DNA of 63,694 bases, the filler included, from Thraustochytrium aureum (Eukaryota): NCBI GenBank assembly GCA_012862495.1. It is 7 parts of 5 records of this genome, joined end to end, with 100 filler letters (N's around TTAATTAATTAA, not from the genome) between each part and the next. Parts side by side here need not be neighbours in the genome. Positions count along the whole stretch, not along the records: positions 29,108 to 53,632 come from BLSG01000156.1; 6 more parts are not named here. One strand, given 5' to 3'. A model generated the notes under the pieces. It made no database searches. It was not told where the DNA came from and saw nothing but the letters and a program-made list of their open reading frames with translations. Position 1 is the first letter of the stretch; the number at the start of each line of letters is the position of its first letter. Of the stretch, positions 1 to 63,694 are shown piece after piece. Both the position numbers and the translations under genes were made by a program.

Positions 1-11882: not shown

Positions 11883-12653
11883 GTGCTCAGGGCGATGTTG
11901 GTCGTGCAGCAGGTCAGCCTCGTGCTGGCCGTTGTGGTCTCGTTCCTGTCTCATGCTCAGCAAGACGGCGGCGACGGCGCGCTGCAGGGCGGGCGCTGAC
12001 AGGGCACGCGGGCGTCGCGTCGGGCCTCGCTGCGGTGTGGACATCGAGAGTCGATCCGGCCGCTCTCGGCGTACCGCGGCCGGAGCAAGGGCCCTCTTCA
12101 GCGTGCTCGTGCTCGGTTTTCGCCGCTCCTGCGGACGCTCACGGAGTCGTATGCCTCGGATACAGTGCACACGCTCGCCGGGGTCTGCGCGGTGGTGCAC
12201 CTCTTCCTGTACGACTATGCCGGCTCGCAGATCGGGCAGCGCCTCGACTGCACGCTCTCGCTCAACGCGAGTTTTCTGATGTGCTTGCTGCTAGCCTCGC
12301 GTCTGGAACACAGCAGCCAGGTCGCCTCGTTCCTGCTCTCGGGTGTGCTGCTCTTGGTCATTCTGCCGCCCTGCTTGGCGCGCGCAGGCCAAGGGCAAGG
12401 CTGCACCAGGGCCGCGGCAGTCGTGGCTGGCAATCTTGCGGCGATGAGAGCTGTGTCGATGGGATTGTATAGCTTTGGCGGAGAGCGGCTCGTGCCGTGG
12501 TATCTCGCGACGGGTGCGTTTGTCGCACTGGCTTTTCCGCTTGTGCTGCGCTGGGCGCACAGCCACAAGATGGTCATCCGCGGCCCTTGGGACGCGGTCG
12601 ACGTGGACGTCCAAGCCGGCCCCATTGGACAGGCAGCACAAAGAGTAGAGTAA
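11883..12653 (+). CDS. PIGC: GPI-GlcNAc transferase subunit PIG-C/GPI2 (5' in gap; apparent frameshifts)
   Basis: Motifs LVVQQVS, (S)PLLRTLTESYASDT, HLFLYDY, TLSLNA...LLASRL and C-terminal KMVIRGPWD are typical of GPI2. One T is missing in TTTT at 12117-12120. Confidence 0.88.
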
Positions 12654-13888
12654 GTAGTAGGGTAAGGCGGAGTGGTCTGAAGCGTACCGGTACTCAGTTG
12701 TAATCCAGTCCATTTCCATTTCTCTGACTTGAGGCCCAAAGAGGGATCCTCCTTGCTGAAGAAATCGAACTGCATCCCCTCGTGCCGCAGTCGCATCACG
12801 ATGGCTCATGACCGCTCAACGAGGGGTGACCGCCACTCGCGGTCCAAGCGTGCGGTGCACCTGGGCACGAGGCGGTGGAAAATGACCGCTAACGCCCTGG
12901 CGCCAGGACACCCATTACAATGTGTGCGGCTCCGAAGCTGGTATCACGTCGGATCCTCCTTGCTGGTATCAAGGACTGGTATGGTATGCTTGCCGGTGCA
13001 GCTCTTGCCGATGCCACGCCAGCCCAGCCCGGCCCGGCGTGGCGGCGCGTCGTTGTTGGAGTAGGTACTGACGGAGTACCTCTCCCAGGTTCTGCGCCAA
13101 CTTGGCATGATCACGCGCTCGCCAGACAGACGCCACGCCCACACCACAGTGGGAGAGGGAGCAGCCACCGGCACGGCATGGCCGTTCTCTTTGCGAGCCT
13201 TGTCCGCCTGGGCGACACCCGCCTTCACGAGATTGAGATTGTGTGCTGGCGCGACGTGTATTGCACCAGCGCCAGGCTGAAAGAGGCGGGGGACAACAAG
13301 AACAAGAAAACACGAGTAACCGTGAAGCAGAAGCAGCCAGCTCGCGCGCAGCTTCCGCCTTTTGCTCCCTCCGTGACTTGCAACTCGACGATGATCTTGA
13401 GATTCCTAGCCCGCCGCGCCGCTCGTGCTCCTTACTCTTCACATGTGATGAGTCCAGCTCCTCTTCACACACGAGTGTACAGCTAGCTGCACTGGCACGT
13501 CCCGTTCACCCGGCCCGGGGGGATAAATTGCAACTCAAAGAATGGAGCGATTGCGCGCTTCCTGTGCGCCTTGTTCATCCAGGCTGCGACGGAAAAGGCC
13601 CCGTATACTCTACGCCCTGTGCGTATCGTGCGGCTTCCCTGCCACGCCTTGCAAGGGGGAGGGAGGAACGGGGCGATTTACTCGGCTTGCCAAGTGGACT
13701 GACTCACTGGCAAGGTAGTTTTGTTTTGCTTTTGTGCGGTTTGGTTTGTGCACAAACGATACCTCCGGAGGTACCTACTAGCGAGTGGCCAGGAGGTTGA
13801 TAGTGGGCGTGCGCCCTGAAATGCAGGAAGAACACGCTGCAGTTTCCTTCCTTTGCAGTAGGTACTGTACACTTGTTGCTCGCCTGCT

Positions 13889-13922
13889 GCACCAAGAAAG
13901 CACCAAGAAAGCACCAAGAAAG
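13889..13922. repeat. 11-bp tandem repeat (GCACCAAGAAA)x3 upstream of the first nuclease-GPCR gene
   Basis: Seen directly. Confidence 0.85.
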
Positions 13923-14036
13923 ATCTCGTCTGCAGCGCGCTGCCTGCTCGCAGGCTGCTCGCAGTTTTATCGACAACAGTTCTCCAACGCAAGCAACGCA
14001 ACGCGCAACATCCTGCGACACAACAAGCAAGCCGAC

Positions 14037-17000
14037 ATGACCTGGAGCTTGAAAACGCTCGCGCTGGCACTGTTGGCTTCGCCGACCTTGGGCGAAGACT
14101 TTAGCGCCCTGTGCCAGCCCAGCGCGTACTATGCGAGTATCGAGACGGCGATCAATGGTGGCACGGTAACGCTGCAGCAGCTCCACGACGTCATCTCCGA
14201 TGGCTTTGTGAGCATCCCGTACAGCACTGGTACGCCAAACACCGCTGACGCGATGGCCGCCCTGGACGCCGCGAACGGCGACACGGACACCAACCTGGTC
14301 GACCTCGTCTACGCCGACGATGTGGCGAACAAGTCTGAAATCGGTTCGTTGATTGGGGACTGGAACCGCGAGCACCTCTGGGCGCGCTCGTTTGGGGTGT
14401 TAAACTCTGGGGTCGACAACTCGGATCTCTTCAACCTGCGGCCGTGCGACGTCGACGTGAACAGCGCAAGAGGCAACAAACCCTTTGGGATGTGCAACGA
14501 AGCCGATTGCCTTTCGCCCGCGTACACTGTCCGTGGGCGTGGGTCTGGCGCAGGGACGGCAACCAACAGCGCGGTTTGGCAGCCACAGCCCGCCGAGCGT
14601 GGCGACATTGCCCGCGCGATGTTCTACATGGTTACGCGATACGATGGATCCGATTCAAACACGATGGACCTCCAGCTGACCAACTGCCCCGACGCGACTA
14701 ACGGCTTGTTCGGCTTCCTGGACGACCTGCTCCAGTGGCACTTTGACGACCCAGTGGACGAGACGGAACGCCGTCGCAACGACCTCATTTGCGCCGACTG
14801 GCAGCACAACCGCAATCCGTTCGTGGACCATCCAGAGCTCGTGACGCAGCTTTTCGCCCCGGGCAAGTACACTGACCCTGTGCAGGGCTGCCCGCGACGA
14901 ATTTCTGGGCCGATCGGGCCTACCGGTTTTCCTGGGAGAGTGGCGGTCGTTGGCATCAACAGCGTGAACGCAACGCACCGGAGCGTCGCATTCTTGGCCC
15001 TGGACGACTTTGCCCCGAACGTCCCTGCGTTCACGGTGACTGACAGCCCGTGGACAGGTACCGCTCTAATGGTCAACGAGGGCGCACTGTACTACACGCC
15101 CGGGCCGGAAGGGATTGCGCGCGGCGAGGTCGTCGTCTGGGCCACANNNNNNNNNNNNNNNNNNNNNNNNNNNNNNNNNNNNNNNNNNNNNNNNNNNNNN
15201 NNNNNNNNNNNNNNNNNNNNNNNNNNNNNNNNNNNNNNNNNNNNNNNNNNNNNNNNNNNNNNNNNNNNNNNNNNNNNNNNNNNNNNNNNNNNNNNNNNNN
15301 NNNNNNNNNNNNNNNNNNNNNNNNNNNNNNNNNNNNNNNNNNNNNNNNNNNNNNNNNNNNNNNNNNNNNNNNNNNNNNNNNNNNNNNNNNNNNNNNNNNN
15401 NNNNNNNNNNNNNNNNNNNNNNNNNNNNNNNNNNNNNNNNNNNNNNNNNNNNNNNNNNNNNNNNNNNNNNNNNNNNNNNNNNNNNNNNNNNNNNNNNNNN
15501 NNNNNNNNNNNNNNNNNNNNNNNNNNNNNNNNNNNNNNNNNNNNNNNNNNNNNNNNNNNNNNNNNNNNNNNNNNNNNNNNNNNNNNNNNNNNNNNNNNNN
15601 NNNNNNNNNNNNNNNNNNNNNNNNNNNNNNNNNNNNNNNNNNNNNNNNNNNNNNNNNNNNNNNNNNNNNNNNNNNNNNNNNNNNNNNNNNNNNNNNNNNN
15701 NNNNNNNNNNNNNNNNNNNNNNNNNNNNNNNNNNNNNNNNNNNNNNNNNNNNNNNNNNNNNNNNNNNNNNNNNNNNNNNNNNNNNNNNNNNNNNNNNNNN
15801 NNNNNNNNNNNNNNNNNNNNNNNNNNNNNNNNNNNNNNNNNNNNNNNNNNNNNNNNNNNNNNNNNNNNNNNNNNNNNNNNNNNNNNNNNNNNNNNNNNNN
15901 NNNNNNNNNNNNNNNNNNNNNNNNNNNNNNNNNNNNNNNNNNCGCAGCGAACTTTCGCTTTAACGCTACGGGCAAAGTCATTGGCTCAAAAGATGATGTG
16001 CTGCGGAGGCTCTCGAATCCAACTAACTGGGAGAGCTCCTCTGAACAAGCGTTTGACTTTGCCACGCTCGAGTTCGCGGTCGGCGCAACTTTGAAGCCAA
16101 CCGTGTCACCGACGACTGCGGCGCCGACAACCACGCTCGACTGGCTGCTCAACAAAGACGCGACGGCTGACCCTGCGACGGCTGATGCTGTGGTTAAGTC
16201 GCTCACGTTTGTGGCATTTGGCGTCAGCTTTTGCGCCATCGCGTGCTCCGCGCTCCTCGTCCGCGTCAAGTTTGACCACCCCGTCATCGTCGCCGCTCAA
16301 CCCCTGTTCTGCGCCACGGTGCTTTTTGGTGCGCTCTTGAGTTCGCTCTCCATCGTCCTCATCACGGTGGACGACACCGCCGGCGAGGGCAACCGCGCGG
16401 CCCCTGATGGTGGCAATGCGGTTGCAGACGTTACCTGCATGGCGTCGGTGTGGTTTTTTGGCCTCGGGTTCGTGCTCATGTACGGCGCACTACTCGTGAA
16501 GATGGCGCGGATCCGCGCACTGTTTGAGCTCCGCTACCGCATGTCCGAGAAAGACCGCCGACGGCAGTCCAGCTCGCTAAACGTCGGAATTCTCGCTGCC
16601 ATTGTATCCGTCGAGCTTATTTTGCTCATCACATTCACCGCTGTGAGTCCCCTCAAGTACCAGCGCGAAATCCAGTACGACGACAACCTCGACGTCTACT
16701 GGCTCGGCCCAGGCTTTTGCAGCTCCGAACATGGCAACGAGTTTGCTGCCACGATTGGCGCCTACCATCTCGCTATTCTCCTGTACGGGTTTTTTGTTGC
16801 CATCAAGACGAGCAAGCTCCACAGCGCTTTCAGCGAAGGCAAGCACATCCGCTACGCGATGTTCAACGGCCTCCAGTTCTCCATTCTCGTCATCCCCGTG
16901 CTCTATGTTACCACAGATCCCGGCAGCGCAATGCTCGTCCGCGGAGGCGCAATTGCGCTGCACGACATCGCGTTTGTGTCCCTCATCTTCCTGCCCAAAG

Positions 17001-17236
17001 CGCAAATGATTCTTTTCGGCGTCAACTCGGACGACGGTGAGGGTGGGGCTGCCATCGAGACTGCCATCGAGCGAAAAAAGGAAGCCACAGGTTCCACCGG
17101 CAACGGCTCGTCCTTCTTCTCGAAGAGCAGCGACCATGACGACATCTTCCACTCGTCGTCGATCGCTGTCGCAACGTGGGTCTCGCCCCAGTCTGAGCGG
17201 GTCGTCGAGGTCCGCGATGCCCATCCTGTGCTCTGA
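14037..17236 (+). CDS. Endonuclease I (Bsn/EndA-type) ectodomain fused to class C GPCR 7TM domain, paralog 1 (interrupted by N gap 15147-15942)
   Basis: Signal peptide MTWSLKTLALALLASPTLG. Nuclease motifs WNREHLW, DLFNLRPCDVDVNSARGN, RGDIARAMFYM..RY and NRNPFVDHP. 7TM motifs HPVIVAAQPLF, GALLVKMARI, AIKTSKLHSAFSEGKHI and FLPK. Collinear with the intact paralog. Confidence 0.88.
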
Positions 17237-19540
17237 GAGTGCGCTGTACGTACGCAGCGCCCCACTGAAATCACAATCTCCATGTCTTTCTTTCCGTTCC
17301 TCGTTACTAGTAGCCATCTGTGGCCCATTCTAATGCTGTCCTCGCCGCGGCTCTTGGCACACCTCATCAGACTCGCCTAGCCCGGCATATCGGGCGGCCT
17401 CGAGAATGTCTTGACCAGTCACAGACTGCAGTCCTTTCTTGCCTTGCTCCTGAGCTTGAGCGCGTCGCGTCAACACCGCAAGGCTGTTTGTTATCCGTCA
17501 ATTGTTGCGGCACCTCGGTGAGTCACCTTTGCATTTTGATTCGAGTTCGCATGAGGTTAGCATTCGTATTTGGCTTCTCTAGCTAGTCTTCATGGGGTTG
17601 GTCCGGGTCCGCTCCAGCGAGCCGCCTCCTTGTTGGTGCTGCCTGACCTTTAGAATCAGGTTCTGCAGCGCCGTTTCGTTCCTCCCGACTCTCCCAACGT
17701 AGAGTACCGGTAGCGTTGCAACACCCCAGCCGCACCAAGTGAATCGCTCGAATGACAGCGAGGGCTGGGGACCTTGGCTTGTGCGATTCAACCTCGAAAC
17801 GTGGCCTCCGATGCCCAAGTAGTTATCGATCTCCTCGAAGGCTGGTGCGAGTGAAGAGCACCCATCGCTGTCGCAGCGCCCGCAAAGTCCGCGACGCGTA
17901 CCCTGTTCAGGGAGCTCTTCCTACTAGCTCTCGAGACACTGGCATTGTGCGTAGCCGAGGGCGAGAGACCAAGGAGATCTCTAGCTAGAGCTAGCTCTAG
18001 TAGAGGCGTGCTGGGCTTGCAAGGCTGCGGTTCTGTTGGCGCAGGGGTCTCGTGGCCAAGACAAAGCAGAGTGCCACTAGCGCCCTTCATGGAAGCTCGG
18101 CCTGGTTGCGAACCTTGGTTTTGATTTCTGTCCATGAAGATAGTTGGGCGGAGAACAGAGTTGCGATATCCACCCCGATTGCAGCTGGTCGTGTGCTGGA
18201 TGTGCGAAGGAGCACGCGACATCTTTCGAGAATGAACGCATGCTACCCTACGGACACGTTCGCAACACCCGTGGCCTGATATAGCACAGTCGTCTGGATC
18301 CGCATCGAGTTGGCACGCGCCACACGTACGCGTGTCCTATTCTGCTGCTCCTACCAACAGACGATTCTTACCAGGGACTCTGTTGGAGCCCGTGGAGTTG
18401 GCTGAGCTCCACACCATGTCATAAACCGTCAGTATCACCCTGTAATAGTCACAACGTGCACGAAGGCTTTGCCGCAAGGCAATCGGCAAAGCGAAGCCAA
18501 GCAATACCCGAACGAAGCAAAGAATCGGGAAGGGCGGGCAGACAAAGCATCGAACCCCCTGAGCNNNNNNNNNNNNNNNNNNNNNNNNNNNNNNNNNNNN
18601 NNNNNNNNNNNNNNNNNNNNNNNNNNNNNNNNNNNNNNNNNNNNNNNNNNNNNNNNNNNNNNNNNNNNNNNNNNNNNNNNNNNNNNNNNNNNNNNNNNNN
18701 NNNNNNNNNNNNNNNNNNNNNNNNNNNNNNNNNNNNNNNNNNNNNNNNNNNNNNNNNNNNNNNNNNNNNNNNNNNNNNNNNNNNNNNNNNNNNNNNNNNN
18801 NNNNNNNNNNNNNNNNNNNNNNNNNNNNNNNNNNNNNNNNNNNNNNNNNNNNNNNNNNNNNNNNNNNNNNNNNNNNNNNNNNNNNNNNNNNNNNNNNNNN
18901 NNNNNNNNNNNNNNNNNNNNNNNNNNNNNNNNNNNNNNNNNNNNNNNNNNNNNNNNNNNNNNNNNNNNNNNNNNNNNNNNNNNNNNNNNNNNNNNNNNNN
19001 NNNNNNNNNNNNNNNNNNNNNNNNNNNNNNNNNNNNNNNNNNNNNNNNNNNNNNNNNNNNNNNNNNNNNNNNNNNNNNNNNNNNNNNNNNNNNNNNNNNN
19101 NNNNNNNNNNNNNNNNNNNNNNNNNNNNNNNNNNNNNNNNNNNNNNNNNNNNNNNNNNNNNNNNNNNNNNNNNNNNNNNNNNNNNNNNNNNNNNNNNNNN
19201 NNNNNNNNNNNNNNNNNNNNNNNNNNNNNNNNNNNNNNNNNNNNNNNNNNNNNNNNNNNNNNNNNNNNNNNNNNNNNNNNNNNNNNNNNNNNNNNNNNNN
19301 NNNNNNNNNNNNNNNNNNNNNNNNNNNNNNNNNNNNNNNNNNNNNNNNNNNNNNNNNNNNNNNNNNNNNNNNNNNNNNNNNNNNNNNNNNNNNNNNNNNN
19401 NNNNNNNNNNNNNNNNNNNNNNNNNNNNNNNNNNNNNNNNNNNNNNNNNNNNNNNNNNNNGAACAGGGCCGAGGCGGCTGCGAGTAATTTCTTCCTCTGC
19501 GGTACGCTACGTCACTGTGGAGGTGGCCAAGTATCTATTT

Positions 19541-20275
19541 TCAAGGTGCCGCAGGAGGCATGGCAGCGTCCGGGTCGCCGCCCAATCTTGTGACCATTGC
19601 ATCGTAGGCAGAGATGCGCGGCTCGTTGACAGCCCGCTTGAGCAAGGCCTGAACCGGGGCGCAGGTCTCAACCGCAGTGCAGTACGGCTCTAAATCCTCG
19701 GGAATCGGCACGCCATAAGTTCGCATGCGAGTGATGACGGGGTAGTAGAAGCAGTCGGCGATGGTGAAGTGGCCAAACAGAAAAGGCCCACCAGACCTCG
19801 CGAGGCACTCACGCCACATCTCTTCAATGCGGTCAAGCTCGGCGCGTGTTTCGGGGCGCTGCTCGCGTGTGGGCACGCGAGCAAAGATGTGGCAGCTCAA
19901 GTCCTCGCGAACATTCCGAAATCCTGTGGCCATCTCGCAGCAAATCGCCCGAGCGCGGGCGCGGGCGACGGGGTCGCTCGGCCACAACTTGGCCTCGGGG
20001 AATGCGTCCGCCACATACTCTGCGATGGCAAGCGACTCGTGCACGGGCTCGCCGTCGACGTGGAGGACGGGAAACAGGCCAGCAACGCTGCCCTTCTCCC
20101 GCCGCCCAGGAAGCTGCGCCTTCAGATCTACCGGGGTTCCAGCTGACCACATGTCTTCGAGAGTCATCGTGCGGGTCTCGAACTCGGCGCCGGCGTGCGC
20201 GAGCGCGAGCCACGGCCGGATCGACCAAGACGAGTATCGCAGGCTGAGGACCACGATCTCTAGCTTCGGAGCCAT
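19541..20275 (-). CDS. Glutathione S-transferase family protein (bacterial-type YSSWSxRPW subfamily)
   Basis: Motifs RYSSWSIRPWLAL, GLFPVL..GEPVHESLAIAEY, LWPSDPVARARARAICCEM and GPFLFGHFTIAD. Confidence 0.9.
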   Translation of the reverse strand: MAPKLEIVVLSLRYSSWSIRPWLALAHAGAEFETRTMTLEDMWSAGTPVDLKAQLPGRREKGSVAGLFPVLHVDGEPVHESLAIAEYVADAFPEAKLWPSDPVARARARAICCEMATGFRNVREDLSCHIFARVPTREQRPETRAELDRIEEMWRECLARSGGPFLFGHFTIADCFYYPVITRMRTYGVPIPEDLEPYCTAVETCAPVQALLKRAVNEPRISAYDAMVTRLGGDPDAAMPPAAP

Positions 20276-20989
20276 CGCGGCTGGGGTCTCTCTCGTCCTG
20301 GCTGGCTGCCTGCCCAGTCTGCCTGTTCTCTGATGAGGTTTGCTGAGGCTGTTGCCGACTCGTTGTTTTGTGGCTTTCGTGGGCTTTCGTGGTTGTTGCG
20401 CGAACTGCGCTCGCCGACGCGTGAGACGATGACGACGATGATGATGAGGGCGCACCATGGGAGGTCGGTCATGACTCATCAGAGATTTCAATCAAGATGA
20501 ATTCTCAATGAGCACGCGGGGCGTTGTCCGAGCTGGGAGCATCCTCCGTGGTCCAAGTGATTGGTCTGCCACCGGTAGCAGCCTCCTTGGTAGCAGGCCT
20601 ACCGGTTCCTGTCTGTCTTCGAGCAAGGAAGGTACACCGCGGGGGGAAAAGGAGCTCGTGCCACGTCGAGAGCCAGAACACAATTTCCCCCTCGTCGGGC
20701 TATTTAGCGCTTTGCGTATCTTTGCCGGAGTAAAAAGAGAGCTCGTATTATCTAATTTTCATAGATGGTTTTTCCGTTGCTCCCATGTCCATCCCAATCT
20801 ACTCTGTAAGGGCAAGTGTGGATGGCGGCGCGGAGGCAAGTTGTGCAGTGAGCCCGCCCCGCGGTCTGCTGGCTCGCGATTTCTTGAGTGATTGAAAAAA
20901 TTGCAAGACGCAAACCAGACCTTGAACGCAAGACAACGTGGAGACCTACGGTACCTACGTCCGAGCGACGCGAAGCGGCAGACCCCAAC

Positions 20990-23554
20990 ATGCAGTGGTG
21001 CTTGAAGCCGCTTGCTTTGGCGCTGCTCGCCACGCCCAGCCTTGGCCAGGACTACAACGCCCTTTGTGAACCAACCACGTACTATTCGGGAATCCAGCGT
21101 GCCATCGCCGATGGTTCGCTAAGTATCGCGCAGCTCCACAGTGTCATCTCGAACGGCTTCACGAGCATCTCCTACAGCTCGGGAACGCCAAACACAGTCG
21201 ACGCGTTGGTGTCTCTGGATGCGCTTGACGGCGACCCTACCCGAGTCAGCCTCGTCTACTCCAACTTCAGCGCGGGCATCAACAACACCGAGAACAACTG
21301 GAACCGCGAGCACCTCTGGGCGCGGTCGTTCGGAATCGATACTTCAGGGGCAGACACCTCTGACCTCTTTAACCTGCGCCCATGCGATGTCGACGTGAAC
21401 AACGCACGGGCCAACAAAGCTTTCGGGATGTGCCAGGCCAGCTGCACGTCCCCGGCGTTCTCCATGGACACGCGAGAGTCTGGCCCCGGGACCGCAACCA
21501 ACAGCGCGGTGTGGCAGCCGCAGCCTGCTGAGCGAGGCGATATCGCGCGCGCGATGTTTTACATGGCTGTGCGGTACGACGGCAGCGAGCCGCAGACGTC
21601 GAACCTCCAGCTGAGCAATTGCCCCAACACGGCAAAATCTTTGTTCGGCAAACTTGAGGACCTGCTCCAGTGGCATCTTGACGACCCCGTTGACGCCAAC
21701 GAGATCCGCCGCAACAACCTCATTTGCTCCGAGTGGCAGCACAACCGAAACCCGTTTGTGGACCACCCAAACCTTGTGCAGGCACTCTTCGGGCCAGGAA
21801 ATTACACTGACCCTGGATGCACGGCAGGACCGATCACGCCTCCCGCAGCCCCAGGGCGCGTCGCAATCGTGGGCATCAACACGTCGAACAAGCCCCGCAC
21901 TCGTATCGCTTTCCTAGCCCTGGAAAACTTCCCCCCAAACGTCCCCGCATTCACTGTGACTGACGACGATTGGACAGGAACAGAGCTCAAGTCGAATGAG
22001 GGTGCGGTGTTTTTCACGCCTGGACCAGAAGGGATCAAGCGCGGCGAGGTCGTTGTGTGGGACAGGGGCAACAGTGCGGGCTGGACAACAGTCACCGGGG
22101 CGACATTGTTCGACCTAAAAGCTTCCAGTGAGACCCTCCTCGTCATGAACGGAGAGTGGAGCCAGAGCGATGAATCGCCGCCAGAGTTCTTGTTCGCGTT
22201 CAAGTATGGCTCGGATTCCTTCGGTGCGGCAGAGCTCCCCTCGGAACTCTCGATCGGGGTGAGCGCTGTCGCCGTTGGGTACTCAAAAATGAATCTCCGC
22301 TTCAACGCCACTGGCAAGATAGCCGGGACGAAAGACGAGGTGCTGGCGCTTGTCTCCAATCCGGCCAACTATGAGGCCTCGAGCGAAGAGTTTGACTTCT
22401 CCACGCTCGAGTTTGCCGTCGGGCCCACATCAAGCCCGACGAATGCACCGACGACGGCAGTGCCGACCACCACCCTGAGCTGGTTGCTCAACAAGGACGA
22501 GTCTAGTGAGCCTGCTGTGGCAGGAAAAGTCGTCAAGTCGTTTACGCATGCGGCCCTTGCCTGCAGCCTCTGCGCAATCGCCTGCGCTGCGCTTCTCGTT
22601 CGCCTAAAGCTGACGCATCCAGTGATAGGCGCTGCTCAACCTCTCTTCTGCGCGACGGTGCTATTCGGTGCCCTGTTGAGTACGCTCTCGATTGTGTTCG
22701 TCACACTTGACGACACCTCTGGGGAGGGCAATCGAGCGGGCCCTGCTGGTGGCAACTCCATAGCGGACTCTGCCTGTGTGGCCTCAGTTTGGTTTTTCGG
22801 GCTCGGTTTCATGCTCATGTACGGTGCACTTATCGTCAAGATGGCCAGGATCCGCGCTCTCTTTAGCCTGCGCTACCGCATGACGGAGAAGGACCGCCGC
22901 CGCCAGTCCACAAGGCACAACCTGCACCTCCTCGCCGCCATCGTCGGTGTCGAGATTGTACTACTGGCCTCGTTCACGGCTGCGAGCCCGCTAAAGTACC
23001 AGCGCGACATCCTGTACGACGAGGACCTTGAGGTCTACCGGCTTGGGCCTGGGTTTTGCACATCGGAGCACGCCAACGCGTTTGCCGCCAGCATTGGGGC
23101 CTACCACCTTGTTGTGCTCCTGTACGGCTTTTTCATTGCCATCAAGACGAGCAAACTTCACAGCGCTTTTAGCGAAGGCAAACACATCCGGTTTGCCATG
23201 TTCAACGGGCTGCAATTCTCTATCCTCGTCATTCCCGTGCTCTACGTGACCACCGACCCTGGCAGCGCCATGCTCGTTCGCGGCGGCGCCATCGCCATTC
23301 ACGACATTGCCGTTGTCACCTTCATCTTTCTGCCAAAGGCCTATATGATCTACGTTGGCGTCGACTCGAAAGACGGCGAGGGCGGCGAGGTTATCGAGCA
23401 TGCCATTGAGCGAAAGAAAGGGGCCATCGGGACCTCCCAAGTTGCCTCCTCTGGCCTTTCCAAGAGCAGCGGCAACGATGACTATTTTTGCTCAACTTGG
23501 GTCCCCCCACAATCGGCGAAGCCTCAGGACACGGAGCATGGTCACGAGCTTTGA
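20990..23554 (+). CDS. Endonuclease I (Bsn/EndA-type) ectodomain fused to class C GPCR 7TM domain, paralog 2 (intact, 854 aa)
   Basis: One uninterrupted ORF: signal peptide, nuclease (~21290-21790), lamin-tail-like domain (~21850-22380), PTSSPTNAPTT stalk, seven hydrophobic helices with GABA-B/class C motifs (~22540-23345) and a Ser-rich cytosolic tail. Confidence 0.92.
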   Translation: MQWCLKPLALALLATPSLGQDYNALCEPTTYYSGIQRAIADGSLSIAQLHSVISNGFTSISYSSGTPNTVDALVSLDALDGDPTRVSLVYSNFSAGINNTENNWNREHLWARSFGIDTSGADTSDLFNLRPCDVDVNNARANKAFGMCQASCTSPAFSMDTRESGPGTATNSAVWQPQPAERGDIARAMFYMAVRYDGSEPQTSNLQLSNCPNTAKSLFGKLEDLLQWHLDDPVDANEIRRNNLICSEWQHNRNPFVDHPNLVQALFGPGNYTDPGCTAGPITPPAAPGRVAIVGINTSNKPRTRIAFLALENFPPNVPAFTVTDDDWTGTELKSNEGAVFFTPGPEGIKRGEVVVWDRGNSAGWTTVTGATLFDLKASSETLLVMNGEWSQSDESPPEFLFAFKYGSDSFGAAELPSELSIGVSAVAVGYSKMNLRFNATGKIAGTKDEVLALVSNPANYEASSEEFDFSTLEFAVGPTSSPTNAPTTAVPTTTLSWLLNKDESSEPAVAGKVVKSFTHAALACSLCAIACAALLVRLKLTHPVIGAAQPLFCATVLFGALLSTLSIVFVTLDDTSGEGNRAGPAGGNSIADSACVASVWFFGLGFMLMYGALIVKMARIRALFSLRYRMTEKDRRRQSTRHNLHLLAAIVGVEIVLLASFTAASPLKYQRDILYDEDLEVYRLGPGFCTSEHANAFAASIGAYHLVVLLYGFFIAIKTSKLHSAFSEGKHIRFAMFNGLQFSILVIPVLYVTTDPGSAMLVRGGAIAIHDIAVVTFIFLPKAYMIYVGVDSKDGEGGEVIEHAIERKKGAIGTSQVASSGLSKSSGNDDYFCSTWVPPQSAKPQDTEHGHEL

Positions 23555-23641
23555 CGACCTGAGCGCAGAAAAAAAGAAACCTCTGTGCATGCGGCAACAA
23601 GCCAGTGCGTGCGCGCGCAGGACGGCCTGTGGCAATGGATC

Positions 23642-23752
23642 TACAGGCGAGGGTTGCTGGCGGTGAAATGCCTCTCCTCTCGTCGTTGCGCGAGCGTACA
23701 GGCGAGGGTTGCTGGCGGTGAAATGCCTCTCCTCTCGTCGTTGCGCGAGCGT
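23642..23752. repeat. Perfect 55-bp tandem duplication downstream of the GPCR gene
   Basis: tacaggcgagggttgctggcggtgaaatgcctctcctctcgtcgttgcgcgagcg present twice, head to tail. Confidence 0.92.
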
Positions 23753-24543
23753 TGCGCCGGCTCCCGCTCGAGTTCCCACTGACGGCATGAGGCTCGCGAC
23801 AAAAGAAACGTCGCTTTGCGGCACCCGCAACTCGCCAAGTCGCGGCTGCTCGATTGCAGTGCAGTTCGCGTTTGGCACGGTGCGCGACGCGCGCAATCGC
23901 GGTGCGGCGCGCTGTGATACAGAATAAAGAAACGCAGTAGATTTGCGCACCGCGCTTGTTTGCGCCGCTGGCAACTGGACATTGGCGAGCGCGGCCACGC
24001 ACGAACGAGAGCCCGAGCGCCCGTTTTGGCTGCATGTCCTGCACGTCCTCTCTTCCACGATCCTGCGCAAGGGCGCCATCGACCTGCTGGTCGTGGAGGA
24101 TGTCGTGGCGCGCAGCTAGTTGGATTGTTGCATGCAGGGCTCGCCGACAAGCTCGGCGCCGGCAAGGGCTGAGGGGCGGACGAGAAGGGCCGCATCCACG
24201 CCAACATTCATGTCCCTCCACCCCCCACACGAGACTGCAGGGCCGTCTACATCAGCCGATGCTTGACGCCAGCTTAGCTAGCTCTCTACTAGAGCTGGTC
24301 AACAAGTCGGCGCTGGCAGAACGTCATTTCTTGCCCGCGGACGACCCGTGAAGGACAAGCTCGTAGCAGTCACCTCGGTGGCGATGAACGTGCTTGGTCA
24401 CGGCGTGGTCGTCGACTGTAACGCGCTCAAGTCTGCCGCCGCGCCGCCGTTAAGAGTTTGGTGGAGAAGGAGGTTTCACTGTTGTTGTTATTGCAAGTGT
24501 GAACGGTGGATGTGGAGGACTCCACCTCTTGGCAGAGTAGTAG

Positions 24544-27042
24544 CTAGTTGACATAGTTGGCCGGGAAGAGGCCCCGCGCCCCCGATCGCTCGACGGTGCC
24601 GCGCCACCAGCCGCTGGGATCGCAAGCCTGGACGGCGATGCGGTCGCCACGGGAAAATGACACCTCGGTGGCGCCCTTGGCCTGATAGTCGGCGACGGCC
24701 TCGACGACGCGCGCTCCAGAGCTGAAGGCTGGGGAGGCCAGCACAGTGGGGCTCGTGGCACGCCTGCTCGGCAGAGCCTTGGCGAGGCGCTCGCGGCGGT
24801 CCTTGTTGGAGACGGCGAAAAGGCCGGCTGCGAGGCACACGGCGCCGACCACGCCGAAGGCGACGAGGCCGCTGCTGGCGCCCCCAGCCATACTGGCGCC
24901 TCCGGGGTCGACGCTGTCGCCTGCGGCGCTCGAGGTCAGGTCAGTCAGCAAGTTGGTGCCGCCGGGCACGGGCGCAGGCGGCAAGCCAGTGTCCACCTTG
25001 GCGCCGTCGGGCACGACCTCGAGAGTGAACTTTTGCTGCCGGTTGGAAAAGTTCTCGTTGCGGGTGCTCATGGCCATGTAGACGCCCGTCTTGGCGTTGA
25101 CCTTGAGGATCCCGGCGTCAAAGTAAGGAACGGGCTGGCCGGAGAGCTTCATGCAATTGTAGTGCGTCTCCTCGCGCTGCGCTCGGTTGGTAAACGCGTC
25201 TTCGAGCTGCGTAAAGTTCCAGCACTCGGGGCCCTCGATGTCCTGGTCCAGGAAGGCAAGGCGCCGCCAGACCTCGTCGTTCGCGTTGGAAAACATGTTG
25301 TACGCGGCCATGTCGAGAGCCGGAATGTTGTCGCCTGGTGCCGCGAGTTGGACAAAGTTCGAGCGGTCCGCCTTGGTCTGGCGCGCGCGCGAGTTGGACG
25401 CGTACGGACCGCCCTCGGCGTCGTTGCCGTTGCGGTTCGGGTTGTAGTCGCTGCCGGTCCACTGCAGGTGGACGCAGTCGTCAATCTCCGAGACGAGGTG
25501 CGAGGGAGTAAAGTCGTATTCCACGGCGGGGTAGGCCTGGACAATGTTGCCGCGCTTGCCCTTGACGCCCACGTTGTATATCTTGCCACAGCGGGCCGCA
25601 GCGGCGGGCTTGGGGCGCACCTCAAATACGTAGGAGCGGTCCTGGAACGTGCGCGCGTACTGGTCGGTGTTGACAGCAAAGTGGAGCCGCGTCTTGGCCA
25701 GGTCAGAGCCGGCGCCGGTGAGCAAAAGGTAGCCCTCCTCCTCGTTCTCGTCGTTGTCCTTCAGCGGGCTGTTGCGGCCGTTGAGGGCCGAGTCGCCCTT
25801 TACGGAGACGCTGTCATAGTCGGTGCTGCTTATGTTGTACCGCATGCGCAGCACACACCGCTGGGGCTTGGTGACCTCGGGCAGTGTCCACTGGTACCGG
25901 TTGGACGCGGCGGCTGGGCCGGCGGCGTTGCCGAGGTGGTTGGCGCGCGTAAAGGCGCCCTCGATGCAGTCAGGCGCGGCCACGCCGTGGGCCGGATCTT
26001 GGCACCACGTGTACCCCTTGCTCGTGCAGGCTGCCTGGTTGTTGGGCTGGGCGCCGTTGCCGCCACAGCCTCCCTTGCAGTCGCAGCGGCCACGGGGCTT
26101 GACGTTTTGCGACTCGGCTTGGAACGCCGCGCACTTGGCCGCGTGGTTGGTGATGATGGCAACGTCCTTCCAGGGCGAGTGGTGCCAGTATGGGTAGTAG
26201 GCCGCCTCCTCGGCGCACTCGAGGCCGTAGCGCTGCGCGTTGGGGTTTTGCCGTGTGTACCGCGCGTCATTGCCGTTGACGTCTTGGTCGGCTACCCAGA
26301 GCCCCTTGTTGCGCTCCCGGTTGGCGCACTGCCGGTAGTAGGCGAGCGACTCGTGCCGGCCGTAGCGGTAGTCGTCCTGCTCGTTGCCGTTGTCCGAGAT
26401 CGTCTTGGTGGCCTCAACGTTGAGCTGGGTGTCACCGTCAACGACGCGGACTGGCGTCCCATCCCGCAGAGTGCAGGTGGCGCGGGACTGCCCGTTCTGG
26501 TCCTTGCCGCTCGCCGCAAAGGGTGACGCGCACGTCGCGCGGTTGTTCGCGTTGACGTTGCTGTCGCAATCGTCGTCGAGCGTATCTTCGCAGGCGTATT
26601 GGATGATAATGTCGCTGATGATCTCGTTGTTGGCGCCCATGCCGTGCTGGGACGTCCACTCGATCGCCAGCTCGGACCCGCTGAAATAGTACATGGGCGG
26701 CGTATTGACGGCAGCCGGGTTAGCCAGCGTCCCGTCCCGCTTCGCCATGTTTTTGTTGGCTCCGTTGTTCTGGCCCGTGCACTGCGCGAACGCGGCGGCA
26801 TCGTCCACGTATTTGTAGCAGTCGAAAGGCCACGCGCGTGGCGCGCTGTACCCGCCGTTGTCGTTGTTCTGCGAGTCGAACAACCGGTTGGCGTTGCGCC
26901 GCTCTTTGTTGTTGTCGCTTCGCGCGTTGCGGTTGTTGCTTCCGCGGGGGGCGTGCATGTAGACGTCTGCTTCGGCCGACCCGCTCAGGTTGGCGGCGAC
27001 CATCACCGCAATGGCCACGGCTGCAGTGCGCTTGAGAATCAT
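24544..27042 (-). CDS. DD3-3-like single-pass membrane protein with C-terminal SH3 domain
   Basis: Signal peptide; DVYMHAPRGSNNR...NANRLFDSQNN, ECAEEAAYYPYWHHSPWKD and GKRGNIVQAYPAVEYDF are DD3-3 family motifs; TM GLVAFGVVGAVCLAAGLFAV; SH3 AVADY...EVSFSRGDRI...GWWRG...GLFPANYV. Confidence 0.85.
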   Translation of the reverse strand: MILKRTAAVAIAVMVAANLSGSAEADVYMHAPRGSNNRNARSDNNKERRNANRLFDSQNNDNGGYSAPRAWPFDCYKYVDDAAAFAQCTGQNNGANKNMAKRDGTLANPAAVNTPPMYYFSGSELAIEWTSQHGMGANNEIISDIIIQYACEDTLDDDCDSNVNANNRATCASPFAASGKDQNGQSRATCTLRDGTPVRVVDGDTQLNVEATKTISDNGNEQDDYRYGRHESLAYYRQCANRERNKGLWVADQDVNGNDARYTRQNPNAQRYGLECAEEAAYYPYWHHSPWKDVAIITNHAAKCAAFQAESQNVKPRGRCDCKGGCGGNGAQPNNQAACTSKGYTWCQDPAHGVAAPDCIEGAFTRANHLGNAAGPAAASNRYQWTLPEVTKPQRCVLRMRYNISSTDYDSVSVKGDSALNGRNSPLKDNDENEEEGYLLLTGAGSDLAKTRLHFAVNTDQYARTFQDRSYVFEVRPKPAAAARCGKIYNVGVKGKRGNIVQAYPAVEYDFTPSHLVSEIDDCVHLQWTGSDYNPNRNGNDAEGGPYASNSRARQTKADRSNFVQLAAPGDNIPALDMAAYNMFSNANDEVWRRLAFLDQDIEGPECWNFTQLEDAFTNRAQREETHYNCMKLSGQPVPYFDAGILKVNAKTGVYMAMSTRNENFSNRQQKFTLEVVPDGAKVDTGLPPAPVPGGTNLLTDLTSSAAGDSVDPGGASMAGGASSGLVAFGVVGAVCLAAGLFAVSNKDRRERLAKALPSRRATSPTVLASPAFSSGARVVEAVADYQAKGATEVSFSRGDRIAVQACDPSGWWRGTVERSGARGLFPANYVN

Positions 27043-29051
27043 CGTTGCGTTGTTCTATTGCTTGCTTTTGCTTTGGTTTCGGGTTTGCTTGCCCAAACCC
27101 AACGCGCGTTTGCTTGCTTGCCCAAACCCAACTGCCATAGGCCGGCCAATGCCGCTGCCAGCGAGGTACACGGAGCCATCTGTTTTCGTTTTGCGTTTCC
27201 CGCGCTCTGCCAAACGGCAGATGGACTGACGCCGCTTCGGGTGACCTCTGCTGGAGCAACGCACATATAGTACGTGGAGAAGGCCGGCAGTACACGCGCG
27301 CCGGCTCTGCGCCTGCGCGGAGCCAGGAGCCATGGGCCAGAAACCGGCCTCGCGGCACGTGTTGGCTGCCAATCAGCTCACTCCAGAGCTAGAGTGGCGC
27401 GAGCTCTCTCTACTCGAGACCTACCTGTGGCGGAATGACGCTCGCTCGTTTGGCGTTGGTGTCGCGCAGCAGGCGCGCTCAACACCCTGCCAAGAGACAA
27501 GATGGCAGACTGGCGCCTGCTCGTTCGGCGTTGGTGTCGTTGTGACGCGTGCGAGGGTTCTGCAAGGGGGGCGTGCCGTACAGTAGATAGNNNNNNNNNN
27601 NNNNNNNNNNNNNNNNNNNNNNNNNNNNNNNNNNNNNNNNNNNNNNNNNNNNNNNNNNNNNNNNNNNNNNNNNNNNNNNNNNNNNNNNNNNNNNNNNNNN
27701 NNNNNNNNNNNNNNNNNNNNNNNNNNNNNNNNNNNNNNNNNNNNNNNNNNNNNNNNNNNNNNNNNNNNNNNNNNNNNNNNNNNNNNNNNNNNNNNNNNNN
27801 NNNNNNNNNNNNNNNNNNNNNNNNNNNNNNNNNNNNNNNNNNNNNNNNNNNNNNNNNNNNNNNNNNNNNNNNNNNNNNNNNNNNNNNNNNNNNNNNNNNN
27901 NNNNNNNNNNNNNNNNNNNNNNNNNNNNNNNNNNNNNNNNNNNNNNNNNNNNNNNNNNNNNNNNNNNNNNNNNNNNNNNNNNNNNNNNNNNNNNNNNNNN
28001 NNNNNNNNNNNNNNNNNNNNNNNNNNNNNNNNNNNNNNNNNNNNNNNNNNNNNNNNNNNNNNNNNNNNNNNNNNNNNNNNNNNNNNNNNNNNNNNNNNCG
28101 GGGATGAGGCGTTCTGGACCACAGCTTTGCAAAGCGAGGGGAGCCACTCAGCGACGTCGTGGCGGTCGTGGTTGGCCTGATCATGTATCGGTAGGTACCG
28201 TGAAAAAAGAAGAAGCTGCAGCGCGCTGCCGGCCAGCCGCCTGACGACGGAAAGTTCACGCGCAAGCTCACAGCCGACAAGTACGCGTACCGGCGGCGAT
28301 CTGCGACTTGCTGTTCGCCGAGTAGTGAGCAAGAAGCGCGCAAACGGGTCGTTGCCTGACGACGGCTGCGGTGGAAGCAAGATCCAAAAAGGCGTTCTAC
28401 ATGAGAGCACGTTCGCGGGGCTGCCACATGCTCTTTGCAGATCTGAAAAGGGAGGTGGGGATCGATTTTGACCGCGCCGTCGCGACAGCAGCAGCATTGG
28501 CCGGCGTTGAAGCTCTATGGCTTCTCCTTGACGATGCGCAAAACACTTGCGGCAAGGACTATCCATGGGTTGGTGGGTGACTACATAGGCTACTCTACGA
28601 GTACTCAGGACGCTTAAAAACGGGAGGTGGGACCTCCAAAAAGGTGAAAGAAACGGGACTGCCGATTTCATGATTAGCTAAGGTCAGGCAGCACGAACAG
28701 GGACGTCTCGCTGCGCCACGGAGGCGGCTCGCTGGAGCGGACCCGGACCAACCCCATGAAGGCCTGAAGCCAAGAGCGGATCAAAGGCACCTTGATGACA
28801 AAGACTTGACGGCTGACAGACATCCTTGCGGCGTTGAAACGAGACGTCCGTGACAAACGTCCTGTTCTGATGATGATCACCTGCAATTGCAATCAAGTAG
28901 TTGGCTTGCAAACCAAGTGCTGACTTGAGTGCTCACTCCACACGCGATCATCGCTCTTGCTCGGGAACGCAGGCGCCGTCTTGCCACTTGCACACGCCGG
29001 ACGTCCANNNNNNNNNNNNNNNNNNNNNNNNNNNNNNNNNNNNNNNNNNNN

Positions 29052-29063
29052 TTAATTAATTAA
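29052..29063. other. Artificial contig linker TTAATTAATTAA
   Basis: Embedded in N runs. Confidence 0.97.
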
Positions 29064-29840
29064 NNNNNNNNNNNNNNNNNNNNNNNNNNNNNNNNNNNNN
29101 NNNNNNNATTCGATCACGAATTCGATCACGAACTAGGTACTTCGCGCGCCACATTCGGGGTCTGGAGCAAGAGGGCATGCATGCCACCGGGCGAAATCTA
29201 AAATTTTCTCTGAAGGCGCTAGAACTTGAAATTCAATACAAAGATAGGGTGTTTTCTTGATCCTCAAATGTCCTGCGACCGTCCGCCAGCTGCCGCGCCT
29301 GGAGTGGGGCTCGTTCGTGATGCCATGTCCGGCGCTGGACGGGTCGGTGGCGAGCGCTCTCGCCGAGGCTCCCCAACAGGCCCGCACGCCCGCCGCAGCC
29401 CGAGTTCATTCAGAGGCAGGCAGCACACGAGTCCTCCACGTCGCAAGACAGGGAGTGTCGAGGACAAACCTCGAAGAAGCACTCGCCCGTTCGGCCTGGG
29501 TGCAGGGGCAGAGCGCCCACTCGCCCGCGAACTTCACGTTCAGGTGCAGGGCCTCCGGCGAGCTCTGCAGCGCACACCGGCGTACCGCCTGAAGCGCGCG
29601 CCTCTAGGAGTATTATACATTTATGTGCGAAAAAAAGCGCGAGCTATCGCGCAGTGTTGCAAGCCGATCTCGTCCCATCCAAAGAGACAGCGAGCGAGCG
29701 GGCGTGGCACTGTTGGCAGACTCGGTTTGGCTGCCTGCCACGAGCAAGAAGCCAACGCACGTGGACCAGCGAGGAGCGCCGCCTCAGAGCCCGGTGCAGG
29801 CGGATACGATTGGGCGGCGGGCAAGCTCGCCGAGGCCATC

Positions 29841-32456
29841 ATGTCCGTGCCAAGGTCGCGCTCGAGAGGCGAGAGCGCGGAGGCCGGGCCCATGATCGGC
29901 ACCAAGAAGCCTCTGAGCGCGGCCGAGAAGGCCGCCTTGTACGAAGGGACCGACGGGCCGTGCCAGAACAGGAGAAACAGCGCGCTGGTCGGAGCTGCGC
30001 TTGCCCTCCTTTTAATGGCCGCGCTGGCGATGGCCAGCTCAAACTCCGCCGCCGTCGACGGCAGCGCCCTGGGACTGCGAGGCCCTGCGAACGCCAACGC
30101 CAGCGTCTCGCCGGGGACCGGCCGCGGCAAGGGCGCAAGCGCTGCCCCCTCCTCCTGGGGCAGCTCGCTGGCAAACTGGATGGGCGCGTACGAGCCAGGA
30201 GCCACCGGGGCGAGCGCCGACTGGGGCGAGAAAATCGACCTGGACGATGAGGAAACAGTAATTGCGGCCAGAGAAAAAGACGGGGCCCCCGAAGACTGGG
30301 CGCAGTTCATCAAGACCAAGCTCGAAGACCCGAACAAAAAGCGCGACGTTTGCGTCGTCGGCGCCGGCATCACTGGCGCCGTCCTGGCCGAGCGGTTCGC
30401 TAACGTGCTGGGCAAGGACGTTCTCGTCATCGATAAGCGCGCCCACATTGGGGGCAACTGCTACGACTTTGAGGAGCAAGAGACGGGACTCCGCGTCAAC
30501 AAGTACGGCGCCCATGTTCTGCACACGAGCAGCCCGCGGGTCTGGACCTATCTCAACCTGCACGAAAATGCGCCGCGCTGGGCGAACTGGCACGGATCCA
30601 TCGCCGTGCAGACCGAGTCGGGCGAGCCGGTTCGCTACCCGATCGGCCCCGAGTGGGTGCAAAAGTTTTCCGATCAGGCAGAGGTCAAGACCGTCGAGGA
30701 GCTACGCGCGTATCTGAGCACCGTGCAGGTGCCGTGCAACGCGAACGAGGGCTGCGAGACGGTCGCCGACTACGTGCGCAGTCTCGTTGGCGAGGACCTG
30801 TACCAGCAACACTTTTTTCCTTTCTTTGTCAAGCAGCTCGGCGCAGAGCCCCAGGAGACCGCCGCCGGCTCGGACCAGCTAAACCTGCACTCGGTCATCG
30901 AGAACGAGCGCCCCTTTGTCGAAAAGCACATTGTGGTGCCCGCCAAGGGCTGGGTGCGCTGGTTCGCGGCCGTGCTCGACAATCCCAAGATCGAGGTCGT
31001 GGTCGGCGTCGATTTTGCGGACTACAAAGCCGAGCTGCTCGCAGCCTGCGAGCGCGTCATCTACACTGGCCCTATCGACTCGTACTTTTCCGACGCCGGT
31101 CTCGACCCGCTCCCGTACCGCAGCGCGCTCTTCCGCGCCCGCGTCCAGCGCAGCGCGGACGCGGCCAAACAGCAGAAGAGCGCGATCCTCGAAAACGCAA
31201 ACTGGGAGGTCGACTACTTGCGCTCTGTTGACTATGACCTCTTCGACGTGGCCACCGAGCGTACGGCAGCTACGACGGCAGAGGAGCGCGAAGGGGGGCA
31301 CACGGTCGTCGTGCAGGAGATCCCCGTCCCGCTCCGCCCTGTCGCAAAAGGCGAGTCGGCCTCGACCACGCCAGGGGCGATCCCGTTCTGGGCTGTGCCC
31401 ACCCAAGCCAACCTCCAGCTCTTTGCAAAGTACCAAGAGCTCGCTGCGCGCGAGGCCCCCAAGGTGGTTTTTGCCGGTGGACTGGCCACTTATCGCAACC
31501 TGGATCTCGGCGAGAGCGTCGAGAGCGCCCTTAGCACCTTTTTCGAACTCGCTGGCCGCCCCCCGGTTCCCGACATGCCCGGCATGTTCGAAGTCCAGCG
31601 CCTCGACTGGATGCACATCCCAAAGACGGGCACCTCGTTTATCAACACAATGGTGCTGTACAAATGCGACGAACGCATCGCTCAGTCCCCCGACCCCACG
31701 CGCGAGCACAAGAGCATATACAACCGCGTTGCGCACTCTCGCCCAGTCCCCGCTTGCGCGGAGGGCATGAAGCACGGCCACCACCCCCTCCTCGCGGGCC
31801 AGAACGGGTTCGAGGAAGGGCAAACCGCCCTGAGCCAGGTCGCCACCATGATCCGCGACCCCATCGTGCGAACAGCCTCGGGCTTTACGCATAGCTACCA
31901 CGACTGTTCGAAAATGGCCAAGGGCCGCCTCAAGACGCGCCCCAAAGACGTTTGCGCTGTGCTCGAAAACCCCGACGCCCCAGCCGAGCTGCGCGCCTCC
32001 ATGGAGAAGCTCGTCCTCGAGTACGCTCACTGTGTGCAAGGCTGCCAAGCGCGCATGATCACGGGCGAGAAATGCGCTCACGACAAGCCTTACGGTGAGG
32101 CTGACGCCGAAACGCTCAAGCGCAAGACCGAAGAGGCCATCGCCAAGCTCGAAAGCTTTGCCTACGTCGGCTTGACGGACCGCTGGAAGCAGAGCCTCTG
32201 CGCTTTTTCGCGCCGCTTTCCCCGCCCCAGCGGCAACTCGTATGCCTTCGACTTGCTCAGCGCCAACACGCGGCCCACGCGCCACGCAACGTGCAACCCT
32301 GTCGTGCAGGACATTTTGCGCAAGAGTGGCTACACAGACCCGCTTGACGGGCCATTGTTTGAGCGTGGCCGCGTCATTTTTGAGCAATCGCTGGGGCCTT
32401 GCGCGCACACGTTCAAGGCCCCTGAGGCCGCGCCGGCGCAAAGCGCAGCGCCCTGA
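29841..32456 (+). CDS. Type II membrane protein: UDP-galactopyranose mutase (Glf)-like domain fused to carbohydrate sulfotransferase domain
   Basis: TM ALVGAALALLLMAALAMA. Glf motifs VVGAGITG, IDKRAHIGGNCYD, VNKYGAHVLHT and YTGPIDSYF..L.YRS. Sulfotransferase PAPS motifs HIPKTGTS and MIRDPIVRTAS, plus FAYVGLTD. Confidence 0.88.
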   Translation: MSVPRSRSRGESAEAGPMIGTKKPLSAAEKAALYEGTDGPCQNRRNSALVGAALALLLMAALAMASSNSAAVDGSALGLRGPANANASVSPGTGRGKGASAAPSSWGSSLANWMGAYEPGATGASADWGEKIDLDDEETVIAAREKDGAPEDWAQFIKTKLEDPNKKRDVCVVGAGITGAVLAERFANVLGKDVLVIDKRAHIGGNCYDFEEQETGLRVNKYGAHVLHTSSPRVWTYLNLHENAPRWANWHGSIAVQTESGEPVRYPIGPEWVQKFSDQAEVKTVEELRAYLSTVQVPCNANEGCETVADYVRSLVGEDLYQQHFFPFFVKQLGAEPQETAAGSDQLNLHSVIENERPFVEKHIVVPAKGWVRWFAAVLDNPKIEVVVGVDFADYKAELLAACERVIYTGPIDSYFSDAGLDPLPYRSALFRARVQRSADAAKQQKSAILENANWEVDYLRSVDYDLFDVATERTAATTAEEREGGHTVVVQEIPVPLRPVAKGESASTTPGAIPFWAVPTQANLQLFAKYQELAAREAPKVVFAGGLATYRNLDLGESVESALSTFFELAGRPPVPDMPGMFEVQRLDWMHIPKTGTSFINTMVLYKCDERIAQSPDPTREHKSIYNRVAHSRPVPACAEGMKHGHHPLLAGQNGFEEGQTALSQVATMIRDPIVRTASGFTHSYHDCSKMAKGRLKTRPKDVCAVLENPDAPAELRASMEKLVLEYAHCVQGCQARMITGEKCAHDKPYGEADAETLKRKTEEAIAKLESFAYVGLTDRWKQSLCAFSRRFPRPSGNSYAFDLLSANTRPTRHATCNPVVQDILRKSGYTDPLDGPLFERGRVIFEQSLGPCAHTFKAPEAAPAQSAAP

Positions 32457-32897
32457 TCCCACTCGACGGGTACTGGCTGCAGAGGCCTTTGCGAGTGGGA
32501 AAACCGGTCGGACTCGACGTCGAGCATGTGCATTGGCCGACGCGACGCGCTCGGCCTCGCGCGACAGCGCCGCAGGCAAGGAAGAAACCAAGTAACAAGT
32601 AAGAAAAAAGTGACCTACGGCTGCCTTCGTTTCTTTGGGGGCGAGAGAAAAGAGCAGATCCTCCCTGCCGAACGCCCGCTCTCGCTCTGGGGCGCGCGCG
32701 ACATCCCGTTCCAGAAACTCCAGGAGCCAAGCGGCGTTCGCACTTACTCCGACAGCGCAGTCGCCTGAGGCCTCAGGCGACAGGACCAATCGATGCCACT
32801 GCGCCGAGCCCCGCCCGCTCGCGATAGCACGCGCGACCCCGCAGCTCCACCGCTTGCTCCGGACGCGCTCTACTCTAGAGCTAGAGCCAGGTCGAAG

Positions 32898-35421
32898 CTA
32901 CAACGAAGAAGCGGCAGCGGCGGCGGCCGCGGCGGCCGCGGAAGCCTTGCCCGCTGCCGTCGCCCCCGCTGTCGCAGGCGCCGAGTCCGCATCCGACGAG
33001 CGTTGCACAAAGGAGATCTTGTCGCCAATGGCAAGCGCCACCCCCTGCGTTTTACTCCGAATCCGAATCGTCCCAGTGATCACGGTCTGGCCCTCCGGCT
33101 TTTCCACAGAGATGTTCACAAGGGCGGCCTCGTTGAAGACCGACTTGGCATACAAATTGGCGGCGAGAAAGTTGGATTGCGAGCCCATCTGCGGCGTCAG
33201 GCACTTCATGTTGGTGGAGGCCACGATGTGCTCCAAGTACTCGTTCACGTCGGTGATGAGCGTGTTGACGGCCACCTTGTTCTCCCACTCAAACTCGGCC
33301 CACATCTGGCGAAAGTCCGCATCGCTGCACGACGCCGGGTGGATGTAGTCCATGATCTCGACCGGGATCTCGTTTAGGTTGATCACCGTCGACTCGGCGC
33401 TCGTGGACGAGTCGTACACGATGGTCCCAAAGATCTGGCCCGTCTCGGTGGAGGCCACCTTGATGTTCGCCTTGAAGCGGCGGTAGTCGTTGGGGCCGAT
33501 GTTGTAGCTCTGGGGCCGCTCGACCAGCTTGAGGTCGCCCACAGTGGACAGCTCCACCGTCAGGTTGGAGAGCGTGTGCGATGTTCGGTTGATGACGAGA
33601 ATATCCAGAACAATGTCGAACTCGTGCACAGAGATCTGCGTCTCCGCATACACCGGGTCGGAGAAACCAGTGAGTTGGTAGACGTGCGCGAGCTGCTCGG
33701 CAAAGTCAGCTGCCTTGTCACCTGCCGTCGCCATCGAGAGACCTGCGTCATCGTCGAGGTCGATCTCGTCCGCTCCTAGCGCGCGACGCGCCTTGAGCTG
33801 GCGGAACGAGATGAGCGCGTCGGGCTGGGCGACCAACTCGTTCGACTTGTCGATCTGGTTTTCCTTTTCGCGGCGGTGCTCCTCGGTGATGAGGCGGGCA
33901 AAGGCTTCGCGGCACTCGTGCAAAAACACGGGCCCAACCTCGGCGCGCACCGCGGGGTCGACGAGGACCTTCATGCAAAACTGAATCCGCTCATAGCTGT
34001 CCTTGTCCATGCGCGCGGCCCCCTTGGCGACCCGGCCGGCCTGGATCATGGCGCAGCAGGTTATCAGGAGGCGCACGGCGGCGTTCTTTGCCGCCTCGTC
34101 CGCGTCTCCGCGCTCCTCCATAATGCGCAGCACAAGCTTTGTCAGCGCCGCCACGGCCGTCGCGCCGAGGAGGTAGTTGCCGCCGAGCATGAGCTTGCGG
34201 AGCGTCGGCGTGCCGTCGTCGGCCTCGGCGGGCTCGTCGTCGCCGTACGCCGCCGAAAAGGCGGACTGCGTCGCGTACGTGCCGTCCGCGAGGACGGTCA
34301 CTTTGGAGGAGGGCGCAGAGAGCGCCTGCGCGACCGAGGTCTCCTCGGCCTCGTCCTCGCCCCCCTCGGCTTTCTTGGAATCCTCCCCGACGAAGGGAAG
34401 GGCGCCAAAGCACTCGTAGATGGCCTCCATGGCGCTGCCGCGGAGCTCGTCGCTCTCTGCGTACTCGCCCAGGACCCACAGCGCCACGCGGTACACTTGC
34501 GCCGTGCGGATCTCGGGGAGCGACGAGATCAGCTTGTTGACCACCGAAGCGCGCATCTTGGGGTAAACCTGCACAATCTCCCGCACGAAGAGGATCACGT
34601 CGTGGGCCCCCTCGGAGGACAAAAAGTCCATGAGCAGGTGAACCACCGAGTCGGCCACGCTCGCAAAGCGGATCGCGCACGTGTGGATCGCCTTGACCAG
34701 CATGGCGCGGTACTCGGTCGCCGACTCCTTGTCCACGTCCTTGCTCTGCGTCTTGATGATCTCCTTCTTGAGCACCAGCATCACCTCGTTCACGTTGCGC
34801 GGCGAGACGAGCTCCATCACGATGCTCAGCGTCTTGCGTCGGATCGAAGAGTTGGGCGAGTTGAGGGCGCGCAGGATGTCCATCAACAGCTCCTGGAGCA
34901 CCTTGCTGTGGTGCTTGCGCATCGCGCTGAGCTTCTCGAGGACGATGAGCTTGACGTTGTTGTCGCTCTCCGCGTTCAGGAGCTGTGTGTAGGTCTGCGC
35001 CGCGGCGCGCACGGCGGTCGGCGCCGACGAGAGCGAGATCAGCGTCCATGCCGCCTCGTAGCACACCGCAGAGCTGCTCGATTGGAGCAGCTGAAAGATG
35101 ATCTTGATGAAGCGCGACTTCTGGCTCGGGTCGGTGCGGCACACGCGCCGCGTCAGCTCCAGTATGACCAGCTGGAACCCGTCGCCGTACTTTGCCACGG
35201 CGTCCAAGTGCTGGGCAAAGTAGTCGATCGCCTTTTCTTGCGAGCACTGGTAGAGCATCAGAAACGCGTTGCGCCGTGCCCCCGCGTCTGCCTCGTTCTG
35301 CAGAAACTTTTCGATCAGCTCGTCCGCGTCAGGCAAAAGCTCGTCCTTAAACTCCTTGGCGATCTGAAACACGGCCATCACGGCCGTGCGCCGCACGAGG
35401 CTGTGGCGGTGCTCGAGGTTT
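32898..35421 (-). CDS. COPB1: Coatomer subunit beta (beta-COP), 5' end in gap
   Basis: Motifs NLEHRHS.VRR, RNAFLML, ESDNNVKLIV, VLADGTYATQSA, QLTGFSDPVYAE, FRQMWAEFEWENKV and IRIRSKTQGVALAIGDKI. Confidence 0.97.
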
Positions 35422-36325
35422 NNNNNNNNNNNNNNNNNNNNNNNNNNNNNNNNNNNNNNNNNNNNNNNNNNNNNNNNNNNNNNNNNNNNNNNNNNNNNNN
35501 NNNNNNNNNNNNNNNNNNNNNNNNNNNNNNNNNNNNNNNNNNNNNNNNNNNNNNNNNNNNNNNNNNNNNNNNNNNNNNNNNNNNNNNNNNNNNNNNNNNN
35601 NNNNNNNNNNNNNNNNNNNNNNNNNNNNNNNNNNNNNNNNNNNNNNNNNNNNNNNNNNNNNNNNNNNNNNNNNNNNNNNNNNNNNNNNNNNNNNNNNNNN
35701 NNNNNNNNNNNNNNNNNNNNNNNNNNNNNNNNNNNNNNNNNNNNNNNNNNNNNNNNNNNNNNNNNNNNNNNNNNNNNNNNNNNNNNNNNNNNNNNNNNNN
35801 NNNNNNNNNNNNNNNNNNNNNNNNNNNNNNNNNNNNNNNNNNNNNNNNNNNNNNNNNNNNNNNNNNNNNNNNNNNNNNNNNNNNNNNNNNNNNNNNNNNN
35901 NNNNNNNNNNNNNNNNNNNNNNNNNNNNNNNNNNNNNNNNNNNNNNNNNNNNNNNNNNNNNNNNNNNNNNNNNNNNNNNNNNNNNNNNNNNNNNNNNNNN
36001 NNNNNNNNNNNNNNNNNNNNNNNNNNNNNNNNNNNNNNNNNNNNNNNNNNNNNNNNNNNNNNNNNNNNNNNNNNNNNNNNNNNNNNNNNNNNNNNNNNNN
36101 NNNNNNNNNNNNNNNNNNNNNNNNNNNNNNNNNNNNNNNNNNNNNNNNNNNNNNNNNNNNNNNNNNNNNNNNNNNNNNNNNNNNNNNNNNNNNNNNNNNN
36201 NNNNNNNNNNNNNNNNNNNNNNNNNNNNNNNNNNNNNNNNNNNNNNNNNNNNNNNNNNNNNNNNNNNNNNNNNNNNNNNNNNNNNNNNNNNNNNNNNNNN
36301 NNNNNNNNNNNNNNNNNNNNNNNNA

Positions 36326-36408
36326 CATCGATCGAGCCTACAAGGGCGAGCCTACATCGATCGAGCCTACATCGATCGAGCCTACATCGATCGAGCCTAC
36401 AAGGGCGA
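36326..36408. repeat. Minisatellite of ~15-bp unit ACATCGATCGAGCCT adjacent to a gap
   Basis: 4-5 near-identical copies seen directly. Confidence 0.85.
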
Positions 36409-36758
36409 ACGACCTCAGCGGCCTGGCGAAAGACCTAGCTTGATGCGCCAGCGACCTCTGCTGGACGGCGCCCAATCGCGCAAGCCCATGCGAGACTCCG
36501 GTGTGGCGGGCGCACTGTGGCACGCGAGCGACGATGAACAGGCTGGCCAGCTGGGTTGCGCGGCGCGCCAGGTTTCGTTCCTGCAGACCAGACGAACTAA
36601 GGATAAGTATTGCGTGATTGTGTATTGCGTAAGTACTTGTATGTATCAAGCCCCCCGGGAGAACATCATTGGGCACCGGTCGGCACGATTGCGCGAGCTC
36701 CGCTGCACTGCTCCGCAAATAGATTTGATTTTGCAGGCTACTTGGCAGGAGAGTTGTC

Positions 36759-37809
36759 TCACTTGACAAGCCGGCGGCGCTTCAGGTTCCTCCGGTTCAC
36801 TCCTACTTCGGCAGCGATGCCAATTGAGCAATGCGCCTCAACAAAGAACGGGCGCTTGAGCCAAACCGTAATGTCGTCCTTCTCCAAATCGCGCCACTTC
36901 GCGAGCGGCGCCGCCTGCGTGCCGAGCACAATCGCGTCGGCCCCGCGCTCGGCCAGCTCCGCCGCGAAAACGGCGTGATAATGTGAACTCGCCTGCGACG
37001 AGGTCGACGCTGCGAACCAAGCCAGCTGCGACCCACTCGAATCTTCCCGCGTACGCCGACGAGCGGCAGATGCCAACCAAGCAGCTATCGAAGACGGAAA
37101 GCTGCGTGTCACGCGGGCCAGAAGCAAAGTCGTAGGCCTCGATCGCGTCAACAGAATAGCAGAGCTTGACATCAGCCGCGCGGACCACGACGGGGCGCTT
37201 CAGCTCCAAGTCTGACAAGGATTTCGCGGAGAAGTACCGCTGCAGCCGCTCAAACCTGGCTTGCGCGGGCGGAAAGGCCGCTCCGCGTACGTGGCCCTGC
37301 AGCTTGGTCACTTTTATTGAGGGATCCAACGCGATGGAGTCTGTGCGGGTGGGATGCACGAGGTGAACTGCATGCGACACTGCGGCGGCAGCACAGATCT
37401 CCGCCACCATCGTCGCGCCAACGCCAACGTTCCACCCGTGCGTGTTGACCAGCAACACCCGTCCATGAACGCCAGACACCCGCGCGTTGTACCGCCGGGC
37501 GAGCTCTCGGCACGCCTCCATGTAAATGAGCGGGTGCTTGGAGGGCGTCACGTCCCCGATGAAAAGCGCCTCGTCGGGCGCAACCCCTGCCGGCAGCCCG
37601 GCCCGCCTGAGCGACACGACGCCGGGAACGCCCCGCTCGGGCTGTCCAAGGTCCGTCTCGAGCACGACCACTTCCACGCGCTCGGCCTCTGGGGCGCCCG
37701 GAGGGCAGACCGCCACAAGGCGCGCTTCGAGCTCCCGCAGAAACGTCGACTTGCCCAGCCCCTTGGCGCCGCAGGCGGCAATGGCGATATCCCCACCGTT
37801 GATGCTCTT
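36759..37809 (-). CDS. NOL9: Polynucleotide 5'-hydroxyl kinase NOL9/Grc3 (Clp1 family), partial, frameshifts near the 3' end
   Basis: P-loop CGAKGLGKST, ETDLGQPE..PGVVSL, FIGDVTP, LLVNTHGW, GLVRSVD...(H)IITP and C-terminal RRNLKR. Confidence 0.85.
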
Positions 37810-38117
37810 NNNNNNNNNNNNNNNNNNNNNNNNNNNNNNNNNNNNNNNNNNNNNNNNNNNNNNNNNNNNNNNNNNNNNNNNNNNNNNNNNNNNNNNNNNN
37901 NNNNNNNNNNNNNNNNNNNNNNNNNNNNNNNNNNNNNNNNNNNNNNNNNNNNNNNNNNNNNNNNNNNNNNNNNNNNNNNNNNNNNNNNNNNNNNNNNNNN
38001 NNNNNNNNNNNNNNNNNNNNNNNNNNNNNNNNNNNNNNNNNNNNNNNNNNNNNNNNNNNNNNNNNNNNNNNNNNNNNNNNNNNNNNNNNNNNNNNNNNNN
38101 NNNNNNNCCCAGCCTCG

Positions 38118-38154
38118 AGCGCGAAGCAGCGCGAAGCAGCGCGAAGCAGCGCGA
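38118..38154. repeat. 10-bp tandem repeat (AGCGCGAAGC)
   Basis: Seen directly, ~3.5 copies. Confidence 0.75.
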
Positions 38155-38461
38155 GCCCCACCACGACACCGCAGCGCGTGCGGCAGCTAGGCGCTTCGAT
38201 CGGCAGCCGCAGCGCGCGAGCGAGCGAGCGAGAGCGGGGGCCCAGACGCGGGACTGGGCGCCACGGCCACCCAAATGCTCGCCCACATGGCCGCCCAAAT
38301 GGCCGCCAAAGGACCCCAAATCCGCTCGAGCCCGGCAGGCCGACCTCGGGACGCGGCACGCCGGCGACCAATCCGACGCGCGGAGCAGGGCCTCTAGAGC
38401 TAGGCTCTAGAGTGTGTGCTGCACGGCTGGGCGCTCCGCCGGGGGCGCGCGGCACTTGGGC

Positions 38462-39991
38462 ATGGACGACATTGAGGACCTCGCGGCCGGCCTCGAAGAG
38501 CTCGAAGCCGGCCAGCGGCCCGCGAGAGCGCAGCTCGTGAAGGTGCACCAGCGCGGAGGCAGCACGGCCGAGGGGCGCGGCGATGGGGCCTGCATGCCGG
38601 GCCCGCTGGCGCCGGGGGTTGGCAAGATTTGGACCAAGACTTTCGGGTGCTCGCACAACGTGAGCGACGGCGAATACATGCAAGGCGCACTCGAGGCGTA
38701 CGGGTACACGTTCACGGACGACAAGGCGCTGGCCGACCTGTGGCTCGTAAACAGCTGCACGGTCAAGGACCCGAGCCAGAGCGCGTTCCTCAGTTTGGTG
38801 AGTGCGGGCAAGTCCAGCGGCAAGGGCATCGTCGTGGCAGGGTGCGTCCCGCAAGCGGACCGCAAGATCAAAGAGCTCGAGGACGTCAGCGTGGTGGGCA
38901 TCAGCCAGATCGACCGCGTCGTCGAAGTGGTCGAGCAGACGCTTCAGGGCAGTACGGTGCGCCTCCTGGCCAAGAAAGCCCTTCCGCGCCTCGACCTGCC
39001 AAAGGTGCGCCAAAACCGGCTCGTCGAAATCATACCGCTCAGCACGGGCTGCCTGGGGAGCTGCACCTATTGCAAGACCAAGCACGCGCGAGGCAAGCTC
39101 GGTAGCTACGCCATTGAGGCCATCGAGGACCGTGTGCGCGCCGTCCTGGCCGAGCGCCAGGACGGCGCTCTCGGCGGCGGGCCGCGCGAGATCTGGCTCG
39201 CCTCTGAAGACACGGGCGCCTATGGCCGTGACATGGGTACCGACCTCTCGACGCTCCTCTTCCGCCTCACGGCCCAGCTCGAGGCCGCCTCTGTTCCGGA
39301 TACCATGCTCCGCCTCGGTATGACCAACCCGCCCTTTGTCCTGGGGCAGCTCGACCGAGTCGCGGAGGCGTTGCGCCACCCCAACATGTTTCGCTTTCTC
39401 CACATTCCTGTGCAGTCGGGGAGCGACCGTGTTCTGGCAGCCATGAACCGCGAGTACAGCGTTGCGCAGTTCAAGCTCGTTGCGGACTACATGCTCAAGC
39501 ACGTGCCAGGGATCACGCTGGCTACGGATATTATCGTTGGCTTCCCAGGCGAGGGCGAAGACGACTTTGAGGAGACGATGGCGCTGGTCGCCCGGTACCA
39601 GTTCCCCGTGCTCAACATTTCGCAGTTCTACCCGAGACCGGGAACGCCGGCTGCCAAGATGAAGCGCATCAACACGCAGATCGTCAAGGACCGCAGCCGC
39701 CGCCTCTCAGCGTTTTTCGAGACCTACAAGCCGCACGAAAGCCTCGTCGGGCAGACGATCGCATGTTGGGTCTCGGACGAGGTTTCCAAGTGCAAGACGC
39801 AGACGATTGCGCACACGCAGTCGTACGTCAAAGTCGCGCTCACTCCGCGAAACGACGGGCTGCGCGGCTCCCGCGTCCTCGTCAAGGTCGTCGGCGCGCA
39901 CAAGTTTCACGTCGACGCCGTCTTGGCGGACCCGGTTGTGGCAAGCTCAGAGCCGCCTGCAGCGCCAGACGAACCGAAACACCCATTGTAA
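38462..39991 (+). CDS. CDKAL1: tRNA t6A37 methylthiotransferase CDKAL1 (radical SAM)
   Basis: Start MDDIEDL, KTFGCSHNVSDGEYM, NSCTVK, GCVPQ, CLGSCTYCKTKHARG (CxxxCxxC), SEDTGAYGRD, NISQFYPRPGTPAAKM and a TRAM-like C-terminus. Confidence 0.97.
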   Translation: MDDIEDLAAGLEELEAGQRPARAQLVKVHQRGGSTAEGRGDGACMPGPLAPGVGKIWTKTFGCSHNVSDGEYMQGALEAYGYTFTDDKALADLWLVNSCTVKDPSQSAFLSLVSAGKSSGKGIVVAGCVPQADRKIKELEDVSVVGISQIDRVVEVVEQTLQGSTVRLLAKKALPRLDLPKVRQNRLVEIIPLSTGCLGSCTYCKTKHARGKLGSYAIEAIEDRVRAVLAERQDGALGGGPREIWLASEDTGAYGRDMGTDLSTLLFRLTAQLEAASVPDTMLRLGMTNPPFVLGQLDRVAEALRHPNMFRFLHIPVQSGSDRVLAAMNREYSVAQFKLVADYMLKHVPGITLATDIIVGFPGEGEDDFEETMALVARYQFPVLNISQFYPRPGTPAAKMKRINTQIVKDRSRRLSAFFETYKPHESLVGQTIACWVSDEVSKCKTQTIAHTQSYVKVALTPRNDGLRGSRVLVKVVGAHKFHVDAVLADPVVASSEPPAAPDEPKHPL

Positions 39992-40454
39992 TCTGCGCCT
40001 CGACGACACCCGCGGCCCGAAGATGGCCTTCACGACCAGAAAGATAACTTTTTTTTGGCGCCACCATTCCTGCCTTGCCATCAACGAGCCCATTTCGTCA
40101 CGCAGCCGTCGTGACCTGCGCTCGCAACGCGGGCTGGCCAAGTCCCCACCGGCCCTTGACATGGTCCCGAGCCACAAGCGCCTCTGCACAAAGAAAGACA
40201 AGGCCGTCACACCTTCACGACGCAGCAGGAGTGCCATCGCGTCCGCCAGCTCGCCGCGCGGTCCATCGATCGCCGCATGTCGGGGGACGCTCGACAATGT
40301 TCGAGGACTCGGCCGACACATTTTACTGCTGTAAACCGGTGAGTTTGTCTTCCGAGTTGGACGCATAACCGTCGCAGAAGGCGACGCAGACCCGAAACGA
40401 GGACGGACTGCGCGGCGCGCACGGGGCGTGGCCTGCGTCTCTGTCGTGGCTTTT

Positions 40455-40506
40455 TCGGCGTGGCCTTGTCGGCGTGGCCTTGTCGGCGTGGCCTCGTCGG
40501 CGTGGC
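40455..40506. repeat. 14-bp tandem repeat (TCGGCGTGGCCTTG)
   Basis: ~3.5 copies seen directly. Confidence 0.75.
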
Positions 40507-42948
40507 GCCGAGCTCGATGGTGGAGGACGAGGTGTCAACGATGGCCAGGACACCACCCCCAAGTGGACGCCAGCCCTGGAAGCGGCTGTTGCAGCGGCTG
40601 GGGATGCGGGGCATGAGAGGGAGGAGGCTATTGATGAGGTAGAAGAGGCTATTCGGCGGGCCGAGGCGCTCATGTCCAGAGACTTGGAGCTTCTCCAGTT
40701 GAACGGGACGCTCGAGGCAAACTGGGCGGGCGACGCTGGGCACTCGACAGAGATCGCCGCCGCAACTACGCGCACAAAGATCAAGCCAACAAACAGGTAC
40801 AAAGACCCGCAGGCCCGCGAGCAGCTCATTCAAAAGCTGCTGCGCGAGAGGGAGGCNNNNNNNNNNNNNNNNNNNNNNNNNNNNNNNNNNNNNNNNNNNN
40901 NNNNNNNNNNNNNNNNNNNNNNNNNNNNNNNNNNNNNNNNNNNNNNNNNNNNNNNNNNNNNNNNNNNNNNNNNNNNNNNNNNNNNNNNCTGCCAAACACG
41001 GCGGAAATCGCGCTCTAGCTGACAGCGACAAGCTTGAGAAAACGGGCGCCGGGGCGGCACCGCTGCTCACGCGCCAGTCGGCGGAAAGAATCGGGTCTGA
41101 TTCCCGCATGGGCGCTGGACGGCTCGGGCAGCAAGGAGCGCTTTTTCGGCGCAAGAGCCTCGACCAAGTCAAGCGTCAAGTTGAATTAGAGCGTGCACGG
41201 GACTGCACGTTCAAGCCCAAGCTGACCTCCCACCCGGCACTGGGCCGCGAAGATTCCGAAGACCGAATCGAGCGCCTGGCAAAGCCACGCGTCGAGTACT
41301 GGCAAAAGCAAGAGCGCCGCAAACGCGAGCTGGAGGAGAAACAACTGATCGAGTCGTGCACGTTCCAGCCAAAGCTCTCCGCCGCCGAGGCGCTGGCAGC
41401 AGGCCTCGGGAAGGACGCTTCGGAAGGGCAGGCCAGGTAGGCGCTTCTGCGAGCGCGGGACCTGGGTCCACTGAATGGGCGCAACGCGTGCAAGAGGCCT
41501 ACCGAAGTCACGTGCCCGTGGAGCAGCGCCTGCACGAAGACGCCAACCAGCGGTGGGAGGCTCGCGACCGCGCCAAACGCGAGCTCGAAGAGGCCGCTCT
41601 TCAGGCGCAGCCGTTTCGGCCCAAAGTAAACGTCGTGTCGGAGGAGATCGCCAAGCAAATTGACTACGAGCCCATCGAGCAGCGCGCGGGGCGCGTTCAG
41701 CGCGAAAAGCAAGAGCGGCTTGCGAAGCGCAAACTCGAGCACGAGCTCAACAACAAGGACCTCACGTTCAAGCCTGTGATATCCCAAGCCTCGCAGCGCC
41801 TCGCAAGCGTTGCTGCGCTGAAGCGGGGCTCGGTGCCCGCTAAGGACGTCGTCGCTCGGCTGCTGAGCAAGCCCAACGATCTGCACCAGAAGAGGCGCCA
41901 CCGACAGCAGGCCTGGGCCGAGCAGCAGGAGGACGAATGCCGATTTAGACCCGCGGTGTCCGCCAACTCTGCCAAGCTACTGCAAGGCAACCCGCACTAC
42001 AAGGAGAATGTCGACTTTGTTCAGCGGCAGGAGATTCTCGAGGCGGAGCGCCAGCAGCGCGAGCAGCGGCTGCGCGCAGAAGTGCACGAGATGGACGGCG
42101 TAGCAACCTTCAAGCCCGACGTGCGCACCTTGAGCAACCCGGACCGCGTGCTCGTCCAAAGCCGGCCAGAGCTGCTCGCGGAAACGGACGCCCAGCGCTA
42201 TGAGCGGCTCAGCAACCGCGATGGTCTGCGCAAGGCGCGGTTGCAAGAGTCTATCCGAGAGCACTATTATGCGCAGTACAACTTTCGGCCCTCGATCAAC
42301 CCCGTCTCTGCCGAGATTGTGCGCGAGACGCACCGTTCAGGGGCCGAGCTGTACGAAGACCTGTACCGCAATGAGCGCGGCAAGCACTTCCGCAAGGTGG
42401 CGCAAACGCAGGTGCAGGAGGAGTCCCTTCGCGACTGCACGTTCCAGCCTCGAACGTTGCGGCGGCCCAGTGCGCAGGCCTCCGAGGCGATCCGGGCAAG
42501 CAGGTCTGCTGCTAACGAGACTATTCGCGTCATTGAGAAGCAGCGCCGGTTCAAGGAGCAGCGGCTTCTGCAGCAGCGCCGCGAGAACGAGTACGACCAA
42601 CTCAAGGAGTGCACGTTCACACCGCAAGTCAACGAGATGTCGCCTGCCAAAGCCAGCGGCCCCGTCGTGGTGCGGGGGTTGGGCCGCTTTCTGGAGACCC
42701 GGGAGCTCGCAAAACGGCACGCCCAAGAGCAGCGCGACCGAGCTGCGCGGGTCTTTCTGGAGGACGCCGCAGCGCTGCGGCCGGAGCCGTATACAATTCC
42801 CGAGCCGTTCAACCTCTCAGAGCCGGTCCGGACTGCCCGGCCCAAGTACAACGGGGAGCTCCCCGCCGACTGCACCTTCAAGCCGAAAACGAGGGCCTCC
42901 GCGCAGGAGCGTAGGGTACGCAAGATTTTGGCTTCGGCCAACGCGTAG
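40474..42948 (+). CDS. Coiled-coil protein with ~10 (C)TF(K/Q/R)P repeats; start uncertain; gap and frame break at ~41420-41440
   Basis: Repeats DCTFKPK, SCTFQPK, PFRPK, LTFKPV, CRFRPA, TFKPD, YNFRPS, DCTFQPR, ECTFTPQ, DCTFKPK, plus YTIPEPFNL, spaced by charged helices. Confidence 0.7.
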
Positions 42949-43460
42949 TCCCGATGCCGGCACCGTGTCGGTCGGGGGCCAATGGCAGCAGCCCCGAAAC
43001 GATTTTGTTGCATTGGTTCGACTTTGGCTTCGGGCCATTGTTCTTTCTGGATGTAGGTGCTGCTCCATGTGGCTGGGGTCGTTCTTGACGTGCTGCTCCA
43101 CGTGGTTGGGTGATACTCCTGCAGTGGGCAAAACGACGGGGGGTGCGACCCCAAAGAAAAGCGAAAGAAACGGCGCTGCCAAACCAATGAGTAGGGTAGG
43201 TAGGTCAGGCATTGCTCTACCAACAGGGACGGCTCGCTTTGCCACGGAGGCGGCTCGCTGGAGAGGACCCAGGCCGGGCCCAGGAAGATCAAGATCAATT
43301 AAAGACCATGGTACTTACTCCTCATGTAGACCAACTGTACCAGAGCACCCTCTAGAGATAGAGCCTCTAGCTAGAGAGTAGAGTACAACCGGTAGTAGCA
43401 ACTTCCGCAAGGCAAGCAGCTTGAGCGGAAAATTGAGGAATGAAGTTGTTGACTTGTCGG

Positions 43461-44468
43461 CTAAGCATCGGCAGTGGGATCGGTGACGATCGTGTTGAAG
43501 TCGGCAAAGGGATCTTGCGCAGAGCTGAACGGCACAGGGTCGTTCATGGTGTCCGGGTACGGGTCAAAGTTGGACGTGTCGTTGGGGCCCGAGACCTGGG
43601 GCTCGATGGGCGGCTTGATCTTGCGCGCCAGGAGCTCGTCGAACTTGAGGCCGGCAAACCACTTGTGGTCCATAATGTCTTGCGCCCCACGCTTGAGGCA
43701 GCCGTACCGTTTGGTGAGGTCAGCCTCGAGGAGGCGCTTGATGAGGTTCTTGGCATTCCGGTCAAAGAAGCGCGGGAACTTGACGCTGCCGGCGAGGATT
43801 TGCTGGTAGATCCCCATGGGGTCCTCGTCCACGAACGGCGGCTGGCCCGCAAGCATCTCGTACATGAGGATGCCGAGCGTCCACCAATCGACGCCCTTGC
43901 CGTGGCCCTTGTTGAGAAGCACCTCGGGGGCAATGTACTCGGGCGTCCCGCACAGCGTGTAGGTCTTGAAGAGCACCTTCTTCGCAAACCCAAAGTCAGT
44001 GATCTTGAGATAGCCCTGGTGGTCGAGCAGCAGGTTTTCCGGCTTGAGGTCGCGGTAGATGATGTCTTCCGCGTGCAGGTGGGCAAAGATGGTGGCCACC
44101 GACGCACAGTAAAACTTGGCCGTGTTGTTGTCCAAGCGGCCGAGCCGGCGCAGGTGTGTGAAGAACTCGCCCCCGTTGACATACTCGAGCACCATGTACA
44201 GAAAGCAGTCATCCTGAAACGTCGAAAACAGGTTGACGATGAAGGGATGGCGTGTCATCCCGTCCGTGCCCTTGCTGATCGACTCGAGGATCGACTTTTC
44301 AGCGATCATGTGCTCCACCTGCTGCAGCCTCACGACCTCGGACTTTTTCAGCATCTTGATCGCGCAGGCGCAGTCCGGGTTGGCTTTGTAGTTTGCGAAC
44401 CGCACGCGCCCAAACGACCCCGTGCCGAGGGTCACGCCGACGATAAAGTCATCTAGAGAGAGCGACAT
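43461..44468 (-). CDS. PKAC: cAMP-dependent protein kinase catalytic subunit (PKA-C/PRKX-like)
   Basis: Motifs TLGTGSFGRV, YRDLKPEN, TDFGFAK, TYTLCGTPEYIAPE, KGHGKGVDWW and DTSNFDPY. Confidence 0.96.
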   Translation of the reverse strand: MSLSLDDFIVGVTLGTGSFGRVRFANYKANPDCACAIKMLKKSEVVRLQQVEHMIAEKSILESISKGTDGMTRHPFIVNLFSTFQDDCFLYMVLEYVNGGEFFTHLRRLGRLDNNTAKFYCASVATIFAHLHAEDIIYRDLKPENLLLDHQGYLKITDFGFAKKVLFKTYTLCGTPEYIAPEVLLNKGHGKGVDWWTLGILMYEMLAGQPPFVDEDPMGIYQQILAGSVKFPRFFDRNAKNLIKRLLEADLTKRYGCLKRGAQDIMDHKWFAGLKFDELLARKIKPPIEPQVSGPNDTSNFDPYPDTMNDPVPFSSAQDPFADFNTIVTDPTADA

Positions 44469-47008
44469 CTCGCCTCGGCCGGCCACGTTCTGCCTCGCTT
44501 GCGCCAACGCCAGACAGACACCCGCCGCCTCTCGCAGCCAAGCAACCGGTGCGTTTGCTCCTTTCTGCGCGCCGCTCCGCCTGCCTCTCCGCCTGCCTCA
44601 CTGCGCGCGCGCCAACAGCTGACGAGTGGGTGGTCTGCTGCTTGATGCTCGATGCTCGATGAAGGCTTGCCGATGTGGGCTCAACGAGCAAATTGTCAAC
44701 GGGCTGATCAGCCCTATCAAATACATGGGGACCTGCCTGCCTGCCTTNNNNNNNNNNNNNNNNNNNNNNNNNNNNNNNNNNNNNNNNNNNNNNNNNNNNN
44801 NNNNNNNNNNNNNNNNNNNNNNNNNNNNNNNNNNNNNNNNNNNNNNNNNNNNNNNNNNNNNNNNNNNNNNNNNNNNNNNNNNNNNNNNNNNNNNNNNNNN
44901 NNNNNNNNNNNNNNNNNNNNNNNNNNNNNNNNNNNNNNNNNNNNNNNNNNNNNNNNNNNNNNNNNNNNNNNNNNNNNNNNNNNNNNNNNNNNNNNNNNNN
45001 NNNNNNNNNNNNNNNNNNNNNNNNNNNNNNNNNNNNNNNNNNNNNNNNNNNNNNNNNNNNNNNNNNNNNNNNNNNNNNNNNNNNNNNNNNNNNNNNNNNN
45101 NNNNNNNNNNNNNNNNNNNNNNNNNNNNNNNNNNNNNNNNNNNNNNNNNNNNNNNNNNNNNNNNNNNNNNNNNNNNNNNNNNNNNNNNNNNNNNNNNNNN
45201 NNNNNNNNNNNNNNNNNNNNNNNNNNNNNNNNNNNNNNNNNNNNNNNNNNNNNNNNNNNNNNNNNNNNNNNNNNNNNNNNNNNNNNNNNNNNNNNNNNNN
45301 NNNNNNNNNNNNNNNNNNNNNNNNNNNNNNNNNNNNNNNNNNNNNNNNNNNNNNNNNNNNNNNNNNNNNNNCGGCGATTCATCCAGATTGGATTGATTGC
45401 TTCGGTGTTGGCCCCTGCCTGCGGTGGGGCTCTCTCTGCCGACCAGCGACCTGAGATCAGTTGAACGGTGTTGGCGAAGCCGAGCGCGCGTCTGGCACGT
45501 GAGCGTTCATGCGCAAGAGGGACAAATAATGCCCCCGTAACGCATTTCTCTAAGACAGTATGTTCATACGCCTTGCCTTTTGTATAACCTTTCGCAGCAT
45601 ACACCACGAAACTTCTCGTAAAAACAACGAGTATGCAGTATACAAATGCGGTGTTGAAAAGGTGCACGCGACAACGGTAGGGACAACGGCTTTTCTTCGA
45701 GGTTTGTACGCTTGTATGGACGGCAAAAGCCACAGCGCAAGATAGGGAGGGGCGGGCCCGGACAGAGCGTCGAGCTGGGTGGCTTGGTTGCGGAGTCAGC
45801 TGCTTCCTGTGCATTGTTGAGACTGAGAACTGCGCTGCTTGCCTCGTGGACTGATGGATTGCCGATTGCCTCTTGAATCGATCGATCGCCAGGCCGACGA
45901 CAGTAGACTCGGCACCAGCCAAGTCACCGACGGAAGAGAAAGCACAACGAGGGAATCGCGGTTGAATTCATTGTCAGTCTAAGCCCAGGAGCCTGGCTGG
46001 CTGGCTTCCTGCCCTTCTGCTTGCTTGCAAGCTCAGCGGACACAAGTTGCAGCGAAAGCGAGAAAGCGAGCTCGCACGAGCTACACCCCAAATCCTTTCG
46101 AGGCGAGCCTGCTGCGCGGCTNNNNNNNNNNNNNNNNNNNNNNNNNNNNNNNNNNNNNNNNNNNNNNNNNNNNNNNNNNNNNNNNNNNNNNNNNNNNNNN
46201 NNNNNNNNNNNNNNNNNNNNNNNNNNNNNNNNNNNNNNNNNNNNNNNNNNNNNNNNNNNNNNNNNNNNNNNNNNNNNNNNNNNNNNNNNNNNNNNNNNNN
46301 NNNNNNNNNNNNNNNNNNNNNNNNNNNNNNNNNNNNNNNNNNNNNNNNNNNNNNNNNNNNNNNNNNNNNNNNNNNNNNNNNNNNNNNNNNNNNNNNNNNN
46401 NNNNNNNNNNNNNNNNNNNNNNNNNNNNNNNNNNNNNNNNNNNNNNNNNNNNNNNNNNNNNNNNNNNNNNNNNNNNNNNNNNNNNNNNNNNNNNNNNNNN
46501 NNNNNNNNNNNNNNNNNNNNNNNNNNNNNNNNNNNNNNNNNNNNNNNNNNNNNNNNNNNNNNNNNNNNNNNNNNNNNNNNNNNNNNNNNNNNNNNNNNNN
46601 NNNNNNNNNNNNNNNNNNNNNNNNNNNNNNNNNNNNNNNNNNNNNNNNNNNNNNNNNNNNNNNNNNNNNNNNNNNNNNNNNNNNNNNNNNNNNNNNNNNN
46701 CAGGCTGCGCCAGACGCGAAATTCGCTTCGTGCTCTCCACGCCCTCGCGACCGTGGGCCTCTAAGGACTGTCTTGCAGAGCCAAAGCCCCGCACACACTA
46801 CGGGTGCCGGGCGCCCGTGGCGTGCGGCAGAGACACCGGCTCGGGTTGGGCCGTGGTCAAGTGCGCGCACGAGCGAGATCCCGAAGTTTTGTCGCGCCAA
46901 CTTGACTGCAAGCGCGCGCGTCGGCGACATGCTCGCGAGCCGCGGGTGCAGGTCTACGAGCTGGACGGCCGTGAAATCGGCGAGCCTGGAATGGCCGCTC
47001 GGCGCGAC

Positions 47009-48175
47009 ATGGCAGCGGGGTCGGCGGCGGCTGTCGCAGGTGAACCACTCGGCGGACGCGAAAGCGTCAGCGTACGTGCCCGCGGCTGTGGCGCTCGTGG
47101 ACGAGATGGGCCGCCGAGGGGCTTCTCTCGAACGGTAAGTTTGTGCTCGAGCAGCGGGTGGCGAGCGCAACAATGCGGCTGACGCCGAGCAGAGCGCGTT
47201 GCCAGCGCGATGAAGCTAGTGGATAGGGCGACGTTCTTGTCGAGCAGGCAAGGCGCCCCGCCAGACTCGCGCGCGTATGCACTCGACCGCGTCCCTGTGC
47301 ACGAGGAGGACTTGTTTGACCGCGAGTTCCCCCTCGACAACCCCGTGGACCACGTTATCCAGCTTGAGGCCCTAGAGCCCTGGCTCAGACCTGGGGCGCA
47401 CGTTCTCGACTGTGGCTCTGGCTCTGGCTACCTTTCTGCCGTGATGGCCATACTCGTCGCGGGGCGCCGTGAAACAGGCGGCGCCGTGGTCGGCGCAGAC
47501 CGGTTTGCGTCGTTCGCGTCGACTTGCGTGCCGCGCATCGCGCAGACACTCAACAGGCTCGCTGCCATTCCTGACGCGCCGAGCACCGTCGGCGTCGACC
47601 CTTCTGTCCTCGAGCGCATGATGATTATACCTGTCGATGCAACAAGCGACGCCTTTCTGCCCAAAGCCCCCTTTGACGCGATTCGAGTCGGGTTCGCGTT
47701 GCCTAGCTCGGACTGCAAAGAGGCCGGATATTTGTTTCGGCAGCTGAAGCGCGGCGGCCGGATGGTCGCTCACCTCGCGGGCTCGCCGTTCCTTCACACC
47801 TTTGACAAAGCAGAGGACGGGACGATGTCCGAGCGAAGCGTCTCGCGGCGCTCCTTTGCCGCCCCGCCCTTGGGCAAGGCGCGCGTGCACGTAGAAGCAG
47901 ACAACGTCGATCCTGTCGGCATGCCTGGAGCCGCCCCTCCTGGCGCCAACGCGGTTGACCCGGAAGAGGCAGAGCGCCAGCGCAAGGCCCTGGCGAAGCA
48001 AGAGCTGGAGCGAACAGAGCTCCGAAACCGCCTCTTCAACGAGCTCCAAGCGTGGCGCTCATCGTTCGAGCGCGACAACGGCCGCCGCCCGACCCGCGAG
48101 GACATGGCAGCAGACCCGGTGGCGGCCAAGCTCTTCGCGGACTTTAGCCGCGTGAACCGCCCCGACCCTCTCTAG
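47009..48175 (+). CDS. Protein-L-isoaspartate O-methyltransferase-like protein with C-terminal helical extension (intron 47135-47192; start uncertain)
   Basis: Motifs LRPGAHVLDCGSGSGYLSAVMA, PFDAIRVG and QLKRGGRMV. A GTAAGT...GCTGAC...CAG intron yields GLLSN-ERVASAMKLVDRATF, matching the PIMT N-terminus. Confidence 0.78.
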
Positions 48176-48652
48176 CGCCCCTCGCGCAGCGCTGGAGCGC
48201 TCGTCTCTGGAGCTAGGTCCAAGAGCAGGCACAGATGGATAGGATAGCGCGGCGGTGCAGCCGAGATCGAATCGAGCAGGCCGGCTTGCGCGCCGAAACC
48301 GTCACGAGAAAACCAAACCAAAACAAGCCAAAACAAGCCCAAGACGGTCCTCAGTCAAGCCCATCATCCGCTCAATCAACACCGCTGCGTTGTCGTGGCC
48401 AATGGGCAGCGCCGTCCGCCTTGTCCACATCCTCGAACGACGCCTTTCGTTTTCGCAGGAACGGATCTATTCCTCCATGTGGCCGCCACTCTCGCAGTCG
48501 CTCGTTCTCCAGCCCGCCAGGCAGCTGCGCGCCAGGCCGCTCGCGCGACGGCAGCCGCTGCATCGAGCAGCAGATCGCACTGGTGTGCAGCGTGCCCGTG
48601 CGGCGTGCAGCATTTGCGTGAAAAAGGGCGGCAATTGGCGCGGGATCGTGCG

Positions 48653-51600
48653 ATGGACGCGAATGCCGCCTCGCCCAGCGACGATGCTCTCCACGGCCGG
48701 GCGGACGCGGCGCTCGAGGACGCGGTTGAGGCGCTCGGCGCAAGCGGGGACGAGGACATGGTGGCTTTGCTGGGCTCTGCGAGCGCGGCGGCGCCTGTTC
48801 GGACAGAGTACATGACGACCACGCCAGCTACGATGACGATGACGCTCGCTGACGAGGAGAAGGGGGCGCTGTGCAGGGAGGCGAAAGGGGGCGCAGCCTC
48901 GTGGCTTTGTAGAGTACAGTGCGGAGGATGCTATTTTCGAGCACCTGGATCAGCTGGAGTCCGTCCGGCGCGTTGAGCTTGGCGCTTTTTTCGACGAGGT
49001 TGCCAACCAACCAGGCTACTTTCGGTCGTTCCCGGCGTTCAGGCAGCACCTGCGGTCGCTGGGCGTGTGTCTTGAAGACCACGAGGCACAGGTCGTCCGA
49101 TCCTTTATCGCGCCCGACGGCCACGTCGACTGCGCCAAGTTTGCGTCGCTCGTTGAAGGCCACGACGCCGCTCGCGCGGAACGACCCTCCCTGAGCCGGC
49201 TAGGCGGCAGGAGTGCGAGGAAGGGCTACTCGCAACACAGCTTGGGCGACACGCTGCCTGAGGGTTACGACTCTAGACAAACCTACGACGAAACCAGCAT
49301 GGTCAACGTGTTTTGGCTTGGTAGGAAATCGCCAAGGCGGTCAACCCAGTCACTGCCGCTTCTGCTTGCGGGGGATGCTCCGGAACAGCGGCTCGGCGGG
49401 GCGCCCAAAACGCCGCGTGTTCTCACACGGCCAGGGAAGCGACCGAGCCGTGCAATTGACCAGTCAGAGCAAACCTTGCAACGCTCTGCACGGCGGCACA
49501 GTGCAGGCGGGAAAAAGGGCGCAAGCGGGGGGCAGAGCAGCGCAGCTGCATGCCGCCAAAGCTCAAGCGTGGGCAACGTTTTTCAGGAGCCGTCAAAGGG
49601 GGTTCCAGTGCTCCCCGAGCGCATCGACGCCCTCGATGCTCTCGAAGAACAGGGGGGCAAGCTCAGCTGCAGCAGCAGCAGCAGAAGCCCGGGTAGCAAA
49701 GGCCCCATGATCTCCAGCGCCTCGTGCAGTAGCATCGAGGCTGAGCGTCGGTCCGCGCTTGCGCCGCGCGTTTATGAAAAGCTGGAGAAGCCGCTTGGTC
49801 GCAAGGAAGCGCGCGAAAAATGCCTTGGTCCAAAGGAGATTCGCCGGCTTGAACGACGACTGACGGAAGCGGACATGCACAGCGAGACGCCAGACTACCT
49901 GAGACAGGCGCGAGAGGCTAGCTTTAGGCCTCCTCAGCTTTTTGCGAGCCCTGGGTCGACGCGAAAGTGCTCCGTCCCGACCTTGAGCAGGTCCCGCTTA
50001 AAGAAGAGCCGCTCCGTGAATGCGCTGCAGCCGCGTCGTTCTGACGGCAAGCTGGCGCCCTCGACTCTCAAAGGTGTCGCAAAGGCTCGACGAGGGGGCC
50101 CTCAGGGTTGCTCGAGCCTAGAGGGTGACGTCGATGAAGCGCGTCGGGCAGCTGAAGGCTGCGAGATGCACATCAAGGAGTCACGAGATACGATGCAACA
50201 AGTAGAGTTTGTCACAGCTGTTTACCGCGAGTGCGCTGCGCGGATCGAGGAGATTAGCCGCGCCGAGCTCAAAGACTACAGCTTCTCTTCAGGTGGCGCG
50301 CGCCGCGAATCACGAAAACTAAAGTCTGATCTGCGCAGGGCTTCGACGAAGGCGGTCTATGACGCTCCAGTATTTGGCGTCCGTGCGCCACCAAAGAAAC
50401 TGCCTCTTGGAAAGGCAAGCAACGTCGTTCTGCCAGCTCGAGCCGCCGTGGGCGAGGAGTGCACGTCTGCCGCAAGCATGGCTGGAAAGATTGTGCTTGG
50501 ACTGGTGGAGGATCGATCGAGCGTTACCGAGGCGCAATGCGGCCAAGACTCTGTATCGTCTCTGTCAAGCGCGGGCCCACCGACACGATGCAGCTCGCCG
50601 GCTCGCAACCCGTCCGAAGCAGCGGGATGCCAACGTGACAGGGCACAACCAGAGGAGGGCCAAGATGCCACTTCGTTGGGCGAAAACGAAGCGGAGGGTG
50701 GTGTACAGACTTGCCGTAGTCAGCAAAATTCATCATCAGGAAGTAAGTGCGATGTGGGGCGTGCGAACGGCATGGAACAGGTCTCCAGGAACTGCGACAG
50801 CTTGCGCAGGGCGAGCGACGACGAACACGAAAAGGAATTGGCGAGCAGCCGGAGTTCTGTTCCGCCCGACTCTTCTCGTCGGTCTGCTCGAGCGCCCAGC
50901 ACTTCGTCCACTTCGTCATCAAGCGCAAGGAGCGGGCCGAAAGAGGAGGGAACCCATTCAGATGTGCTGAGCTCGTCTGGCGAATGCACCGTTGGAGCGG
51001 CAACCTGCGCTTTTGACTGCCTTCCAGCAGGTGCAGTGAGGTTAGAGTCGATTCTGCGCGTCANNNNNNNNNNNNNNNNNNNNNNNNNNNNNNNNNNNNN
51101 NNNNNNNNNNNNNNNNNNNNNNNNNNNNNNNNNNNNNNNNNNNNNNNNNNNNNNNNNNNNNNNNNNNNNNNNNNNNNNNNNNNNNNNNNNNNNNNNNNNN
51201 NNNNNNNNNNNNNNNNNNNNNNNNNNNNNNNNNNNNNNNNNNNNNNNNNNNNNNNNNNNNNNNNNNNNNNNNNNNNNNNNNNNNNNNNNNNNNNNNNNNN
51301 NNNNNNNNNNNNNNNNNNNNNNNNNNNNNNNNNNNNNNNNNNNNNNNNNNNNNNNNNNNNNNNNNNNNNNNNNNNNNNNNNNNNNNNNNNNNNNNNNNNN
51401 NNNNNNNNNNNNNNNNNNNNNNNNNNNNNNNNNNNNNNNNNNNNNNNNNNNNNNNNNNNNNNNNNNNNNNNNNNNNNNNNNNNNNNNNNNNNNNNNNNNN
51501 NNNNNNNNNNNNNNNNNNNNNNNNNNNNNNNNNNNNNNNNNNNNNNNNNNNNNNNNNNNNNNNNNNNNNNNNNNNNNNNNNNNNNNNNNNNNNNNNNNNN

Positions 51601-52155
51601 NNNNNNNNNNNNTGTGGCGGAAGCTCGGGGCGGTTAGCTCAGGCACCATCTGCGCCATCCAGCGCAAGAAGCGCGCCGAACGGGCGACGAGTTTAATTCT
51701 AGTGCGGAATCGGAGGCGAGCAGCTCGGATTCGAGAAAGGACGAGCCAGCGCTCAACGAGCGTACTGACGGGGTCGAGTCAGAAGATCTGGACGCCAATG
51801 CCGAAGGCAAACGCGGCGAACCGTGAAGAAAAAACCGCGAGCACACCGTCCTGGCGGGGAGGGTCCTGGCGGGGAGGGTCCTGGCGAGGAGGGTCCCTCC
51901 CGAGGAAGGTCCTCACGGGGAGGGTCCTCACGGGGGGGAGGGTCTTGCAGACTATCTGTGGATGCCACACAAAGGAAAAGGCAGCATGGGGTATTGCGGC
52001 CCGTTGCTTGCTTGCCGTCCATGGTGAGGACCTTTCCTTGCATGCCTTTCGTTGGCCGCACGACGGCTTCTGTGGTGCTTGCAAGCTCGCGCAGGCGCCA
52101 AGTCAGCGCGCCGCGAGAGTCAGAAAAGCTTGTCCACAAAGGAAGGCATAGGTAG
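48653..52155 (+). CDS. Large low-complexity Ser/Arg-rich hypothetical protein (boundaries uncertain; gap and frame breaks)
   Basis: Long ORF 49065-51063 plus flanking frames; possible degenerate EF-hand-like segment (LRSLGVCLEDHE...APDGHVDCAKF). Confidence 0.45.
51848..51945. repeat. ~15-bp G-rich tandem repeat (GTCCTGGCGGGGAGG-like)
   Basis: ~6 diverged copies seen directly. Confidence 0.8.
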
Positions 52156-52509
52156 AGAGAGACGAAAAGGAAAAGAAGAGGTTGTACATCTTTTGACCGC
52201 AAGCTGGAGCGCGCACAGGTTCGCAGGAAGTGACATCGCAAGCCAGCTTGCAAATCTAGTGACCCACTCAGGGCCTTCACAGCTCACAGGTCAGGCGTCG
52301 CCCTCGGTCAAAAGCACCGGGAGTGAGCCGCGCGCGGCGCAGGGCGCGAGAACCGCCTCACGCCCGCACAAACCAACAAAACACGCGCCACCAAGCCACG
52401 GCCCACAACTCGCGGGCCGGCCCAGGAACGAAACAGCGCAGCACAGCAAATGCAGCCGCGCTCAAGCGGCAAGCAGCTGACTGGGAGTCGGTGAACGGAG
52501 GAGGCCCGC

Positions 52510-53632
52510 TCAGCGCTTGGCCCACGGAAGACCCTGCATTATGTTGGAGAGGGTTCCCCGCTTGTTGGTCATCCGCACAGAGAGTAGAGTGCGACCGATC
52601 TTGAGGTGCATCGGGTTGTCGTTGACGAGCTCCATGGGGCCCTTGACCTGCACGAAGGTGCCCCCAAGAGAGGCGCAGTCGTTGAGCTCAAACTGGCGCG
52701 TCTCGCGGTTGAAGGTGATCTTGGCGTGCACGCTGCCCACCGAGCGATCCGAAAGGCGCACATCGGCGTCAGAAGCGCGGCCGATAACCGCCTCGGCCTT
52801 GTCCGCGAAGCTGAGACGGAACCTGCGTGTGCCAACCCAGGACTGGCCTCGGCGGTGGCGCACCACCTTGAGCTCGATGTTGGGTGGCGGGGAGCTAAAG
52901 TGCTGCGGGAGCGGCCCGTTGCAGATGGAGCAATGCCCAGACCCGCTGCTCTTGATCCAGGTGAGCAGGCAATTAAGGTGCACATAGCGCGAGCTGCCCG
53001 AGCACTTTCCGCACGGGTTTTGGATGAGCGGGTTGGCCTTGCCCTGGGCAGTGCCTTTCGAGTCGCTGTCTTCGTCGCCTGTTGCGGCGTCCACCCCGCC
53101 CCAGCAAATGTAGCACATCGCGTCGTCCTCCTCCTCCGCGTCGCCCTCGTCGCTCGTGACGTCGTGCTCCTCGCCCGAGAACTCGGCGGCGGCAGCGGCT
53201 TCGTCCTCGACGTGGAGCTCGACGTTGTCCTCTTCCAAGTTGGAGGCGCCTTCGATGGAGCCTTCTGACTCAGCCTCGTTGTTGCTGGACGACCCGGAGC
53301 CCGCCTTGCCGTCGTGGTCGGTGCGCAGGGCGTTGCGGCTCTGGCCGCCAGTGACTGGATGGTTCGTGGCGGCGGTCTGGGTCGTGGCCGCGTTGGAGAT
53401 GCGGCGCGCGGAGCGGCGGCCCGAGGTGCGGCGGCTCAGGGAGGCGCGCTCGTTGGCGCTGGTGCTAATCTCGACCGCGAAGCGCTCGACAAAGTCGTCG
53501 CTTTCCTTGATGCAGAGGTCGGTGACCTCGAGAGAGACGGAGCCCACCTTGATGACGGTTCCGATCTCGAGGTAGGTCTCGCGCGCGCTCTTCTTGGAGC
53601 CCATGCCCACCATCTGGTACATGCGCGACCTC
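52510..53632 (-). CDS. RING-CH (RINGv) + FHA domain protein, 5' truncated at contig end
   Basis: CYICW...NPLIQNPCGKCSGSSRYVHLNCLLTWI...CSIC (C4HC3); FHA motif IGRASDADVRLSDRSVGSVHAKI...DCASLGGTFV. Confidence 0.9.
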
Positions 53633-53676
53633 NNNNNNNNNNNNNNNNNNNNNNNNNNNNNNNNNNNNNNNNNNNN

Positions 53677-53688
53677 TTAATTAATTAA
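53677..53688. other. Artificial contig linker TTAATTAATTAA
   Basis: Embedded in N runs. Confidence 0.97.
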
Positions 53689-54443
53689 NNNNNNNNNNNN
53701 NNNNNNNNNNNNNNNNNNNNNNNNNNNNNNNNCTTCTGTTGCTTCCTTGCTCCGACCGCCGAAAATGGATACACCCTGGTGCAGCGCGACGTTCATTCCC
53801 GAATATCGGGTGAATAATGAATAGTACGTTGTGGAGATGAGAAATTTTCAGGGAAAAGCCGAGTCTCCATCCTTTTGGCCGTTCTTGCGCTGCTGGGCTT
53901 GTGAGGACCAAAGCCTTGGTGTGCCTGCGTGCGCACGCCTCGTTTTCTGTCACTCCACACACTCTCTGGAAGCGACACAATTCGTCACGAGCAAAACGAT
54001 CCCTGAGGAAGTTTCGCGCTCACTGTGGGGCCCTCCACTCGTCATCGAATTATCAATTGAAGATGCGTTTCGCGTCACTTGGCGTACGCACGCGTCACTA
54101 CCTACCGGTTCGAAAGATGGAGCTCCCTCCATAGGCCAGTCCCACAGGAACCCGGCGGCAACCGAGAGCCTGACGAGCAGCGGCCTTGTGATGCCGAGGC
54201 ACGAAACGCCCGTGACGATAAAGCTCGTGTCGAAATAGTGGCACCACGCAACCTCAAGATTGCTGGGCGGCTGTGCAAGTCGCGAAAGGGGTCGGGCGCG
54301 TTCAAAGACCCCGGGCGCGCCCGACGACCTCGCCCTGCATCAACAACAAAGTACAGACTCTGTCTTTGCAGAGGGTTGCCGGCGGCGGCGGCGGTCAACC
54401 ACTGCTTGCGAAGCGCCAGCTGTCGCAGGCGGAATTCTTCTAC

Positions 54444-56601
54444 TTAGCCTCCTTTGCTGTAGCGCTTCATCTCTGCCATGATCTCCTGGATGCTAACTAG
54501 GCGCGCTTGCAACTTTTGATCCTGGTGGGCCCGCACGAGGTCCTGGAAGCGCGTGTAGTAGAGCAAGAACTGCGTGAGCATCTGCTTGAGTATCTCGCGC
54601 GCATTCTCCGGGCTTGAAAAGTAGTTTGTGACCGCCGAGTCCAGCAGCTCCAGGCCGGACTTCCAGCCGCCTGCAAACTCCTGGATGATCGCTGACAGCT
54701 GCGCAGCACTAGTGCGCGCAGCCCCAGCGGCCTCTGCCGAGGCGCTGCTGCCCTCGCTGCTGCTGCCCTCGGTCTCGCGAATGTACGAGATCATGCTCTT
54801 GAACGACTGCGCCAGTTCCTCCTCGATGTAGAGCGAGGTCTCCTGCGCAAGGAGGTCTTCAAAGAAGGTGATGTCCTCCCCGAGCGCGGCGTCGCTCATG
54901 TTTGCGAGCACGGCGTCCAAGTTGTTGATGCGGAAAATGTGCCGCCCCTTGGCGGTGTCGAGCGCGCGGTGGTGCTGGCGCATCTGGCACGCCCCATCGA
55001 CGAGCTTGTCGACCAGCTCGACGTAGGCCCCGCGCATCTTGGCGAGATTGAGCGGCAGCATTTCGTCCGAGGCGCTGAGCGAGGTGCTCAGGGCGTGTAT
55101 TGAAGAGGCAAACTCGGCGTAGCGCCGCGAGACGCTGCATGCGCCGAGGTCAAGGCGCTGGAGACCGAGACGCGCCAAGCTGGCTTGCTGCAGACTCTTC
55201 AGGTTGGCGTCGAAGGCCTTCTTAAAGGTCGGCCAGAGCAGCATGTTGACGTGGTCAAAGTAGCCGTCCAGGCACGGGACGCGGCGGCGCTCCATAATGA
55301 GCCGGTGCGCCTGCGACGTCCTGATCATCAGCAGAAGGGNNNNNNNNNNNNNNNNNNNNNNNNNNNNNNNNNNNNNNNNNNNNNNNNNNNNNNNNNNNNN
55401 NNNNNNNNNNNNNNNNNNNNNNNNNNNNNNNNNNNNNNNNNNNNNNNNNNNNNNNNNNNNNNNNNNNNNNNNNNNNNNNNNNNNNNNNNNNNNNNNNNNN
55501 NNNNNNNNNNNNNNNNNNNNNNNNNNNNNNNNNNNGAACAACTTTTGCCCCCCGCTGCGCGCGACGTGCACGATGATCGGTGCGGCGTCGGGCTCGCCGG
55601 GCTCGGCCTCTCGACGGGCGAGCTTGGTGGAAGCGCTCTGGCCCGGGCTAGAGAAGAGCGAGGCAGGGGACTTGGCGGCGGCCTCAATGGCTGCGTCCTC
55701 GCCCGCGACTACGTCATCCTTGGCGGGCCCTGGGAGCTGTAGCTTTGTGAGGCTTGTATAGTACGATTTTGAAGAGCTGGTGCAGGATGCGCGACATGGT
55801 GTCCACGTACGTGCCTTTGATCTCCTCGGCCACAGCAGGCGCGTTGGCGGCCAGGAACTGAACAAAGTAGCGGAACTTGATCATCACGTTTTGCTGCATG
55901 ATCTGCACGTTCGTCTTGGGCCTCTTGAGCGCCGCGATCTGGTCGAGAAGGAACACGCGGACCTTTGCAACCGCCTTGAGTCGCAGACGCTCCAGCTGAG
56001 GCTCGACCTCCTGAACCGCCAGCATCTCGCTGGGGGCCACGCCGGCGGCGCCCACGGGCTCCTTTGAGCGCGCGAAGCGCATCTTCTCGTCGAGGTCTTG
56101 GACGTACAGCAGGTAGTCCTCGTTCACCTCGCTCTGGCAGGTGCCCGAGATCAGGGCGTCCGAGACGACGAGGTTGCCCAGGATGGCGCAGAGCTGCGCC
56201 TCGACCTCCTTGCGGTTCTTGAGCTTGACGTTCATGGACAGCGACTCGTCCTGCAGGTGCTTGATCTCGTCGCTAATCCCGCCCAGGTCGGCCTGGAACC
56301 CTTGCAAGATACTCTCCATGGACGCCAGAATCCCATCGCACTCGCTCAGCTGCTCAAAGAGCGCCGCCGACGTTGGCGCTTCTTCGATAAACGCCGGCAC
56401 GCTCCCGCTCTGCAGCGCGCGCAGGTCGGCGTCAATCTGCCTCGCATACTGCCGCAAGTCAACGCCTTGGCCGAGCGCGTCCCGGACAACCTCGTCCTCC
56501 TGAAACCTCCTCAGGTCCCTTTCGATCGAATCCAAGTCAAAGTCCTCTGACGAGAGCCCGAACAGAAGACCTCCGTCCGCGTCCGCCGCCTCACCGGCCA
56601 T
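54444..56601 (-). CDS. VPS52: GARP/EARP complex subunit VPS52 (internal gap; +1 frameshift at 55767-55770)
   Basis: Motifs GVDLRQYARQI, CDGILASMESILQGFQADLGGISDEI..LQ.ES..MNVKLKNRK, PKTNVQIMQQ, RRVPCLDGYFD.VNMLLWP, SRRYAEF and LTQFLLYYTRF. Confidence 0.95.
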
Positions 56602-57874
56602 GCTGCCGCGACCACGTCCACCGCGCGCCAGGCGCCGCCAAACCAAACCCGACCAGGTGAGGATGTCGTACCACTCGAGTACGGCAGGATGCAAGCGCCA
56701 GAGCTCGGGAGACGATAGTCTCCTGCGATGGACGTGCGGGAGGACGACCTCCTGCGGTCGATCAATGCGGCGATCGATCGAGCGAGCGGGCGGGCGAGCG
56801 AGCGAGCGAGCGAGTGCCGCCTCCGCCACCGCGACCTGCACTGCCAGCAGCCGTTCGAGCGCTGGCGCAGTGTAGACAACGACCCGAGCGTGACGAAAAT
56901 GGTCACGTGACGGAGGGACTAATAGTGACGAGAAGGGCCACCGCGACAAAGGCGAGGGTCGCGCTCGTGATGTTGACGAAGACGTGATGAGGCACGAGCG
57001 CTGCCTGCCAGTGGAAAGAGGCTCGCGTTGTGCGGCTCGACGCGGACGCACACTGCCACAATGTCGATGGTTTCGCCGGCAATCTCTGCTGGCGCAAGAG
57101 GTTGCTTGGCGCAAGTTGTTCAAGCTGCTGCAGATCGTCGTCGACGTTGGCGCGGACACTTTGTCGAAGCACATGCTGCGATGCCTGGTCAGGACGAAAA
57201 CTCTGGCACACCGGCGTGGCTATCGTCTTGCTTGCTTACATCGCTCTGCCGTGGTGCGGCATTTTATGTCACAACAGATGCTGTATCTCTATTTTTCAAA
57301 GGCAGAAACGGGACGCACCTGCGCCTGGCCGGAAGCCGCGCGCTCAAATGCAGAGCAGCTCTGGCCTCTGCGACTCTGAAAGCACAGGCGACAACAGCAT
57401 TGGCCGCAACGAGGAAGCCAGCGCCGCAGAAATTGCCAACTGCGGCCCCTCCAGCACAGCGCAGAACTTTGTTGATTCCGTTCCCGTCGGCAAGCTTGGA
57501 CGCAACGACTGCGTGCGTTCGTGTTTGGGGCCGCTCGCCGGGCGCTAAGCCTCCTCCAGTCACAGCAGCTACAGCTCGTCGTGCTGTGGAGTTCCAGTGC
57601 CGTCTTCGTCTCGGGCGGCAAAGAGCTCGGCGACGCGCCGTGCGAGCCCGGCTGCGCCGTTGGCCCAGCGCCAAACTTGGACCTGGGCATCGGACCCCGT
57701 CCCGTTGCCCTGCAGCAACACACGAGCTGGCAAACTGTCCAGTTCGACGTCCGCGCCCGGGTCAAAGCCGGCCTCGCGCAGGATCTCATGCCGCGATGTG
57801 TACTTGCGGTTCGACTTGGTCCCATGCCACNNNNNNNNNNNNNNNNNNNNNNNNNNNNNNNNNNNNNNNNNNNN

Positions 57875-57886
57875 TTAATTAATTAA
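57875..57886. other. Artificial contig linker TTAATTAATTAA
   Basis: Embedded in N runs. Confidence 0.97.
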
Positions 57887-58857
57887 NNNNNNNNNNNNNN
57901 NNNNNNNNNNNNNNNNNNNNNNNNNNNNNNGACGGTGAGCAAGAGGTGAGCAGGGAGGGAGAGTAGGTAGGAGGACTCAGAGTGGAGCTGCTCGAGGCGC
58001 TTGAGGTGCTTGATGAGTCGTTTGCTCTTGGAGCGGCCGGTGGTGTTCTGGTGCTCACTTTCGAGCGCCTCACTGCTCGCTGCCCTGGTCGCTCGGGGCG
58101 AAAGCCCCCTCGAGAGCGAGCTGGCTGGCTGGCTGCTGGCTGGCTTGCTTGTTGCGAGCGCCCGTGGATGGAGCGAGGATGGGGAGGAGGAGGCCGCCTC
58201 TCAAAAGAGCTCCGAGCCCGGGTGCCCTGAGCCACGTCACGTGGCTCATGAAGCCTGTTGACTCATGCGTAGATGGGCGTGATTCAGCTCCGTGGCGGAG
58301 AGTGGGCGGGTGGGTGAGTGCGGGGAGAGGACGAGCGAATAGCGTGGTACTTACTCGCATTCGAGGCGTCGCCTCGCACTCGGGGGCGGAAAAGCGGGCG
58401 GCCTGTTGCCCGGCAGTGAGTGGCTCGTGAGAGGGGGAGCGAGCGACTGCGAGTGCACCTGGACCTCACAGCTGCCCATCATACCTTCCTCCGAGGCGGC
58501 CACAACCGAAAAAAACGTGCTGCCGAGAGGAGCGCTAGCAAGCATTACTACGGTTTTTGGAGCAAATGAAAAGAGTGTGCGTTCGTTCGTTCGGAACAGT
58601 GTGTGTTCGAGCATCGGAAAAAGTTTGGGCCTGCGCCTGGGACACGCGAGTTGGCTGGCGTGTTGGCCAAGCAAGTCCTGGTCAACTGTCCGGCAGGCGC
58701 CGCGAGCGGCAAGCCAACGTTCGAATCAATCCAGCCAAGCTGCTTTTTGCTCGAACAGAGTCCCATACCAACGCATGCTACGAAAGTTACGAGTTCCTTG
58801 CCTTGCCTTGTCCAGGTTGTCCTTGTATGTTCATCACTGGCAGTCAGCGCCACCCGC

Positions 58858-59279
58858 TCACTCCGCCTTGGACTTGCGGGACTGCGCAAGCACGCGCTTG
58901 GTGTTGGCCCCAGTACATGAGGATCTGCACAAGCAAGATGCCCTGCACAAAGACCGAGGACACAAAGCTCATGAGCACCACAGGGTCGTTCATCTCGCTG
59001 AGCGTGGTGAACACGCGCGCAAGCGAGCCCAGCGTGAGCATCAGCTGCGTCACGAAGCTCTGCGGGCCAGTGTGCCGGTTGCGCTCGTTGGCAATAATCT
59101 GCGGAATCGACCCCGAGTGCGCGATCACCGTTGACAAGAGCGGCAGCGGCCAAAGCTTGTCCGGGCGCGTCTTGAGCGCAAAGACGGCCAGCGCGACGCA
59201 GAACACTGCGTACGCCGCGCCCAACGCGACCTGCGTGCCTACCGGGGTGCGCGAGTATTCCAGATCAGCCCAACGAGGG
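58858..59279 (-). CDS. MPDU1: PQ-loop protein, MPDU1/Lec35-like (3' part; 5' end in gap)
   Basis: SIPQIIANERNRHTGPQSFVT...GSLARVFTTLSE..D...ILLVQILMYW. Removing one base from CCCC 58908-58911 gives the tail ANTKRVLAQSRKSKAE*. Confidence 0.85.
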
Positions 59280-60967
59280 NNNNNNNNNNNNNNNNNNNNN
59301 NNNNNNNNNNNNNNNNNNNNNNNNNNNNNNNNNNNNNNNNNNNNNNNNNNNNNNNNNNNNNNNNNNNNNNNNNNNNNNNNNNNNNNNNNNNNNNNNNNNN
59401 NNNNNNNNNNNNNNNNNNNNNNNNNNNNNNNNNNNNNNNNNNNNNNNNNNNNNNNNNNNNNNNNNNNNNNNNNNNNNNNNNNNNNNNNNNNNNNNNNNNN
59501 NNNNNNNNNNNNNNNNNNNNNNNNNNNNNNNNNNNNNNNNNNNNNNNNNNNNNNNNNNNNNNNNNNNNNNNNNNNNNNNNNNNNNNNNNNNNNNNNNNNN
59601 NNNNNNNNNNNNNNNNNNNNNNNNNNNNNNNNNNNNNNNNNNNNNNNNNNNNNNNNNNNNNNNNNNNNNNNNNNNNNNNNNNNNNNNNNNNNNNNNNNNN
59701 NNNNNNNNNNNNNNNNNNNNNNNNNNNNNNNNNNNNNNNNNNNNNNNNNNNNNNNNNNNNNNNNNNNNNNNNNNNNNNNNNNNNNNNNNNNNNNNNNNNN
59801 NNNNNNNNNNNNNNNNNNNNNNNNNNNNNNNNNNNNNNNNNNNNNNNNNNNNNNNNNNNNNNNNNNNNNNNNNNNNNNNNNNNNNNNNNNNNNNNNNNNN
59901 NNNNNNNNNNNNNNNNNNNNNNNNNNNNNNNNNNNNNNNNNNNNNNNNNNNNNNNNNNNNNNNNNNNNNNNNNNNNNNNNNNNNNNNNNNNNNNNNNNNN
60001 NNNNNNNNNNNNNNNNNNNNNNNNNNNNNNNNNNNNNNNNNNNNNNNNNNNNNNNNNNNNNNNNNNNNNNNNNNNNNNNNNNNNNNNNNNNNNNNNNNNN
60101 NNNNNNNNNNNNNNNNNNNNNNNNNNNNNNNNNNNNNNNNNNNNNNNNNNNNNNNNNNNNNNNNNNNNNNNNNNNNNNNNNNNNNNNNNNNNNNNNNNNN
60201 NNNNNNNNNNNNNNNNNNNNNNNNNNNNNNNNNNNNNNNNNNNNNNNNNNNNNNNNNNNNNNNNNNNNNNNNTTGCATGCACTCGCACGAAACCAACTCA
60301 CTGTCAGCAACACAAACAAACGCCTGCAGACCAACAAAAACTGCTCAATCAAAAACCTGCCAGTGAGCGTTCGCTCCGAGGCATTGCTCCGCTTGCAGGA
60401 GTACTCACTCAGCTCTGACAGGCTCACGCACGAGCTGCTGGTGCTGGCAAAGCGGCGGGCAAGTGTCCTTCTCTCCTGGCGGCAGTGCCTGGGCGTGCAT
60501 GCCTGCCTGATTGCCTGCCTGCCTGCGCGTGCATCCTGACGTTGTTGAAAGGCCTGTTGCTCGTGCACACTTGTGGCGCAGCCTCTCGCGAGAGCGAGGG
60601 AGGGGAGCAAGACGCGGGGAAGGAAGGAAAGCGGCCAATGGGCAAAAGCACACGGAGAGTAGTTCGGTGTGTCATTAGTGTTGTGTTGCCAGGCTCCCAA
60701 GAGCGCGGCGTTCAAGCGTGCAGCGAAGGCACGCACAGGGGCAAGCAAGCGACGGTAGACGGCGCCGCACGGGGCTCACGGGCCCGGCTGCGCGGGCCAG
60801 AGTACACCGCCAAACGCAGGTCCAGCTCGTCCAGAGGGCATCAGAGGCGGGGACAACACGTATCCGCTGCTACGAGCCGCTCAAAGCACGTCCAGTCCGT
60901 TCGTGCAAGACTCTTGCTCGATCAGTGCAAGGCAATCCAGTCCAGTCAAAAAAAACGAAGATCCAAC

Positions 60968-61092
60968 CTATTCCTCAACGCCGCCGTCCGGGCCCGCGCT
61001 GGGCTCGGGCTCACCGGTGACAGCGTTGAGCTTGCGCGGCTTGGTCTTCTTGTGCTGGATCTCAAACGTGTACTGGCCGCGAAGAGTGGTCG
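60968..61092 (-). CDS. 3' fragment of an unidentified gene at a contig end
   Basis: Open frame TTLRGQYTFEIQHKKTKPRKLNAVTGEPEPSAGPDGGVEE* with strong GC3 codon bias. Confidence 0.45.
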
Positions 61093-61136
61093 NNNNNNNN
61101 NNNNNNNNNNNNNNNNNNNNNNNNNNNNNNNNNNNN

Positions 61137-61148
61137 TTAATTAATTAA
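61137..61148. other. Artificial contig linker TTAATTAATTAA
   Basis: Embedded in N runs. Confidence 0.97.
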
Positions 61149-61192
61149 NNNNNNNNNNNNNNNNNNNNNNNNNNNNNNNNNNNNNNNNNNNN

Positions 61193-62292
61193 GGTACCAG
61201 AGGGCGGCGAGCGAGCTCGTTGCGAAGGAACTCAGGGCGTCTCCGCCAACGCTCGTGCCCTCCGGGTCGTACTCTGGCGTAACGGCACTGTGCGGGAACG
61301 GCGCGCTGATCTACTCGTGCACCCTTGGCGGCAAGCTGGCCGTGGCGCGCGTTTCGTCGGCCGAGACGAGCGTTGCATTCGACGCGATCCCGCCGTTCCA
61401 GCTCTGCGACCTCGCGGCAAACGACCACGGCCGGCTCGCTTACGGGTCCACGGAAATTTTGCGCATCTATGACGCGCAGCGCGTCGCGACCGGGGCGAGC
61501 GAAGCCTGCCACGTCGCGGCGCTGCAAAAGGACCTGGGCACGCAGTGGGCAGCCCTAGACGTTTGTGCGTCCAACCCCAACCTGTTCGTTTACAACGAGG
61601 GCATATCCGAGGTTCGCATTCTGGACACCAGAGCTCCTGGTCCTGTTTGCGTTGCCTGCGTTGGGCCGCCCGAGGCGCCTCGCGGCACGCTGACCTCGCT
61701 ACGCTTTGCCGCGAATAGCGGGACGCACCTCCTTTTCGGTATGAACTGCGACCGCTCGCCGATCGGCGCAGGAGCTTGCCGCGGGAACGAGCCCGCTGGA
61801 CTCATTGACTTGCGATACAAACCGGGCAAGCCTGTCTGCCTTGCTCCACAGTTTGGCATGTCGGAAGCTGGGACGGCGAGGGTCTTGGTAAACCCAATAG
61901 ACAGGAACCACGCGCTTCTTTCCAGCTCCTCCGGCTGCCACGCCGTCTGGCAGTTCGACAACGCGGATTCTGGGGCGGCTGGGAGCCGTCTGCAGTCAAC
62001 GTTGGCTCGCTCTGAGAGGTCAGGCGAATGCGATGCCGTGCGAATTGCATGTTCGCAAGGTTCGCTTCGCTTTTATGCGACGCACGGGGGCGGCGCCGTG
62101 TCGGAGTTTGTTGCAGAATCGCACGACGCCCGTGGCGACGTTTTGCGGCCCGTGCACTCTTTCCCGCCAGCCCTTCCAGAGTCCGCGCGGGATGCGGGCC
62201 GGGCCTCGTTAGCGCTCGGCAACGGCTGGCTCGCGGTGGCCAATGAAGACTGCAAGGACATCGTGATGTACCGCGGCAGTGGCTTTGCATAA
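61193..62292 (+). CDS. Hypothetical WD40/beta-propeller-like protein (5' uncertain)
   Basis: 345-aa ORF with blade-like ends ILRIYD, VRILDTR, LIDLR and AVWQFD. Confidence 0.55.
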
Positions 62293-62608
62293 AAGGGCAT
62301 CGCTGATTCTTTTTCTTGATCAAAAGTAAATTGTGAAGCCGTCCACAAATCTCCCAACGGGGCGCCTGCAATGCTCTGCGTGGTCGCCTCTCGACGGAAA
62401 AGGCACCGTTCGGCGCGCGCGGGCCCGTGCCCTGTTGCGACGCCCCACACCAAGCAAACAAAGCACCGACGCAACACCAACAACGGAACCGTACCGCCGC
62501 CCGGGCGTCCGTCAACGATGCCCTCTGGGCCACCACGGCCGCCATGGGCGCGCGCGCATGGAATNNNNNNNNNNNNNNNNNNNNNNNNNNNNNNNNNNNN
62601 NNNNNNNN

Positions 62609-62620
62609 TTAATTAATTAA
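62609..62620. other. Artificial contig linker TTAATTAATTAA
   Basis: Embedded in N runs. Confidence 0.97.
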
Positions 62621-62664
62621 NNNNNNNNNNNNNNNNNNNNNNNNNNNNNNNNNNNNNNNNNNNN

Positions 62665-62745
62665 TTCTGTCGTGTTCTGTCGTGTTCTGTCGTGCTCTAT
62701 CTGTTCTGTTGGTTCTGTCGGTTCTGTTGTGTTCCTTTCTGTTCG
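62665..62745. repeat. Degenerate TTCTGTCGTG/TTCTGTTGG short tandem repeat at contig start
   Basis: Seen directly. Confidence 0.7.
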
Positions 62746-63694
62746 CCGCGGTGAGAATGGGCTTGGTTCAGAGAAACAAGACCCAGTCTGCGCGCTTGCG
62801 GAGGATGCAGTAGCGCGGCTTCCAAGGTGCCGCCCAATGCACTGCAGCAGGCAGCCGCCGCCCGGGTCTTTTACTACATTCAATAACTGGAAAACGAAAG
62901 ACGTAGCAAACGCGAGCAGGTGTAGTTGCGCCGCTGGCTTCCGCTTGTCAGCGCCGGTTTTCCACCAACCGGCCGACCACCCACCAAGGACCCCGTGTAC
63001 ACATTCAGCAGACGCATTTCAGCAGCGCGTATAAACGTAACATTCGCACCCCGACAGCCACTTCCACTGGCAGCAGCAACGCAGACCACCTTGAAGACAG
63101 CGGACTCTGTCATGTAACAGACAGCCCCCTGGCAAGTGCCCCCTGAACGGCCCTCTGCCGCCGCACCTTCCTCACAAGAAGCAGGTTCGCGAAAAAAAGC
63201 GGAGGAAAACGCACGAACGGCAAGAGCCCACACTCGCACGACGCCCCTCTGCACAGCCCCCGCGACATTCAAGATGCACCTCAGGGCGCATTCAAGAGCG
63301 GCTCCAAATGAGAGTGCCTCCGTGCATCTCCTCACATAGGTGCATTCTGCAATCGCCGCGCCCTCTGGGCCTTTGTGAGGGTGCATCTAAAGCGACCGCA
63401 TGTTCATACCGGGTGAGAGGCGTGCGCGTGAACCGCATCGTCGCCGAAGGGCCCCCTCGGATGCGATTGCGGATGTGCGGCTGTGGAGGGGATACGCCTC
63501 CGCCTCACAACGTCCGCACCTCGTGCCTCACACTGGCCCGCCAGCTTTCGTGCCCGTGGGCCCTCCACCCTCCGCTGGAATCGAAACAATTTAAAAAAGC
63601 CTTCTTCCCTTCTTTCTTTCCTTCTTTCTTTCCTTCTTTTCCGGTTCAAGGTTTTCGCTCCGTCTTGTGCCGCATAATTCCGTTCGAAAAGGCT

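Follow-up and report, generated by a model that had tools for sequence, protein, structure and literature searches.

The window analysed here, a 63,694-nucleotide stretch of Thraustochytrium aureum DNA, carries at 29841-32456 (+) one open frame, free of stops and of N, which encodes a single-exon protein of 871 amino acids (P0001). An in-frame ATG lies upstream at 29268; the extension from it has a GC3 of 0.62 compared with 0.80-0.82 in the ORF, and both full-length homologs start near position 29841. Assembled contigs from three runs of one study, which are not recorded as RNA and are classed as RNA by an automatic guess only, cover 29877-32552, and no joint or frame-breaking indel was found in the run contigs over this interval. 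Single contigs (29946-31669, 30032-31669, and 31297-31669) bridge the domain junction. Contig cover of a control stretch was patchy and fell mainly on ORFs, and uncovered parts carry no meaning. Two separate genes or an intron artefact were ruled out by the continuous frame and the single contigs across the junction, and the same evidence bore out the original prediction of a mutase-like domain fused to a sulfotransferase in one ORF. ORFs of the window matched eukaryotic coatomer beta, Sec8, and Vps52 in Pfam, and an Rfam scan gave no match. Two other proteins (P0002 and P0003), 47-52% identical to P0001, have the same layout, and we refer to the three as the fusions. The features of P0001 are as follows.

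29841..32456 (+): whole ORF, type II-like membrane protein with a likely pseudo-UGM and a sulfotransferase; continuous frame, two full-length homologs 52% and 47% identical
29841..29978 (+): N-terminal tail, aa 1-46, presumably cytosolic; 9% three-way identity
29979..30035 (+): single hydrophobic segment, aa 47-65, likely signal-anchor; in 3/3 fusions, by hydropathy
30036..30320 (+): low-complexity stem, aa 66-160; 11% three-way identity
30333..31550 (+): bacterial-type Glf/UGM-fold domain, aa 165-570; FAD contacts mostly retained, UDP-sugar site for the most part exchanged
30360..30377 (+): GxGxxG FAD-binding loop, G174-G179; kept in 3/3 fusions
30735..30755 (+): Cys299/Cys305 pair, possible luminal disulfide; 13/13 rows of one eukaryotic clade, 0/15 other rows
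30849..30908 (+): mobile loop, where active UGMs have the essential Arg170 (E. coli numbering); 3/3 fusions have neither Arg nor Lys here
31221..31223 (+): Arg461, equivalent of E. coli Arg278; the sole diphosphate contact kept of five
31551..31595 (+): junction AGRPxVPDMPGxF; 67% three-way identity; P0005 and P0007, which are intact anchored UGMs, have it as their tail
31596..32405 (+): HS2ST/HS6ST-like sulfotransferase domain, aa 586-855; homologs, profile search, predicted model
31614..31637 (+): 5'-phosphosulfate-binding loop HIPKTGTS with Lys595, aa 592-599; sequence and alignment
31779..31781 (+): His647, candidate catalytic base; His in 87/89 rows with a residue there, aligned to the second His of HS2ST YHGH
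31854..31880 (+): 3'-phosphate-binding motif RDPIVRTAS (Arg672, Arg677, Ser680), aa 672-680; sequence and alignment

The C-terminal domain had been proposed to be a PAPS-dependent carbohydrate sulfotransferase, with the lack of a sulfotransferase HMM match named as contrary evidence. A Pfam scan of P0001 indeed gave no sulfotransferase match at E ≤ 0.1, P0003 had none above the cut-off either, P0002 matched Sulfotransfer_2 just under the cut-off of 22 (E 3.4e-4, 21.3 bits), and a PDB sequence search found no match for P0001. One paper describes these sulfotransferase profiles as biased to GAG enzymes (PMC11625862). The assignment rests on relatives and on a predicted model, and these upheld the proposal together with the motifs HIPKTGTS and RDPIVRTAS. 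The domain had 838 matches at E ≤ 0.001; among 149 new relatives listed, 66 were scanned, of which 31 matched Sulfotransfer_2 at E ≤ 0.01 and 15 scored above its curated cut-off. The family profile retrieved HS6ST at E 1e-15 and HS2ST at 2e-4. The model of the isolated domain (pLDDT 91) superposed on HS6ST and HS2ST with Z 13.1-13.2 (rmsd 3.5-4.6, 198-222 aligned), while the next family reached Z 7.9; Foldseek matches to the two enzymes were weak (E 1e-3 to 8e-3, TM 0.44), and when both domains were modelled together, the prediction of the sulfotransferase half was poor, its blocks mostly at pLDDT 30-85. Lys595, Arg672, Arg677, and Ser680 are present in 3/3 fusions and in 83/85, 91/91, 91/91, and 89/91 rows of the family alignment, respectively. 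The HS2ST residue aligned with His647 corresponds to His142. A catalytic-base role of the HS2ST His has been described (PMC6094399).

The original prediction also gave P0001 the layout of a type II Golgi enzyme. Its tail, single hydrophobic helix, and stem stood, while placement in the lumen is a prediction drawn from hydropathy together with a slight bias in charge (+2 vs +1): a hydropathy scan, used in place of a topology predictor, gave aa 47-65 a Kyte-Doolittle value of 2.32, with two basic residues before the segment and one after it. We infer that the topology is type II, that both domains are luminal, and that the protein is localised to the Golgi. A luminal location fits the stem sequon N86, which is aligned with the sequons N82 and N106 of the two homologs, and the conserved cysteines, which are many in the sulfotransferase domain. 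An N-terminal hydrophobic segment and a stem were present in 4/4 of the nearest stand-alone sulfotransferase relatives tested. A protein that instead faces the cytosol, resides in the ER, or is cleaved and secreted, with a lipid, a protein, or a small molecule as acceptor, would be in keeping with the weak charge bias, with the cytosolic location of characterised UGMs (PMC7278926), and with one Atlas cluster set in which 35% of members carry a Gal-3-O-sulfotransferase. We consider this very unlikely, given the aligned sequon, the clade-specific cysteine pair, and the conserved sulfotransferase cysteines, and given that the nearest solved relatives are heparan-sulfate enzymes, whereas cytosolic SULTs score Z 7.9 or less.

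The identification of the N-terminal half as a bacterial-type Glf/UGM domain was confirmed by a match of P0001 to Pfam GLF (PF03275; E 5.1e-25, 88.8 bits, cut-off 26.3) and by a predicted fold similar to that of bacterial UGMs (Foldseek TM 0.91 by target, E 7e-30); NAD_binding_8 matched at E 1.6e-17. TIGR00031 scored 163.8 bits on residues 169-567, below its equivalog cut-off of 303.75, and GLF scores were 89-119 bits in the three fusions vs 162-245 in ten other homologs scanned. Annotation would mislabel the fusions as active UDP-galactopyranose mutases.

The active site of this domain has been extensively replaced. Only six of the 20 listed active-site residues are kept in all three fusions, as against 15-18 in 23 full-length relatives. 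The fusions keep 2, 3, and 2 of the 11 contacts to UDP-galactose (uridine, diphosphate, and galactose), nine of which are invariant in 24/24 intact rows, a set that left out P0024 (truncated, 12/20 active-site residues). Other conserved columns are kept at 59, 58, and 57 of 90 (Fisher p 0.006, 0.024, and 0.007 against the substrate contacts; the three rows are kin, so these values are not independent). In E. coli numbering, Arg170, Trp156, Tyr181, Tyr311, and Tyr346 are gone from the fusions, P0001 also lacks Thr152, Asn268, and Arg340, and four of the five diphosphate contacts are lost. As for the two essential arginines (R174 and R280 of the Klebsiella pneumoniae enzyme), the R280 equivalent is kept as Arg461, and the loop of R174 has no Arg or Lys in 3/3 fusions; replacement of this mobile-loop Arg by Ala abolishes activity of K. 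pneumoniae UGM (PMC3322874). Judged from sequence, the mutase-like domain is likely to be without mutase chemistry now. The idea of a bifunctional enzyme, and with it the proposed UDP-Galp/Galf interconversion, therefore found no support, the mobile-loop arginine and most UDP-galactose contacts being absent, and the alternative role as a scaffold, which the original prediction had also offered, fits the active-site loss better. Our search of open-access papers found no Glf-fold pseudoenzyme and no Glf-sulfotransferase fusion.

An active pyranose-furanose mutase for UDP-Gal or another NDP-sugar, fused to the sulfotransferase, is highly improbable in our estimate. The full Glf fold and the Arg278 equivalent are retained, and Glf-type enzymes specific for a CDP-sugar (PMC12369002) and for a GalNAc-sugar (4MO2) exist; however, any NDP-sugar mutase needs the diphosphate clamp, and the fusions lack four of its five contacts together with the mobile-loop Arg. 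The specificity-shifted mutase 4MO2 (C. jejuni UDP-GalNAc mutase) retains residues lost in the fusions, the clamp residues among them, in a comparison that extends to 4MO2 rather than to the CDP-specific enzyme. The TIGR00031 score at about half the cut-off and the lowered GLF scores also argue against an active mutase.

The flavin side has fared differently from the substrate side. Of the 12 FAD contacts, ten are retained or show conservative changes; Arg340, the FAD-pyrophosphate Arg, is lost and Met349 is Leu. Equivalents of the flavin-side residues His56, His59, Arg278, and Glu298 (His225, His228, Arg461, and Glu493) are kept in 3/3 fusions. The region of Arg340, which is invariant in 24/24 intact rows, is variable: the fusions have Gly, Lys, or a gap at this residue, and two of the three show a one-residue deletion.

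The loss of the active site and this variable region would suit a decaying passenger, that is, an UGM-like domain reduced to an oversized stem of an ordinary type II sulfotransferase, as would the rarity of the family in our searches. A profile word search for more fusions returned P0002 and one 372-aa Glf and missed P0003, and is thus insensitive; a homolog search with the UGM region alone recovered neither other fusion. A metagenome pattern scan gave one locus from 136 pattern matches, an intact Glf relative resembling DUF3431 fusions, and narrow pattern scans found no fusion among 54 pattern matches in viral genomes or 266 in prokaryotic genomes. Across proteins that are about 50% identical, however, three-way identity is 38% in the UGM-like domain vs 40% in the sulfotransferase and 11% in the true stem (a weak statistic, from three fusion sequences only), and none of the 21 single-base variants in related runs is a stop or a frameshift. 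The UGM-like domain is evidently not decaying, since the fusions conserve it to the same degree as the sulfotransferase, and we give the decaying-passenger explanation very little probability.

Rates of change differ between the two halves on the ancestral (stem) branch of the fusions, which measures 1.73 changes per site in the UGM-like domain vs 0.44 in the sulfotransferase domain; the tip branches are unremarkable in length. In the tree, the fusions are sister to P0004-P0007 (support 96/91), a relation that an AU test did not require (p 0.14); a second tree was built without P0028, P0026, P0027, and P0021. The fusion may have originated when an active, membrane-anchored bacterial-type UGM of the P0005/P0007 type was duplicated and one copy was joined to a sulfotransferase from an algal-type family, and the mutase pocket would then have been rapidly remodelled.

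The main rival to a pseudo-mutase module is new flavin chemistry: a neofunctionalised flavoenzyme whose Glf fold acts on a substrate other than an NDP-sugar, perhaps a sugar bound in a glycan, or else a redox partner like the flavin in an active UGM of the lumen, with its product or state coupled to sulfation. The kept FAD motifs and flavin-side residues favour it, as do a long stem branch followed by ordinary tips, which is the pattern of a functional shift, and the strongly conserved junction. The fusions also share replacements at lost positions, including T152F, Y311W, Y346N, H80G, V173H, and E281D, as would be expected of a remodelled site, and these amount to 14 of 31 (45%) vs a background of 165 of 397 (42%). 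The new residues are thus no more conserved than average and do not point to a new catalytic pocket under tight constraint; in addition, the Arg340 position holds Gly, Lys, or a gap, and no substrate is evident. We regard a new flavoenzyme as possible but rather unlikely.

Taking these results together, we give about an even chance to P0001 being a Golgi-luminal glycan O-sulfotransferase with a repurposed, probably non-mutase docking module of UGM fold. The sulfotransferase would use Lys595, His647, and Ser680 to transfer sulfate from PAPS to a sugar hydroxyl, as in HS2ST and HS6ST. FAD in the UGM-like domain may play a structural role, and our guess is that the domain serves in binding or scaffolding, docking the enzyme either on its glycan or on the machinery that builds the glycan. 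The acceptor could be a galactose-containing surface glycan, which would fit the sulfated wall scales of thraustochytrids.

The fusion protein offers a handle, open to knock-out, on the sulfated galactose-rich surface glycans of marine protists. Eukaryote data sets contain intact bacterial-type UGMs with a membrane anchor, whereas characterised UGMs are cytosolic. If the anchored enzymes are luminal, their route differs from the one described, in which a cytosolic mutase is combined with a UDP-Galf transporter, and one has to ask how a flavin in need of reduction works in the secretory pathway. A bolder reading, which we consider speculative and improbable, is that a protist lineage carries out furanose-sugar chemistry in the Golgi lumen with anchored bacterial-type mutases, and that the Glf flavin scaffold of the fusion duplicate has a new reaction on a non-nucleotide substrate (ring or redox chemistry at the glycan level, or keeping a luminal mutase reduced), physically coupled to sulfation of the wall glycan.

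Among known systems, bacterial Glf (TIGR00031, PF03275; E. coli 1I8T, C. diphtheriae 5EQF, and D. radiodurans 3HDQ) shares with P0001 the whole three-domain fold (TM 0.87-0.91 by target), about 30% identity, the FAD motifs, and His56, His59, Arg278, and Glu298; P0001 differs in its membrane anchor, stem, C-terminal sulfotransferase, and lost substrate residues. Closer relatives are the anchored bacterial-type UGMs of eukaryote data sets (P0005-P0007 and P0009-P0011; 36-41% identity), with an N-terminal hydrophobic segment and the Cys299/Cys305 pair. P0005 and P0007 also have the AGRP..DMPG.F tail in common with the fusion junction, and P0006, from the stramenopile Pinguiococcus pyrenoidosus, is the sole closely related intact homolog with a named organism. 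Unlike the fusions, these anchored UGMs keep 16-17 of the 20 active-site residues and have no sulfotransferase. Eukaryotic-type UGM (Aspergillus fumigatus and trypanosomatids) has a related flavoprotein fold that is far more distant (TM 0.55-0.57, 12-14% identity); it is described as cytosolic, its product entering the Golgi by a transporter (PMC7278926). The sulfotransferase half resembles HS6ST and HS2ST (5T03/5T05 and 3F5F/4NDZ; Sulfotransfer_2, PF03567) in the PSB loop H-x-x-K-T-G, the motif R-D-P-x-x-R-x-x-S, the aligned catalytic-base His, the C-terminal FVG and RP motifs, and a Z of 13. It differs from them in its cysteine pattern and in an identity of only 16-19%, and, unlike them, belongs to a large unnamed family found in haptophyte and diatom clusters.

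The single reading frame proposed for the mutase-like and sulfotransferase domains was found intact, and the Glf-sulfotransferase fusion is real:

29841-32456, plus strand: fusion ORF P0001, 871 aa, one open frame free of N and stop

Three runs of one study, whose status as RNA is a guess only, gave contigs covering 29877-32552, and three single contigs crossed the domain junction. Of the 21 single-base differences between these contigs and the ORF, 13 were synonymous and 8 were missense; none introduced a stop, and no frameshift was seen. GC3 was 0.81 in the N-terminal part, 0.82 in the UGM part, and 0.80 in the sulfotransferase part, compared with 0.73-0.88 in neighboring genes and 0.62 in the in-frame stretch from an upstream ATG at 29268; the start was taken as 29841 or Met18. 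It lies approximately 730 bases downstream of the segment start, which follows an N-linker-N block, and the neighbors are eukaryotic housekeeping genes by Pfam (coatomer beta adjoining, also Sec8 and Vps52). A hydropathy scan found one hydrophobic segment (aa 47-65).

The window contains six such blocks of 44 N, 12 bases, and 44 N (8185-8284, 29008-29107, 53633-53732, 57831-57930, 61093-61192, and 62565-62664); the linker in the one block read was TTAATTAATTAA. They are probably artificial contig linkers, so genes on either side are not necessarily neighbors. Other reading frames in the window include one at 20990-23554 (plus strand) with an unusual receptor architecture, in which a class C GPCR 7tm_3 domain (E 7e-38) is fused to an Endonuclease I domain of secreted type (E 1e-32). 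The 832-aa product of 24544-27042 (minus strand) has an N-terminus resembling a signal sequence, followed by a large ectodomain that contains cysteines and matches no Pfam family; a single hydrophobic segment lies late in the protein, and an SH3 domain is at the C-terminus. A RINGv and FHA domain protein is encoded at 52510-53622 (minus strand).

The fusion architecture is conserved. A search with the C-terminal domain of P0001 gave 4435 candidates, two of which, P0002 (819 aa) and P0003 (851 aa), also carried GLF; they were 52% and 47% identical to P0001 in the full-length alignment and shared its tail, hydrophobic segment, stem, and domain order. By three-way identity, the UGM-like domain (38%) was about as conserved as the sulfotransferase (40%) and far more so than the stem (11%), and the junction of 15 residues reached 67%. 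Additional searches, insensitive or narrow ones, found no further members.

The N-terminal catalytic-type domain of P0001 is a complete bacterial-type Glf fold, as originally predicted: it matched the GLF Pfam family (E 5e-25) and 13 PDB UGM sequences (E 6e-45 to 1e-29), and its predicted fold gave a TM of 0.91 to 3HDQ versus 0.55-0.57 to fungal UGM. The TIGR00031 score was 164 against a cut-off of 304. When 20 active-site positions (PMC3322874, Table 2) were mapped via E. coli Glf, each of the three fusions matched 6, versus 15-18 in 23 full-length other homologs (truncated P0024 was left out). Of the substrate contacts listed in PMC3624792 (Table 3), 11 in number, nine were invariant in all 24 intact rows. 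The fusions kept 2, 3, and 2 of these contacts, whereas among 90 other conserved columns they kept 57-59 (Fisher p 0.006-0.024 per fusion, the three rows being kin). Absent from all three were His/Asn80 (to Gly), Thr152 (to Phe), Trp156, Arg170, Tyr181, Asn268, Tyr311 (to Trp), and Tyr346 (to Asn). The register at Arg170 was ambiguous in P0001 (Gln346 or Leu347), and the mobile loop of this residue held no Arg/Lys in any fusion versus 3-4 in intact enzymes; the corresponding Klebsiella UGM mutant, R174A, is reported as inactive (PMC3322874). C. jejuni 4MO2, a mutase with shifted specificity, retains these active-site motifs. Because the substrate contacts and the mobile-loop Arg are lost, the domain is very unlikely to act as an NDP-sugar mutase, and we place little credence in that alternative. 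The proposed bifunctional mutase gives way to a gutted but conserved mutase fold. FAD contacts were kept or conservatively replaced at 10 of 12 positions (exceptions Arg340 and Met349), and His56, His59, Arg278, and Glu298 were retained. A tentative possibility, ranking next after our preferred reading, is new flavin chemistry with a substrate other than a nucleotide.

The UGM-like domain is not simply decaying. When 28 Glf domains were placed in a tree, the fusions formed one group (support 100/100); its branch measured 1.73 changes per site and its tips 0.46-0.67, against a median tip of 0.44. The branch of the same group in a quick sulfotransferase tree (41 rows) was 0.44. A burst of change in this one domain was thus followed by ordinary constraint. 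The remodelled pocket may or may not be under constraint of its own: positions lost in all three fusions carried the same new residue at 14 of 31, about the background (165 of 397). That the domain is a mere passenger appears improbable.

Eukaryote and metagenome data supplied the nearest relatives of the UGM-like domain, all intact Glf proteins and one of them from the stramenopile Pinguiococcus; 12 of 15 relatives tested had an N-terminal hydrophobic segment (two possibly signal peptides). The fusions grouped with P0004-P0007 at 96/91, and an AU test did not reject their placement outside the wider group (p 0.14). The link to this Glf clade is supported by a Cys299/Cys305 pair, found in 13/13 rows of that clade and 0/15 others, and by the AGRP..DMPG.F tail of P0005 and P0007, which coincides exactly with the junction in the fusions. 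The proposed luminal location of P0001 would agree with the cysteine pair, with a sequon aligned in the stem, and with the richness of the sulfotransferase in cysteine; a different cellular location seems remote to us.

Twelve bacterial-type UGMs from eukaryote transcriptomes and metagenomes (P0005-P0007, P0009-P0013, P0015, P0017, P0019, and P0022) combined an intact active site (16-17/20) with an N-terminal hydrophobic segment, and are possibly secretory-pathway mutases, unlike characterized cytosolic UGMs. Intact Glf was also repeatedly fused to other glycan-related domains (P0008, P0012, P0018-P0021, and P0023): DUF3431 in three proteins, which a frame of a metagenome locus (L002:29-1603) resembles, glycosyltransferase family 90, NDP-sugar epimerase-type domains, and a weak nucleotide-sugar transferase match.

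The C-terminal domain of P0001 alone matched no Pfam family or PDB sequence; the expected sulfotransferase profile hit came from its relatives. An exhaustive search found 838 of these at E<=0.001, and Sulfotransfer_2 matched 31 of 66 scanned (of 149 new ones listed) at E<=0.01, 15 above the curated cut-off. A 91-row family profile matched heparan sulfate 6-O-sulfotransferase across nearly the full domain (E 1e-15) and the 2-O enzyme (2e-4). With an AlphaFold model of the domain (pLDDT 91), Foldseek ranked these two enzymes top, weakly (E 1e-3 to 8e-3, TM 0.44), and VIA-align did likewise (Z 13.1-13.2 versus 7.9 for cytosolic SULTs). An Atlas look-up pointed to haptophyte and diatom clusters of Sulfotransfer_2 (score 0.92-0.94), with 13-36% of cluster members assigned to that family. 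Such sulfotransferases are defined by a PSB lysine, a 3'-PB serine, and a catalytic histidine (PMC11625862). All three fusions carry Lys595, Arg672, Arg677, Ser680, and His647, and these positions are near-invariant across the family as well. His647 aligned with the second His of HS2ST 'YHGH', which we take to be His142. The H142A mutation inactivates HS2ST (PMC6094399). All four nearest stand-alone relatives tested had a tail, hydrophobic segment, and stem. The carbohydrate sulfotransferase assignment therefore stands, and the domain is probably an active secretory-pathway enzyme. Seven other proteins of this family (P0029-P0031, P0037, P0050, P0061, and P0162) included proteins with the domain in tandem, as many as 7 stretches within 2022 aa, and fusions to PAN, to FkbM methyltransferase and TupA ATP-grasp, and to galactosyltransferase with a second sulfotransferase type.

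The most likely reading, held at about even confidence, is that P0001 is a Golgi protein of type II in which the sulfotransferase would be the working enzyme and the pseudo-mutase module would bind FAD structurally and dock that enzyme to its glycan or to its partners among other enzymes. Thraustochytrid walls are described as sulfated, galactose-containing, and Golgi-made (PMC11642839), and would supply an acceptor if the host belongs to this group.

Searches of the open-access literature showed no Glf-sulfotransferase fusion, anchored Glf, or pseudo-UGM; a review of microalgal glycosylation lists putative algal UGMs, with no mention of anchored forms in its available portion (PMC7773692). 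Characterized UGMs are described as cytosolic, with UDP-Galf reaching the Golgi by a transporter (PMC7278926). Compared with known systems, the sulfotransferase half of P0001 would work like HS2ST/HS6ST, while the other half resembles Glf in look but departs from it at the catalytic residues.
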